Assembly (NCBI GenBank): GCA_017499595.2
Contig: CM039003.1
Span: forward strand, 2,666,001 to 2,730,000
Reading direction: 5' to 3'
Length of the DNA: 64,000 bases
Source: Psilocybe cubensis
Lineage: Eukaryota
Shown here: piece by piece, positions 1 through 64,000 of the stretch
Position numbering within the stretch: position 1 is the stretch's first letter
How the letters are laid out: each line of letters begins with the position of its first letter
Notes under the pieces: model-generated
The model's input: only the letters and a program-made list of their open reading frames with translations
What the model was told of the DNA's origin: nothing
The model's database searches: none
Program-made: the position numbers and the translations under genes

Positions 1-873
1 GCTCCGAATATTCCGAGATTCACATCTTAAAGAAAAAGGTTCAAATCCAAGCTTCAGAACGTTGCCCTGATTGGACAGAAGAATGACGGAGTCACAACAC
101 TCGTCTCGTCTCCTGAATCCGAATCCCGGCGCTGTGCCAGGATACGAGAGTCTGTCTTGCCATGACTCTTTTACTCTTCTTTCTTCTTCCAATTTCCGTT
201 GTAGACTGTGCGACTGTGCCAAGTTGCGTTGCGACTGGCGGGAAGTGATTCGTGTTGTGGTCGTGCAGCGAATGTATGAAATGCATACTCCGATATGGCA
301 GTCCAATGATTCGGCCACTTGGGTACGTGGATGGGCGGGCAGGGAGGTTAGGGGTCAGAGTCAGGGTCGGGGTCGGTGTACGTAGACCAAGGATGCTTGT
401 CGTATTTGTATGTTCATAGCCCGGAATGGTGAATGCTCGGATCACAAGTTGGTCAGTACGTTACCTGTACTTGAAGGAGGCGCAGAGTGGAATGAGCTTT
501 TAGTTCTGTTGTACATCTAGCTATAACCTGAAGTAGAAAAAGGTTGATGTGACTCAAACTGGCGCGCTGATATAACGATTGGAAGAAATGCAATATATAT
601 TGTACGTCGCATGATGATGATTATGATGATGATGACGGTGGTGGTGGTACAATGTGGATGCGAGACATAATACATCATAGTATGGTATATAATCCTTTTA
701 TCGAGTAACCATTTTGTTGGCAAGTTCGACTTCTACGTTGTCTGTGAATCGTATTCTGTAAGGTCCAAAATGGTGTTGTAAGTTCGAATAAGTCCGAATG
801 GCGTCAACGTCGGCGTCCCAATTCTACACACCCCTATACGCCAAGAAAAGATCAAGCGCTTAAGCTTTAAAAT

Positions 874-2726
874 TTAAGCGCCCAACGACAGACTCTGTAG
901 TGGCACAGCATCCTCGTCGACATCTCGCACCAGCCGCGCGTGAGGGGGGAAGATCAGTGTGATCCGCCCTCTTCCTTTCCCGGACCCTTTCCCTATCCCT
1001 CGCGCTGTCCCGGGCCCTCTTCTGCTCCTGCTCTGCTTCGCTGCTGCTGCACAGCAATACGACGTACCACGCCGCTCAGTCTCATATCCCTCCCTATCCT
1101 TTCCCCACCCATCCACCTCCAACCCCATCCCCCATCCCTCTCTCAACGCGCGCATCACACATGCGCACCTAACCTGCAGCGCGGCGCGCTCGGCGGCTTC
1201 GGCGCGGGGCGAGAGCGAGGAGGAGATGATATGCCGGTTTGTTAGTGTGAATGTAAGTGTTGAGTTGGTTGGCGGTTGAGGGGATGGGGAGGTAAAAATT
1301 GCAGGAGAGGGGAATCCTAGACAAGTACACACATCCTCACTCTCCTCCGCCTCACCCCAACTCGTACTCGCGTTCACACTTTGACCCGCAACCTCCTCTT
1401 CCTCGTCCACACTCAAACTCAAATCCAAACCCATCGCCCGCCTCACACACCCCCACACCCCACTTCCCCCCCAATCCACATCTAACAGCACCTCCGGCCC
1501 ATCCGCCACCGGGAAATACATAAACCCCACTTTCGCTTGCACATCCAGTCTCTTCAGCTGGCCGCGGCGGGGTAGGGACGACAGGAGGTTCGTGAGGAGG
1601 AGGAGGGAGGAGGAGAGAGGGAGGGTAAGGGGCGAGAAGGGGATATGTAGTGAGAGGGTGTGCAGGGCTGTGAGTGGGGAGAGAGTGGGTGTTGGCTGGT
1701 ATAGAGGGATCCCTAAGGGAAAAATGGGGGAGGGGGTTAGTTGTTCGTTATTTTTTTTGTGGTGTGGTTACAAAAGAACATTCGAAAAGCAAACGTACAA
1801 GCAGTCTCATCCATACTCAACAAATGCAGCTCCTCCAACGACCCTCCCGCAAGGTCCAGAACAGCCTGTATCTGATCAACCGAGTTGTCGTCCATATACG
1901 CTGTGAACGATGTGAGCCCCGACAGATCTAACGCACGCGGGTGCAGGCGCAGAAGTGTATCGAGCGCCTCTTTTGATTTACGATGCGTGAGGTGTTTGAG
2001 TTTAATTCCTCCCCCATGTCCATATCCATGCCCATGCCCATGCTCATGCTTGTACGCGTACTCGTCCTCAGCGAAATCAACAACGGAAAGCCCGAGCGAC
2101 GTCAGCTGTACACAGGCCGTGATAGCCTGTACCGGCACCCTCCCAAGCCGGCGCAGATCGAGCGTCGTGATGTGCGGTGCGATGAAGGGTAGGAAGAAGG
2201 CGGTGAGCGAGTGCGCCGGATCCGCGAGGTCGCGAGGCGCGGCGGTTGCGAGGGTTAGCGTGCGCAGAGGCGAAATGCGCTGCATTAGGAAGAGGAAGGG
2301 ATTTGTAAATGAAGAGGAAGTTGTGTTTGAATATGTGGAGTTGTCTTTTAGACAGTGCTCGTCCTCTGCCTCTTCATAGTGGTACTCCGCGATACCACAC
2401 TCATGCGCACCTGACCACGCACCATACGTAGGAATCGGACACGCACCCTCACCCTCCATCGACTCAAGGCTCAGCTCCTGTACAGCGTCTGCCAGTGCAG
2501 GGTTCGCCTCGACTAGCGCCGCGAGTTGTGCAACGCGGCTCCGACGCGCGGAGGGTGAGGCACCGCGGATATGTATGTGGGAGAATATGTGGCGCTGGGC
2601 GCGCGGGCGGAAGCGGCGAGAAACGAGGGTACATGGGAAGAGGTGGGCTAGTGGTGTGCTTGAGGAGGAGGCGAGTGTATCGAGTATGAGGTCGATTAGC
2701 TCTTGTGCGAGTTCGGGCTGAGGCAT
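874..2726 (-). CDS. F-box-like/LRR-like hypothetical protein (family A, copy 1), 2 exons
   Basis: N-terminus LAQELIDLILDTL...CTLVSRRFRPRAQRHIFSHI is typical of agaricomycete F-box-like proteins. A phase-1 GT-AG intron (~1797-1713) joins ORF 1737..2726 in frame to ORF 874..1542. Confidence 0.7.
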
Positions 2727-4571
2727 CGTGTTTGTTGTCTAGACTCTAGGAATAGAAGGGTGGTGGGTGTATAACGATTCCGTAGACCTTTGAGTGAAAG
2801 AATATAGCGGGCTGAGCGGGCCCGTTAACGTTACTGAGTACTCGGGGCACAATGAAGTGAATGATTTGCACTTTGCAAGGAGGAGGATCGTCAGATCAAC
2901 TGGGGATCGAATATTGAATGAAGAACACCCCGGGTCTGGGATACTGTCTATTTCTTTCTTGAAAGCCATTTGTGATGAACCAAGATAATAGCAGATGCGA
3001 CCTTCCGAAGGCTCGGTGGGGACGGGGACACGCACAGGTGAGTAAGCCCACCTAGCCTGCGGTATTTCACTGACATTACTGACATATGACAAAAGGACGA
3101 AATCAATACTTCCGGTGCTTGACACATTCATTTTCTGATAAATTCAAATTTTTAATACAAATCTATTCAAAAATGGTATCTGCTCAGCGGGAAGGTTACT
3201 AAAGTAGGTATTTTTAGGTGTGATGATGTTAAATGATGACCTCCCTTGTCAGTAAGTTAAGACCAATGCCGAGGAGGTCGGTTCGAAATGGAGGGAAACG
3301 AGTTTTTAGTCTTGCGACGATCATGGTGGCGAAGATTGGTCCGGATGGGATCTTTTTTTTTATTGGTACATGGTTGGTCAGCAAATTACAGAGTGTGTTA
3401 GCGGCTCTCAGCCGCATGCGCGTTCAAGAAGCCGTGCGGACTGGGTAACACGGTGACTCGCAAGTGCAACTGTGGATGAGAATGGAAAGTGCAGTATATC
3501 TTGTGTCCAGAGAGTGCTTGGCCCGTGGCCTATTTATCCTCTACGTACGCTCTCATCACTTCGTTTTACTATGGATTGGTGATGGAAAGCCCAGCTCATC
3601 TTAGTAGATAAAACCATCATAAATAAAAATGATAGTCGCCATTCGAAATTTAGAATTTAGAATGTAGATTAGACAGACAGGGAGCTTGCCTTCGAAGTTC
3701 GGCACTTTGCGAGTGGGTACATGAAAATTAATGACGGAGTCATATATCCATTGAAACCCTATTTCGAGATCGGTATCAAGTGGAAAGATAACAAGACGTG
3801 CCGACTCACATTAAAATCTCGAATGAAATGAATTCCTAAGAAACCGTACAAACCATACTCAATTGTTATAAGTTGACTTTACCTGCACGTTTTGTTCAAG
3901 TTCAGCTAGGAATCAATAAAAAAATCCCTGCCTTCATCAGTGCTTTTTCTACTTCAAAAAACAGGAAAGAACAGAGAATGTGCATGATGCGGCTGATAGA
4001 TTCAACTTGGCCTGCATAGTAGAAACTTGGCTCATTACCGTCTTCAACTCTTAACTTTATAAGCACATGGTAGGCGCAAAGGAAGAAAGAGAGAGAGAAG
4101 GAGCAGACGAGGAAGAGAGAACTACCCAAAAATGAAACCGGAGGTGTCGCGTTAAACAGCTTGGGGAAGAGCTGGATCCAGTAGAGGGACGTCACGGTGA
4201 GGGCCCTTTGGGAGGCAAACGCGAACCGAAGAAGGTTCTCACCAGGCTCAGGGAGCTAATAGGTAGAATAGCAGCACTAGGCCAAGGGAGGGGTCTCCCC
4301 CTCAGAGGCAATAACATAACACACAAAAAAAAGCACATGGTAGACGGTAAACGCCCATTGCTGGAGGAATAATTAAATAAGCGCCGGTAGTTTTCAAACT
4401 TCAGACATGCACACAATACCTCACCGGCACAACGCTACACAGCACCCAAGATACAAGCAAACAAAAAACAAAAAGACTGAAAACAAAAAAAAGGAAAAAA
4501 GAAAAGGGGGAGGGAATACAGCAATAACAATACAATCCGAGCGTCCGCAGGGAGAGAGGGAAGGATAACAA

Positions 4572-6297
4572 CTATGAAGACACCCCTAGAATCTCCTTTG
4601 CCCACGCCGCATCACTCATAACCTGTCTCGCGAAGAATGGGCCAAGGACATCATGCAATTTAGCTATGAGCTCGCTGTCTCGCGTAGGATCCAGCGCGTC
4701 TGACATATCATCAGACGGCGGGGGCTGCAACACCCTCAGCGCATCCTACACGTACAAAAATCGCAAATTCTCAGCACAAAAACAAACAAACGAGAAGTTA
4801 CACGCAAACAAACGCACCATGACGGAATTCACAAGTCCCTGCGCCGGCCTGCCGCGCTCGCGCTCCTTCTCCCACTCCGCACCGACAACGCGCGCACCGC
4901 CACCTTCGACCAAGCCCTTCCTCACCGCCTCCTTCCCCACACCCACCAGCCCGCGAATCGCGCCCTCCCGCGTGCCCGTGCTCTTCCCTGGTGAAATCAG
5001 CGCGAGGAGGAGCGTCTTCATTATCCGCGGTGAGAGAGAGGGGTACGTGGTCGAGTGCTGCGTGAGCAGCTTCGCGAGCGTCTGCGAGGCGGAGGTGCGG
5101 AGGTGTGTGGTGTGTGTTTGTGGAAGCGAGGAGTGCAGGAGGATGGAGAGAATGGGCGGGAGAATTTGGTGCAGCTGTGCGAGACTTGTTTAGTTGGGGA
5201 TTTGCTGTAGATTATAACGAATACGCACGTAAGGCTCGACGAATAGTGTGCTGTTATCCAATATCGCGCCGATAACATCCAAAAGCACGTCCAACACCTT
5301 GCCCTCTCCTTCCGCTGGCGCATCCTCCTTGAGCACACCTACAACACCCTCACCAACCCATCGTACCAGGTAGGGCAGCAACGCCTGCAGCCCAGCGTCG
5401 TGCCGCAGACTCGCGAGCGCCGCAACGCGCTTCGCGTGGTCCGATGCACTAGGCGGGAGCAACGACGCCGTCAAACGCGCGTAATACAACTGCAGCTCGC
5501 GGGACAAGACCTGTTTCACGAGCTGCTGCTGCTGCTGCGCCGCACCCGCCTTCTTCGCGTCGCCGTTCACCGCCAGCATCGGTGCGCCTGCCGCAACACC
5601 TGCACCACCCACCGGTGGCTGCGCCGCGGCACCCACGCCGTTGGGCTTGAGGAGGTCCCCCTTCGCCAGCGGGTCCCCGTCGCTCTCGCGCGGCACCGCG
5701 GGCGGATTCTCGGGCACAAGCGGCTGCACACCCTCCACAGCCAGCCAATGCGCTGTCCAGCTCACACCCCTAGGCAGCGCGATCTTCTCCTCTCGCAGCA
5801 CACGGTCAAAATCGATCTCCTCGTCTTCGGGGAAGTACACAGGGCCCGCGGCGGGGATCTGTGGAAAGGGCAGAGCACGGCGGAAGCCGCTGGATGAAGA
5901 TGAGGATGTAGAGGGTGTGTGGCCGTAGAGAGGCTCGATGTTGAGTGTGCGGAGGGCGAGGTCGATGTCGGCGGTCGTGAGCAGGGTTCGTCGGCCGTGG
6001 CGCATGAAGCGGGCTGCTTCCTGTGGCGTTGTTGGGCATTGGAAGGGGGATCTGAGAATAATGGACGACGCACCTCAATAACCTGGTTAATTCTATACTC
6101 TACATCGCTCGCCAGCGCTGACGCGACGCTGTCTGAAATGACAATGTTCAACGAGTCCGCGATATCCTTTTAATTCGCATAAGCTCTGTCGAGGGTTAAA
6201 GCAAAAGCCAGCTTGCCTTTATCGTGTCGATTTTATACACCCCCGTCTGTGTCCCCTGGCTCGTGCGGACTTTTGGTTTTGGTGGAGGCGCTTGCAT
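4572..6297 (-). CDS. TAF6: TFIID/SAGA subunit TAF6
   Basis: Histone fold (VYKIDTIK|DIADSLNI...LASDVEYRINQVIE; MRHGRRTLLTTADIDLALRTLNIEPLYG), then HWLAVEGVQPLVPENP, LSRELQLYY and LASLRHDAGLQALLPY of the HEAT region. ATG at 6297, stop at 4572-4574, multi-exon. Confidence 0.93.
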
Positions 6298-7062
6298 AGC
6301 TATTGACCGGGGTTTTTTGGTGTTAGGTTCAAGGCCCAAAGAGTATTAAAGCAAGGGGATATCCTGTTCGCGAAGATTAAGGGATTATGGTTTTCGTGTA
6401 TTCGCCCATGGACAGCGTTCTCACCCGCACCGTGGTCGTCGACGTTACGTTGAACACTGAAGCACTGACTGCTGAACGATCTCGAGCACGTATTTGCGCT
6501 TGCTTGGTCGTTAGATTGTCACGTGATTACGGTTGCTTGTAACTGTAAGTACATTGGTTTGTTGATGTTCAACACTGCTTTGAACTTGACTGTTTTTTGA
6601 GTAGGTGATAGGCCTTTTTGTCTAAAACATTTCAACAGGGGCCAAACCCTACAGCAGAAAAATGAATGATCGACGTAAGAAGTGGTAGTTGAGAACTAAC
6701 CATGCCCGGAACCTTGAGTATAAGAAAATCCACATGAGCGTCTTTCAAGCCCTTGTTAATTTGTTTTGAAGCTGATAAACAGGTTCCCGGTGTAATCCAC
6801 ATAGGCCTCAGAGGTGGAGATAGAACAGTAACTTGAACAAAGGACGAGATAACAAGAACAAGATTTTCTAGAATTTTAGTTATACCGCAAGCGCTCTAGC
6901 CCAACTGTCGAGTCGTTATTCAATTTGAGCTCTAACAAAATGCGAGTGATATTCCATATTTCAATGGTGAGGATATGCGTGTCGTTATAACTTATGGTTA
7001 TCTATTCGCCGGGGAATCTATCGTCGTCGTCGTTATTTCATCCCTCACCCTTCGTCATCGCA

Positions 7063-8209
7063 CTACCACCCGCTCCAAATCCCAGCTAGCACCCAGCCGC
7101 CCAACAGAGCTCCGAGTAGCCGTACACCGAGAAGTGCAGGGTGCGCGACGGTTTTCTGGTTGAACGCTGCGGTCCATCGCTCGACAGTTGCAAACACAGA
7201 TTCGCGCGTCTCGATGAAGTAGTCTTTGAGAAAGTCGAGGCGGTCAGGAATTGTTTCTGTTAGTCCCGGGGGTTGAGTGCAAGAAGAGAAAAGAAAAGAG
7301 TGTAAGCGCACCTCCACTTTGCCCGTGCAAAAATGACTCTAGATGAAAAATTACGATGATCACCAGCTCGACTAATAGCAAGCATGGAATGAGAACGATT
7401 ATAGGCCCAAAGAACACCGTCCAGCCGAGGATGTGGAATGGGTGAGGGTGATTTTGAACTAGAATTGACAAGAAAGATATAGGGGGATGGCAAAAGTTTG
7501 GGTTTTGGTGTTTAATCTTCCAGACTGGGAAAAGAATTGTATTGAGTGTGCTCACCGAAAGTATAGGAAGTGCTTAGCGCTTCAGAAATCCAATCTGTAC
7601 GACGAGTTTTAGTATTAACGATCTTTCAAAGTGAAGAAGAGAGCATATATGCGCCCTACAGAATCAGAAAAGTTCACACTCACCCAAAGATGGTCCCCAG
7701 CACACAGCCCAATTCTTCACCACATCGAACACGCTCAGTATGAAGGCCCCTAAATAGGAAAGCGCAAAGATGGTCATGTCAACACAATCTCAGTACTGAA
7801 TAGAAAAACAACTGGAAAGTAGACGACGCGTACACACTGCGTGAAAAATTTTGTCGATCTGCATTTGCCCCGTCTCTTCGTCGAGGCGCAGCACCGTTGC
7901 AACACTACCGAGTCCTACATCCGATCCAAGTTTCCCTACCGACGATGGCAGCGACGACAATGAGGCTGGAAGGGGTAGTTGTGACGGCTGTGGCACAGCA
8001 CCGCTGCCACTGAACGCAGTAGCAAACAATGAGGCGTAGGAAGCGGCACCGATGTACATCTTCAGAATTTGATTAGGAGAGTTGGTGTGTGGTGTGGGGA
8101 AAGCAGCAGACAGCAGAAGACAGTTGGGAAAAACGGCAGCTAAGGGGCCATGCACTGAGCTCGTGGTCGTGGTCGTGGTCGAAGTCGAAGTCGCGGTCGT
8201 GAACGCCAA
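7063..8209 (-). CDS. Hypothetical (possibly membrane) protein(s); model uncertain, may be two small genes
   Basis: Minus-strand ORF pieces with intron-like boundaries and hydrophobic segments (GWTVFFGPIIVLIPCLLLVELVIIVIFHL; DRLDFLKDYFIETRESVF). No recognisable domain. Confidence 0.35.
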
Positions 8210-9937
8210 AATTCAAATGGTACGCCACGACTGCGACCCGCAAGCCACGAGAGGCCACGAGTCAGGGGTTGCGTGATCGTGACCGCATGCCGCCGGCGCG
8301 GCGCAGAGTCGCAGACGCCCGAACCAATAGGAGGACGATTGGACTTGGCCATGAAATTTGATTGATTGTCAGGGTCCTAAAGCTACCCAAGTAGGCCGCC
8401 TCTCGATACCTTAAAGGAACGGGATGATTTGGGTAAGTAATATGCGCTCAAATAAACTTAATTAATGAGAAGTTGACATCTGCAAACCGGTTTTTCTGCG
8501 GTACCCCGTCGAACTACATATCAAGTGTAGAAATAATTGTTTTTAGTAGTTCTGGTAGTTAAAATAACATGTTTTGGCTCGAAAATTCAATGATGAGGAT
8601 GCAGCCGAAATCATCTACAGATAAGATAGAAATATTCATTACAACTTCTTCCCTTTCTTAATCCTAAAGCGGAATAGCAAGACTTGTTTCTGCAATTTTC
8701 AACTTACATGTCATACATTCTACTCAGAAATATGGAATATAATATATTTGCTGCTGAGACCAGTTTCTTTCCTGAATTTCCGTGTTCTGAATGCACACAG
8801 AGAAGGGAGGATTCTGATCAATTCAATGTTTCTAACACATAATACATATGGTGGAAACATCCTTAAGAGGCTTTCAAATGGCTTCAAAATCTGTAGATTA
8901 CAAATGGAACAAATTATTAAAGACTGAATTCATAGAGGCAGCGCCGGAGTTACTTCAATGATTCAGAGACGATTCAGCGCTTCCGATTCTGAGGCAATTT
9001 GGCGTCTTCCCACGCTTCTGATGACCAGAGGCTCTGAATCGCGTTACTGGATCACCTCTGAATGAATCTACTCTGACATTCCCTGTTGATCTGGTCAATA
9101 TCCGGCATGCAAGCCCCCTATCCTTTGCATAACAATTCTCTCCAATTTTCTTTGAGCAAGGCGCGAGCCTTGCGTAGCTTTATCTTTCTCACTTCTTTCG
9201 GCTCTTTGTCACCGGATTTGGCGTACGTACGGAGTATCTGACGTTTCAACTTGTTTATGCAACAATTTGTGGACACTATATTCTGTCTAAAAGGAGACAC
9301 GATGGCAGGGTCGCAACGTCCTCGAGTTTCAGAAGGGAATGAACGAAAATGCTTCCAAAGACAGTACGCATCAAAATCGAAATCTCTATTGCAGAACATC
9401 ACAACATGTTTGTCTTTGCTTCGTGATGATAAAGACGGTATCTGAGATGTCAACAGATTGGACGTCATAGCACCCATGAAATGCAGAGATTCTTCTATAA
9501 ATCCTCCATAATTATATTTGATCCGCGATCCCGACTTACTCGAATCTAGATTTGTATGACATCGCATTGAGTTTCCTAGTGGCCCTACATCAATCAACAA
9601 AGGCGGTTATCCGGGTTCCTCATTCGGAAGTTCAATGCGCTTCGAGCAGCATTGTCATGGACCAAAGTTTAGATCTACATAAACTACAACGTGTGGCCTT
9701 GATATATATTCCATGAAATAAAGAAAATCATGTCTCCAGGGCGAAAGGCCACCAACATAAAACTCTATTAGGCCAAACAAAGCACCCCGGCGCTTACCAT
9801 TTGCTGACCTGAGGACGTCTATGTGTAGGACTTGGCGTACGTTCAACGCGCAAGGCCTCTAGTATAAATTCTGGCCAGTAAGTGGAAGTGTTGACCCCAT
9901 ATTTTCACCCTCTCACAAGCTGATACCTTCGAGCACG

Positions 9938-11275
9938 ATGAACTACTCCTACGAGTCGTTCGTATCAAGCTTTCAATCAAATCAGCCGCCCGTTGGGTAC
10001 GACTCTAACTATCCTCAACAAGGCCCCTATAGCTCCTCTCATAACATTCCGAACACCTCAGTGGCATCTAGTTCTTCTCGACAACCCTTGCACGATAGGA
10101 GCGACCAAATTCTGGTTCAAGAGCAGGAGAATATACCCGACACTACCAACTCCTCTTTGGCTAAAACCTCACAGCAGAGCCAGGATTTTAACCGTTGGCA
10201 CACTCGTCATCCCATGACTGATGCCAACCACGATGGATTCCAGGAAATAGAAGCAGTCCCGGCATTATTCAACGCGGAATGGCCTCTTTCGATGACCGTT
10301 CCTCGTAATACCCCTCGTCCTCCCATGACTGATGCTAACCACGATGGATTCCCGGAAATAGAAGCAGCCCCGGTATTATTCAACGCGGAATGGCCTCCTT
10401 TGATGGCCTTTGCTCGTAATGAGGATCTCCTCAACAAGTATGCTCTGTACTCCAACGTTCAAAACCAGCCCGATGTGAGCAACGACTACCAACCACTCAA
10501 TACCGAGCCCCAGTATAGTTCGGCACTGCAAGGGTATCAAGCGTCAGCCAGTGCTCCAGCGCTGGATCAGCTGGGACCTGTGCGGCATTCACACCGACAA
10601 CCCAACCATTCACTGCCTTACCAGAGAGTAGGGAGTTCAAATAGTCGACTTGCTCAGGACAACATCGACTCGTTTATCCAAGACACTCAAGCCAACACAA
10701 GTTCGTCAGTAGAAAACAACCAAAAGGTCAAAAAACCTAGACGAAAGGTCAAAGTGAGACCAACATTGAGCACTGTTGACTCAATCAAAGGAGCGTTCCA
10801 AGTAACAATGCGTGCCTCGGATTCGCGCGCCCGTGCCCTCCGCCCAAACACTGGAGCAACGCTGGGTGACGTTCCAACGAGTGGTTCTACGCACCCCAAC
10901 GGCCTCGTGAGTTTCGGGGCCGAGGACTTGCCGATGATCCCATGTCCCCTGGCCGGGTGCACCGCGGCATCGAAAGGGATAAAAGCGCTTGAAAAGCATC
11001 TCGCCGAAGCACATGAATATCGCCGAAAAAAAACTAGAGACCAGAATTCGGTCGTATGCCCAATTTATGGCTGCATTGTTAAAGTTGGAGAGGGTAACCT
11101 CAACCGCCACATTGCAGAGACTCATACAAATGTGTGGTACTATTGCACTATGTGTGATACAGGTCGCTCTCGTCAGGATGATCTCAAGAACCACTTTGAG
11201 ACTGTGCATGCTGGTTACGATGTGCCCAAGGTATTCAGAGAGATTCTTCATGAATCTGCTGGTAGATCGATGTGA
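9938..11275 (+). CDS. C2H2 zinc-finger protein (3 C-terminal fingers), single exon
   Basis: 445-aa ORF with CPLAGC..HLAEAH, CPIYGC..HIAETH and CTMC..HFETVH, a basic NLS-like KKPRRKVK, and TATAAA at ~9863. Confidence 0.8.
   Translation: MNYSYESFVSSFQSNQPPVGYDSNYPQQGPYSSSHNIPNTSVASSSSRQPLHDRSDQILVQEQENIPDTTNSSLAKTSQQSQDFNRWHTRHPMTDANHDGFQEIEAVPALFNAEWPLSMTVPRNTPRPPMTDANHDGFPEIEAAPVLFNAEWPPLMAFARNEDLLNKYALYSNVQNQPDVSNDYQPLNTEPQYSSALQGYQASASAPALDQLGPVRHSHRQPNHSLPYQRVGSSNSRLAQDNIDSFIQDTQANTSSSVENNQKVKKPRRKVKVRPTLSTVDSIKGAFQVTMRASDSRARALRPNTGATLGDVPTSGSTHPNGLVSFGAEDLPMIPCPLAGCTAASKGIKALEKHLAEAHEYRRKKTRDQNSVVCPIYGCIVKVGEGNLNRHIAETHTNVWYYCTMCDTGRSRQDDLKNHFETVHAGYDVPKVFREILHESAGRSM
10203..10420 (+). 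repeat. In-frame tandem duplication, 111-bp period (37 aa x2)
   Basis: PMTDANHDGFQEIEAVPALFNAEWPLSMTVPRN versus PMTDANHDGFPEIEAAPVLFNAEWPPLMAFARN; the copies have cccatgactg at 10211 and 10322. Confidence 0.95.
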
Positions 11276-11433
11276 CATTTCTTGACTTTAGGATTTTGCG
11301 AAATAGATTGTTACTCTCTTGTATTTTCTGTCGTTGAAAAATAGAAAATCGGAATGAACCATTTTCATAGTACCTTGTTGTTACTGGTATACCTTGTGCA
11401 CCCTCCAAATCCGAATGCAGAGGCACGGAAAAG

Positions 11434-14400
11434 CTACACGCCCCCGGCAAGTTCGTACAACTTCTCTTTATCCCCACTTCCATCGACCATTGCTCTCAGA
11501 AAACCATTCTCATTTCTTAATAATGTTTGGGGAGCGCCAAATTCAACCTAAGAATGGTTATTAGTTATCGATGAAGATGAAACATGAATAGAGGTTTTAC
11601 GATGTTGCCATTATCAAGAACCATGATTTTGTCCGCGTCTATGATGGTCTGAAGTCGATGTGCAACAGTGATGACTGTAACACCAGCGTCAAGTCGAGTA
11701 CGTAGAGTGTTCTGGATAATCTCATCCGTTTTATAATCTAGAAAAATGATATAGTCTGGAGGCATGTTCAGAAAGACAAGGTCGACTCACCAATGGCAGA
11801 TGTCGCTAGACATTCACGAGTATGTTCAGTTAACATCAGCAATTGCTGATCATTGATGTAAACTCACCTTCGTCAAGGATAAGGAGCTTGCTCTCGCGAA
11901 CCATAGCTCTAGCTAGAGCAATTATCTGCCTCTGACCCACGGATAGGTTACTACCGCTGCCTGCAATTTTGCTGTCCAGTGTAAGTCGAGCTTCTCCTGC
12001 TTCTTCCTGCAACGAGAACAGTCCTGCGGATCGCAATGCATCGTTAAGCTTTGCATCGCTATGTTGCTCGAATGGATCGAGATTTTGACGTAGTGTACCA
12101 CTCAACAGTTCCGGCTACCCCCGTTGAATTTTAGTGAGTGTGAAACTGGGTCAAATAAATGTGCATACTGTTTGGGGGATGATAGTGATACTGGACCTAA
12201 GAGCTTCAAGGTTAATCTCATCGGTTGGTAGCCCGTCGAAATAAACCTTTCCGCCGGTAAGAATGCATCTAAGAAGCGCGAGCGTCAATGAGCTCTAAGG
12301 TAAATGGTCAGTCGGGACCCAATTGTGATTGAAACCTGATTACCTTCCCACTACCTGTTCTACCGACTGATATAAATTAGCAATACGTTATTATGGATAG
12401 GTACTTAAAGGTACCGATGCCAATTCTTTCTCCAGAATGTATGTGAAACGATAGACCATGTAGTACTTCTGGACTTGTCTGTAATTCGGATTAGGAGTGC
12501 ACTAGAACTCTAACATGGTACTCACCTGTGAATATCGAGCTGTCAAATTTTCCACACGCAAGTCCCCACTCGTAGGCCAGGATGCTGGTGGCACTCCCGT
12601 AGAGGTTGCCTTGGGCTCGTGGTCAATGTCAATGTAACTCTGGATACGCTCCAAGCTTTAAGAGGTGCTCCGTCAGTTCTGCGTTAAAATATCATTAAAC
12701 GATGCACTACCTGTTAGACTCGATTTCAAAGTTATTGAATATCCGAATAAGCCAGAAAATGTATGTGCAGAAACCGATGGCCATGTTGAGAGAGAATCCT
12801 GTATCTGATGCGCTGGTGTTTTGAATGTATACTTGATAGAATGCAAGGGAGGCAGTAAAAAATGCGCCCAGGAAATCTGTACGGAGGCCAACCCATCTGT
12901 TGACGTTCCAAGATGACCGTGCAATACGTGAGAAGTGGTCAATACGAGAGAGTGATTCTGCTTTGAAAGCTTGTTGCGCTCCGTATGCGCGAATCGAAAC
13001 TTGATGCCGTTAGCACACGTATACAAACCGTCCTTTCAAAGAGTATTGCCCACCTAGACCATGAATTGCTGCATTAAAGTGAGCAAGTAAAGGCGATCGA
13101 GCATTGCTAGGAGTCTAATTCTAGACTAGAAACGAACTTGAATGTTATCTTGCGTACCTCATTTCCCGTTTAATCGAAAGCTGCGCTCTCAGGTACATAC
13201 TTCCCAAAACTGTCCCGACAATCGCAACGACAACACCGGGAATTACGAAGATGGGAGTGAAAAGGACAATAGCACCGAGCTTGCTAATCAGCCCAATTAT
13301 TTGGTCAATGACCCATAGGAATGACTGAACCACGTTAGTGTCCACGGTACGAATATCTTGTGTGCATCGCGCGATGATGCGTCCGATGGGTGTTTCGTCC
13401 AACCACCTGTATCGCAGTTGCAATGGATTATCGACGCACTATGAGGAAGAATAATAGACACCAAACCTGAATGTACTTCCAAACACTGATTCCATCAGTG
13501 CGGCATGGATAACCCGCGACGCAACAACAGTGCGATAGTTGTAGAATATGATCATCCCAAATGATAAAAATGTTTGGCCAAAAATGAGCGTAGAAAACAT
13601 GCCCAAGTAGCTTGAAAATGGATCAGAAATCTGAAGAAAATACGGCCAACATATCGAATTTGACCTACTATGGAAGAGAAACCTCTGAAGGCGCACGAGA
13701 CTCATACTGAGCACCCCATACGCCAAGAAACCATGTCTGCAAGATGGCCGTTACTTGGGTGGCAGACAGCATCACTGTTAATGCCAAATAGAATAAAACG
13801 GGGTGTCTCCCTCCCAGGGAAAATACAAGCAATTTCAGTGAACGCCAGGTTATGTGTCCCTGTGCAATCTCTTCTGCAACAACAAGTTTTCCTTCACCTG
13901 ATGCATTTACGGAGGCTGAAACGCCTTCGGTGGGATCAGGAATATCAAGCTGCTCGATTTCAGGAGCCAGTTCGACAAGATCGGTGACGGTTTCCGCAGA
14001 GCTTATTGATCCATCTGATTTAATTGATACGACAAACTTGGCAACAGGGCCCACGAGAGCAATATTGTGAGTCTGATATTATTTTGTTTTAATCCTCAGC
14101 ACCATATCGTATGAAAATCTGTCATGCGAAATACTTACTACGAGGATAATTGTCCTTCCTTTGACGAGGTCTCCCCGAAGGCACCGATTTAATATCCAGG
14201 TTGACCTGCCAACTGGGTTAGCCAAGGTTTGCAGAGGCCCACAAAGAACGTACGTATGAACGTCTAAAGCAGCGAAGATGTCGTCCAGTAAGACGATATC
14301 CGCTGATGAGTAAATAGCGCGTGCCAACGTCACTCTTGTCTAAGCAACAACTTGTTTAAGGGTAGGTCTATGGTTCATTAGTAAATGTGTGTGCACCTTC

Positions 14401-17400
14401 TGACCACCGCTGGAGATACAATAAATGTTTAATAATAAAAAAAGGGCTTATCAAGAGAGATAGGTCTAGTTACCTGAGAGTCAGCCCGCGTTCACCAACC
14501 TCTGTCGCATCTCCAGCTTCAAACAATTCCAGATCTTGTTTCAATGCGCATTGATATATAACTAGGATTATCGCATGTAAAAAACTTGATATCAATAAGC
14601 CTAGAGAGAAAAACAAACCTTTCTTGTACCTCTCCTCATCGTATGGTGAACCGAATAGAATGTTTTCCTTTATAGTTGTGCTTTGTACCCACGATTCTTG
14701 GGCTGCATAAGCTACACCCCCTAGGCGAGGAAGGTTAAACCATGAGTCGGGGCCCGTTGGTATAAAATGCATCTCTCCTGTTAAAGTGTCAAAAAATGTA
14801 TAGTGAAAACAGAATTTGAAACGTGCCGAGTAAAGCCATGATTATTGACGTTTTACCTGACCCACTAGAATAATGTAAATAACAATGCTTTAATGGTGAG
14901 ATAACGAACTCAGCTCACGTTGGTCCGACGATAAGATTTATACAATTACGCTTAAATAGTAATGTGTCTCGTACACGAAGCCTGTAGCTTCGACTTGAAG
15001 GAGTTAGCGTTCCATCCGCATCTTTGAGCGACCAGGCAAAAGTGGCATTACGGAAGCCAATCTCAAGTTGCTCGGCATTTTCGCCTTCCAAGGGCAGAGC
15101 AATACCGCTTGCCAAAGGTTTGTCCGAATTCGTAAATCTATCAAGGACCTCGGTGTTGTGCAAGAAATGCGTGAGTCGATCGAGTGACACTTTGCCTGCC
15201 AGAAAACTGTGATTTCCAACCCAATCTTAACAACAAACGCAGTGATAAGAGCGAACCTTCAATGATTGTAGTTGCTTGCCAAGAAATTTGGCCAATTTGG
15301 TCCCGCAAGATGGAGAACACAGCCATGCTAGAGAAAATTTTCGACGCTGAAATGCAGAAAGAGGTAAAATATTTATATCAAAGCGAGGCCAAGTCAAGAC
15401 ATACCAGTCAAATTTTCTTTCATGATGACGGTATGTGCAGCATATGTTAACAACATGGCCAAAGACGGAATGATAGTGCTTTAAAAGGTCAGGGTTTGTT
15501 TGTCAATAAAGGAAAACTGGCATCTACCTGAGGGCACCATTCAATGATCTCAATATCTGCAAGCCATTGTTAATTAGATCCAGGTTACGGATGAAAGAAT
15601 GAGCGTTTCACCTTCATCTTCCATATCCAGCGAAGTTCTTCTTCCCTCGTTTCGTCCAATTTGCGAGACATCCTATTTTCCCATCCGAATAACTTGATCA
15701 TGCGTATGACGTTTATTGCTTTATAAAATTTGTGAGTTTCGAACAGCATAGTAAGATGAAGCGCAGACATTCGGTAATTGTTTGAACTCTCGCATCAGTC
15801 TATCAAGTTAATTTATTGGCATTTGCAGCATAAAAGAAGGTCGAGTCATGTCTGACCTTTTTCATTTTAGTTTCCTGTACATTGTTGACCCACTTTGCCA
15901 TGTAACCACTGAGGGGACTTGTAACGAGCAAGGTGATGAGACCCACAAGGGCGCTAACAAATATTTAATACAGTGAACTGGGATGGTGAGTTAGGTGGTG
16001 ACTATGCGCCTTACCTCCAACCAAGTACCTTGCTCAAAAAGATGATGGAAAACGTGATTTGCAAAGGTATATAAATAACTTGGGCGCCGCTCTGTAAACT
16101 TGGAATTGTACAATTATAACGAACAGCACTCACGCAAATTGGGAAATTCAGCGCCATCGACGATACTATCGAGGTCACTGGTGACGAGGTTATTAATTCT
16201 TCCGAGTAAGTTCTCAGCATCCCCGGCGTGCTTTTTCGGAGCAGAAGGCTTAGCCTGCTCCTTGTCCGTGGCCTTTGACTTCCCCTTGACAGACACAGGC
16301 GTTGAAGAACCGTCCTTACTAGAGGCTGTGCGTGAGGTTGAGGCCTGAACAGTCGAGCCTTCCGCAGAACTGTCGTCTGCAATAGTTTCGACGTCCTCAT
16401 CATCACTCACGCTGTCAGTAACAGATACAGCGGTTGTGTTGCTGGGAGCCTCAGCCTTGAGCCTTATACGCAAGCTATGCTCGAAAACAAGCTGAGTGAG
16501 GACTGCCTGAGTACGCACAAGTATCACCGTCTCAATATATAGGTCCCAATGTTGGAACATAGATCTGAACACGGGTCCCATGAGGATCATAAGAATCCAT
16601 AACCAAGGTTTGACCGTCGCATTAGCTCCGCCAGTTTCCATGTACCTGATTCGTGTGAGTACTGATATAAGTATGAGAAAATGATCCAAGCTCTCACGCA
16701 AGAGTTTTGTTGATTCCAATGGGACCGAAGAAACTAGAGAAGGAGGAGCCAACAAGGCAGCAACACTGGACAAAGAATTGCCAGCCTGAACAGAGAATCA
16801 GTAAATTCAAGCGCGATTGAGAGTTACAAACTGCTCCCTCTTACGGAAGTGGTACACCATTCCAAAAAAGAGATGTCGTCGTTTGGCCCCACGATAGGTA
16901 TCCAGATGCTGTTTCATTGTTCAATCGACAAGGTACTACTCGCTAATTAAAGGCGTACCGGAAAGGCTTCTTGCGCTTGATATTTTGCCGCATCGTAGTC
17001 CGAGAGCGGCGGGAGCTGCTTATAGCTAAGGTGCGACACTCTATTGGCCAGAAGAATGACGGAGTCGATATATGTATACGTGACTCGTGAGATCCATGAG
17101 GATGTCTGTTCTGGATTCGGTATAGGCATTGGGTTCTAAACAGATTCAACGTCAGCAAATTAACCGGTTTAAACAGATTGAGGTACCTTGGGGTCAACAG
17201 GAATGTAAGGACGAGGGCAAAACAACGGAATGAATATGGCTATAAAAGCGAGAAGACTGATTTTTGACCAAAGTATGTGACCCTCAGCAGCATCTGCCGG
17301 GGTCTGGTCGTATGTAGCCAACGGCCAAATGTCGCGATAGGTGTAGACGCACATCGCTAAAAGCAAGAGGACGATGTTCAATCGAGTAGCTAGGCGACTT

Positions 17401-17962
17401 TGATCCTTCGACACTAGCGCGATTATTCCCAATACACTGGAGTAAAACTTGAAACCAATGAGTTGACTATAACTTGAGGTAACAGTAAATTTTACTCACA
17501 AAAACGACTGGAAATGTATATGAAAGACAAAGGGTATATCCCTTCCAACGATAAATGACTTCACAATCCTGCCAAGGGGTAGCCAAAGACGCAGAAAGAA
17601 GAGCCATGGAGCCAAAGAAACGTGCCACCATAAACCCCAATATGGTACGTCCACCGTAACTCGAGATATGGTTCCTAACCCTTGCTCTAGAGGTAGGAGC
17701 ACTGCCTTGGGAGATCGATACCATTTCGCGTTGGTTTCCTGGATTTCTTCCAGAAACATAAGTTGTAACCTGAATGAGTACCGATACGAAGACGAAGACC
17801 AGTAGAGATACTCGTATATCTGGAGGCAAACTCATGCTGCTGGTAATTTTTGTTAGAACAGAGCAACATAGTAGACAAATGATGGCATTCGTACAAGCGA
17901 ATGTTATGCTTGAAAAGCCTCATTGCGTCCTCTGCGGTCCAGAGTAAGCTGTCCCCAGCCAT
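11434..17962 (-). CDS. ABCC/MRP-type full-size ABC transporter, paralog 1 (many exons)
   Basis: NBD1: VGPT|GSGKT, YAAQESW, GLTLS|GGQK, LLDD. NBD2: [36 protein letters not shown] motifs ([18 protein letters not shown]). ATG at 17962, stop TAG at 11434-11436. Confidence 0.92.
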
Positions 17963-18408
17963 AGAAAGAAAAAGTATGCACCCAGGTTTTGCAGTGTTGA
18001 GGAGGGATCACAGAACTGCTGAGAACTCCCGTTCTACGCGATGCATCAAATATCTGGGAAATGTCGAACAATAACAACATGTGACATTGACAACAATCAC
18101 CGTCTCGCATGGTTTTTTCATTGTAAATGAACGCAAGCGACAAATATAATATGAAGTGTGCACTTTTTTGGGCTTGATGGACTCCGAGTCGAGTCACATA
18201 GCTATCGGCACAGTCAATTTGAGCGGTGAATTGAAAAAAATGTGGGAAACCAGACCTTTCAGAACTGAGAACCTTAGATAGTTCATGTCAGACTCTTTGA
18301 TGGAGTATGTCGGTACATACAACTTGGAGAGAGCTCTGTTCGGCGTTGCTAAGAGAACCGCTTCAGGTGACCAACTTCATCAGTGAGAAACATCATCAAA
18401 AGTAACAT

Positions 18409-20075
18409 TTATTTGAAAGAATTTCTAAAGGCTGCTTCAAGTGGATTTTTTGGACTCTTACCCTTTCTGTGTCTTTTTTGCCATTGACCCGTCATCTTGA
18501 AAACATTCTCCTTCGCCTTGCCAGTATACTCCACAAGACTTTGCTCATCTGGATCTAGGTCAACAGCAATCTTAGGTTTCTTTGGAAAGTTCAAGTAGTC
18601 CCTGTGTGCGACGTTGAGATGGACGAGTTCCACTGCATCCGGGAGGAAATCGAGCATCGTCTCCCTCTCCCAGGATGTGCATTCCTCGCCACCCTTGATC
18701 TCCTGAATGAGAGTCATGATATTTGCTATGTCGGCATCTTGATCGTTCCACTGGACAATATCATGAGCCCTTGGGTTCCGAAGGATGGAGAATCGCCGTC
18801 GTAGCTTGAAATTATCAAGCCCACCCTCTTTCTCATACTCCTTGCCATAGAACATGCCTGACACGTCGCCATCGTACCTTTTAAATCTACCCCAATTTCC
18901 AGTGCAGTATTCTTGGGCCTGGACCAGCACACACGAGTTCAACGCGTACTTCCCAAGATCAAGATACCACTCGCTCCCAGAGAGTGTTTGAAAGTAGAAG
19001 CGATAATGATCATCGGGGTCCTGCCCCAACCTGTACTCTCCTTTTTTTTCTTTGCCATCAGGGCTGTCTTTGGAGAAAATATACCCGAGCCTGTCGGTAT
19101 CCTCAACATGCACTGACCCATTCACTATCCCAAAGTCAGAGATGGGCGAGTTTCCGTACGTCAGTCTGATCCTCCGCCGGCCTGTTTGCTGAAGGGTTTC
19201 GTCTTCATCTTCGTCGTCTGGTATTGCAGTCGTTGTATACATTGAAGAGAGCAGCGAGAGGCATACTGAAAGATATGTAACCAGGAGAAGTCCCTCGTTT
19301 GCAATGCGGCGTTGGAGCTTGTTACGCACAGCAGTGGTGATCGCAGTTGGCCACCAAGTATCGGTTTGTATGAAGCTCGTAAGCTTTTCGCCGAGTACAA
19401 TTGGCTTTGCACGAATGCCATCTGTGAAGGAAATGGGATATTTTCCGGAAGGATTGGTACTGGAAGGGTCAGTAGGTACCCCAGAAGATGCAGACGGGAT
19501 ATTTTCTGTGGAGACAGTCCCACTGGGATTAAGGATGGGGTGATATGGATGAAACGGATTTGGTGAATTGATAATTGGGTGCGTTAGGGCGGGGTGTGAG
19601 TTAAAATTGGTATCCTCTTTGAATTGCGCGACAAGGACGGCGAGGAATGGCCAGTACGACTCTATGTCAACACGATCAGTTTTGGATTTACCTAAAACCG
19701 CGCACATATGAAAATTATATAACAATTAGATGATATCTAGAGCTCACCGCAGTATTGGCGTTTATGTATCGGCCAGTCTCGCTGTTGGCATTCGCTCGAG
19801 CAATATACTACCTGTTTTCATGATTGGAATTGACGTTGAAAATCACGGTATGGCATGACATAGAGATCAGTCGAATCGATACCACACACCTCGGCGCACA
19901 ACTGACACCATCTCAATTCCGTTTCCCTCCATGTTTTACGACAAAGACAACAAGCCTCAAGTTTTGACAGGGGTAAGAAAATTCGAGGAGGTGATTTCGG
20001 TGTATAGTTCGAAACTGAGGGCCCCTGAGTTGGGGGACAAGCTGATCGTCTCGCCCATCGCGACTTAGAACGCAT
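18409..20075 (-). CDS. MYND-type zinc finger protein
   Basis: Spliced CCLCRK...WCQLCAE|VVYCSSECQQRDWPIHKRQYC fits the MYND consensus, followed by the long exon in ORF 18409..19725. The start codon is uncertain (20075 or 20129). Confidence 0.75.
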
Positions 20076-20132
20076 GTAGTTGCGGTTTCTTTGAAGAGTA
20101 AAAGGCCGATAGAAACAACCTTCTCGCATCAC

Positions 20133-20750
20133 AGGTAGTCACGTGTTTGAATTCCTAATCGGACGTTGAATCCGAAATCCCAAGTGGTCGAATCAGTTTA
20201 GCGCCCGTCCTCAACTCCTGTAGCGAGGAAAGCCTAAATTTCCATTGATCACTGAACGTCTTCCCTTACCTTGATAACACATCTCAGTGATACAAGTTAA
20301 CATGTTTGAATGCTACCTACAACTCCATTGCAATTCAGTTACTCAACACTGGCTACTACGGGTTGTATGTTTTTGTGGGTTTCTTGTACCGTGACGCTCC
20401 ATCCACATAAACATCCGATATACAGGATGGTCACGAGCCTACGAACCAGCGAACGGGGTTACTTGAAGCTGTAGGTAGTCACGTGTTTCAATCAGAGTGT
20501 TCCGATTCGGACGTTGAATCCGAAGAATTCCCAAGTTTTGGTTGAAAAAAGTTTAGCGCTCGTCGTTCGACCAATCCAAGCCTCATTAGTCGCTGATGGT
20601 CTCCCTGACATTGATACCCTTCTCAGAGATACAATTTAACTGGTTTGAATGCTACCGACAACTCCATTGAAATTCAGTTACTCAACAGTTACTACGGGTT
20701 GTATGTTTAGTTGCGGGTTTCTCGTACAGGGCTCCATCCACATGAATATC
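20133..20750. repeat. Imperfect direct repeat, ~280 bp x2 (20133-20415 and 20473-20750)
   Basis: Both copies contain aggtagtcacgtgttt, cggacgttgaatccgaa, gtttgaatgctacc, aactccattg-aattcagttactcaaca, actacgggttgtatgttt and gctccatccacat in the same order. Confidence 0.9.
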
Positions 20751-20770
20751 TAGTTTATTTTTGCCAACCT
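20751..20770. repeat. Left target-site duplication of the LINE
   Basis: TAGTTTATTTTTGCCAACCT, identical to 26172-26191. Confidence 0.95.
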
Positions 20771-23700
20771 TTCAGAAACCAGAGGTACTGGAGACTCCAC
20801 TGTCGGTCTACACTCCAATGAAGGTTCTGGATTTCACGGAGACAGATGCTATTTCAGCGCAGCCGTAAGGCCGCAAACACAAACGGAGGGTGAGGACCGC
20901 GACATAAGTCAATCCTCAAGAAACCCTGCCAGTGTAGGGCAATGCCCAGACAGGTCAACCACGGCCGCCTCCCCAAACCCGGGTGCCCACATAGAGCAAA
21001 GACCACCGCTACAAATGAGTAATGCTAATGCAAATGCAACACACCAGCCGCAGAGGCAACCAACCCAGAACCAAAATAATAGACGGACCACTCAACCTAG
21101 GGTCCAAAACCATAAGCTACACATGAAAACAACCAGAGGTAGCCTGAAAATCGCCTCCCTAAACATAAGAGGGGGCGGATCGAACAACACAAGGCATAAG
21201 TGGGGTCACGTTAACCAAATCATAAGAGACAACAAAATTGGAATCCTAGCGATTCAAGAAACTCACTTAAAGCCAGATGATGTAGATAGTCTCCACGAGC
21301 AATTCCCGGGCAGACTCCACATCTTAAACAACAGTGACCCTACCCAACCAAATGCTAAAGGGGTTGCCCTTATCCTAAACAAACAGCTAACCGCCTGGAA
21401 AGAGGCAAAAACCATAAAGGTAATACCAGGAAGGGCAACACTGATGACCCTCCCATGGAAAAATGACTCAATGATAAATATCCTGGCGGTCTATGCACCT
21501 AACCCATCAAATGAAAATGCAGAGTTCTGGGACAAACTAGTTACAGAATGGGATACACGCAACCTACCAATCCCTGACATAATGCTGGGAGACCTAAACA
21601 TGGTAGAAGAAGCTATAGATCGCCTTCCCATGCACCGAGACAACCACACGCAAACGGATGGCTTAGTAAACCTTAAAAGCTACTTCAGACTTATAGACGG
21701 ATGGCGCCGCACAAACACGAACACGATAGCCTTCACATATACGCAAGATGCTACACAAGCAAGATCACGCATAGATAGAATCTATGTATCCGAACAGATA
21801 TTTAACCATAGCAGAAACTGGGAAATAAACCATACCGCTATCAAAACGGACCACCAAATGGTGTCTATGGAGTTCACAAGCCCCGGCTCCCCCTTCATTG
21901 GAAAAGGCAGGTGGGCTATACCACTCTACCTCATAAAAGACAAGAAAGTCATTACAGAAATAAAAAAACTAGGCAGACAAGCACTTGAAAAGATTGACAC
22001 ACTCCCGGCTGACATAAGACAGGGACACGACACCCCCCAGAGCATTTTTAAAAAGCTGAAAATAGACATATTAAAGTTCACGCGTGAGTTCTCCAGACGT
22101 GAAACCCCTAAGATGGACGCAAGAATTGCAAAGCTAAAAGACGACCTAAAGCAAACATTGAATAACACACCAGGTAAACCACTAGAAATGATACAAGCGG
22201 ACTTAGCAGCCATAGAGGAAAAAATAAAACAACTCGAAACTCTCCGTCACACAAAAACGAGAGATAACATTGCAGTTAAAGGAGCGCTTGAGAGCGAGCG
22301 CATAGGAAAATTCTGGGTACAGGCAAATAAAGACCGACTGCCCCGGGATACACTACCACAACTCCAAACACTAGAGTCCACACCAGGAAACAAAATGTAT
22401 ACCAGAAGTACAAGAGAGATGACAAAAATTGCAACCACATACCACAACAACCTACAACGAGATGGAGGAGACACTAACCCCAGTAACGAGGACTATAATG
22501 ACGTCCTAAGCCACCTAAGACCAAAACTATCCAACAATGAAAAGGCAACCCTAGCGACCCTCATGAAAAAGGAAGAGATCAGCCAAGCCTGCAAAGACCT
22601 ACCCGATGGAAAGGCGGCGGGTATAGACGGCATCCCCCATGAACTGTGGAAGATGCTAATCGCACAACACGAAAATGACAAAAAACACAATAACCCTACC
22701 TTTGACGTTATTACACTACTCACCAAGGTTTTCAACGACATAGAAAAGCGAGGACTCGACAACGGGTCCGACTTCCCTAAAGGATGGATGTGCCCCATAT
22801 ATAAAAAAGGGGATAAAACCCACATTAGTAACTACAGACCCATCACGGTCCTAAACACAGACTATAAGATCTTCACAAGAATACTAACAACCCGCCTCTC
22901 CCGCGTAGCACCTACTCTGGTACATCCCGACCAAGCAGGATTTATGAAAGGAAGGTCAATAACAGACCAAACAGAACTAGCTCGACTCATGCTAAGCAAC
23001 TGTGAAGCAGAAGAACAGGATGGAGTCATCATCTGCTTAGACCAAGAGAAGGCATACGACAAAATACAACACAAATTTATATGGCTAACACTGGAGAAAC
23101 TAAATCTCCCGCAGCACTTTATAAATTCAGTAAGAACACTATATGAAAATGGAGAAACTGTAATCATTATAAATGGAGAAATAGGCGAACCGTACAAAAT
23201 AACCAGAGGAGTCCGCCAAGGAGACCCCCTCTCCTGCCTTATATTCAACTTAGCAATAGAGTCTCTAGCGCAACTACTCCGGGACTCACCTCTACAAGGA
23301 TTCAAAATCAAGGGAGAAACAGAAAGGTTGATTACAACCCTGTTTGCTGATGACACGACGGTCTACCTATGCAAAGACGATGACATACAAACTCTTTTTG
23401 GTGTCCTACAGAAATGGTGCAAAGTGTCGGGGGCAAAGTTCAATCAGAACAAGACAGTAATAATACCAGCGGGATCACCACAATACCGTAAGAATGTAAT
23501 AGACACCCGAAAACTTAAACCGTCCAACACCACACACATTGACCCAAGCATTAAAATAGCAAGAGACTCAGAACCAGTAAGACTCCTGGGAGCCTACATT
23601 GGAAACGACATTAAAAACCTGTCAGTGTGGACGCCTACACTTGAAAAAATCGATAAGCAACTTGCGAGATGGGGAAGAAGCCATCCAACCCAAGAAGGCC

Positions 23701-26171
23701 GCCGACTAATCATAAACATGGTCGTTGGGGGACTCACCCAATACAAGGCCCAAGTACAAAGTATGCCCAAAGAAGTAGCTGACCAGATTGAAAAGAAGAT
23801 CCACAAATTCTTCTGGGACGACAAATCCGCCACCGTAAATATTAACACAATACGCCTACCAATAAATGAGGGAGGCAGAAACCTACTAGATATAAAAGCG
23901 CGAAACGAAGCCATAGAGCTCATGAAACTCCGAAACTTTACAAAGCCCCCAAAAGATAGGCCGAGATGGGCTAAAGTAGCAGACCAAATCCTTGTCCTAA
24001 ACGCAAACCAGGCCTTTGACGTCCCCGATGTTGCAAAAGAAGACAACTACTTCCTGCAAAACTGGACAGCGAAACTACAAAGTAACCCTAACATACCAGA
24101 CAGCCTACGAGACATGCTAGCAACAGCAAGAAAGTACAATGTTGGAGTCCACGACGTGAACCCAGGCAAACAAATGAGGGAACAAATGCCAATCTGGCAC
24201 CACATAGGCTTCGACCCGAACAAAAGGTCGTACAGAACACACAAATGGGTAAGATGCCAGCAGCAAAACCACCATATATCGCTGACAGGCCAGATGGCGG
24301 CCTTTGCCCACCGAAATAACGGTAGAGGCCACCTGCGACGTAGAAACTGCAAATGTGCATTATGTAAAGAAGACAGAGCCGCCGGCTGCAACAACCCAGC
24401 ACTATGTCGCGAGGCAGCTGCAAAAGTATTGGACATCCTGCTCCCAAATTGGGACCCAAGGAAGGCAGAAGACATCCCCGGCTTATCAGCACAGGATGTG
24501 GAGACAAACAACCGGAACATAATGACAAACAAGCCAGTTATCTTCAATCCAAAAACTTCAACAGACGGAACACCTCTGTCCAACCTGAGAGTTTTCAGAA
24601 GTAAGCCGCCCATGCCGGAACCAGGAGACAGACAAGTACAAGCCTATCCCCCCGTATTCGAGGAGGAACCAGAACCAGAACCAGACCCGGAAGACAAACA
24701 AGTCATATACTTAGCCAGCACGTGTAAGAACACTAACACTGAGACGGCAACATCATCTGGAGTAGCCTGGTATGCAGGAAATAATGCAAAGAACTTCACC
24801 ATTAAAAGAACAGGCCCCACGCAGACAGCAAGACGCAGCATGCTAACCCTGCTCCAACTCATACTACGCGACGAGCAACATACCGTTAAACTTGACTTCA
24901 AATCAAAATCACCCCACCTGACAAAAATGCTCCATGAACAAATTCACCACCTAGAAGACTGTGGGTGGACAAAGGACCATGATGCAGACATTCTGCAAGA
25001 AATACTAAACCTTCTACGACAGAGGAAAGCTCAAACAACTTTCCAGACAATAACCGAGGACGAACCAGATGAGTGGACGACCCTCGAAGAGGCCCAAAAC
25101 CTGATCTCTCCTGCACACGGAGAAGTAAGAAATGACAGACCAGATGAACCACCAAGGGAACAACCTACCACACAACACCAAATTGGGATTAAGATACAGG
25201 CAATGTCCCAGTCAACCGCATACAAAGCTATAATGAGAAGAGAAAAGGAAAAAGTAGAACCAAGGAGACAAACCCTAATCAACCTAGACAAGACACGATA
25301 CGCTGCAGAAGAAATAGGAAGATGTCTGCCAACAGATAAACAGATCTGGGCGGCCATAAAGAAAAGAGACATCTCAGTCCGAGGAAGAGCCTTCCTCTGG
25401 AAAACCATGCACGATGCCTACAAAGTGGGCGAATACTGGGAACGGATCCCAGGCTACGAAATCAGAGGCTACTGCCACGTCTGCCAAACAACAGACACAA
25501 TGGAACACATACTCACCGAGTGCAGAGCGACAGGCCAAGAAGCAGTATGGCAAGCAGCCGAAGAACTGTGGAGCCTCCGTAAACTCGACTGGAAAAAACC
25601 AAAAATTGGACACATACTTGGGTGCGGCCTCGCAAACTTCCATCCGGAAAAGAAAAGAACCACATTAACGGGAGCGAACAGGCTCTACGCGATACTGATA
25701 TCTGAGAGCGCACACCTCATCTGGAAAACGAGATGCAAGTGGAAAATTGAACACGGAGCACGAGACGACAAAATAATTAGTGACGACGGAATCCGACAAA
25801 AATGGATACAAACCATAAACAGACGACTCAAAATCGACTGCCTCTCAACAAATGAGAGACGCTACGGAAAAAGAGCACTCAACCCCTCACTGGTTCAAAA
25901 AACCTGGTGGGGGGTGCTACTCAACCAGGGAGACCTGGGTGATGACTGGCTCACAGCCGCCGGGGTTTTAGTGGGTATAGAGGGGCGTCCGTCTGGACGC
26001 AACCGTTGAAAACGGTTCCCCAGTCCTACACTGCTCTCACACAGAGCGTGCTAAGACATTTCCCCGGGGTTAAACGTCACTACGTGTGACGTAAAAAAAG
26101 CCGATCTTGGAGGTCAACCTTGTTGATTGTCCAGGATCCTAAAGGCTCCACCAAAAAAAAAAAAAAAAAAA
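20771..26171 (+). mobile_element. Non-LTR retrotransposon (L1-like LINE), ORF1 absent or 5'-truncated
   Basis: A-rich strand, long EN-RT ORF, poly(A) at 26153-26171, flanked by identical 20-bp TAGTTTATTTTTGCCAACCT at 20751-20770 and 26172-26191. Confidence 0.95.
21015..26009 (+). CDS. LINE ORF2 polyprotein: APE endonuclease, reverse transcriptase, Cys-rich segment, degenerate RNase H, C-terminal zf-RVT-like CCHC
   Basis: EN motifs SLNIRG, LAIQETH, VYAPN, GDLN, SRIDRIY, TDH. RT motifs YRPITVLNTDYKI, QAGF, LDQEKAYD, GVRQGDPLS, LFADD. C-terminal CHVC...HILTEC. Confidence 0.95.
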   Translation: MSNANANATHQPQRQPTQNQNNRRTTQPRVQNHKLHMKTTRGSLKIASLNIRGGGSNNTRHKWGHVNQIIRDNKIGILAIQETHLKPDDVDSLHEQFPGRLHILNNSDPTQPNAKGVALILNKQLTAWKEAKTIKVIPGRATLMTLPWKNDSMINILAVYAPNPSNENAEFWDKLVTEWDTRNLPIPDIMLGDLNMVEEAIDRLPMHRDNHTQTDGLVNLKSYFRLIDGWRRTNTNTIAFTYTQDATQARSRIDRIYVSEQIFNHSRNWEINHTAIKTDHQMVSMEFTSPGSPFIGKGRWAIPLYLIKDKKVITEIKKLGRQALEKIDTLPADIRQGHDTPQSIFKKLKIDILKFTREFSRRETPKMDARIAKLKDDLKQTLNNTPGKPLEMIQADLAAIEEKIKQLETLRHTKTRDNIAVKGALESERIGKFWVQANKDRLPRDTLPQLQTLESTPGNKMYTRSTREMTKIATTYHNNLQRDGGDTNPSNEDYNDVLSHLRPKLSNNEKATLATLMKKEEISQACKDLPDGKAAGIDGIPHELWKMLIAQHENDKKHNNPTFDVITLLTKVFNDIEKRGLDNGSDFPKGWMCPIYKKGDKTHISNYRPITVLNTDYKIFTRILTTRLSRVAPTLVHPDQAGFMKGRSITDQTELARLMLSNCEAEEQDGVIICLDQEKAYDKIQHKFIWLTLEKLNLPQHFINSVRTLYENGETVIIINGEIGEPYKITRGVRQGDPLSCLIFNLAIESLAQLLRDSPLQGFKIKGETERLITTLFADDTTVYLCKDDDIQTLFGVLQKWCKVSGAKFNQNKTVIIPAGSPQYRKNVIDTRKLKPSNTTHIDPSIKIARDSEPVRLLGAYIGNDIKNLSVWTPTLEKIDKQLARWGRSHPTQEGRRLIINMVVGGLTQYKAQVQSMPKEVADQIEKKIHKFFWDDKSATVNINTIRLPINEGGRNLLDIKARNEAIELMKLRNFTKPPKDRPRWAKVADQILVLNANQAFDVPDVAKEDNYFLQNWTAKLQSNPNIPDSLRDMLATARKYNVGVHDVNPGKQMREQMPIWHHIGFDPNKRSYRTHKWVRCQQQNHHISLTGQMAAFAHRNNGRGHLRRRNCKCALCKEDRAAGCNNPALCREAAAKVLDILLPNWDPRKAEDIPGLSAQDVETNNRNIMTNKPVIFNPKTSTDGTPLSNLRVFRSKPPMPEPGDRQVQAYPPVFEEEPEPEPDPEDKQVIYLASTCKNTNTETATSSGVAWYAGNNAKNFTIKRTGPTQTARRSMLTLLQLILRDEQHTVKLDFKSKSPHLTKMLHEQIHHLEDCGWTKDHDADILQEILNLLRQRKAQTTFQTITEDEPDEWTTLEEAQNLISPAHGEVRNDRPDEPPREQPTTQHQIGIKIQAMSQSTAYKAIMRREKEKVEPRRQTLINLDKTRYAAEEIGRCLPTDKQIWAAIKKRDISVRGRAFLWKTMHDAYKVGEYWERIPGYEIRGYCHVCQTTDTMEHILTECRATGQEAVWQAAEELWSLRKLDWKKPKIGHILGCGLANFHPEKKRTTLTGANRLYAILISESAHLIWKTRCKWKIEHGARDDKIISDDGIRQKWIQTINRRLKIDCLSTNERRYGKRALNPSLVQKTWWGVLLNQGDLGDDWLTAAGVLVGIEGRPSGRNR

Positions 26172-26191
26172 TAGTTTATTTTTGCCAACCT
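26172..26191. repeat. Right target-site duplication of the LINE
   Basis: Directly follows the poly(A) tail; identical to 20751-20770. Confidence 0.95.
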
Positions 26192-26436
26192 ATTCTTGAA
26201 CATACCATATATGTGCACTGTATGGCTCTGTAGCTTTTCTAAGCGTCGTATCTCTCCTATTGCTTCAAGAACAAAACTTTAATGATCACATTCAACCAAT
26301 TTCTGAAGCAGGTCTCTTGTGACGTCTATATACTCAGTGTTTCTACAAAACATTGACAATTATGGAAGCCCTTTGGAATTACAGACAAGTTGTCAGGTAA
26401 AAATGAAATTGTGATTGGAATTGTACAGATGTGTAC

Positions 26437-28198
26437 CTATCTTTGTTCCTTTGGAATGCCGTCAACGTAGCGCATCGCTGCTGAACCTGAGGTTTGAGAT
26501 AAGTGCTCTCCTACAAGTACGGTCTTTGCCGTCCCTGAGCCGACTGTTAAAGAGGGAATACGGGTGCATGACGGAGGAGCAACATAATTCTTGGCACAAT
26601 GTACAAATTTGTTGCAAACAAATTGGCGGTGTTTTATTGAGTTACCACCACAAATGAGCCAACGGTAGCTCTCTGGAACCGACGGATATAATACAAGATC
26701 TTTGATATTTGGTGTGTAAGATATTACCATGTTCAGAATATCTCTCTAAGAATGATATACATGAGCGTATTCTGTGATTGATATTGACAATCACTTACCA
26801 CAGCGTTTTCTATAGGAGGGAAAGCCCCATCGTAGCCACCTTTGTCGTCAGGCGAACTAAAAATGCTCATCGCCAAGTGCTGCAGGGCAGTAAGCTTTGA
26901 GATGCAATCGTAGTTGTGAAAACCAATACACCAAAGCCCTTCGTAGGCCGGTTTGATCTGTAAATCATGCAATGACTGAACATGATTGTCCAGGCATCCA
27001 TCATAAAACACCACTGCCATTTCATCGGATAAATTGCTGTACCCAAGTCTATCCGGCTCCAGATACAATTTCTTCAATCCTGAATAGGATGATAGATAGT
27101 TGAGAAAGCAATGGGAAACATGATCAACACATAATGCCGTGAGATGGATTTCAGCAGTGGTAAAATATTTCCAGATGACGTCAAGTCGCGATTCATCCAG
27201 CTTAGTGAGGCTTAGCGAGGTCAGACATGCTAGATGGAGCATGAAGGGTTCGGTAAGGATGGGAATGTACGATGCCAACTTCAGGTGACGAAGACGCAGA
27301 GGCGGAATGGAAATTGGAAAATATTTGAGAAGATTGGTGAACCTCGCTGAATCATTGGTTATATCTCCTTTGTCAGGGTTGATAGCAGTGATCAGTTCGA
27401 GTGAACTGAGATTAGGGTTACAAACCACAGCTTTAGCAACATTATCCAGTATTTCGTCCTCCCATTGTGGCGAACACTTCTCTGTCAGAATTATCAAATC
27501 TTGTAGACCTCTTAAAGAGTCCAGCTCGAGTGGAATCTCAAATTCGATGAAATGTATTTGAAGGCAGCTCAAAGATGGAAGGTACTTCAAAGAGCTCATC
27601 ACAATTTGATGCACTTGTTTCCCGTCATGTAAATTAGGTACCCACCTGCGGAGGGTGATATGTCACTCTAGAAATCAAAGTCAATAAAATATACTCACTG
27701 TACTGCACGAACTCCTTGAAGCGAGGTAATTGCATCAAGTAAGTGGTTTATTATCCTGTCTTTGGCAGTGGAAACCTCGAAGGGATCTTTCTCAAATAGA
27801 TCAATGGAATTGTTTGCCTTTAGAAGTGCGATTGGACCAAAGGATCGAGGCGCATATCCAGGCGATAGAGTTCTGATGGTCAGTGCCCGGGCGGCATAAC
27901 ATGCGGGGTGAGTTGACCTCGCCAAAGCTTCGAGTTTCTCAACCCCCTGCTGATAATTGTCGCCGTGGATACAAAGTGTAACCGACCTGAAGATATGCGG
28001 CTGTAGAAGGTCTGCCATCGTATTACAAGTTAAGCGAAGTTGTTTGACATCCTCGATTTCCAGCTGGCAAAACCTTTGATTACACCCTGGCCATCCGAGT
28101 CAATAGACATTCAACGCACATACCTTGTCGCCGATTGCCTCAATCAGATCTGGTGGAAGGGTAGAGACAATTGAATCCTTTGGGGACGTAGTTTTCAT
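26437..28198 (-). CDS. F-box-like/LRR-like protein (family B, copy 1), ~4 exons
   Basis: MKTTSPKDSIVSTLPPDLIEAIGDK|LEIEDVKQLRLTCNTMADLL..., then the LRR-like exon 26733..27614 and the last exon ..NYVAPPSCTRIPSLTVG..; collinear with the paralog at 40315-42140. Confidence 0.75.
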
Positions 28199-28558
28199 GA
28201 CGTTATGACTCGGACTTGAACGATTGAACTCCAATCCAATGTTGTGCAAAAGCAGGTATTTCGCCGCAAGTATCTCGGGTTATGAAACTGGGCAAACATA
28301 ACATTCCGAGCTGATCCGAGGCAAGACCGGAGCCTGGGACTACAAATTAAAATGCCGACTGTCATGCCGACGTGCCGGCAACGTGTAAAGCGCGGGGGCA
28401 AACGATATGATGATAAACACTACAGGCAGTAGAGCACATTGCTTTAGAATTATCGAGGCAGATACATAGACGGCGGATACAGCCTGCCAACTACAGGGGA
28501 TTGATCAACTATAATAGCAGAGCTCTGCTTATGAACATGTAAGGCTCCCTCGTTAAAG

Positions 28559-28860
28559 TTAAGCAACAATGAGCATATCAATATTTTGAATATGATAAAT
28601 ATGATTCATCCCAAGGTACGAGTCCTGTTGAGCGCCCTGTCGTTGGATCTCATCAACATATCTGAAACCCATTGATTCCAAAGCTTTCCCACCACTTAAA
28701 GGACAGCGCATGCCTATGAAGCGTCGCCCAAATTTTCCAAGTGTTAAGGAAGGTATACTTGCGTATGAATGAGGAGCTACATAATTCTTGACACCCTTCA
28801 ATATTTGCCGGGAGATAACTGGCTGTGTCTGATTGCTGGATTTCCGCGATCCCGAGCAAA
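28559..28860 (-). pseudogene. C-terminal relic of an F-box family B gene
   Basis: KNYVAPHSYASIPSLTLGKFGRRFIG...FRYVDEI matches the paralog C-termini (KNYVAPPSCTRIPSLTVG..MRYVDGI; ESYVAPSSCKHIPSLTVTTKWQRHFIG). No upstream exons are recognisable. Confidence 0.7.
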
Positions 28861-30077
28861 ATACTTAGTCAAACTCATTGATGTACAAAGATCAAGGCCA
28901 ATTGGCCCATATGTGGAGAAAGTCCATACAAAAAGGTGCTTTGAATTTCAGTAGTTTTAGAAGCGAAGTCTTTCCCAGCCTCGTATCATCCTCTTTTAAT
29001 GTTCGATTGCGGACGAATACCGATGACAATTCCTTACGATCATATGATCTGGAGTCACACCGGATCCAGGTAACGCCTCAGGGAACGGAGGGGATTTCAT
29101 AACACATTTCCCAAGGCAAAAATCGAGGTAAGTAGGCATGATACTATGATGACAGTGCGATTCCATCAACGCACTGACTCCTTCGGAAGATGATTTAGGT
29201 TATTATCAGCTCTACGAGAACACATCATTGAAGACTATTGTCATCGGAGAAGATCGGCCCAAGCAGATTAACCACTGAAGGACAAAAGAAATGATTGACT
29301 GACCAGAGACATAACCTCGGGTAAAAGGTAGCACTTCACCTTCAGACGTCGACGTGGGTAGGGCGAAGGTAAGCCGTGTGAAAGTTAATGTACCTGTCTA
29401 ATGTGGAAGGTCTGAAGTTCTTGCTTGAAGTCCAGGGTCAACAATAACGGTCGTCGAATTTGGCGTAACCTCCGCAGACACTACGGTCCGAGTTACAGGT
29501 CGCGTCATATTTCAATGCCGCTAACCTGCGATACTTCAGCCGGCGCTTAAGGGTTCTGTTCCCCCGATATATCTGTGGAGAAGTTTAGTGAGGTCGAATT
29601 TCAATTGATCAAGCGGCACCAACGATCACCCTTCCCAGATTCTCCTGACTCCTTACTGCAAACACTAATTTCTAATGTATGTATCGCGAGTACAGGCTTC
29701 CAACAGGGGATGATGCGCAGATACCGATGCTTTCAAGAGCGCCAACAGTTAAGGCCATCCATATGTATTCTAACATCCAGACACAACCACCAAAACACCA
29801 ACTATCACGAATACTAGGCATCTAATTGGATACGATAAACAGGTACATGCTATTTCTTCGAAGCCCACGAGAAATAGTGGGGAGATTCGATCAATCGATT
29901 GATTTGACAGAGCGGAGATGCATTTCATCGTCATCTTGACCTTCTGCCCGAGACCCCGAGCCGGATCTCTTGTATTAATGGCTATAAAGCATGGAACGAA
30001 TGCTTCCGCTGAGATACGGCATTGCATTTAACTCCCAACTTGACCAACCACACATTAAATTCGCCTTTCCCATTATC

Positions 30078-30725
30078 ATGTTAGCAGCCAGCCAGCTTCA
30101 GGCAACTACTGAATCGTTCTTTCAAGCATTCGCCTTGGAAACACCGCCTGTTGGCATGTTATCATATTTCTCACACACCTCTCCCGCCATCGTTCAGCAT
30201 ACTCCTTCTAATTGTCCGATCCCTCTATCATCAAGACTAGAGGGCAACAATGCCATTCGATCCTACTTCGACCTCCTAGCTACCCATTGGCATCGTTCGG
30301 ACGCCAAAATCCGTAGTCCATTACAGATAAGCGTGGAGAAGAGACGTGTAATTCTCCTGGCCGACGTAATATGGACGTGGAAAAAGAGTGGTCGGCAGTG
30401 GATCGAGGAGTTTTCCTGGACCCTCGACTACGATGAAAGTTACAAAATCGTCAGCTTTGTTATACAGACGATATCTAGCCCTGGAACCTGCGTGATGCGT
30501 GCTGTCGATGCAGATCCCGTTGTACATCAGAGTTTTCTTGCTCTCACACAGGGTTCTGTAAGTCTCGCGCGTCGATTGCGCTCCCTTCACATATTGATGC
30601 ATGCCTTCTCCCTCTTCAGCGTTGATTCTCTTAATTCTAATTTATTAAGATTTTTGTGCTTCATTTCCACACTTAAATTTATGCATGGCCAGACATTTAT
30701 AAGACATTACGGCTTTCGTTCATAG
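30078..30725 (+). CDS. Hypothetical protein, possibly SnoaL/NTF2-like fold; 3' end uncertain
   Basis: Exon 1 (to donor GTAAGT at ~30558) reads ...SFFQAF...LSYFS...GNNAIRSYFDLL...VIWTWKKSGRQWIEEFSWTLDYDESYKIVSFVIQT, a pattern resembling SnoaL-like domains (inference). Confidence 0.5.
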   Translation: MLAASQLQATTESFFQAFALETPPVGMLSYFSHTSPAIVQHTPSNCPIPLSSRLEGNNAIRSYFDLLATHWHRSDAKIRSPLQISVEKRRVILLADVIWTWKKSGRQWIEEFSWTLDYDESYKIVSFVIQTISSPGTCVMRAVDADPVVHQSFLALTQGSVSLARRLRSLHILMHAFSLFSVDSLNSNLLRFLCFISTLKFMHGQTFIRHYGFRS

Positions 30726-33299
30726 CGAAGAACTGCGAGGGAACGATTGAATACCGAAGATCTCTTCCATCCTGTGCGGACACCATATGGAGGAAAAAAT
30801 GCCCAGATTCCAGGTTGGGCGCCCCACTTGCTCCATTGTACTCTATATCTGACACAGGGAAAACTGGTGTTGTGCTATGTTCTGAAAAGCCAACGTGGTC
30901 GATCGTGGAATAATAGAGATGGACATCTGGTAATACCATGTTCACGATACCAATTGTTGCATGCAATTTTCAACCCACGCATTTGTCTCTCTGGATGTAT
31001 ATATCTCCTTCAATGCGACTTGATTCCCAACTATCATCCGACTGGATAAATAGCTAGCTACCGATGAAGCCGCTGGGTGAGCGCAATAACCGGATACCCC
31101 TGTCTCGACGATAAATTTAGACCATACAGTTAAAGAAAATCTCGGCTAAAAATACGCTTGTCTAAAGGGGTTGGATCGTCAACAATTGTCGATTACGGGA
31201 GAGATGGCCCCCTGAAATGGGTTTCCAACATCGGAATCAGAGGCGCATTAAGAAGAGAAGAACATCGAGCGAACTCGACACTTGCGCCATTGAGAAGCTT
31301 AAAAGCTTTGTAGAGAGGGGGACTATCATTTTCACTTACTTTACGAAGGTCAGAACAGCGTTGTAGATAACAATCTGGTCCGCTAAAGCACGGATCGTCC
31401 GCTTGAGATGCCGGTTCGGGCATGTGTAAACTTGGCACCCCGTGGCCGACCTCCTAGCGCATCGCCTGATCTTATTTCGTCTGCCGCAGGCCCCGCATAC
31501 ACCGTTCGTAACCTCCAACGTCAGTGTCTTGTCGTCGAGATAAAGTCCGTTCCTCACAGCTAAAAATAGTAGCACATATGTAACATGTCAGTCACTCAAC
31601 AGTCTGCTTCTTCTGATTTATAGAGAAAGAAGCAAAGTTCGAAGACAACTTCCAACTTATATGAAGATCAATGATTCTTCCACACCCTCACATTTATTCC
31701 CTTTTTTACAAAAGCATGATCATAGACCTTGCTACACTCGATTGTCACGGAGATAATGTCTATACCATCGTCACCAACTCCGCGGATTCAACAAATCATC
31801 AACGATTATTTCTAGCTTCATCATACTATGATTGAGCAGAAATTTACTCTGGTATGATTGAGCATGGTCACTGAGCGTCATAGGGTTCACGTGAAGGTTC
31901 CGAACTTCTCAATTATAGTACATTATAAGCGCTATGAACGACATAATGGTGTAGCGAGCCACCTCATCCGAGGACAAGCGGTGTAGACGCAAGTCATAAT
32001 CGACGCTTAGACGCGCCTAACAGCGATTAAACGAAGTATGACTTCGGTCATCGGGGAACGTTGTTGATCGCAGGCGCATTGGATTGACAGAGAATGAATA
32101 GATGCAATGCACTATGCAATCAACGCCCTCGGAAATCCCAATTTTGTACAGCACTACGCACAAAGAACGAACCTGACTGAGGAGGCCCAGAGTCAAAACT
32201 GCCAAATGCTTTATTCTTCTCCGCGCAAAGTCGGAAGAGAACTACGAGGAATCCATGGAAAAGAAGGGTTGCTCACGGTTTCAATCACTTAGCAAAATCT
32301 AGTCGCATTTGTCAATCTTCTTCAAAGAGCACATCGTTCATTGAACGCACAGATATCAATTTGCTGAAGTGTAGGGACATTGCTCAACAGGGAAGAGGAG
32401 TAAGATATCAAACCTTTTGCAGCAACCTCTGTGCTCGACTCTGCCCGTTCACGCCACATCCGCGCAGGACGGGAAAGTGCACTAGTGTGTTTGCGTGTAT
32501 GTTACTAGTGATACAAAGTGGGGTTGAGTACAAAGCGATGCTTGTGAATGCGTACGTGAATAAGTGCGATTGTTATATATGTGAAATATGTTTGTGTTGG
32601 TCTTGCGGATCGTGCTTAGGTGTATGCGATGGGCCGGTGGACGGACGTGCTGTGGGCGAGGATTTGGTGTACTATAGCTACAAAAAAGAAAGCAGTGAAA
32701 TGAGAAAAAAAAATGAACCAAATAAAAGAAAGCAAAATAAATGTCGACTACATTCCGGATAGATCGCAAAGCAGAACAAAGCATAAAAGTGCGAGGGACG
32801 TGGTTGGACGGAACAGCAAATGCAAATGCGCATGAAGCAAGGGATGACGCAGGTAGATGGGAATGACTTGTACGTATCCCAGTCTTCTGCAGTCGACAAT
32901 GATTAAACGAATGGTTTTAAACAACATAACGGCACGGAAGACCGTATAAGAGCCCTGAGCCCAATAAAAAGAAATAATGTGACCGAACTTGTTTCGTGAA
33001 TGACAAGTGGGTTGTCGCGTCGTGAAGAGAGTGATGAAAAAAGAAAAGGTTTTCTACAATGCAAATTAGTTCAAACTACCACCAGACTTGGAAAAAATCC
33101 TGAAACGCACGTACGGCTATGACGATGATGAATGAATGGGGTTTGAGATGTGTCGTTAAATGATACGAGGTACGTGTATAATAGTGGTGTGTCGTTGATT
33201 TTATGTGACGTTCTTTATGAGATTCCTTTCCAAAACGATTGGGCAGTTTTCCACATTGAAACCGTGGATTTTTTTGTGAGGTGGGCACGGGTCATCCGT

Positions 33300-36235
33300 T
33301 TATCGTGATCGTGGTGCCGTTTTTGTTCCTTCTTCACTGGACATTTGTGCTGGGGATGGCCTCGCGCCCGTCGCCTTCTTCCCTCCTCCTCCACTTGTTG
33401 CAGGCTTTCCTGCACCCATGGTTGGAGGTAACTGCGGATCAGCCAATTTATCCCACTCATCCAACAATCGCTGCCCAACAGTCGGCTCAACCTCTGTCCC
33501 GTCCCGCGAAACCTTGATCTCCCGGTCGTGGTTCCATGGGTTGCGCAGATGCTTCGTGCGATAGAACGGCAGCCTGTCAGTGCAGATCCATTCCACAGCA
33601 AAGCTGTCGCCCCAAGCCTCTTCACCGCGCTGTTTACCACCACCACCACCCGCACCTGTATCTGGGTCACCTTCCGCCACCTCTCCGCTGTCGGCACCTT
33701 CCGGGGGTCCACGGGCTTCTGAATACCCCGCTCCAAACGCGTAATCCACTTCCTCTACCCTCTCCTCAACCTCTTCCACAGCATCCAGCGAAGACCCTCC
33801 AGCTTTTCCACTCGATTTATCCTGCCCATCTGATCCTGAGCCAGACCCAGAACTCGAGCCCGATGACCCCTGTTGGCCACGCAGAGCCCTCAAAGGCGCA
33901 TACCGGTCCAGCTCAAACGCCTCCTCCTGGTGTGGGCGCCGGGGCTGATCCAAGCTGTACATGGTGTCCAACGTTGTCACTGTCGGAAGCTTGTACCCCT
34001 CGCCGAGAAGAGGAGGTGCTGAGTGCCGGAGGTGGCTCTGAGGGTTTCTGAGTGGTCTCGTAGGTGGCAGGCCTGGAGTGACTCCTTCCACTTGCAGAGG
34101 GGATTCGTCCACGAACCGGCCGTCGCTGGGAGAGATGATGTTCGTGACTGGGGTCGTAGGAAGGTGTGGCGTCGTCATTGCACGAATAGGGGGCTGCTGC
34201 GACGGACGTGATGCCCATGAGATACGCGTTTCGCCTCGGAGAACAGGTCCTGACATTCTGTTTGAGAAAAAGCGCAAGTGCAATTCGTGAGTAACATCCA
34301 GCAAAACGACATAACCTGAACCAAAAGAGTGCGCACCTGGCGTGCCCATAGAACTCGCCACTTTTGTTGACACTAAATATCAGGTGAACCTCCTTGCTGG
34401 TCCTGAACGCTTGATCCAAAATCTCCTCATTATGCCTCTGAGTCGCCCAAACACCCCGTTGCACGCTAAGATCCAAATCTTCCTGAGATATAAAACCCAA
34501 AGTAAACGTCTGCTTTCATAAATCGGAAAAAATATTGAAAACGCACTTGAGTCAAAGATTTGAGGATAAAATAGCGTTTTGGAAAGTATCGCGCAAGGAA
34601 ACTGGATGTGGTCGAAGCGTACGATCCAGAGCTACTGGAATGTTTGGTATGGATTGGCCTTCCCTCGCTTTCTTTATCCGCCATAGAGATGCTCGACACT
34701 GCGCTCGCCAGTCGTTCCGACACGCTTGCAGGAGACGTAGACATGCCATCTGAGATCGAAGCCGATAAATCTGACGGATCGCTCGCCCACTCTGGCGCTT
34801 TGCCCTTCTGGTCCCGAATCCAATTGAGATGCATGTTCCTCCCCCGCTGTAGACCCACTCCTGCCTTCAGATCATCATCTTTCTTCCTCTCACGACACAC
34901 AAGTCGAGGGCATCGCGGGTCGTTGGAGCGGAGCGGAACACCATTGAACCGTGCGATGGCTTGATGTAAGTAAGCTTCAGTCTCGTAATTGATGAAGGCG
35001 CAGCTGGAGCGAGAAATCAGGAAAATGGAGAGCACGCCGGTCTTCGCATCCGCCCCGTCTGCCCGTGGCTCAGGTGGCTGATTGAAGAAACGCCATAACT
35101 CATCGTGGCTTGCATCCGATGGTACGTTGCCGGCCCACATCACCCATTCCGACCGATGAGCTGGTGGGTTTGGGTGGTATGGGCGTCGTACACGTGGTTT
35201 GTCGCTGGCCGGATGGCGGCCACTTCCCGAAGAAACGCTCTGAGCAGCGCTGGGGTAACTCTGTTGCATGGGTGGCCCAGCTCCAGAAGGTCCCGGTGAA
35301 TCTGATGGTGTGTGAGAGTCGGGTATATGTTGTGACGGTGAAAATGGGAAATGTAGTGGAGGCGAATGAGTCGGAATGGAAGATGGAACCTGTCCACCAT
35401 GGGCAACTTCTGCTCCGGGGTGTCCGACTTGCGGATACGCAACAGAATAATGGGTGGTATATCCACCGGCATCGAATTGTTGTGGAGATTGAGGAGGGTG
35501 TGGAAGAAAGACCCATGTACCCTGTGGCTCTCCCTCATTTGGTGGTGTATAATGTTGTCCGAATGGGCTAGCGGGATATTGGCCCCCATACATGGGCGAT
35601 GAAGGAAAACCTTGAGGGTGATATGAATAAGTAGGTGCAGGATATGGTAAAGACTGAAATGGCCCGGATGTTATATAAGGAGTGTTCTGGCCAGAAGATG
35701 AAGGTGGATGTGAAGATGAAGGTGAAGAAGAAGACGGCGTGTTTATCCGATGAGGGGGATACATAGACGAAGTACGCGTCCCCGGGAAAGGATGAGAAAC
35801 GTGTGCTTGAGGTTGGAGCATGCTTGGGAAATTGGCGGCGTGTATGGTGTTTATGTTGCTACCATCTGGCATCGTTGGGTGATACGAGTGCGGATAATAA
35901 GGAGATGGTGGATGCCCCATGGTCATATGGCCCGGCTGAGAAGGCATCGTGTATTGTCCAGCGTAGCCAGGCCTTTGACCATAGGGCACTGGCGGGGAAT
36001 AAACCATCGGCGATCCCTGGAACGCGGAGGGGGGATGATTAGGGACATTCTCTGAAGGACTCGGTGAGGATATGACATAGCCGTGGGATGACGGGGCTTG
36101 CGATGTATGTTGAGCGCTCAACCGGTGGCTATTCCCAGACTGCGGACGGGAGCGTCGTCGATTACTTGGTGTTCCGGCCTTTGAACGATCAGGTTTTGAA
36201 GATTCTGACATGCGCTCACTGGCATCACCATGCAT
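33300..36235 (-). CDS. RRM + YTH-domain RNA-binding protein (YT521-B-like); the 5' end may extend further upstream
   Basis: RRM (VMWAGNVPSDASHDELWRFF..SSCAFINYE). YTH motifs RYFILKSL, GVWATQRHNEEILDQAF, VHLIFSVNKSGEFYGHARM and FAVEWI..LPFYRTKHLRNPWNHDREIKVSRDGTEVEP. Confidence 0.9.
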
Positions 36236-38811
36236 AGAATCGTGTGTAGCGCCGGGTTCCCTATCTATTCGATTGAGGACGTTTGGATGTGCAGTAGGTG
36301 TTGCTGGCCCGCTGCTGTCATGAAAAGCTGGATCAAAATCGCCAGAGATATCGAGTAAGTTCGGCTAGGACGTAGAAATTACTGGAAAAGGTACGTACTT
36401 GCACTTGGATACTCCTGGGGGGAATCAGAATTTGAAATTGAATCTAAAGGTGAACGTAAAAGTAAGTCATGACAGAATAAGGACAGAAAGGATAAAATAG
36501 AAAAAGATCAAAGAGAAACGGCCACAACTTCTCTCGGTCTGGACGCGAACACGCAAGTTGACCTTTTTTCGAGCACTCGACCTGATGCACGTGACTGATT
36601 TTATACCATGTGACACGCACCTCGCGATTGGATGCTAGAAAAATAACCTGGCGTACCAGTCCTCACGCTCAACTCGTCCAGCTGGGCTTCGACCATTACG
36701 AGTGAGTAATCCTGAGATCAGCTTGCAATACACGGGCATGATTGTCACTACAAACAGGTGAATGGACATACAAAATGAACATGACTTACAGAAACTGCAA
36801 ACAAAGCTGCGTACCGATTTAATGAGATAACCCAGGTGAGTGTTGTTACTCTTAGCTGCTGCAGGTATTTCTTAATATGTTTTGAATCTGAAGCTGGGGA
36901 ACGTTGAAGGCGGATGTGGGTTCACCAACTATCTTTATGCATTTCAGCAGTGTGAGAAATGTGACGTCAGGGCCATTGCACTGCGAAAACGGGGGTTGCT
37001 TTTATTTTATAACGGAAGCTTGAGTTAGATAATGCGATTCAATAGCGATCAGAGAAGACTCTTGCCTGGTATGGCATGTTTTTATGATATCCACTCCTCT
37101 CCACAGGCTCATGGGTGACCTTGGGGCCCGCGCCGACGGTTACGCGAAGCCTGATGTGTACATTTGGGGGACCCTATGCGCGTCATAGCGTCCCTTTTAT
37201 GCGAGCCGAGCTAGAAGACAGCCGCAGAAGAGCGCAGCGCAGGTCTGGTAAGAAGATTATCCTTGGACGCGCTTGTCCTTGTCGTCATCTAACAAGAGCT
37301 ACCCAGAAATATCAACCCTGTTCCCGGCATCCAGTGCCCCGGGAATAGGTCGATCACCAGAGATGGAAACTGGGGCGAGTTTCGCAGCCGGATAAGCTAC
37401 CGTCGCAAACGTGGGGGTGCTAAAGTGTGGTCGTGGTAGGGAAACAAGCGTCTGAGCATGTTGTGAGCACTGCCAACTGTCCATGAAAAGGGACGATCAC
37501 CATTTTCAATTCTTCCGACCTGTCCAGATTGTCAATGACGTCATCTGTACCGATATGGGCAATGACGATCGTTGACGACATAAATATCATTCTGCTTCAA
37601 TATGAAATTGCACGATGTGAGCGAGTAGAGTCCAGTAGGCGCCAGTGTAGCTGGAACGATGTCCAAAATCATTGGAATCAAGGAAGAGAGCCTAATCCTC
37701 CCTATTGTATAGCAACTATGGTCAGTCGTTCAGAAATTGAACTTGACCAACGTTTTTACTAACCATACTGTGAGAATGTTTTGCAGCCGCTACGTCACGT
37801 TAAATAAGCTTCTGCTCAAAAAGAGTCATGTCCGAGGACAAACTCTCAATACAAACCGCGGCACCAACACAATTAGTGGCGGTTTTCAATCAGATCATGT
37901 ACAAATGTTCTCGTACATGTTCAACGCAATGATATAATAGTCATGAGATGTTCACGTATAGGCAGTTGGCGATGATGCATACCCCGAAATTAGGATTGTA
38001 ATCGCTCGGTGGATAACGCACATAAGAGCCACGCGCCATGATGAGATCATCCGTGCTTCATTAACTATTCAATAGGTCCTGCGCAATGGATGACATTCAA
38101 TGATGCTTCAACAGGCAACTGCATAAGAGTATGTGCCGCAAGCGGCCGTTAGCATTAATATGGTTTTATGCATAGAGTACAGATCTTTTAAAAAGACATC
38201 GCTGTGTCATACCATATGAGTAGTATATCTACTCGACAATGAACCCCAGAAATGACTTTCACAATTGTGCCTGGAAGCCTCAAGGCATGTCTTCGTTTTT
38301 GGAATATGCTCCAACGGGTGGCATAATGCAAGGAAATGATGGACATACTCCAAGAAGCCCAATCGCCCGCAATCAAAATGGAAGCTCGAAATATTTAACG
38401 AGTACTTTTAATAACATAGACAGGCCTGCGACAGCTTGCATCGTCCCCTAATATCAATCGTGAGAACTATCATGTGATCATCGCTGAGTGGGACTTGCAA
38501 ACATATACTAGGAGGGCCTACATCATCGATGAAGCAGGGACGTACTAGATGTCATAGAGTATTTTCTCTGTTAGTATGATGTTGTTGAGTTGAATACTAC
38601 GCAAGCCCCACAGGTAAATATCGTTTTATCACTCCCAACGGTCTAGACCCTGATATCACGTGGAGCGCACCCAACACAAAAATAAGCTGAACGGTGTTTT
38701 ATACACCGTCGACAACTGCTTTGCAGAAAAAATACCGGAATGACAGCAAGGCTGTGCATCTCACAGCGGTGCAGTCAGTAAAAAGGTGGCCATGCTTATA
38801 GTAGTGCATCT

Positions 38812-39180
38812 TGACTCGATGATCAACACTCTTTCTCCTGAGCTAGTATTGGCACAGAGTAGTATTCACCAGGCGATCAACGATCAGAGTCTAACTCGTC
38901 ACTATTTAGCTGTTAATTGAAGATGCAAAACGACTTCGATTGACCTGCAGTAAATGGCGGAACTTCTGGAATCACACGTCTTCCAACCGATTAAACTTGC
39001 AGTTCACGACAGAAAAATTTATCAAGGAGTTGAAAAGATCGAAGCACTGGCAACTTTAGCACACCCTGCAAGCTTTGCTGCCCGGGTGTTAATTATTGAA
39101 ACTCTATGCCCCAGCTTGACTGGAAAGGGTTTCATTGACCATCTAGAGATTTCGACTTCAAGGACAGAACACTTTCCCAT
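38812..39180 (+). pseudogene. N-terminal relic of an F-box family B gene
   Basis: DSMINTLSPELVLA.., IEDAKRLRLTCS, then a 1-nt frameshift at ~38953 before MAELLESHVFQPIKL..QGVEKIEALATLAHPASFAARVLIIETLCP. Similarity is lost after ~39180. Confidence 0.75.
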
Positions 39181-40314
39181 TTATTCAACACTATTACTTT
39201 TTGAAATATATGCTGATATTGACCGATCTCATTCTGGTTATGCTAGTGCTCTTTGTTTTTATTTTGAAACAGTATCCTCTTCCTATCTAGGTACAATGAC
39301 AGCTTTAATTATAGTTGGGGGTGCTTAGGACAGCCTACTTCAGTCTTACTCACGGAAAATTCTTTTTTCATTTTAGAGTCTTCCTTGATATGAGGGAGCC
39401 GGAAAGCCATTCTACACACACCATATCACGACCTTCAAACCCGCTTTACAACCTAAGTTGACAATCTTCTTCTAAATTCATATACTGCCCATGTTACCCG
39501 CTCTATTAGTGATTCATCTCTCTAAGATAGAATATGCACACATAGAAATAGATTGTGCACTATTTGGCGCCCTATAAGCCTTCTATCCTTTACCCATTTA
39601 TCTCTTCACTCACTCACCCGTCGCACCCGAAGCAGCTCCAAGCAGCTAGGGTAAAATTTGTATTGGCAGACGTCCCTATACAGTGTCGTTTTCAACTAGG
39701 GAATGCAAATTTTAGCAGCATCATAGCCACACTCAGTGTACCTTTTGTATCACCTCGTCCTTTACGCCACTGAGTGGTTAAAAAAAGACATACCCAGGTC
39801 TCATAATCAACTAGTGCATTTGGGTCACGAAAAAAGCGGATCGCAACTTCACCGTACCCTCCTCACTATTCGTGAGAAATATCATGTGACCTCCTTTTAT
39901 GTTACGCTCGAACGGACTCTAGTTGAGACCAGCTAAAGAAAAAAAAATAAGAAGAATTTCAGACATGCAACGTGAAAGTTTCCAAGAAGTATCTTACAAG
40001 CTCACACCAAGTATCGTTATATAAATGTACCAGGGTGGGCTGTTACCGGGTAGCCCAAATGCGTCTGCACAGCACGATGAGACAGTCGCGATTTGGAAAT
40101 GAACCAGATGAGTGTACAATAGTTAACCCGGCAAGCTGTGCTTTATGAGTAACATTAGACGACGTTACTACTCACATTGGATCTCACGGGAACCGTTGCT
40201 GAATATAACTCGACTATTTATAGGTCCCAAGTAACATTGAGCGCCATCCATGGCCGATATAAAGCCTGTATCCCTTTAGTTCAACCTTGCCAACTCGCTC
40301 AAGCATACTTCAGG

Positions 40315-42140
40315 ATGAACTACTTACGGTCAGAAAAGACTAGCTTGCTTTGCCTTTCACCCGAGCTCGTGACGGCCATTGCTGAGGAGGTACGCCCAGT
40401 GCACACCATGACCAATGTCTGGATTTTGATCGTGGTTCATTTTTCAGATGCAAGTTGCAGACATAAAACAACTGCGCTTAACTTGTAGCACAATCGCAGA
40501 CTATCTGGTCCCATTGGTTTTTAGGACTATCAAGCTTACCGTCTACGGTAATAAATGTCAGTGGGGAGTTGAGAGAATCGAAGCTTTGGCAAGCGGTACT
40601 CACCCTGCATGCCATGCTTCTCGAGCGTTGATTATTGGGCCGCTATGCCCCGGAAAGCCACTGGATCGCTCATACCTATTCACCTTCGGATACAAAACGC
40701 AGACCATATCTAATCATGCTTCAGAATCAAATGTTAACGAACCACTCGAAATTGCAATCGCCAGGGAGAAGGTGGCATCCCACTTGTTTAATGCCATCAC
40801 ATCTTGTCGGGGCGTTCGTGCTGTGAAGTGAGCACATCCGAATCTTCATTCACCGCTATCATGCTATTATACTTAATACTCTCTTCTAAAGATGGACTCC
40901 AAATGCTGGTGACGAGCAGATAATGCATCAAATTACGATGAACTCTTTGAAAAACCTTCCATCTTTACGCCGACTTCATATTCGCTTCCAAGACTTCGAT
41001 GTTCCTCTGGAAATAGATTCACTAAGGAGTCTCACGGAATTAATAATATCGATAAAAAAGTGCTCATCGGAGCGCCTGAACACAATACTGGACAACGTTG
41101 CTAAAGCAGTAGGGCAGAACCCTGCCCTTGTTTCCATTGAACTTGACGTTAGAGAACAGGAAAGCCGAGACCAGGAAGTCGTCCCTCTCCAACACTTTAA
41201 ACGCTTCCTCAAATATTACTCGACTGCCAATGAACCTATGCGTCTTCGCCACCTGAAATTGACATCATTCAATCTACTCCTTGATCAAATTTCCATATCC
41301 CACCTGCGCCATCTAACCTCACTAAATCTCCGCAACATAAAATGCAAGAATGGGGTCTGGGAGCCTTTCATTGAAGCTGGAATCTGTTTAACAGAAATAT
41401 CTGTTGATTGGGCATCCCAGAGCTTTTGCAATTATCTCGCGTCGTATACTGGATTGAAAAAACTTTCTTTGATGGCATACAACTTTTCGACTGTCGAAGA
41501 TTCCGACACGATGGCCATTCTCTTCTATGAAATTGGCCTGGATAATCATGCTCAGTCACTGGAGGACGTCAAAATCGTACCAATGAGTGAAGGACTTTGG
41601 TGTTTTGGCTCACACAACTACAAGTCAATTGCACAGCTTACAAATTTACGGCATTTGGAGATGAATGTCTTGTCCTATGATGTACGCAATAATGGTGAAA
41701 CTCAGGCCAATGGTACCCAAAAAATTACGGAAAATAATGCTGTAGTGAGTAATTCAGCCCATTTTCCATCTTTTTTTTGTGTATTTATGCTATGTCAGAA
41801 ACATATTGTTGACCTGGCAGTTCTTTGTATGGCAAGCATCGAAACAATTTGTTTGGATTATTCTCCTCCACCGCGAGGGACAGGACGCATGTGTGGAACT
41901 GGAGTATTCAGACAACATAGGTTTGTTCTCAAGCAGCTTGTGATGTGTGTCGAGAGCTATGTCGCCCCTTCTTCGTGTAAACACATCCCGTCCTTGACGG
42001 TCACTACTAAATGGCAGCGACACTTCATAGGCAGGCATTTATCATGGAAAGACGGCGAAATGACAAACTCAATGTTGGTATACGTCGAGACAACTCCGAG
42101 TAATATACGTAGAAGGGCCCTCGTGGAATGGAATAGTTGA
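40315..42140 (+). CDS. F-box-like/LRR-like protein (family B, copy 2)
   Basis: MNYLRSEKTSLLCLSPELVTAIAEE|MQVADIKQLRLTCSTIADYL..GVERIEALASGTHPAC; MHQITMNSLKNLPSL..; exon layout matches 26437-28198. Confidence 0.78.
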
Positions 42141-42186
42141 TAATGTACGGCAATGTTCATTGTACTATTTGTGGACACGAGAAAGT

Positions 42187-45100
42187 TCACAAGCGTAGGT
42201 TGCACTGTTGGTCAACCATGGCATACAAATCTGCTTTGTCCGAACTTTCATCCACTAATGCCTTAAACATACCACCTTCCTTTTGAAGGAGAACACTCGG
42301 GGTATCAAACTCTCTCTGACAACAGAGTCAGTCAGTAAAATGTATAACTTACGTGAAACAGTTCGGACTCACAATACGGCCTTCGTCAAGGACCATCTAC
42401 GAGAAACCTCAGCCTCAAGTTGACGTTGCGCAAAAATATCAGCATCACTTAAAATTTTATCTGCGTCCATTATCGTCTGTAGACGATGCGCCACGGTAAT
42501 GACGGTCGTATCTTTATTCAGTTTTTGCCTCAGGGTTTCTTGTATGATGGCATCAGTTTTGTAATCTAGGAAGTCAAAGGTTAAAGGGGACGTAAGTTTT
42601 CCAAGAAAACGCTTACCAATTGCAGAGGTTGCTACATGAAAAATTATATCATGTATCAGAAACATCCAGATGGCCTGCAATATGCTTACCTTCGTCAAGA
42701 ATCAGCAGTTTTGAGCCCCGGACCATGGCTCGTGCCAGAGCAACAATCTGTCGTTCACCTACTGAGAGATTTCCCCCACCCATAGAAACTTGGTTGTCGA
42801 GACTGATTGTTCTATCGGCTCCTTCATTACGGATCGAGAAAAGCCCAGCAGAGCGTAATGCCTCGTATAAAGTGGCATCATCGTATTGCTCAAATGGGTC
42901 CAAATTTTGACGAAGCGACCCTGGTGAGTAGTGAGTTAGGGAAGGTTCAGCAAACTTGCGACCTACCTGTGATAAGCTCGGGCTGTTTAATTGATAGGAG
43001 TTTCACGAACATTGCACACTTTAAACATATAATGTCCTACTAACCGATTGAGGTATAATTGTGATGTTTGATCTTAATGCATCCAGATTTATGCGATTTG
43101 TCGGGAGCCCATCATAATAAACTGTTCCTTCGGTCAGGATACAGCGCAATAATGCTAACGTCAACGAGCTCTATTAAAGATGTCGTAAGATGTTCAATAC
43201 CATTAGTATCCTTGAAAACAACAAACCTTTCCACTTCCAGTTCTGCCGACTTCATAACATTGTGATTAGCGATAGACCATCCAATCATAATTATGCAAGT
43301 ACCTATTCCCACACGCTTCCCGGATTCAATGTTGAAAGACAGTCCATGCAGGACCTTGGGTCCATCCTAAATTCACATGATTAGCACTGCTAATTGGCAC
43401 AAAAATATAACCACATGCCTCAGAGTATCGTGCTGAAAGGTTTTCTACTATGAGATCACCGCTTTTAGGCCACGTTGCTGGGGGTAGTCCTTCCTTGGTA
43501 GGCAAAGGTTCGTGTTCAATATCGATGTAGTGCTGTACGCGTTCAAGACTGAAAATTAGGGCGATTTAGACGACAAATACATTGAGATATGGATGGCTTT
43601 GTGCTTGCTCACCTGTTTGATTGCAATTCAAGATCATTAAAGACCCTGACCCAAAAGAGAATAGTACTGCAAAAATCTACGGCCATTGTCAATGAGAAAC
43701 CTGTATTAGACGAGCCGATAAAGTTGCCGTAGACAAGGTAAGAGGCCAGAGCCACGGTAAACATGCTTCCCAAGATGTCAGCGCGAATTCCAATCCATCG
43801 ATTAAGATTGAAAGATATCCTTGATATCCTGGTATATAGGTCGATGCGCCTCATTGACTCGGCTTTGAAGTTGGCCTGTGCTCCATATGCGCGAATAGAC
43901 ACTAGATATTGTGTTCATTAAAGAGCATATCACATATTACGCTCACACAGAAATCGTACCTATGCCTGAGATAGCTGCGGTAAAGTGGGCAAGGACTGGT
44001 GCTCGAGCGTTACTAAATGAACTAGAGGTATTAATGCCAAGACTTTAATGTTGCTGAAAAGTTCCTATACCTCCGCTCCCTCCTCACTGGAAGTGATGCC
44101 TTCAAATACAGATTCCCTAAGTATAGACCCAGTGCTGCGACCGCCATACCAGGGAGAAAGAATGATGGCGTAAAAATAACGACTCCCCCAAGATTTACCA
44201 GAAGGCTGATCGTAACCCTGACCAAATCTCGGAATTCTTCAGGGAGTTCTCCATCTATGATACGGATATCCTGGGTGCATCTAGCAATGATTCTAGATGT
44301 CGGAGTTTTGTCAAGCCATCTGCAATATCAATGAAGATTGAATCTAAATGATACATAGCAGAGTACTCATACCGGAGCGTGCATGTCAATATAGAGGTCA
44401 TTAAGACCGAGCTGATTTTACGTAGCGCCTGGATAACGCCAAAAACATAGAATAGGTTTGATAAGATGTTGAAAGCCAGACCCATAAATACAATGGCACA
44501 ATACAGTGATAGATATCTTAAATTTCTTTTCAGGAGCAATGATGCAGGGGATATGACGTGTAAAACTCACAATGATACGCTTACGTCTTGAGGATTGTGA
44601 TTTTCGTATTTCGACCCCCAGTAGCCTAGGAACCATACCTGGAAGCCATTCACACAATTCAGAGCCAGGAAACCTCCCAGAAACACAGAGAAGAAGGCAA
44701 CCGGATTGTCACCAGCCAAAGCTGAGAGATACAACTTGAATGATTTCCATGTGATATGCCCTGTAGCAATTTCTTCTGCGACTACAAGTTTTCCACTGGA
44801 AGCGATTTCTTTCTCGTCAATAGTCATATCAGTCTCTTGGTTCCAGACATCTTCGCTGTTGTCAATAAATTCATTTCGGAGAGCCGATTCTTGTGAGAAA
44901 CCATTTTTGAAGTCAGTTCCTTGTGTGACAATAGCACCATCATGGCCAAGAGAAACTATGAATCCTGAAATAGGTGCAAGGAGCGCAATATTGTGAGTCT
45001 GTTGTAGAGATTGTATTAGTGAGTAGATTTTTAAAACAAGTTATACTTACTACTAGTAAAATGGTACGGTCTTGTACGAGATCCCCGTTGAAGCACTTGT

Positions 45101-48100
45101 TTACTATCCAGACAGTGCTGCTCAGCGGAGATGAGATACTCGAAGTCAGCATATGGATTTCTACTCACGTATGTACATCGAGTGCGGCAAGAATGTCGTC
45201 CAGCAATAAAACTTTTGCCTGTGAATAAATTGCGCGTGCTAGTGTGATCCTTGCCTGTAAGATTTTATCAGTCAGACAAGTCAAGCCGATGAGATTAAAA
45301 GCCTTGCCTTTTGTCCACCACTAAGCGACAGGAAATTTATGATTGCTAATTGAATCAAAAACAGTTAAAGAGCTATACCTGAGAGTTATTCCCCTCTCGC
45401 CAACTTCCGTGGCATCCCCTGCTTCAAACAGATTCAGATCTCTCTCTAACGCGCATTGGTATAGCACTGTAAAAGTTGGTAAGCAAGGACGTGGTTTACT
45501 TGAGGGTCTCTATTTACCTTTCTTATACCGAACCTCATCGTATGCAGACCCAAACAAAATATTGTCTTTAATAGTATCATTCTGTACCCAGGACTCTTGG
45601 GCAGCATATGCAACACCACCTGACCTAGGAAGATTGAACCAAGCATCTAGACCCGATTTAATGAAGTGCATTTCGCCTGGAGGTTTGATCAGAATCAGCA
45701 ACACATCCAAAGCAAGAAAGATTACTTACCCAGAAGTGCCATCAAAATTGAAGTCTTTCCAGAGCCACTGATAAAAGTGAGAAATTACAAAAATAAGATT
45801 AGAAAAGTGTAAGCGTACGTTGGTCCAACGATCAGGTTAATGCAATTAGGTTTGAATAGAAGCTCATCCTTGATCTCAAGCCGATATTGATTGTGTACAG
45901 ACGTAGGCGCGCTGTCATTACTGCCAACTCTCCAAGAAAATGAAGCTTTTCGGAAACCTATCTCCTCGGACTCGGGAAGGGGGTTATCAATGACTATTGA
46001 ATTTTCAAACGAGTCCAAGAGCTCTGTATTGCATAGAAAATCGGAGATACGATCCAAAGACACCTTCCCTGAAGTTAATTCGGTCATTTTACGGAGATGG
46101 TACTATGATAAATTTATAGGTACCTTGTATGGATGTCGAAAGCTGACTATTAATTTGAAACAGTTGATTTCGAATCATTGTGAACACAGTTAAGCTTGAA
46201 AAGATTATGGATGCTATGATAAAGCAAGTAATTGGTTCCAATTCTGAGAGCAAGAAAGTAGAAACTGCTCACGTGTAAGGCTTCGTTTCATGACCATAGT
46301 ATAGGTTGCGTAGGTCGCCACCATGGTAGCAGTTGGAATGAAGACGCTACGGAAAGTCTTAGCTAACAGAAACTGAGTAGGATGAAAAACTTACTTGAAG
46401 AATCGCGTAAATATAGAAAAGGTCTAAGTATTCATCAATACCGGTAAATGGGTAGGGCGGTCGGCAAGAACCTTATATCTCCAGATTGCAGAGAGCTCTT
46501 CCTCCCTTTTATTATCAATCTTTTTGGCCAACTCTTGCTCCCAACCGAATAGTTTCACCATTTTGAGAACAGCGATGACTATAAAACAACCTTAATGTAA
46601 ACGTTCAGAGAAAGCTGTTTAACCTGCCTTCAGTTATAGTTTGCACCTTTGCATCTGTCTGCAAATTTTGCGTCAATATTCTTGCAGAGCATTCAAACGG
46701 TATACACAGCACCTTGGACATCCGAGTTTTTTGGATACTATGTAGCATCTTTGATGTGTATCCCGGAACAGGTAAAAATAGAATCATAACCCCTAGGCCA
46801 ACGAAAGCACTGGGTACTTCAGTGAGTAATACACAATACATTCTTAAATAAAAGTCACACCTCCATCCAAGTAAAATGTAAAGAAACCAGATCGAGAGCG
46901 ATATTTGAAGCGGGACGTATAAAGCTATAATTTTGTTTAATAATAACCAGTAAATTTCTGGCAATTAGAAATCTTACTAACCCACAAAAAGGAAATCCCT
47001 TGCGTCGATAACATTTCCTAAATCTGTTGTGACAAGGTTGTTAATTTTGCCAATAAAGTGTGACTCTTTCTTGGAAGAAGATGCCTCGTCGTTGGCATCA
47101 CTTTGATTCAATGGAGAAAGTACCGGTATACCAGGGGGAGCACCAGGAGTCGCGGAGACAGCATCAGCTTGTTCAGCGGGCGCTGCTGGTTCTAAACCTT
47201 CGGAGGAGTCAGTGTTAACACCAGTCTGGTCCTGGTCTGTGGTAATTTTAGGCTTGACTTCTTCACTCGAGTCAGCCGTGAACCTGACCCGCAGGCTATG
47301 CTCAAAGATTAATTGCGTCATCAGCGCCTCCGTATGTGTCAGTGTTCTGGTCGCTAGGAATATATACCACTGGAAGAGAATCGAATCGAAGGATGGGCCA
47401 CAAAACAAACACAGGATCCAGAACCATGGACGTATTGTGGCTCCTTCCCCTCCGTTTTCAATGTAGCTAGGATAATGTGTTGAAAGGGTTAATAGGAAAG
47501 AGAAAGTCCATAAGGCAGTTGACTAACCTAAGAATACGATTGATACCAATGGGTGAAAGAAAACCGGCAACCACTTGGCCTATGACAGAAAGTGCCATTA
47601 CTGAATATTCGTAGCCTGATCACGAAATGAATATTATATATTGCAGTTTAAACATTCAACACGTACGAAAAACGGACATTAACCCAATAAATAGGTGCCG
47701 CTTCTTTGCACCACTGTATACATCCAAATACTTTACACAATTGGTTGAGCCATGTAACAAAAATAGTATAAAAACCACTGCTTACTGGGAAAGCCTTAGC
47801 AACAAGATTTCGGGAGAAATCAGTGTCAGAGAGTGGGGGCAATTTGCTGGCCTCCAAATGCTCAACTCGAGACCCCAGAGAAACGACGGGATCGAGATAG
47901 GAAAAGAGGCCGAGAGAGAAGATAGAGCATGTTTGCTCGTTGTTTGGCTCTGGCATAGGGTCCTGCAAAGAGTGAGTCGTCCCTATACTGGAAATGAAAT
48001 GTGCACAGAACAAAGTAGGCGCACCTCTGGATTCACCGGCACATACCGCCGAGGAACAAACAGGGGGATGAACCATGCTGTAAAACTCAAAATTGCTAGT

Positions 48101-48811
48101 TTAATCCACAAGAATTCGTCTTGGGGCCAGTCTTTGGGCTGTTGGGTGTATGTCGCCAGAGGCCAGATGTCCCTGTAGGCGTAAATGCAAGACGTACAAA
48201 TCAACAGCAAAGTATTTTGTGACGTTGCAGATGTGGACAAGTTTTGGATTGTCACAGATATAATTGCCAAGAAGGAGCAATAAAACTGGATACAATCAGC
48301 TCAGATCATCAGATTATTTCTGGAAACCGCAGCTCACAAAGGTAAAAGTCATAAAGGCCTCGGGACATTGAGCTGCCTCAGAGCGCTGACATTGAAGTGA
48401 TGTCTGCATCGACAGCAAGAATAGCACGAGGCAACCAACTAGACGCGCCATCGCATACCCAAATGTCACCAAACCAGCGTTATCTTTGCTCTGCTGGCGC
48501 AAATATTGTAGAGTAGCTGGGTTTACTGCAGGTGTTGGAGTTAGATGCTGGCCATTAGCGTTTCGGCCGCTCAAATGAACAGCCCCAAATCCTCTGGAAA
48601 GATGTTGTATTGCCTGAAAGCATATTATTGAAATGGTCAGGATCGCTGGTATTGCAAGAGAATCGTTCATCGCGCTGGATATTTGATAAGACTTCGAATT
48701 AAGCTTCGATATCCAATGTTGCACTTACAGAATACCCCATTTTTGCAGTACAGCACTGTATACATGAGGCTCTTCAATCACCTTCTGACCTCCCCAATAG
48801 GCGTAGTCCAT
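42187..48811 (-). CDS. ABCC/MRP-type ABC transporter, paralog 2 (one 3' splice donor appears broken)
   Basis: Same domain and exon layout as paralog 1: [56 protein letters not shown] at 48811, stop TGA at 42187-42189. Confidence 0.9.
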
Positions 48812-49374
48812 TTCACGGGGGCGGTACTTCGCTTGTTTCGGGTCCAGCTCTGTAGGTTATGAGGAAAGCATAAAGAAACCACTGTTTGTCATCTCCGAGC
48901 CCATCGCTTCCATTATTGACGTGTTAAGTTTCTGACCGTGTATCCGAATAGCACATAACGTCCACATGCATATCAATAGCTCTAATCGACGCTGCAGCTG
49001 CGCGTGTGAATCACCCTGGTGGAGAACGTTGAAGCGCGATGCCGGTTGAAGCTTGTTCTGTTTTCGATTCATCGCAGACTCGTTAAGCACTCGAATAAGT
49101 TTCAGGATGCGGAAATATTAGTTATTGACATGTTCAGTGGATAATGATTAGCAGGCTGGAGGTCGTTCGCAGCGAGTCACGACGGAAAATCATTGAGAAA
49201 GAGAAACGCGAACATTCTCACGGGTCACGGTCACCTGACCCATCGCGAAGCCCCTGTCGCTAGGCAGGTTTCAAATCACACTGGCATTCCCAAGCAGAAT
49301 GTTGCACTTTGAACTTTAAATTTAAAACTATGACTCGAACAAGCAGAGCATCTCGTTTACGAGATTGCCTTTTC

Positions 49375-49399
49375 CCGGACAGTCTGCCAGACTGTCCGG
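49375..49399. repeat. Perfect 12-bp inverted repeat CCGGACAGTCTG-C-CAGACTGTCCGG; related inverted copy at 49979-50016
   Basis: Read directly from the sequence. The second site is agtctggcagactgtccggcagactgtccgccggacag. Confidence 0.85.
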
Positions 49400-50263
49400 C
49401 GGACTCTGGGGAGATCTTGGGTATTTGTGACCATCTGTGACCCGGTCCTTGCTCATCGTTCTGGACTTGGAGGGAGTTGTGCCTCCACACCAAGATGATA
49501 TGAGTGTCTCTATTGGCTTAAGAGAAATAGGTGTATATATTACAAGTTCATTAACTATTGAATTTTGGGCAATGTTAGTATTATTGACGGACAGACAAAA
49601 TAATATAGAAAGCAATGAGACATGATTTTCTTTTAAGACAGCTATATTCTCTTAATTCAAGCGAGAGTGGCGGTACACAAATTCCTTCCTTACAGTCAGG
49701 ACTTGCAACTGGTATAAGTATGTAGCAAGTGGCTACAATGGTCATTTAGAACACATGTGTTTAATGTCCTTTCTTGCAAAAACATGATTTTAGTTTAAAA
49801 AAACAACACAAAGGTTGACTTATAAATCAATTCCACCTCCCACTTGAAGGAGGGCTGATGAGGTGTCGGGAAGGGTCCATGGCTAGCGTGCGCAACAATG
49901 AGTGAGCGCTGGCGCTGAGCGCAGCACGGGCACCCAAGTGTCACCTTTTCTGTCACGAACAAGTTCTAAATACCCCCGAGTCTGGCAGACTGTCCGGCAG
50001 ACTGTCCGCCGGACAGATGCCCTCAAAAACGCCTACCCTGAAGTTATACTTCGATCACGAGATCATTATTACCCAGGGTTCGAACTTGAACGCTTGGCGT
50101 TGAAGTTCAGTTTGAAAAAGAACGCGTTGATTGACGCGTTATTATCCCTCTATTCTCCATCATTAGTCGCTGAATCTTCGGTACACAGAAGCTGTCTCAA
50201 GGCTTGCATCGATCCAGACATCAAACAGCAAATTTCTGCTCAAAACGAGGACGCCGGGTAGTA

Positions 50264-52401
50264 ATGGGTGCTGCAGGTGTTGAAGGCCAATTTGTAGGCC
50301 CTATGCCTATCGAAGATATGCTGAAGTTGTTGCCAGTGGTGGACATGAAGACCAAATTCGTACCGAGTTTCGAGCATGATTTCTTCTCTGCGTTGGATAC
50401 ACAGGACGAGGAGAAGGAGACGCGTGATTCATTCGTAAGTCGCTCTGTCTATCTCCTTCATTCTGACTGCTTCACTTTTGCTTGAAATATATGAAGATTC
50501 AACGTCTTGAAGAGAGCCAAGCTATTTCAGGATTCCAGCTGGTTAACTCGTCGACATATTCCTATGCAGATTCAAAGCCTTTGGTGCCTGACGTGGTGGC
50601 ATATAAACAGAGCGTAGCAGTCCCGCAAAACAGCATCGACTACATGGAGCTGGAGTTGATTTTCGAGTTTAGAACCCAGCAAGACAAAGCGGACCCTTTT
50701 GATCATAGAGCCACCAAGGATAGCATTGACTCGGAAAGCCAGTTGGATTCAACCGAATCACAACATCCTTTCGAGGCTAGAGGCGACGCGAACAAGGTGT
50801 GCCCAAGGCGGATATACAACTATGCGAAAATGTGGCTCGGAGCTCAACACCGCACGCATTGCTACATCGTGGATATTGGGGACCCCTACGCACGGATTAT
50901 TCGTTTTGACCGTGCGGGTGCGCTCGTCTCCGAACAGATTAATTATCGGATTGATGGACATTTACTTCTGGAATTTCTCTGGCGACACTCTCAAACCACT
51001 GACGAAGCTCGTGGGCACGATACAACGGTCAGAATGGTTCCTCTAGACGACGAGAAAGTCAAGCTGGCACAGAGTAAGCTATACCAATGGAGACCACAAG
51101 ATCATAACGTCAAGGTTCTCGAAATGGATATTCCAACAAGTGCTGGTGGGGTGGCACATACAGTTTATGTTTGGGGGGCTTTATCTGAACCACACTCACT
51201 GATTGGAAGGGCGACGCGAGGGTACCCGGCGTGGGACCCCAGTCGTCCCGAGGGGGAGGATATTGTCTTTTTGAAGGATTCCTGGAGGTCTTGTGCGTCA
51301 GGTATGGAAAAGGAAACCGATATACTTCAGACTCTGAACAAACATGGTGTCCGAAATGTACCCCAATACCTCTACGGCGACGACATACCTGGCCATAGGA
51401 CAATCACCCAGGATTATACCGAAGCGAAATGGAATGCAGGTGGAGTCGCAAAGGATGTTATGAAGAGAGTGCACATTAGATTCATTGAAGACGTTGTCGG
51501 TCTTCCTCTCTGGGAATTCGAGAACCCAAGGCAGTTGGTCGTGGCTATACATGATGCTATAATTGGTAAGCATCGAGTGATTTTCGTGATTCGATGCTCA
51601 TTCAATTATCCTGCGGCAGCTCACCAAGATGCGTACCAGATCTGCGGGATTCTACACAGAGACGTGAGCTTAGGAAATATCCTGCGGAGGAGAGATGGTA
51701 AAGGCGGAGTGCTGAATGACTGGGACCTGGCAGCGCGCTACAACATTGAAACACATACTCCTCTCAAGGACAAGAGGCAGCAATCTCGGTCGGTGAGTGA
51801 CTTGATTTGCTCCGGTGATGACTTGCGGCTAAAAATGTACTATTACCAGGGAACGTGGCAGTTCATGTCAATAGGACTTCTCGAGGACCCGTCAAAGGTT
51901 CACCACTGCATCGACGACGCCGAGTCTTTTATTTGGGCCCTTCTTTACTGCACTATGCGTTACATGAAGACCAGCATTGTGCCTATAAGGTTGCAAAATA
52001 CCATGGAAGATCTATTTGACCAAGTTAACCGAGGCTTACCAGGCGAATTAAACACAGGCGGGGCTGGCAAACAATCTTTCGTCACCGGCAATCGTTTTAG
52101 CTTCGGAGGCTTCGTTGTTAACGACAATGAACCACTGACAAGCCTGATAGCTAAACTCTTCAAAAGTATTATTTTAGAGTTTCGCATTCGTCTTGCAGGG
52201 TCTCACATCCACATCGACGAACTTATAGAAGACCACCAATTTACTCGTGAGCAGGCTCAAGAAACCTTTATCCGCGAAACCAATGAGCTAGGAGTGCAGC
52301 TTTATTTACTTATGGAGTCAACTTTGAAGGATTCCCTCAGCAAGGACTGGCCCAAAAGTAATCCAGGTTGGCATGATCACCTCCGTCACCAAAATTCGTA
52401 A
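50264..52401 (+). CDS. Fungal-type protein kinase (FunK1/Pkinase_fungal family)
   Basis: FVGPMP, IIRFDRAG, LIGRATRGY, VFLKDSWR, ILHRDVSLGNIL, LNDWDLA, GTWQFMSI, DDAESFIW; short introns. Confidence 0.85.
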
Positions 52402-54984
52402 GAGGTCGCAACAGAGTCCCAGGCTGCCTGACTTGAATAAAGGTCTATACAACGTCCGGTGTCGCGCTCTATGGGCCCGCGGACATGCTATCTTATTATA
52501 GAAGAACAATATAATAAAGGTTCATAAATCTACCAGATTTTTAGCGACTGAAACGTGCTCCTTGAGTACGTCACAGCCTGCCTTTGGAAAATGTTGGAAA
52601 ATGTTGGAAAATGTTCATCCACAACTAAGTCGAACTTGAGCTTTGTTGAACCGGAAATTGTAAATGTCGCAAATTTTCTATATCACGTGAATTGGTTGTT
52701 GAGTCTTAAGTTGAGACCTCCGAACAAGACTCAAGTTCAAAGGTACTCATGTATTAATAGTTAGAGCATGTCAATGTATTTATTGATCATATCGCAAGGA
52801 TGTTTATATCAAAATTGATACACAGGACTTCTTTGTTCAACGAACAAGTAATCTACATCACCGATGAATTTGACCGCCTATGTAAGATGACATGACTGAC
52901 AACCAGGTCAGAAATATCGGATAGATTTAACTCGGCCAATGGTTTGACAGGAGGGATATGAATGGCATTTAGGTGAGCCTAGAGAGTACCCAACACTGTC
53001 AGTAACATATTTCATTCGAATGGCCACATATCTCCCTACCTGTACGTTGTCCCATCCAATAGCCAACACAAATTGAGATGTCTGTCGTATTGTTCCCCAT
53101 GCTAATGGTTGATACACCCCGTTGTAGGATATAGAATTGCGCTTTAGTATACCGACCCTCGACCCTAGTTCTTGAGAATGCCCTATTTTGGGGTTTCCTA
53201 TAGAAAGCTCTGTCATAGGAGCGCCCAAAGCGTTACTTGGGTCCTCGTCGAAACTTATATGTTGCCATGTACAATCACTGGCTTGGGATAGAGTATTTAG
53301 ACTCATAACGAATCCGGGAAAGTCGACTCTGGACGTTGCCCTATTTATTGACTCGAGTGATTCCCAAACTAGTTCCATTTTTAAATTAGGAGAACACGAT
53401 GAGTTCAGAAGCAGAGTATCACCTATAAAGAGGTAGAATCGCCTGTAATTCTCAACTTGGAAGCCATGAAAGACGCTACAGTTTGTCAGTTTAGGGTTTA
53501 ACGCAATGAATCAGTGGATAAGTACCTCAGCGCACCCTGACAGCCCTCCAAATAATTAAGCGCTCTTTCTGCCAATGACGTATCTGCTAGGAATGAGTCA
53601 GATACTATAAAGCTAGTGAATGCAATGATGTGTCTGTAGGCCATCTTTAAAATGCGAAGCTGTATAGAACTTGGTGCCTCAAACACCTACTACTGGACGC
53701 CATTTTATATCGTTGGGACGAGGTTTTATCAAAATACTTGAGGCAAAACAATAAACCTTATGGGCGCCTTCTCTCTCCGACGCTAACTCGCACAAGAATT
53801 CTGTCAATCTTCCGTGGCAGCTTTCCTGAGAATACCCGATGTCCGCAGACTCACCAATTTACTTCAACCTCACACAACAGCAACGATCAAAATACTCAGA
53901 ATTTCTCGCAGAAAAAAAAATCTAGGTATTTTGCACCTCGACAGGGTAGTTAGAGACTTGAAATGATTGCGGTCTGCATTGATGGACCGGCTAGGTTCAA
54001 AGCGAAGGTGCGTGCGTCTGTGGCCGTTCTATTTTTAAATCCTGCATTCGCGGGACTATATACATGTACACCGTGGATGAACCTACGTAGTTGGACTAAC
54101 AGCTAGTCAGCAGAACGCCACGACTCAGCGATATATGGCAGTCTTTGGAGGAAGGAATCCGGTTTGAGAAGAGAGAAATCCGTCCCCGTCTAAATCGCAC
54201 AGGGAACGGCGCTCACCCGTCGGGTAAATCTTTGACTCGGTAGGAACATCAGTAGGCAGAAAAAAGTACAAAAATTGCGTGCTCTAATCCTGAGACCTCG
54301 TTCCCTCTACGATATAAGTATTACTATTAGTAACGTTTGCATTAAATTTTCTAACACCCTGATTTCAATTCGATTGCGAGGAAACGGCCGTTCCGATCGT
54401 CGCGTTGGAGAACACTCAACTCGTATCAAGGATTCACGCGCGCACGGGTGCATCACCTCCGAGCGTTGTAATTGAAGGTTGAAGCTGAAGTGCTCACTGT
54501 TGATAAAATACCAAGAACACTGGATTGAGGATCATTATAACCGATATTTACATGGATTGACTATAAATTAACAACTGGGACTTGCTCAACAAAATCACTC
54601 AGGTTTGTTTCGCCCACAATTTAGGAGCGACAGAGTTCCAACAAGAGGACTCTCCGAAGTTATACTACACTATCCAATTAATCTGAGGTAAAATTGGCTC
54701 CTTTTGCGAATTGTTTCCTGAGCTGATTGTGTTATCTACTCCTCTCAGGTACTGTCCGCGAATTACACTAAGGTTGAATGTACTGGGGTGACTTCAAAAT
54801 CGATAATCAACCGTACCTTCCAATTAGCGCTTCTACATTTTTAGGATACGACATTAATCCTGCATCGATTTTGGCTATCCGAAATCGCTGAGATCGGGTG
54901 CTGAGACACTTGACGTCCTAGGCAACCATTGAGCTATTTAAGAGCAAACTGCCCGGGAAGCGTCCACTGTAGAGGTGCACTGTT

Positions 54985-56000
54985 CTATGAGCGAGGAATA
55001 TAATCCGTAACTGCCCCCCAAGGTTTATCTGAGCCGGGGTCCCTCGTCACAACGCGAGCAGGTCCATTTGCAAAGGGGGGATGAAAGCGAAACGTGCGCA
55101 AACGTGACATTTCCTGTAAATTCAAATTTTCCCAGTTCCCTTGAACCCCTAGGTAATCGTCAACGACATTACAAATAACTTCAATTAAAGCGTCTCACAA
55201 GCTGAGTCTCCTACACTTAGGAGTGCGAATTCCTCAAGAGCGTTGGAGCACGCTTTGAGAAGATCCTTAATTATGTTGTAGGACGACTTGTCCGCGTATA
55301 CTATTAATGTTTGAAGTCTGGATAAGTCCACATGCGAAGACGGCCGCAGGAGTACTTCCAGCGCAATTCTAGAATTTTGATAGGAAAAGTTTGTCAATTG
55401 TAGATGATGCAGAGGTTTTGACTTTGTTGGTATCCCGGGAGATTGTATAGTCGATTGACCTGTCAGAGATGTGAAGGAAACGGCGAGAGATGTCAGATGC
55501 ACGCAGCTCGAGATAATTTCCACTGGCACATGGGCGAGACACTGGATCGTCAAGGAGGTGATAGATGAGGCAAAGAACGGAATGACGTTGTCCACGAAGA
55601 GTAGGGGATTTCTGAGGTTTATGATACCCTTTGAGGCTATTGTAAGCTGCCGAATAGGTGATATTTCCGCCATCATACGAAGAAAAGTGGGGTCAGGTAA
55701 TATGAAGAAGGTGCTTTTCAGCAGTCCGAACTGAATAACTAGGCCGTCTATGTAACGAGATATCTCTGGGTTCATTTCGATGAGATTTGAAAGGCCAACG
55801 AGTCTTGTCATCCGAGTTGCGTGAGGCCCGTCTGGAATAGTGACTGTGGAGAAGATATGGAGAAGACACCGAGGCCGAAAAGAATGGCTAACAAGTGAGC
55901 AAGGTATTAAATATGCCCCTTGCGGGAGTCCTTCACTAACTGATAACGCTGCCAATGTGTCGATAATCTTGTCGATAAGCTCCTGTGGGAGTTGGGTCAT
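54985..56000 (-). CDS. F-box-like protein (family A, copy 2); exon 2 appears prematurely terminated
   Basis: MTQLPQELIDKIIDTLA..CSLVSHSFRPRCLLHIFSTV is homologous to 874-2726 with the same phase-1 intron. The exon 2 frame reaches TAG at 54985-54987. Confidence 0.65.
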
Positions 56001-56218
56001 ATCAGTAGATATTTTATGTTGAGAACTCGGGAAAATATAATAGAAGCTGAGAGCCTAATACGATGGTTGTGGTTTAAGTTACTCCGTTGCTGGGAGGGCG
56101 AAGTCAGTGCTTACCGATCATCAATGATTTCCTAATCCAGTATTACCACGTGACTCGCAAAAATCGTCGGTTCGCATCCCTCGAGTCAGTGTCGGTCTCA
56201 TCCAATAACTACACAAAA

Positions 56219-57707
56219 ATGGTGAGTTTCGCGACGGAAATCGCATGAATCATTGAAATCGACACTCACAAACCACTATATAGAGGCCTATTCTTTTGCA
56301 AGGTCAGCTCCATGTCGACAGATTGTGGTACATCAGGAGCAAAGTACTAAATCACTCGAATGCATTTTTGAATAGGTCATGAACGATCTTTGACACAAAT
56401 CAAGTTCAACGCCGAAGGAGACCTCTTATTCACATGCTCCAAGGATAACATCATCAACGTCTGGTACTCACATAACGGAGAGCGGCTGGGAACATATGAA
56501 GGAAACAATGGAACCGTGTGGACTGTAGATGTTGATCGTATGTCCTTGCTTTTGATCTCGGCCTCTCTCTTCCTCATCGGGGCTTTATTTCGTGGTTTTT
56601 TACTGACAAGATTCTACATAGCCCAAACAAAATACCTGGTGTCAGGCGCTGCCGATAATACCCTGCGACTGTGGGCAGTTGCAACAGGAAAATGTCTGTT
56701 TACATGGGAGTTCCCCACAGCTGTGAAACGAGTCGCTTTCAACGAGGCTGGAACTCAAGTCGTCTGCATCACCGAACAGCGTATGGGTCACCAATGCGCT
56801 ATCAGAGTTTTCGCTATCAATCAGGAGGGAGATGGTACAAAACGTGCGTCTTCCGTCGTCTCTGCGCCCTTCCTTACTTTCTGACAAGCTTTTGACATGT
56901 GGAATGTATCTTTCTTGTTCAATAGAATCGAAAGAACCTATCTTCATGTTCAACCCCATCGGCTCAAAAGCCACGGTCTGCGCATTCACACTACAGCCCC
57001 ATATCATCATCACCGGCCACGAGTCAGGAAAAGTCGCATTGTTCAACGTTAAGACGGGAGAGGAAGTTGACAGCAATGAGCGGGCGCACGGTGACGTTGT
57101 CACCGATATGCAGATGAGCAAGGACTGGACATACTGCATTACCAGTAGCAAGGACAAGTCTGCTCGGGTACGTCGTTTTTTATCGTTTCTTCTCGTATAA
57201 GAGGCCTAAATCGATGTTTCCGATTGAACAGATACACGATACCAAAAATCTCATGGTCATCAAGACCTTCACTACCGAAACTCCTCTGAACAGCGCCGCT
57301 CTTGCTCCCAGCCGTCCATACGTAAGCATTAGCACCATCGCAATGGCCCCATCGGCTGACAACTGCAATTCTTACCTTTGAACCGTCCAGGTCCTGCTCG
57401 GTGGTGGTCAGGAAGCCATGAACGTCACCACCACATCCTTGCGTCAAGGAAAATTCGAAACCCGATTCTGGCATAAAGTCTTCGAAGAGGAGGTCGGACG
57501 CGTCAAGGGCCATTTCGGACCTATCAATACGTGAGTTTTCATTTCCGCGAGTACATCTAGGTGTTAATTGAATTCGATAGTATTGCTGTCCACCCCGCTG
57601 GCACATGTTATGCTTCCGGGGGAGAAGATGGTTTCGTGCGCGTTCATCACTTTGATGACTCTTATTTCAGGGCGAAGCCTTACGGAGACCTAGAAATCAT
57701 CGAGTGA
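56219..57707 (+). CDS. TIF34: Translation initiation factor eIF3 subunit i (WD40)
   Basis: [87 protein letters not shown]; stop TGA at 57705-57707. Confidence 0.95.
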
Positions 57708-58260
57708 TGTAGGACCCTTTGTATTATCTCCACCTTGGTATAGATTCCTTGGACACACTTTTCTTCCCGCGCCTTTGAGGGCGATTTTGATGACTGTAGA
57801 TCCTTTTGTCAGCTCTCCATCACATTTAGCAGATCGACCGTGATCGGCACTGTGGATGCGTACACTGTTTGAACACAGTGACTAAGTTGAATGAGTTGTG
57901 TTCATTTTTAGCCTTGGGTTTTATAAGTTCTGCGTTGGACTTGAGAATTTGTTCTATTACACTCCATTTTGTCTGCAAGCAAATTGAGTATTTCAACACC
58001 ATAGTGACATCTTTCCAGCAAATATTTGTTCTGTTTTTAGTGCAATTGTTGCAATTCCGGGACCATTCATGCCTTTACGGAGATATCAGTCACAGCTCGC
58101 CTCGCCGTCATTTTACCGAACTGCCCTTTTCTTCATTGACCAACCACCACTCTCCTTTCTGAACACCGCCGTATATCTTGTTGGCCTGCACCTCGCGGCT
58201 GGGGCCTCTATTCAAAGTCCAATTTTCTTTCTTTTTACCCTATCTACGCACTTCGATCGC

Positions 58261-59792
58261 ATGGTACACGCAATGGGCTCCATGACGCTATCTCTGACTA
58301 TCATTTTGCTATGCACTACACCGACATTCGCTTATGGAATGGACTACTCAAACTGGCGGCCGTGGAGGAGAGCTTCGAGTTCAACGAGGAATGTACCTCC
58401 AGAAGGGTTCTATTCGCCATTGGACAATGGTGGATCCATGCTCACTGTGAGTACCCTCAGTTCATACTTTAACATTCTGCAGCGCCGTGCTAATTCAGAC
58501 GGCTTGGCTCCTCATTTGTGTTATCCGCGTGGCTTTTTTTGTTTCTAGGATGTGGAAAACACCTTTCCTCCAGGACAGGGCGAACCCATTAACACGATTA
58601 TTTCTGGGAACTCGGACAGCAGGGTGCTCGTTGACTCGGAGGAAAATGGGGGGCTGAGGAATTATTTTCTGTGCGTTCCATCACTTTTTCTTGGTTGCTT
58701 GGATTCTTGGGCCCCAGCCTGAACGCTGAACTTGGGCTCTTGTCCTCTCTGTTTTTTTTTCTTCGCGTTGCTTTTCTTCTGCTCGGCGTTGATAACAGGT
58801 CGTTGGGATTTTCTGGTGAATGTCTTGGGCAGCATTCAGGCTCTGATCAAGGGGCGAACCTTGGAGACGGGGACGGATTTCGTGAGTTTGCAAATTCATT
58901 GTTCATAACTACGTTGCTGCCGCCACCGCAAGCGAGAATGCAACGTTTGATTTACAATCTTCTAATATAACTCTGCTCTATCCACAGAGAATGAAACGTC
59001 TGTTATTCGATGGAATTATGGAGACCCACAGCTGGGATCGTGTAAGGAGACTATAGAAGGAGGCAACCACTTTCGCTATTGGGTGCAAGATGGTCCTTCT
59101 GCTAACAGGTAAGTGCGGTCATCGTGCTGCCGGTGCGAATTCGGGATACTGAATTGAAGTGCTATCTATCAATAGTGGGGCTATTTTTATGGCCGTGTCA
59201 TATGAATTGCCTTTGAATTGTACGTTGTCTGGATCTAATTAATGTACCCTTGTTGGACTGTAAAGTGCTGATATGGGCACACTTTTTTTAGTGGGGCATG
59301 ATATCATATCCAACGGGTATAACCTTGGAAGGTATGGGCCCCTTTTCTGTTTGCCTGATGCGTTAACCAATCCTCCCGCGATCTACAGAGACTGGCTGAT
59401 AGGCAACATCACGGGGAGCAGTATACCGCCCAACATCACAAATGGGACGACGTTCTCTGGGACGACCTCGTTCGCTGACTTCACATATCACACTGATATC
59501 ACATACATCACCGGACTGCTGGAAAACACTAATGACAATATAAACCACAATATAACAGTCGGAACGGAGTTTGTGAATGCGTCGGATGGCCTGGTTGCGC
59601 TTCTCGATGTAAAGATCACATCTGAGCCTGTAAAATCGTGAGTCTCTTTGTTGATACTCTTCTCCCCTTGATTTGTGTTGACTGAGTCATATTTAAAGAA
59701 CGGCTTTGAAACTGTCGATGCCGCAGTTCTGGCAACTGCTTCCTCTAATGGTCATCCTTGTGCCCAGCCTAGCACCCCCTTTGACTATTTGA
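58261..59792 (+). CDS. Secreted, possibly GPI-anchored protein of unknown function
   Basis: Signal-like LSLTIILLCTTPTFA; exons GFYSPLDNGGSMLT, GEPINTIISGNSD, SLGFSGECLGQHSG, WNYGDPQLGSCKETIEGGNHFRYW; hydrophobic C-terminus (WQLLPLMVILVPSLAPPLTI). Confidence 0.7.
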
Positions 59793-60631
59793 TTCATCCG
59801 GCGATATTGTTTTCTTTTTTTTTCTGCCCATTGATTTGACGCACTATCTCAGTCTCTTTGCATCTACTAACGACCATGATTTATGCATGCCTGTTTTTCT
59901 TTCTTCACGTTTCTAGTTACCCTTTCATTCTATTTTATTGCCTTCACTTTTCTGTTCTCCCTTTCATTCGCGGACTTGTTTTCATTTTCAACGGAATAAC
60001 AAACATCATGCCTAGAAATAACTTCAGCATCGATTAATACCTATCTACTAGACATTTTGATACGAGCTGGCATTGATATCCTCAATTCAAAGTTGTACTT
60101 TCTACAAACTTTCCACATTTGTTTGTCTTTAGTGGCTGTGCATGCATGTATTGGTGGCATGGCTTACGTACTCCCATTCGGGGTCAATAACTACAACGGC
60201 GGACCCGCTATTGTTCTGCCAACAACCACATAAGCCTTTTGAGCTGTGGCATTGTACTCTTTAATCCACTCCCGATTGGCTTCCAGGGCTCCCCTTTGAC
60301 GACCTTTGACGCAAACACCTTTGTATATGTGAATCGTGGTCGTAGCGTAGGCGTCTTTCAACATTTCATTGAACGCCGATTACGGGCTCGATATTAGGGT
60401 ATAACCAAACCCTTTGTTTCTCGGGCATCTGAAAGCCAGTGGCACGTTCATATCATATTCCAAACCTACATTTCCCTTTCTTTCATCAACCACATCTTAC
60501 TTTCTCTCCCCAACCACCATCTTACAAGACCCTTCAACACTTTCCAACACGAATTCTATCCTACTTTATCTTTCCACCCTTTTTTTTTTGCATTGTTGAC
60601 CTAGTGTCGACTGAAGAAGCCGTTTTTTGTT

Positions 60632-61930
60632 ATGTTAACACAGGTACCGCCACGGTTGTTTGTGATTTTGGATGATAACACGATCAGTGACGCTACCCGC
60701 GACCGTCAGGAGGAACGAAGGCCCAAGAAGAGGGCAAGAGTCGATTCAGACGACGAAGAGGCGCCCCAGCCGTCGGTCAAAAGAGATTCGTCACCAGGTC
60801 CGGTGTACACTCGCGACCCTGATTACTACCAGGACCATGGAGATAATCTGGCGCATATCCTTGTAGGAGCAGTGATGTTCAAGGTGAGTGACCATTTCTA
60901 AGGGATGACAGTGATGAAGAATCCCACAATCCGTGTAGTTCCCGGGAATCAAGCTCGATAGTTGCCCAACTTTGCTAGAGGCATGGAGAAAGCACGGGAA
61001 AACGACAGAAAGCAACCCGCTCGTGTTCAAGACAATCACTCTGGAAGAATTTAGGGCTTTTGCATGGGCGATTCACGCGTCGTGCGTCAAATTATCAACT
61101 GCATTCTTACTGATGTACTGACTAGAACCTACAGAACAACGGATCTGGATACCTCCCCTCATGAACCCACGTACCTAGAACGTCTCGCGCTGATTGCTTC
61201 AATCACCCAGCGATACAAGATGCAAATCCTGGAAAACTGGTGCCAACAGTTCCTCAAAAATCTCGTCGCCGACACCGTTTTCCTCAGCTCGTGCTCGTCT
61301 GCCTGTCTTACCCACCTTGTCCATTCATCCGTCATATTCAACAAAACCGGTCCTAATAAGCAGCTCGAGATCCTCGTCGACCGCTGGATCCGCCGGATCG
61401 AGAACAAGGACACCCCCTGTGCACCGGCCATCATCGCCGCGGACCGCTTCAACCTCAAGGAGCTCCGCGCCGTCGCGTACTACAACCACCTGCAGGACAT
61501 GGTCGAGGGCCTCCCCAGCAATGATCGCGGTGCGATCATGCTCCGCGCCGACCCCAAGCTCAACAACGGCCAGGTCATGCGCCTCCTCGCTGGCTATCTC
61601 TCTCTCGTCAGCATGTGGGAGCGCCTGAGGATGTCCCCACTCGACCTTCCGCGGGCCGCCACTGGCGCGTGCACGGCCGCGACGCACGCCAAGTGCAAGA
61701 CGACGTGGGAGAAGCGCTGGACGTCGGCCGTGGGCTGGAAGCGCATTTTGAGCATCAACTCGTCGGATATTCTCGCGCTGCTTGCGTGCTTGCGCGATCA
61801 GCTTATGAACGATGATGACCTCAGGGCGGGGATGGATCCGGACTGTCGCTTGGCGGGCCTCGAGGCGCTGCGTACGCTCAGGACCAAGGTTAAGGGTGAT
61901 ATTGACGATCACTTCTACGGCGTTGTGTAA
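60632..61930 (+). CDS. BTB/POZ-like domain protein; start uncertain
   Basis: YTRDPDYYQDHG..ILVGAVMFK|..SNPLVFKTITLEEFRAFAWAIHA|..LASITQRYKM pattern of agaricomycete BTB proteins. Confidence 0.7.
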
Positions 61931-62217
61931 ATTGGACCACCCTGATGATGTCCTATGGACGTGTAATGCTCTATCTTTTACATGTATGATTGATTGTATT
62001 TCTACTTGTGGAAATTCGGTGCTCTAGGTTATCTGTGATACCTTCGATGTACATACTAGTAATATGGATAATCGGAAATAATTTTCGATTGAAAGTATTG
62101 TTCAAGAATTCTAAGTAACGAACGACTAGACAGGTAAGTATATAGTCTCTGAAGTCCGAGCTACGTGTATGTCCAGAGATTAATAAATAAATGTTCGCCA
62201 TATAATGATGTCACTGC

Positions 62218-64000
62218 TTAGGCAGGAAATGCCATGGAATACAAAGCCTTTTTATCTCTGCTTCCATCCACAAGAGATTTAAACCGGCTCCCCTCCCTTC
62301 CCAAAAGTACTTTAGGTTCATCGAATTCGAGCTAAGCGGCGTAACGATGACTCAGCATCTCGTATCCCTCATCTCTCTAAGAGACATATCAGAGAATTAA
62401 AATGACTCACAATCCGACCTTCATCTAACACGAGCTGGATGAGATGGAATATGAGCAGTTGGCAGGAGATAAAGTAGTTAGAACCACACACGATTTTATC
62501 AGCGTCCATTATTGTCTGGAGTCGATGGGCCACTGTCAATACGGTGACGTCTGATCCAAGCTCATTCCTCAGAGATGCTTGGATGATAGCATCGGTCTTA
62601 TGATCTAAGAACAAATCAGTGGTTTCGACAACAAAAGTTGATTGAAAATATTAAGTTACATACCAATTGCAGACGTTGCTGTAAATTATTATCACAATTA
62701 CGGTACCATCATTCTCCGCTTCATGAGAATTTATGTGCACCATCACATACCTTCATCCAATATCAATAATTTGCTGTTCCGGACAATAGCCCGCGCAAGG
62801 GCAATGATCTGACGTTGACCTACCGATAAATTCTGCCCACCGCTCGAAATAAACGTATCCAGAGAAAATTTGCCATTTTCTTCTGTCTCTTGAAGAGAGA
62901 ACAGTCCTGCAGAGCGCAAGGCGCCATTGAGAGTGGCATCGTCATGTTGCTCGAAGGGGTCTAGATTCCGGCGGAGAGTCCCTTGTTAGATAGAAATAAT
63001 ATATAATTAATCCACTTGTGGCTTCCGCCTGAACGAATGCGATGTATATTTACCACTCAATAGTTCAGGCTTGATGAAAGTGGTGTTAGTAGTCAATGTA
63101 TACATTTTCGAGCAAGGAGACGAACCATTTGAGGGATGATGGTTATGCTTGACCTGAGATCGCTCAGATTAATCTTGTTCGTGGGGATTCCGTCGTAGTA
63201 GACGGTGCCGTCCGTCAGGATGAGGCGCAATAGGGAAAGTGTCAGCGAGCTCTGGATTCTTGATAAGCAAAATCAAGTAAAATCAGAAAAAATCTTGAGC
63301 AATACCTTTCCACTTCCCGTTCTTCCCACTGCGAAAACAAAAATTGTTAGCATTGAAGCTACAGTGTGTAGTATAAAACGAACCAATCCCAATTCTTTCC
63401 CCTGATTTTACGGAAAATGACACATTATGAAGCACTTCCGGTCCTTTCTAATCCTCCAAATTAACATCATTGTGTTAGCTGTTAAAAGACCAAATATTTT
63501 TCTCACCGCAGAGTATCGAGCAGAAAGTCCTTCCACCTCCAAACTTCCACTAGTTGGCCATGCAGCCGGTGGCTTTCCTGCCTCTGTTGCCTCGGACTCA
63601 TGCTCAATGTCAAGGTAACGTCTAACTCTCTCCAAGCTTCAACACAAATGCATCAGCAGATTTCCCTTTCCCAAAAGTAACAGCGTACCTATTCGCTTGC
63701 ACTTCCAAGTCATTAAAATACCTCACCAGCCATAGAATCGACGAGCAAAACTCCAACGACATGGTCAAAGAGAATCCAACATTCGACGTGTTCAGTTTCC
63801 TGTTGATGAGCATGTACGACGCTAGGGCAGCCGTGAAGGTAGCGCTCAGGAAGTCGATGCGTACCCCAAGCCAGCGATTGAGGGGTGTCCAGGCTACTTT
63901 CATATAGTGGTCTATCCGTTTTAGCAGCTCTTGTCGGAAGGGCTCTTGAGCACCGTATGCTCGGATTGATACTTCCAGGCCTGAATTCAGCCGACCAACA
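62218..64000 (-). CDS. ABCC/MRP-type ABC transporter, paralog 3 (3' part; runs off the window)
   Basis: [66 protein letters not shown]; stop TAA at 62218-62220. Confidence 0.9.

Follow-up and report, generated by a model that had tools for sequence, protein, structure and literature searches.

A recently mobile fungal LINE with a predicted RNase H fold and a replaced active site

Organization of the element

The stretch of DNA analysed here (the window, 64,000 nucleotides of Psilocybe cubensis) contains a LINE (non-LTR retrotransposon) on its plus strand, with a body of 5401 bp (20771-26171) and a single open reading frame (ORF). The element ends in a poly(A) tail of 19 A (26153-26171, plus strand) and is bounded by a 20-bp target-site duplication (TSD), the 5' copy of which (20751-20770) is a perfect match to the 3' copy (26172-26191). 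The reading frame of the encoded protein, P0001, is open across 1751 codons from stop to stop (20754-26009, plus strand) and yields 1664 aa when translation begins at the first in-frame Met (21015-26009, plus strand). The 5' end of the element at 20771 is only 244 nt upstream of this Met at 21015, and a separate ORF1 is absent. We found no other copies of the LINE within the 64-kb window, and the flanking minus-strand ORFs (18409-19725, 26733-27662 and 27695-28099) gave no Pfam match.

All domains of P0001 discussed below are encoded on the plus strand. An APE-type endonuclease at residues 134-350 (21153-21803; Pfam PF03372, Exo_endo_phos, E 4.1e-10) is followed by a reverse transcriptase (RT) at residues 684-922 (22803-23519; PF00078, RVT_1, E 7.1e-38), in which the FADD motif, at residue 864, and the LDQEKAYD motif are both present. 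Further towards the C terminus lies a CCHC zinc-binding region at residues 1530-1594 (25341-25535; PF13966, zf-RVT, E 2.6e-4), a weak match whose 22 bits fall under the gathering score of 27.5 and which is equally weak in most relatives. The domain of interest here, which we describe as a dead type-1 RNase H, occupies residues 1313-1453 (24690-25112) and was delimited from the Pfam position in relatives, a family profile and AlphaFold. We number residues from stop to stop; counted from the first Met, as in the initial annotation of this locus, the domain spans residues 1226-1366. That annotation had located the domain between the RT and the CCHC finger, which is correct, with the addition that a Cys-rich motif, recognized by reading the sequence, also precedes the domain (residues 1199-1218, 24348-24407). 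In a 471-aa segment, two cysteines do not vary in either A1 or A2, and further Cys/His positions hardly do. The peptides quoted in that annotation, the stop-free ORF, the perfect TSD and the intact RT active site that had been described were likewise confirmed, and the endonuclease domain was found by Pfam.

RNase H homology and the catalytic positions

Direct searches with P0001 do not reveal an RNase H. PF00075 (RNase_H) has no match in the protein at E ≤ 1, and a phmmer search of the PDB with the segment returned six matches (E 0.2-1.4), none of which is an RNase H. Pfam does place RNase_H at the corresponding position, between RVT_1 and zf-RVT, in 22 of 30 tested relatives (E 1e-14 to 6e-30), and the P0001 segment alone, compared with a profile of the domains of 43 intact relatives, scored 60.0 bits (E 1.6e-20, one sequence) in a gapless alignment, well above what chance would produce. 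An AlphaFold model of the region had a pLDDT of 88.6 and a pTM of 0.84, with values of 89-97 for the blocks of the domain, and its best match in Foldseek was E. coli RNase HI (E 4e-7, TM 0.74). Alignment of model residues 164-304 with human RNase H1 (6vrd_A) by VIA-align gave a Z score of 13.5 and an rmsd of 2.3 Å over 136 aligned residues. A control model, for which dead relatives alone were aligned, had a pLDDT of 83.4 and a Z score of 12.6 against human RNase H1. Both predicted models show, by DSSP, a five-stranded sheet with the order b1-b2-b3-aA-b4-aB-aD-b5-aE as in RNase H, and both match E. coli RNase HI with Z scores of about 12-13 over the whole chain. Profile and predicted structure together indicate that the segment is a true, full-length type-1 RNase H homologue, in agreement with the full-length RNase H-like domain first proposed from the sequence.

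To identify the catalytic columns, P0001 was aligned twice with 72 relatives in MAFFT and compared with the profile HMM. None of the five positions of the D-E-D-H-D set is kept in P0001 (0/5). The first Asp is Ala at residue 1321 (24714-24716), where TDGS has become LAST; the Glu is Met at residue 1363 (24840-24842), N..GE having become A..SM, although one MAFFT run places S1362 in this column; and the central Asp is Lys at residue 1385 (24906-24908), in SKS instead of TDS. Further downstream, KGH is replaced by TED, which puts Asp at the His position (residue 1436, 25059-25061), and EAD by EAQ, in which Gln replaces the last Asp (residue 1448, 25095-25097). The initial annotation had concluded from a manual alignment that every catalytic carboxylate is replaced; both MAFFT runs and the profile HMM reproduce this result, and the gapless profile alignment rules out that the carboxylates lie in another register. 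A second RNase H was found neither in P0001 by Pfam nor in any of the window's 532 six-frame ORFs. RNase H catalysis requires the D-E-D-D carboxylates, and because all of them are replaced, we infer that the domain can neither bind the catalytic metals nor cut RNA. It is accordingly homologous to type-1 RNase H without being an active member of the family.

We considered whether the domain might still be a nuclease, or bind hybrids in the canonical groove, by means of alternative residues, for example D1381 or those of the acidic loop EDEPDE (residues 1435-1440). The loop that replaces KGHSG is indeed rich in acidic residues, the His position is occupied by Asp and the fold is predicted to be intact. 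However, all four metal ligands are missing, the central Asp position carries a lysine, and D1381, in its presumed orientation, stands four positions ahead of the catalytic site and is flanked on both sides by strand residues that face the core. Moreover, the dead group has lost, together with the carboxylates, conserved positions for substrate contact beside the active site, namely N1410, the KGH loop and the N and Q of QSNQ.GE. The P0001 domain has a net charge of -4; dead and intact domains differ weakly in this respect (mean +1.0 versus -1.3, p 0.03), a difference that is uninformative on nucleic-acid binding. Altogether, we regard residual activity of this kind as very improbable. As for the earlier proposal that the domain may continue to bind RNA:DNA hybrid, canonical binding by the dead domain is not supported, given the missing contact positions.

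Degenerate domains among relatives

To place these replacements in context, we scored 73 aligned family representatives, that is, P0001 and 72 relatives (77 of the 149 listed relatives lack coverage of the region and were not scored). The relatives are predicted proteins, and inactivity was called from their sequences. Canonical D-E-D-H-D residues are present in 43 of the 73, and the remaining 30 appear dead in the same manner as P0001. The domain is deleted in none of the 73, its length being 136-138 aa in the intact and 125-161 aa in the dead proteins. All eight dead relatives tested lack a Pfam RNase_H match, whereas with the profile of the 43 intact domains every one of the 30 dead domains is matched at E ≤ 1e-10; Pfam-based calls of 'RNase H absent' may conceal retained folds. 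A tree built with the RNase H columns excluded requires 14 changes between the live and the dead state, at least nine of them imposed by branches whose SH-aLRT support is ≥ 95, and the sister of P0001 is an intact protein, P0013 (support 99). The same conversion thus appears to have happened repeatedly within this LINE group, at least nine times.

Outside the RNase H domain, identity is 38.0% in dead pairs versus 38.4% in intact pairs, and dead proteins retain the RT motifs, 21 of 23 having FADD and all 23 LDQEKAYD. Inside the domain, the hydrophobic core is kept in dead proteins as often as in intact ones. A non-catalytic patch formed by E1401, G1404, R1422, R1424 and T1428 (24954-25037, plus strand) is also kept in both classes, with frequencies in the 30 dead and the 43 intact domains of 97% and 98% for E1401, 87% and 86% for R1422, 97% and 95% for R1424, and 83% and 93% for T1428.

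These observations have to be weighed against plain decay, whereby a dispensable activity was lost to drift and the domain, having no function of its own, persists only since the frame must reach the essential C-terminal domain and in-frame deletions are rare. Several features fit this explanation. The ratio of identity in the RNase H domain to that in the flanks is 0.50 for pairs of dead proteins versus 1.04 for intact pairs; the dead domains are clearly relaxed and change at about twice the pace seen elsewhere in the protein. Their profile scores span a continuum between 131 and 29 bits, a pattern that resembles gradual decay, and the residues at the catalytic positions vary even among dead sisters. 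In dead sister pairs, the domain is conserved no better than the neighbouring segments, and the short linkers on either side of it, with identities of 0.06-0.74, vary too much to provide a neutral reference. On the other hand, none of the 30 dead lineages has deleted or much shortened the domain despite at least nine independent inactivations, some of them old, the core and four of the patch residues (E1401, R1422, R1424 and T1428) are as frequent as in intact domains, and AlphaFold, given dead sequences alone, predicts the fold with a pLDDT of about 90. We therefore consider plain decay unlikely, although it retains an appreciable probability, and infer from the sequences that selection maintains the domain.

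Recent mobility and the role of the domain

The insertion is recent and polymorphic. In another strain, a contig of run X9 joins position 20762 directly to 26184, an exact empty site with one copy of the TSD sequence. Run X9 also contains a second copy of the LINE with different flanks, which begins at the same 5' end (20769) and differs from the element in the window at 39 positions. Among the 21 differences listed of these 39, 12 are synonymous and 9 non-synonymous, compared with a neutral expectation of about 2.1 non-synonymous changes per synonymous one (binomial p 0.017). Both the empty site and the copy at another locus bear out the recent transposition that had been proposed from the sequence.

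An insertion of this kind could in principle be a dead pseudogene copy of an active source element with an intact RNase H, the decay being specific to the copy. The LINE family is low-copy, since in the raw-read runs X11 and X12 the element is covered at about half the depth of the right flank, and the X9 copy has a stop at W632. Furthermore, a protein-database search with residues 1270-1480 examined 404 candidates of similar length, none of which was a hit, and 546 shorter ones, from which it recovered only the window's own 763-aa protein, so that no close family member carrying the RNase H region is present in the searched protein database. These points are compatible with a decayed copy. 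In contrast, the 1751 open codons and the perfect TSD speak against it, as does the RNase H segment itself, which is covered by the X9 copy at the second locus together with pieces from X6 and in which the sole listed difference is synonymous (H1409; 21 of 39 differences listed). Copies with the dead domain therefore arose by transposition. In addition, five specific replacements and a divergence of the P0001 domain of about 80% from every relative cannot postdate a recent insertion. Copy-specific decay, which had been named at the outset as an outcome that would overturn the original reading, is the least probable of the explanations we considered, and we give it hardly any weight.

We favour the explanation, with a probability of roughly 0.65, that a pseudo-enzyme with an RNase H fold is kept as an architectural module in a recently mobile LINE, which leaves removal of the RNA from hybrids to the host. 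With all five active-site residues lost, the domain would be a non-nuclease RNase H fold within a fungal LINE of APE-RT-RNase H type. As the element is intact and has moved recently, its own RNase H activity would not be needed for retrotransposition, which would proceed without any such activity supplied by the element. As in LINEs that lack RNase H, host RNase H1/H2 would presumably clear the RNA of the cDNA:RNA hybrid, or the RT would displace it. The fold itself would be load-bearing in the ORF2 protein, as a connection-like scaffold between the RT and Cys-rich region on one side and the C-terminal zinc-binding domain on the other; such a role is suggested by the absence of any deletion of the domain, by its preserved length and core and by the conservation of the E/R/R/T patch. 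More tentatively, the RNase H fold might be an obligatory part of the architecture of ORF2 in these fungal LINEs, with catalysis dispensable and lost at least nine times, and repeated loss may even be favoured; this extension is possible, but we hold it with well under even confidence. A conceivable benefit of loss is that the cDNA would not be exposed, or that the template RNA would remain annealed to it until the second strand is made.

RNase H domains are already known to have been lost in some lineages of non-LTR retrotransposons. What is new here is an active-looking LINE whose only RNase H fold appears dead, together with recurrent conversion among its relatives without a single deletion of the domain. 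We found no prior report of such LINEs in full-text searches that covered few subscription papers. The role of element-encoded RNase H in target-primed reverse transcription is an old question, to which the contrast between live and dead pairs of close relatives can now be applied. If the fold is indeed obligatory and catalysis dispensable, these elements would constitute natural separation-of-function mutants that reveal a non-cutting role of RNase H in target-primed reverse transcription.

Comparison with known systems

To our knowledge, the L1 clade has no H-type RNase H outside plants. The presence of an H-type RNase H in the relatives points away from L1 (PMC4640811), and the 'L1-like' label of the initial annotation is doubtful, since the relatives show the APE-RT-RNase H layout reported for Tad1 and the I group. 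The analysis does support a fungal origin. RNase H is reported for Tad1 and for further clades of the I group, and a fungal Tad-like element is reported to have the order EN-RT-RNase H (PMC4640811, PMC4427930). The components of this layout, APE, RT and a C-terminal RNase H homologue, are present in P0001, and there are relatives with all three. Domain order, position and a homologous RNase H are all common to P0001 and the ORF2 of Tad1 and the I group, whereas the P0001 element differs in having all five active-site residues replaced. It also has one ORF, compared with two in the Tad-like element described in PMC4427930.

The original comparison with the retroviral connection domain holds in one respect, namely an RNase H fold without DEDD, and is incomplete in another, the adjoining second, active RNase H being absent here. 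According to PMC4408406, the degenerate RNase H adjoins a second, active one both in the retroviral connection (tether) and in the gRNH of plant Tat elements. Like these, P0001 would have kept a DEDD-less RNase H fold as a structural module in an RT polyprotein. In those systems, again according to PMC4408406, degeneration came after the gain of the second, active RNase H, in contrast to the P0001 element, which is without a second one. Also unlike the retroviral and Tat cases, the conversion appears to have occurred many times inside one LINE group.

LINEs without RNase H offer a further parallel. In the model for L1 set out in PMC10830420, host RNase H2 is recruited via PCNA. RNase H-less LINEs such as that encoding human L1 ORF2p likewise retrotranspose without RNase H activity of their own, but in L1 the thumb is followed by a helical 'wrist' and a CTD, and an RNase H fold is absent, whereas the P0001 element appears to retain the whole fold.

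A recently inserted LINE

The LINE lies on the forward strand, where its body (20771-26171) ends in a poly(A) of 19 A (26153-26171) and is enclosed by a perfect 20-bp target-site duplication (20751-20770 and 26172-26191). Its ORF (20754-26009, forward strand) comprises 1751 codons stop to stop, the translation of which we call P0001; counted from 21015, where the first Met lies, it encodes 1664 aa. In P0001, Pfam detected an APE-type endonuclease (aa 134-350, E 4e-10), a reverse transcriptase (RT; aa 684-922, E 7e-38) and a weak zf-RVT below the cut-off (aa 1530-1594, 22 bits), all on the same strand, and no RNase H at E <= 1. No further copies of the element were found elsewhere within the window. 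The surroundings of the insertion are ordinary fungal nuclear DNA, and matches to TAF6, YTH/RRM_YTH1 and 'fungal protein kinase' (PF17667) among window ORF pieces (5193-6074, reverse; 33303-36364, reverse; and 50467-52398, forward, respectively) identify the host as a fungus. Two tandem units of ~280 bp (20133-20415 and 20473-20750, 74% identical) reach the target-site duplication from upstream and adjoin the insertion site as flank, outside the element.

We compared four public sequencing runs (X6, X9, X11 and X12) with the window over 18400-28100. One X9 contig joins 20762 straight to 26184 and contains the 20-bp target sequence only once, and this exact empty site, together with the perfect duplication and the open frame, bears out the youth ascribed to the element in the initial annotation. 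A different X9 contig carries the element (20769-26142) with other flanks and 39 differences from the window copy, and hence represents a second insertion that shares its 5' end with the window copy. Substitution analysis covered the 21 listed of these 39 differences; 12 were synonymous and 9 non-synonymous, against ~2.1 non-synonymous per synonymous expected of neutral transitions (binomial p 0.017 for the synonymous excess), so that part of the divergence accumulated while selection acted on an active lineage. The nine include a stop at W632 (G>A at 22648), so the second copy is disabled, whereas the window copy is open. In X6 the element is fragmented, with 8 differences. Raw reads of X11 and X12 include no variant reads inside the element, and read depth is roughly half as high over the element as over the right flank, indicating a low-copy family.

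In the same two raw-read runs the left flank (18400-20019) has ~3x the depth of the right flank, with mixed alleles and small deletions, and is thus probably a multi-copy gene or repeat; the left-flank ORF (18409-19725, reverse strand, 438 aa) has no Pfam match, and many reads leave the window sequence at 20116 with 70 (X11) and 46 (X12) loose ends. Two 34-nt stretches of the LINE ORF, 22921-22954 (RT motif around YRPITVLNTDYK) and 25715-25748 (C-terminal motif around SESAHLIWK), match deeper contigs or reads running into unrelated sequence in all four runs, so that other related LINE families seem to be present in the same genomes.

An RNase H domain without its active site

A search with ORF residues 552-1751 against 1.84 billion representative proteins gave 74,563 matches at E <= 1e-3, and the best full-length relatives (30-41% identical) align continuously over the entire query. 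Pfam found a strong RNase_H domain (PF00075, E 1e-14 to 6e-30) in 22 of the 30 relatives scanned, situated between RVT_1 and zf-RVT as is the P0001 segment, and none in the remaining 8. Among the 149 relatives listed, 113 matched aa 1150-1620 and 72 covered both flanks; active-site scoring was restricted to these 72. Two independent MAFFT alignments place the P0001 segment (24690-25112) against the TDGS, QSNQ.GE, DS and KGH.G..GNE.AD motifs without large gaps, and the segment alone scores 60.0 bits (E 1.6e-20, for one sequence) against a profile of 43 intact domains, i.e., those with all five D-E-D-H-D residues. We conclude that the segment is genuinely homologous to RNase H.

None of the five catalytic residues is present: the D-E-D-H-D columns hold A1321, M1363 (S1362 in one of the alignments), K1385, D1436 and Q1448. 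The profile alignment is gapless across profile positions 4-124, so the catalytic residues are not displaced into another register. Two-metal RNase H catalysis needs active-site carboxylates, and the domain is therefore predicted to be inactive. No second RNase H was found, the family profile giving a single significant region among 532 six-frame ORFs (>=50 aa) of the whole window.

An AlphaFold model of residues 1150-1620 (73-row alignment) reached a mean pLDDT of 88.6 and a pTM of 0.84, with ten-residue blocks of 89-97 in the RNase H domain and the secondary-structure order b1-b2-b3-aA-b4-aB-aD-b5-aE. Its best Foldseek matches in the PDB were E. coli RNase HI (E 4e-7, TM 0.74 on target) and human RNase H1, and VIA-align superposed model residues 164-304 (ORF 1313-1453, window 24690-25112) on human RNase H1 6vrd_A with Z 13.5 and an rmsd of 2.3 A over 136 of 149 residues. 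Since intact homologues might have driven this prediction, it was repeated with only 29 relatives whose domains are dead, i.e., without the catalytic residues. The order of elements was unchanged (pLDDT 83.4, domain blocks 82-95), and 6vrd_A was matched again, with Z 12.6 and an rmsd of 2.6 A over 140 residues; the full-length dead RNase H proposed initially is thus upheld.

Recurrent active-site loss and retention of the domain

All five catalytic residues are present in 43 of the 73 aligned sequences; the other 30, P0001 included, lack two or more, in most cases three to five. PF00075 matched none of the 8 dead relatives scanned, and a family-specific profile recovers 30/30 dead domains at E <= 1e-10. 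Such elements would be labelled 'RNase H absent' in pipeline annotation. The carriers are not generally decayed proteins: identity outside the domain is 38.0% for dead-dead and 38.4% for intact pairs, FADD is retained in 21/23 dead and 25/30 intact sequences, and LDQEKAYD in 53/53. On an IQ-TREE phylogeny (LG+G4, quick search; 53 sequences with enough coverage, 889 columns, RNase H columns excluded), the dead/intact state needs 14 changes, at least 9 of them forced by branches with SH-aLRT >= 95; these counts are without direction, and we read the changes as losses because regain of five catalytic residues is implausible. P0001 is sister to an intact relative, P0013 (support 99), and FastTree gave the same scatter of dead and intact. 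Such recurrent conversion makes the domain more than a single curiosity. Decay specific to the window copy is also disfavoured by the second X9 insertion, in which the one difference within 24690-25112, among the 21 of 39 listed, is synonymous (H1409).

The domain is deleted in none of the 73 sequences, and its length is 136-138 aa in intact and 125-161 aa (mean 138) in dead members. Residues of the hydrophobic core, S1386 and the patch E1401/G1404/R1422/R1424/T1428 are nearly as frequent in the dead group as in the intact one (E, 97% versus 98%; R1424, 97% versus 95%). Dead domains are nevertheless relaxed, with domain/flank identity ratios of 0.50 (dead-dead), 0.61 (mixed) and 1.04 (intact pairs). 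Between dead sisters, conservation of the domain is similar to that of neighbouring segments and no higher, and profile scores run continuously from 131 down to 29 bits. From these sequence patterns, we read the dead domain as being under relaxed but persistent structural constraint. The dead group has lost every active-site and neighbouring substrate-contact position, which leaves the suggested RNA:DNA hybrid binding unsupported. We propose that the pseudo-enzyme domain is retained for an architectural, connection-like role in the ORF2 protein, while host RNase H or strand displacement would take away the template RNA. This is how elements that lack RNase H altogether operate, e.g., human L1, for which the model in PMC10830420 has RNase H2 recruited via PCNA.

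Comparison with known systems

PMC4640811 records RNase H, with the signature D-E-D-H/R-D, for plant L1, Proto1, Dualen and the I group, to which Tad1 belongs; the 'L1-like' label given initially is doubtful. The fungal Tad-like element of PMC4427930 encodes RNase H together with EN and RT in ORF2 and also has a separate ORF1, which the window element lacks. Full-text literature searches, with incomplete coverage of subscription papers, turned up no non-LTR element described as keeping a dead RNase H. The closest analogues, described in PMC4408406, are the retroviral tether and Tat gRNH, both RNase H folds in which DEDD degenerated once another RNase H had been acquired. The connection-domain analogy drawn initially holds only in part, as the window element has no second RNase H, while it shares with these systems an RNase H fold from which DEDD has been lost.
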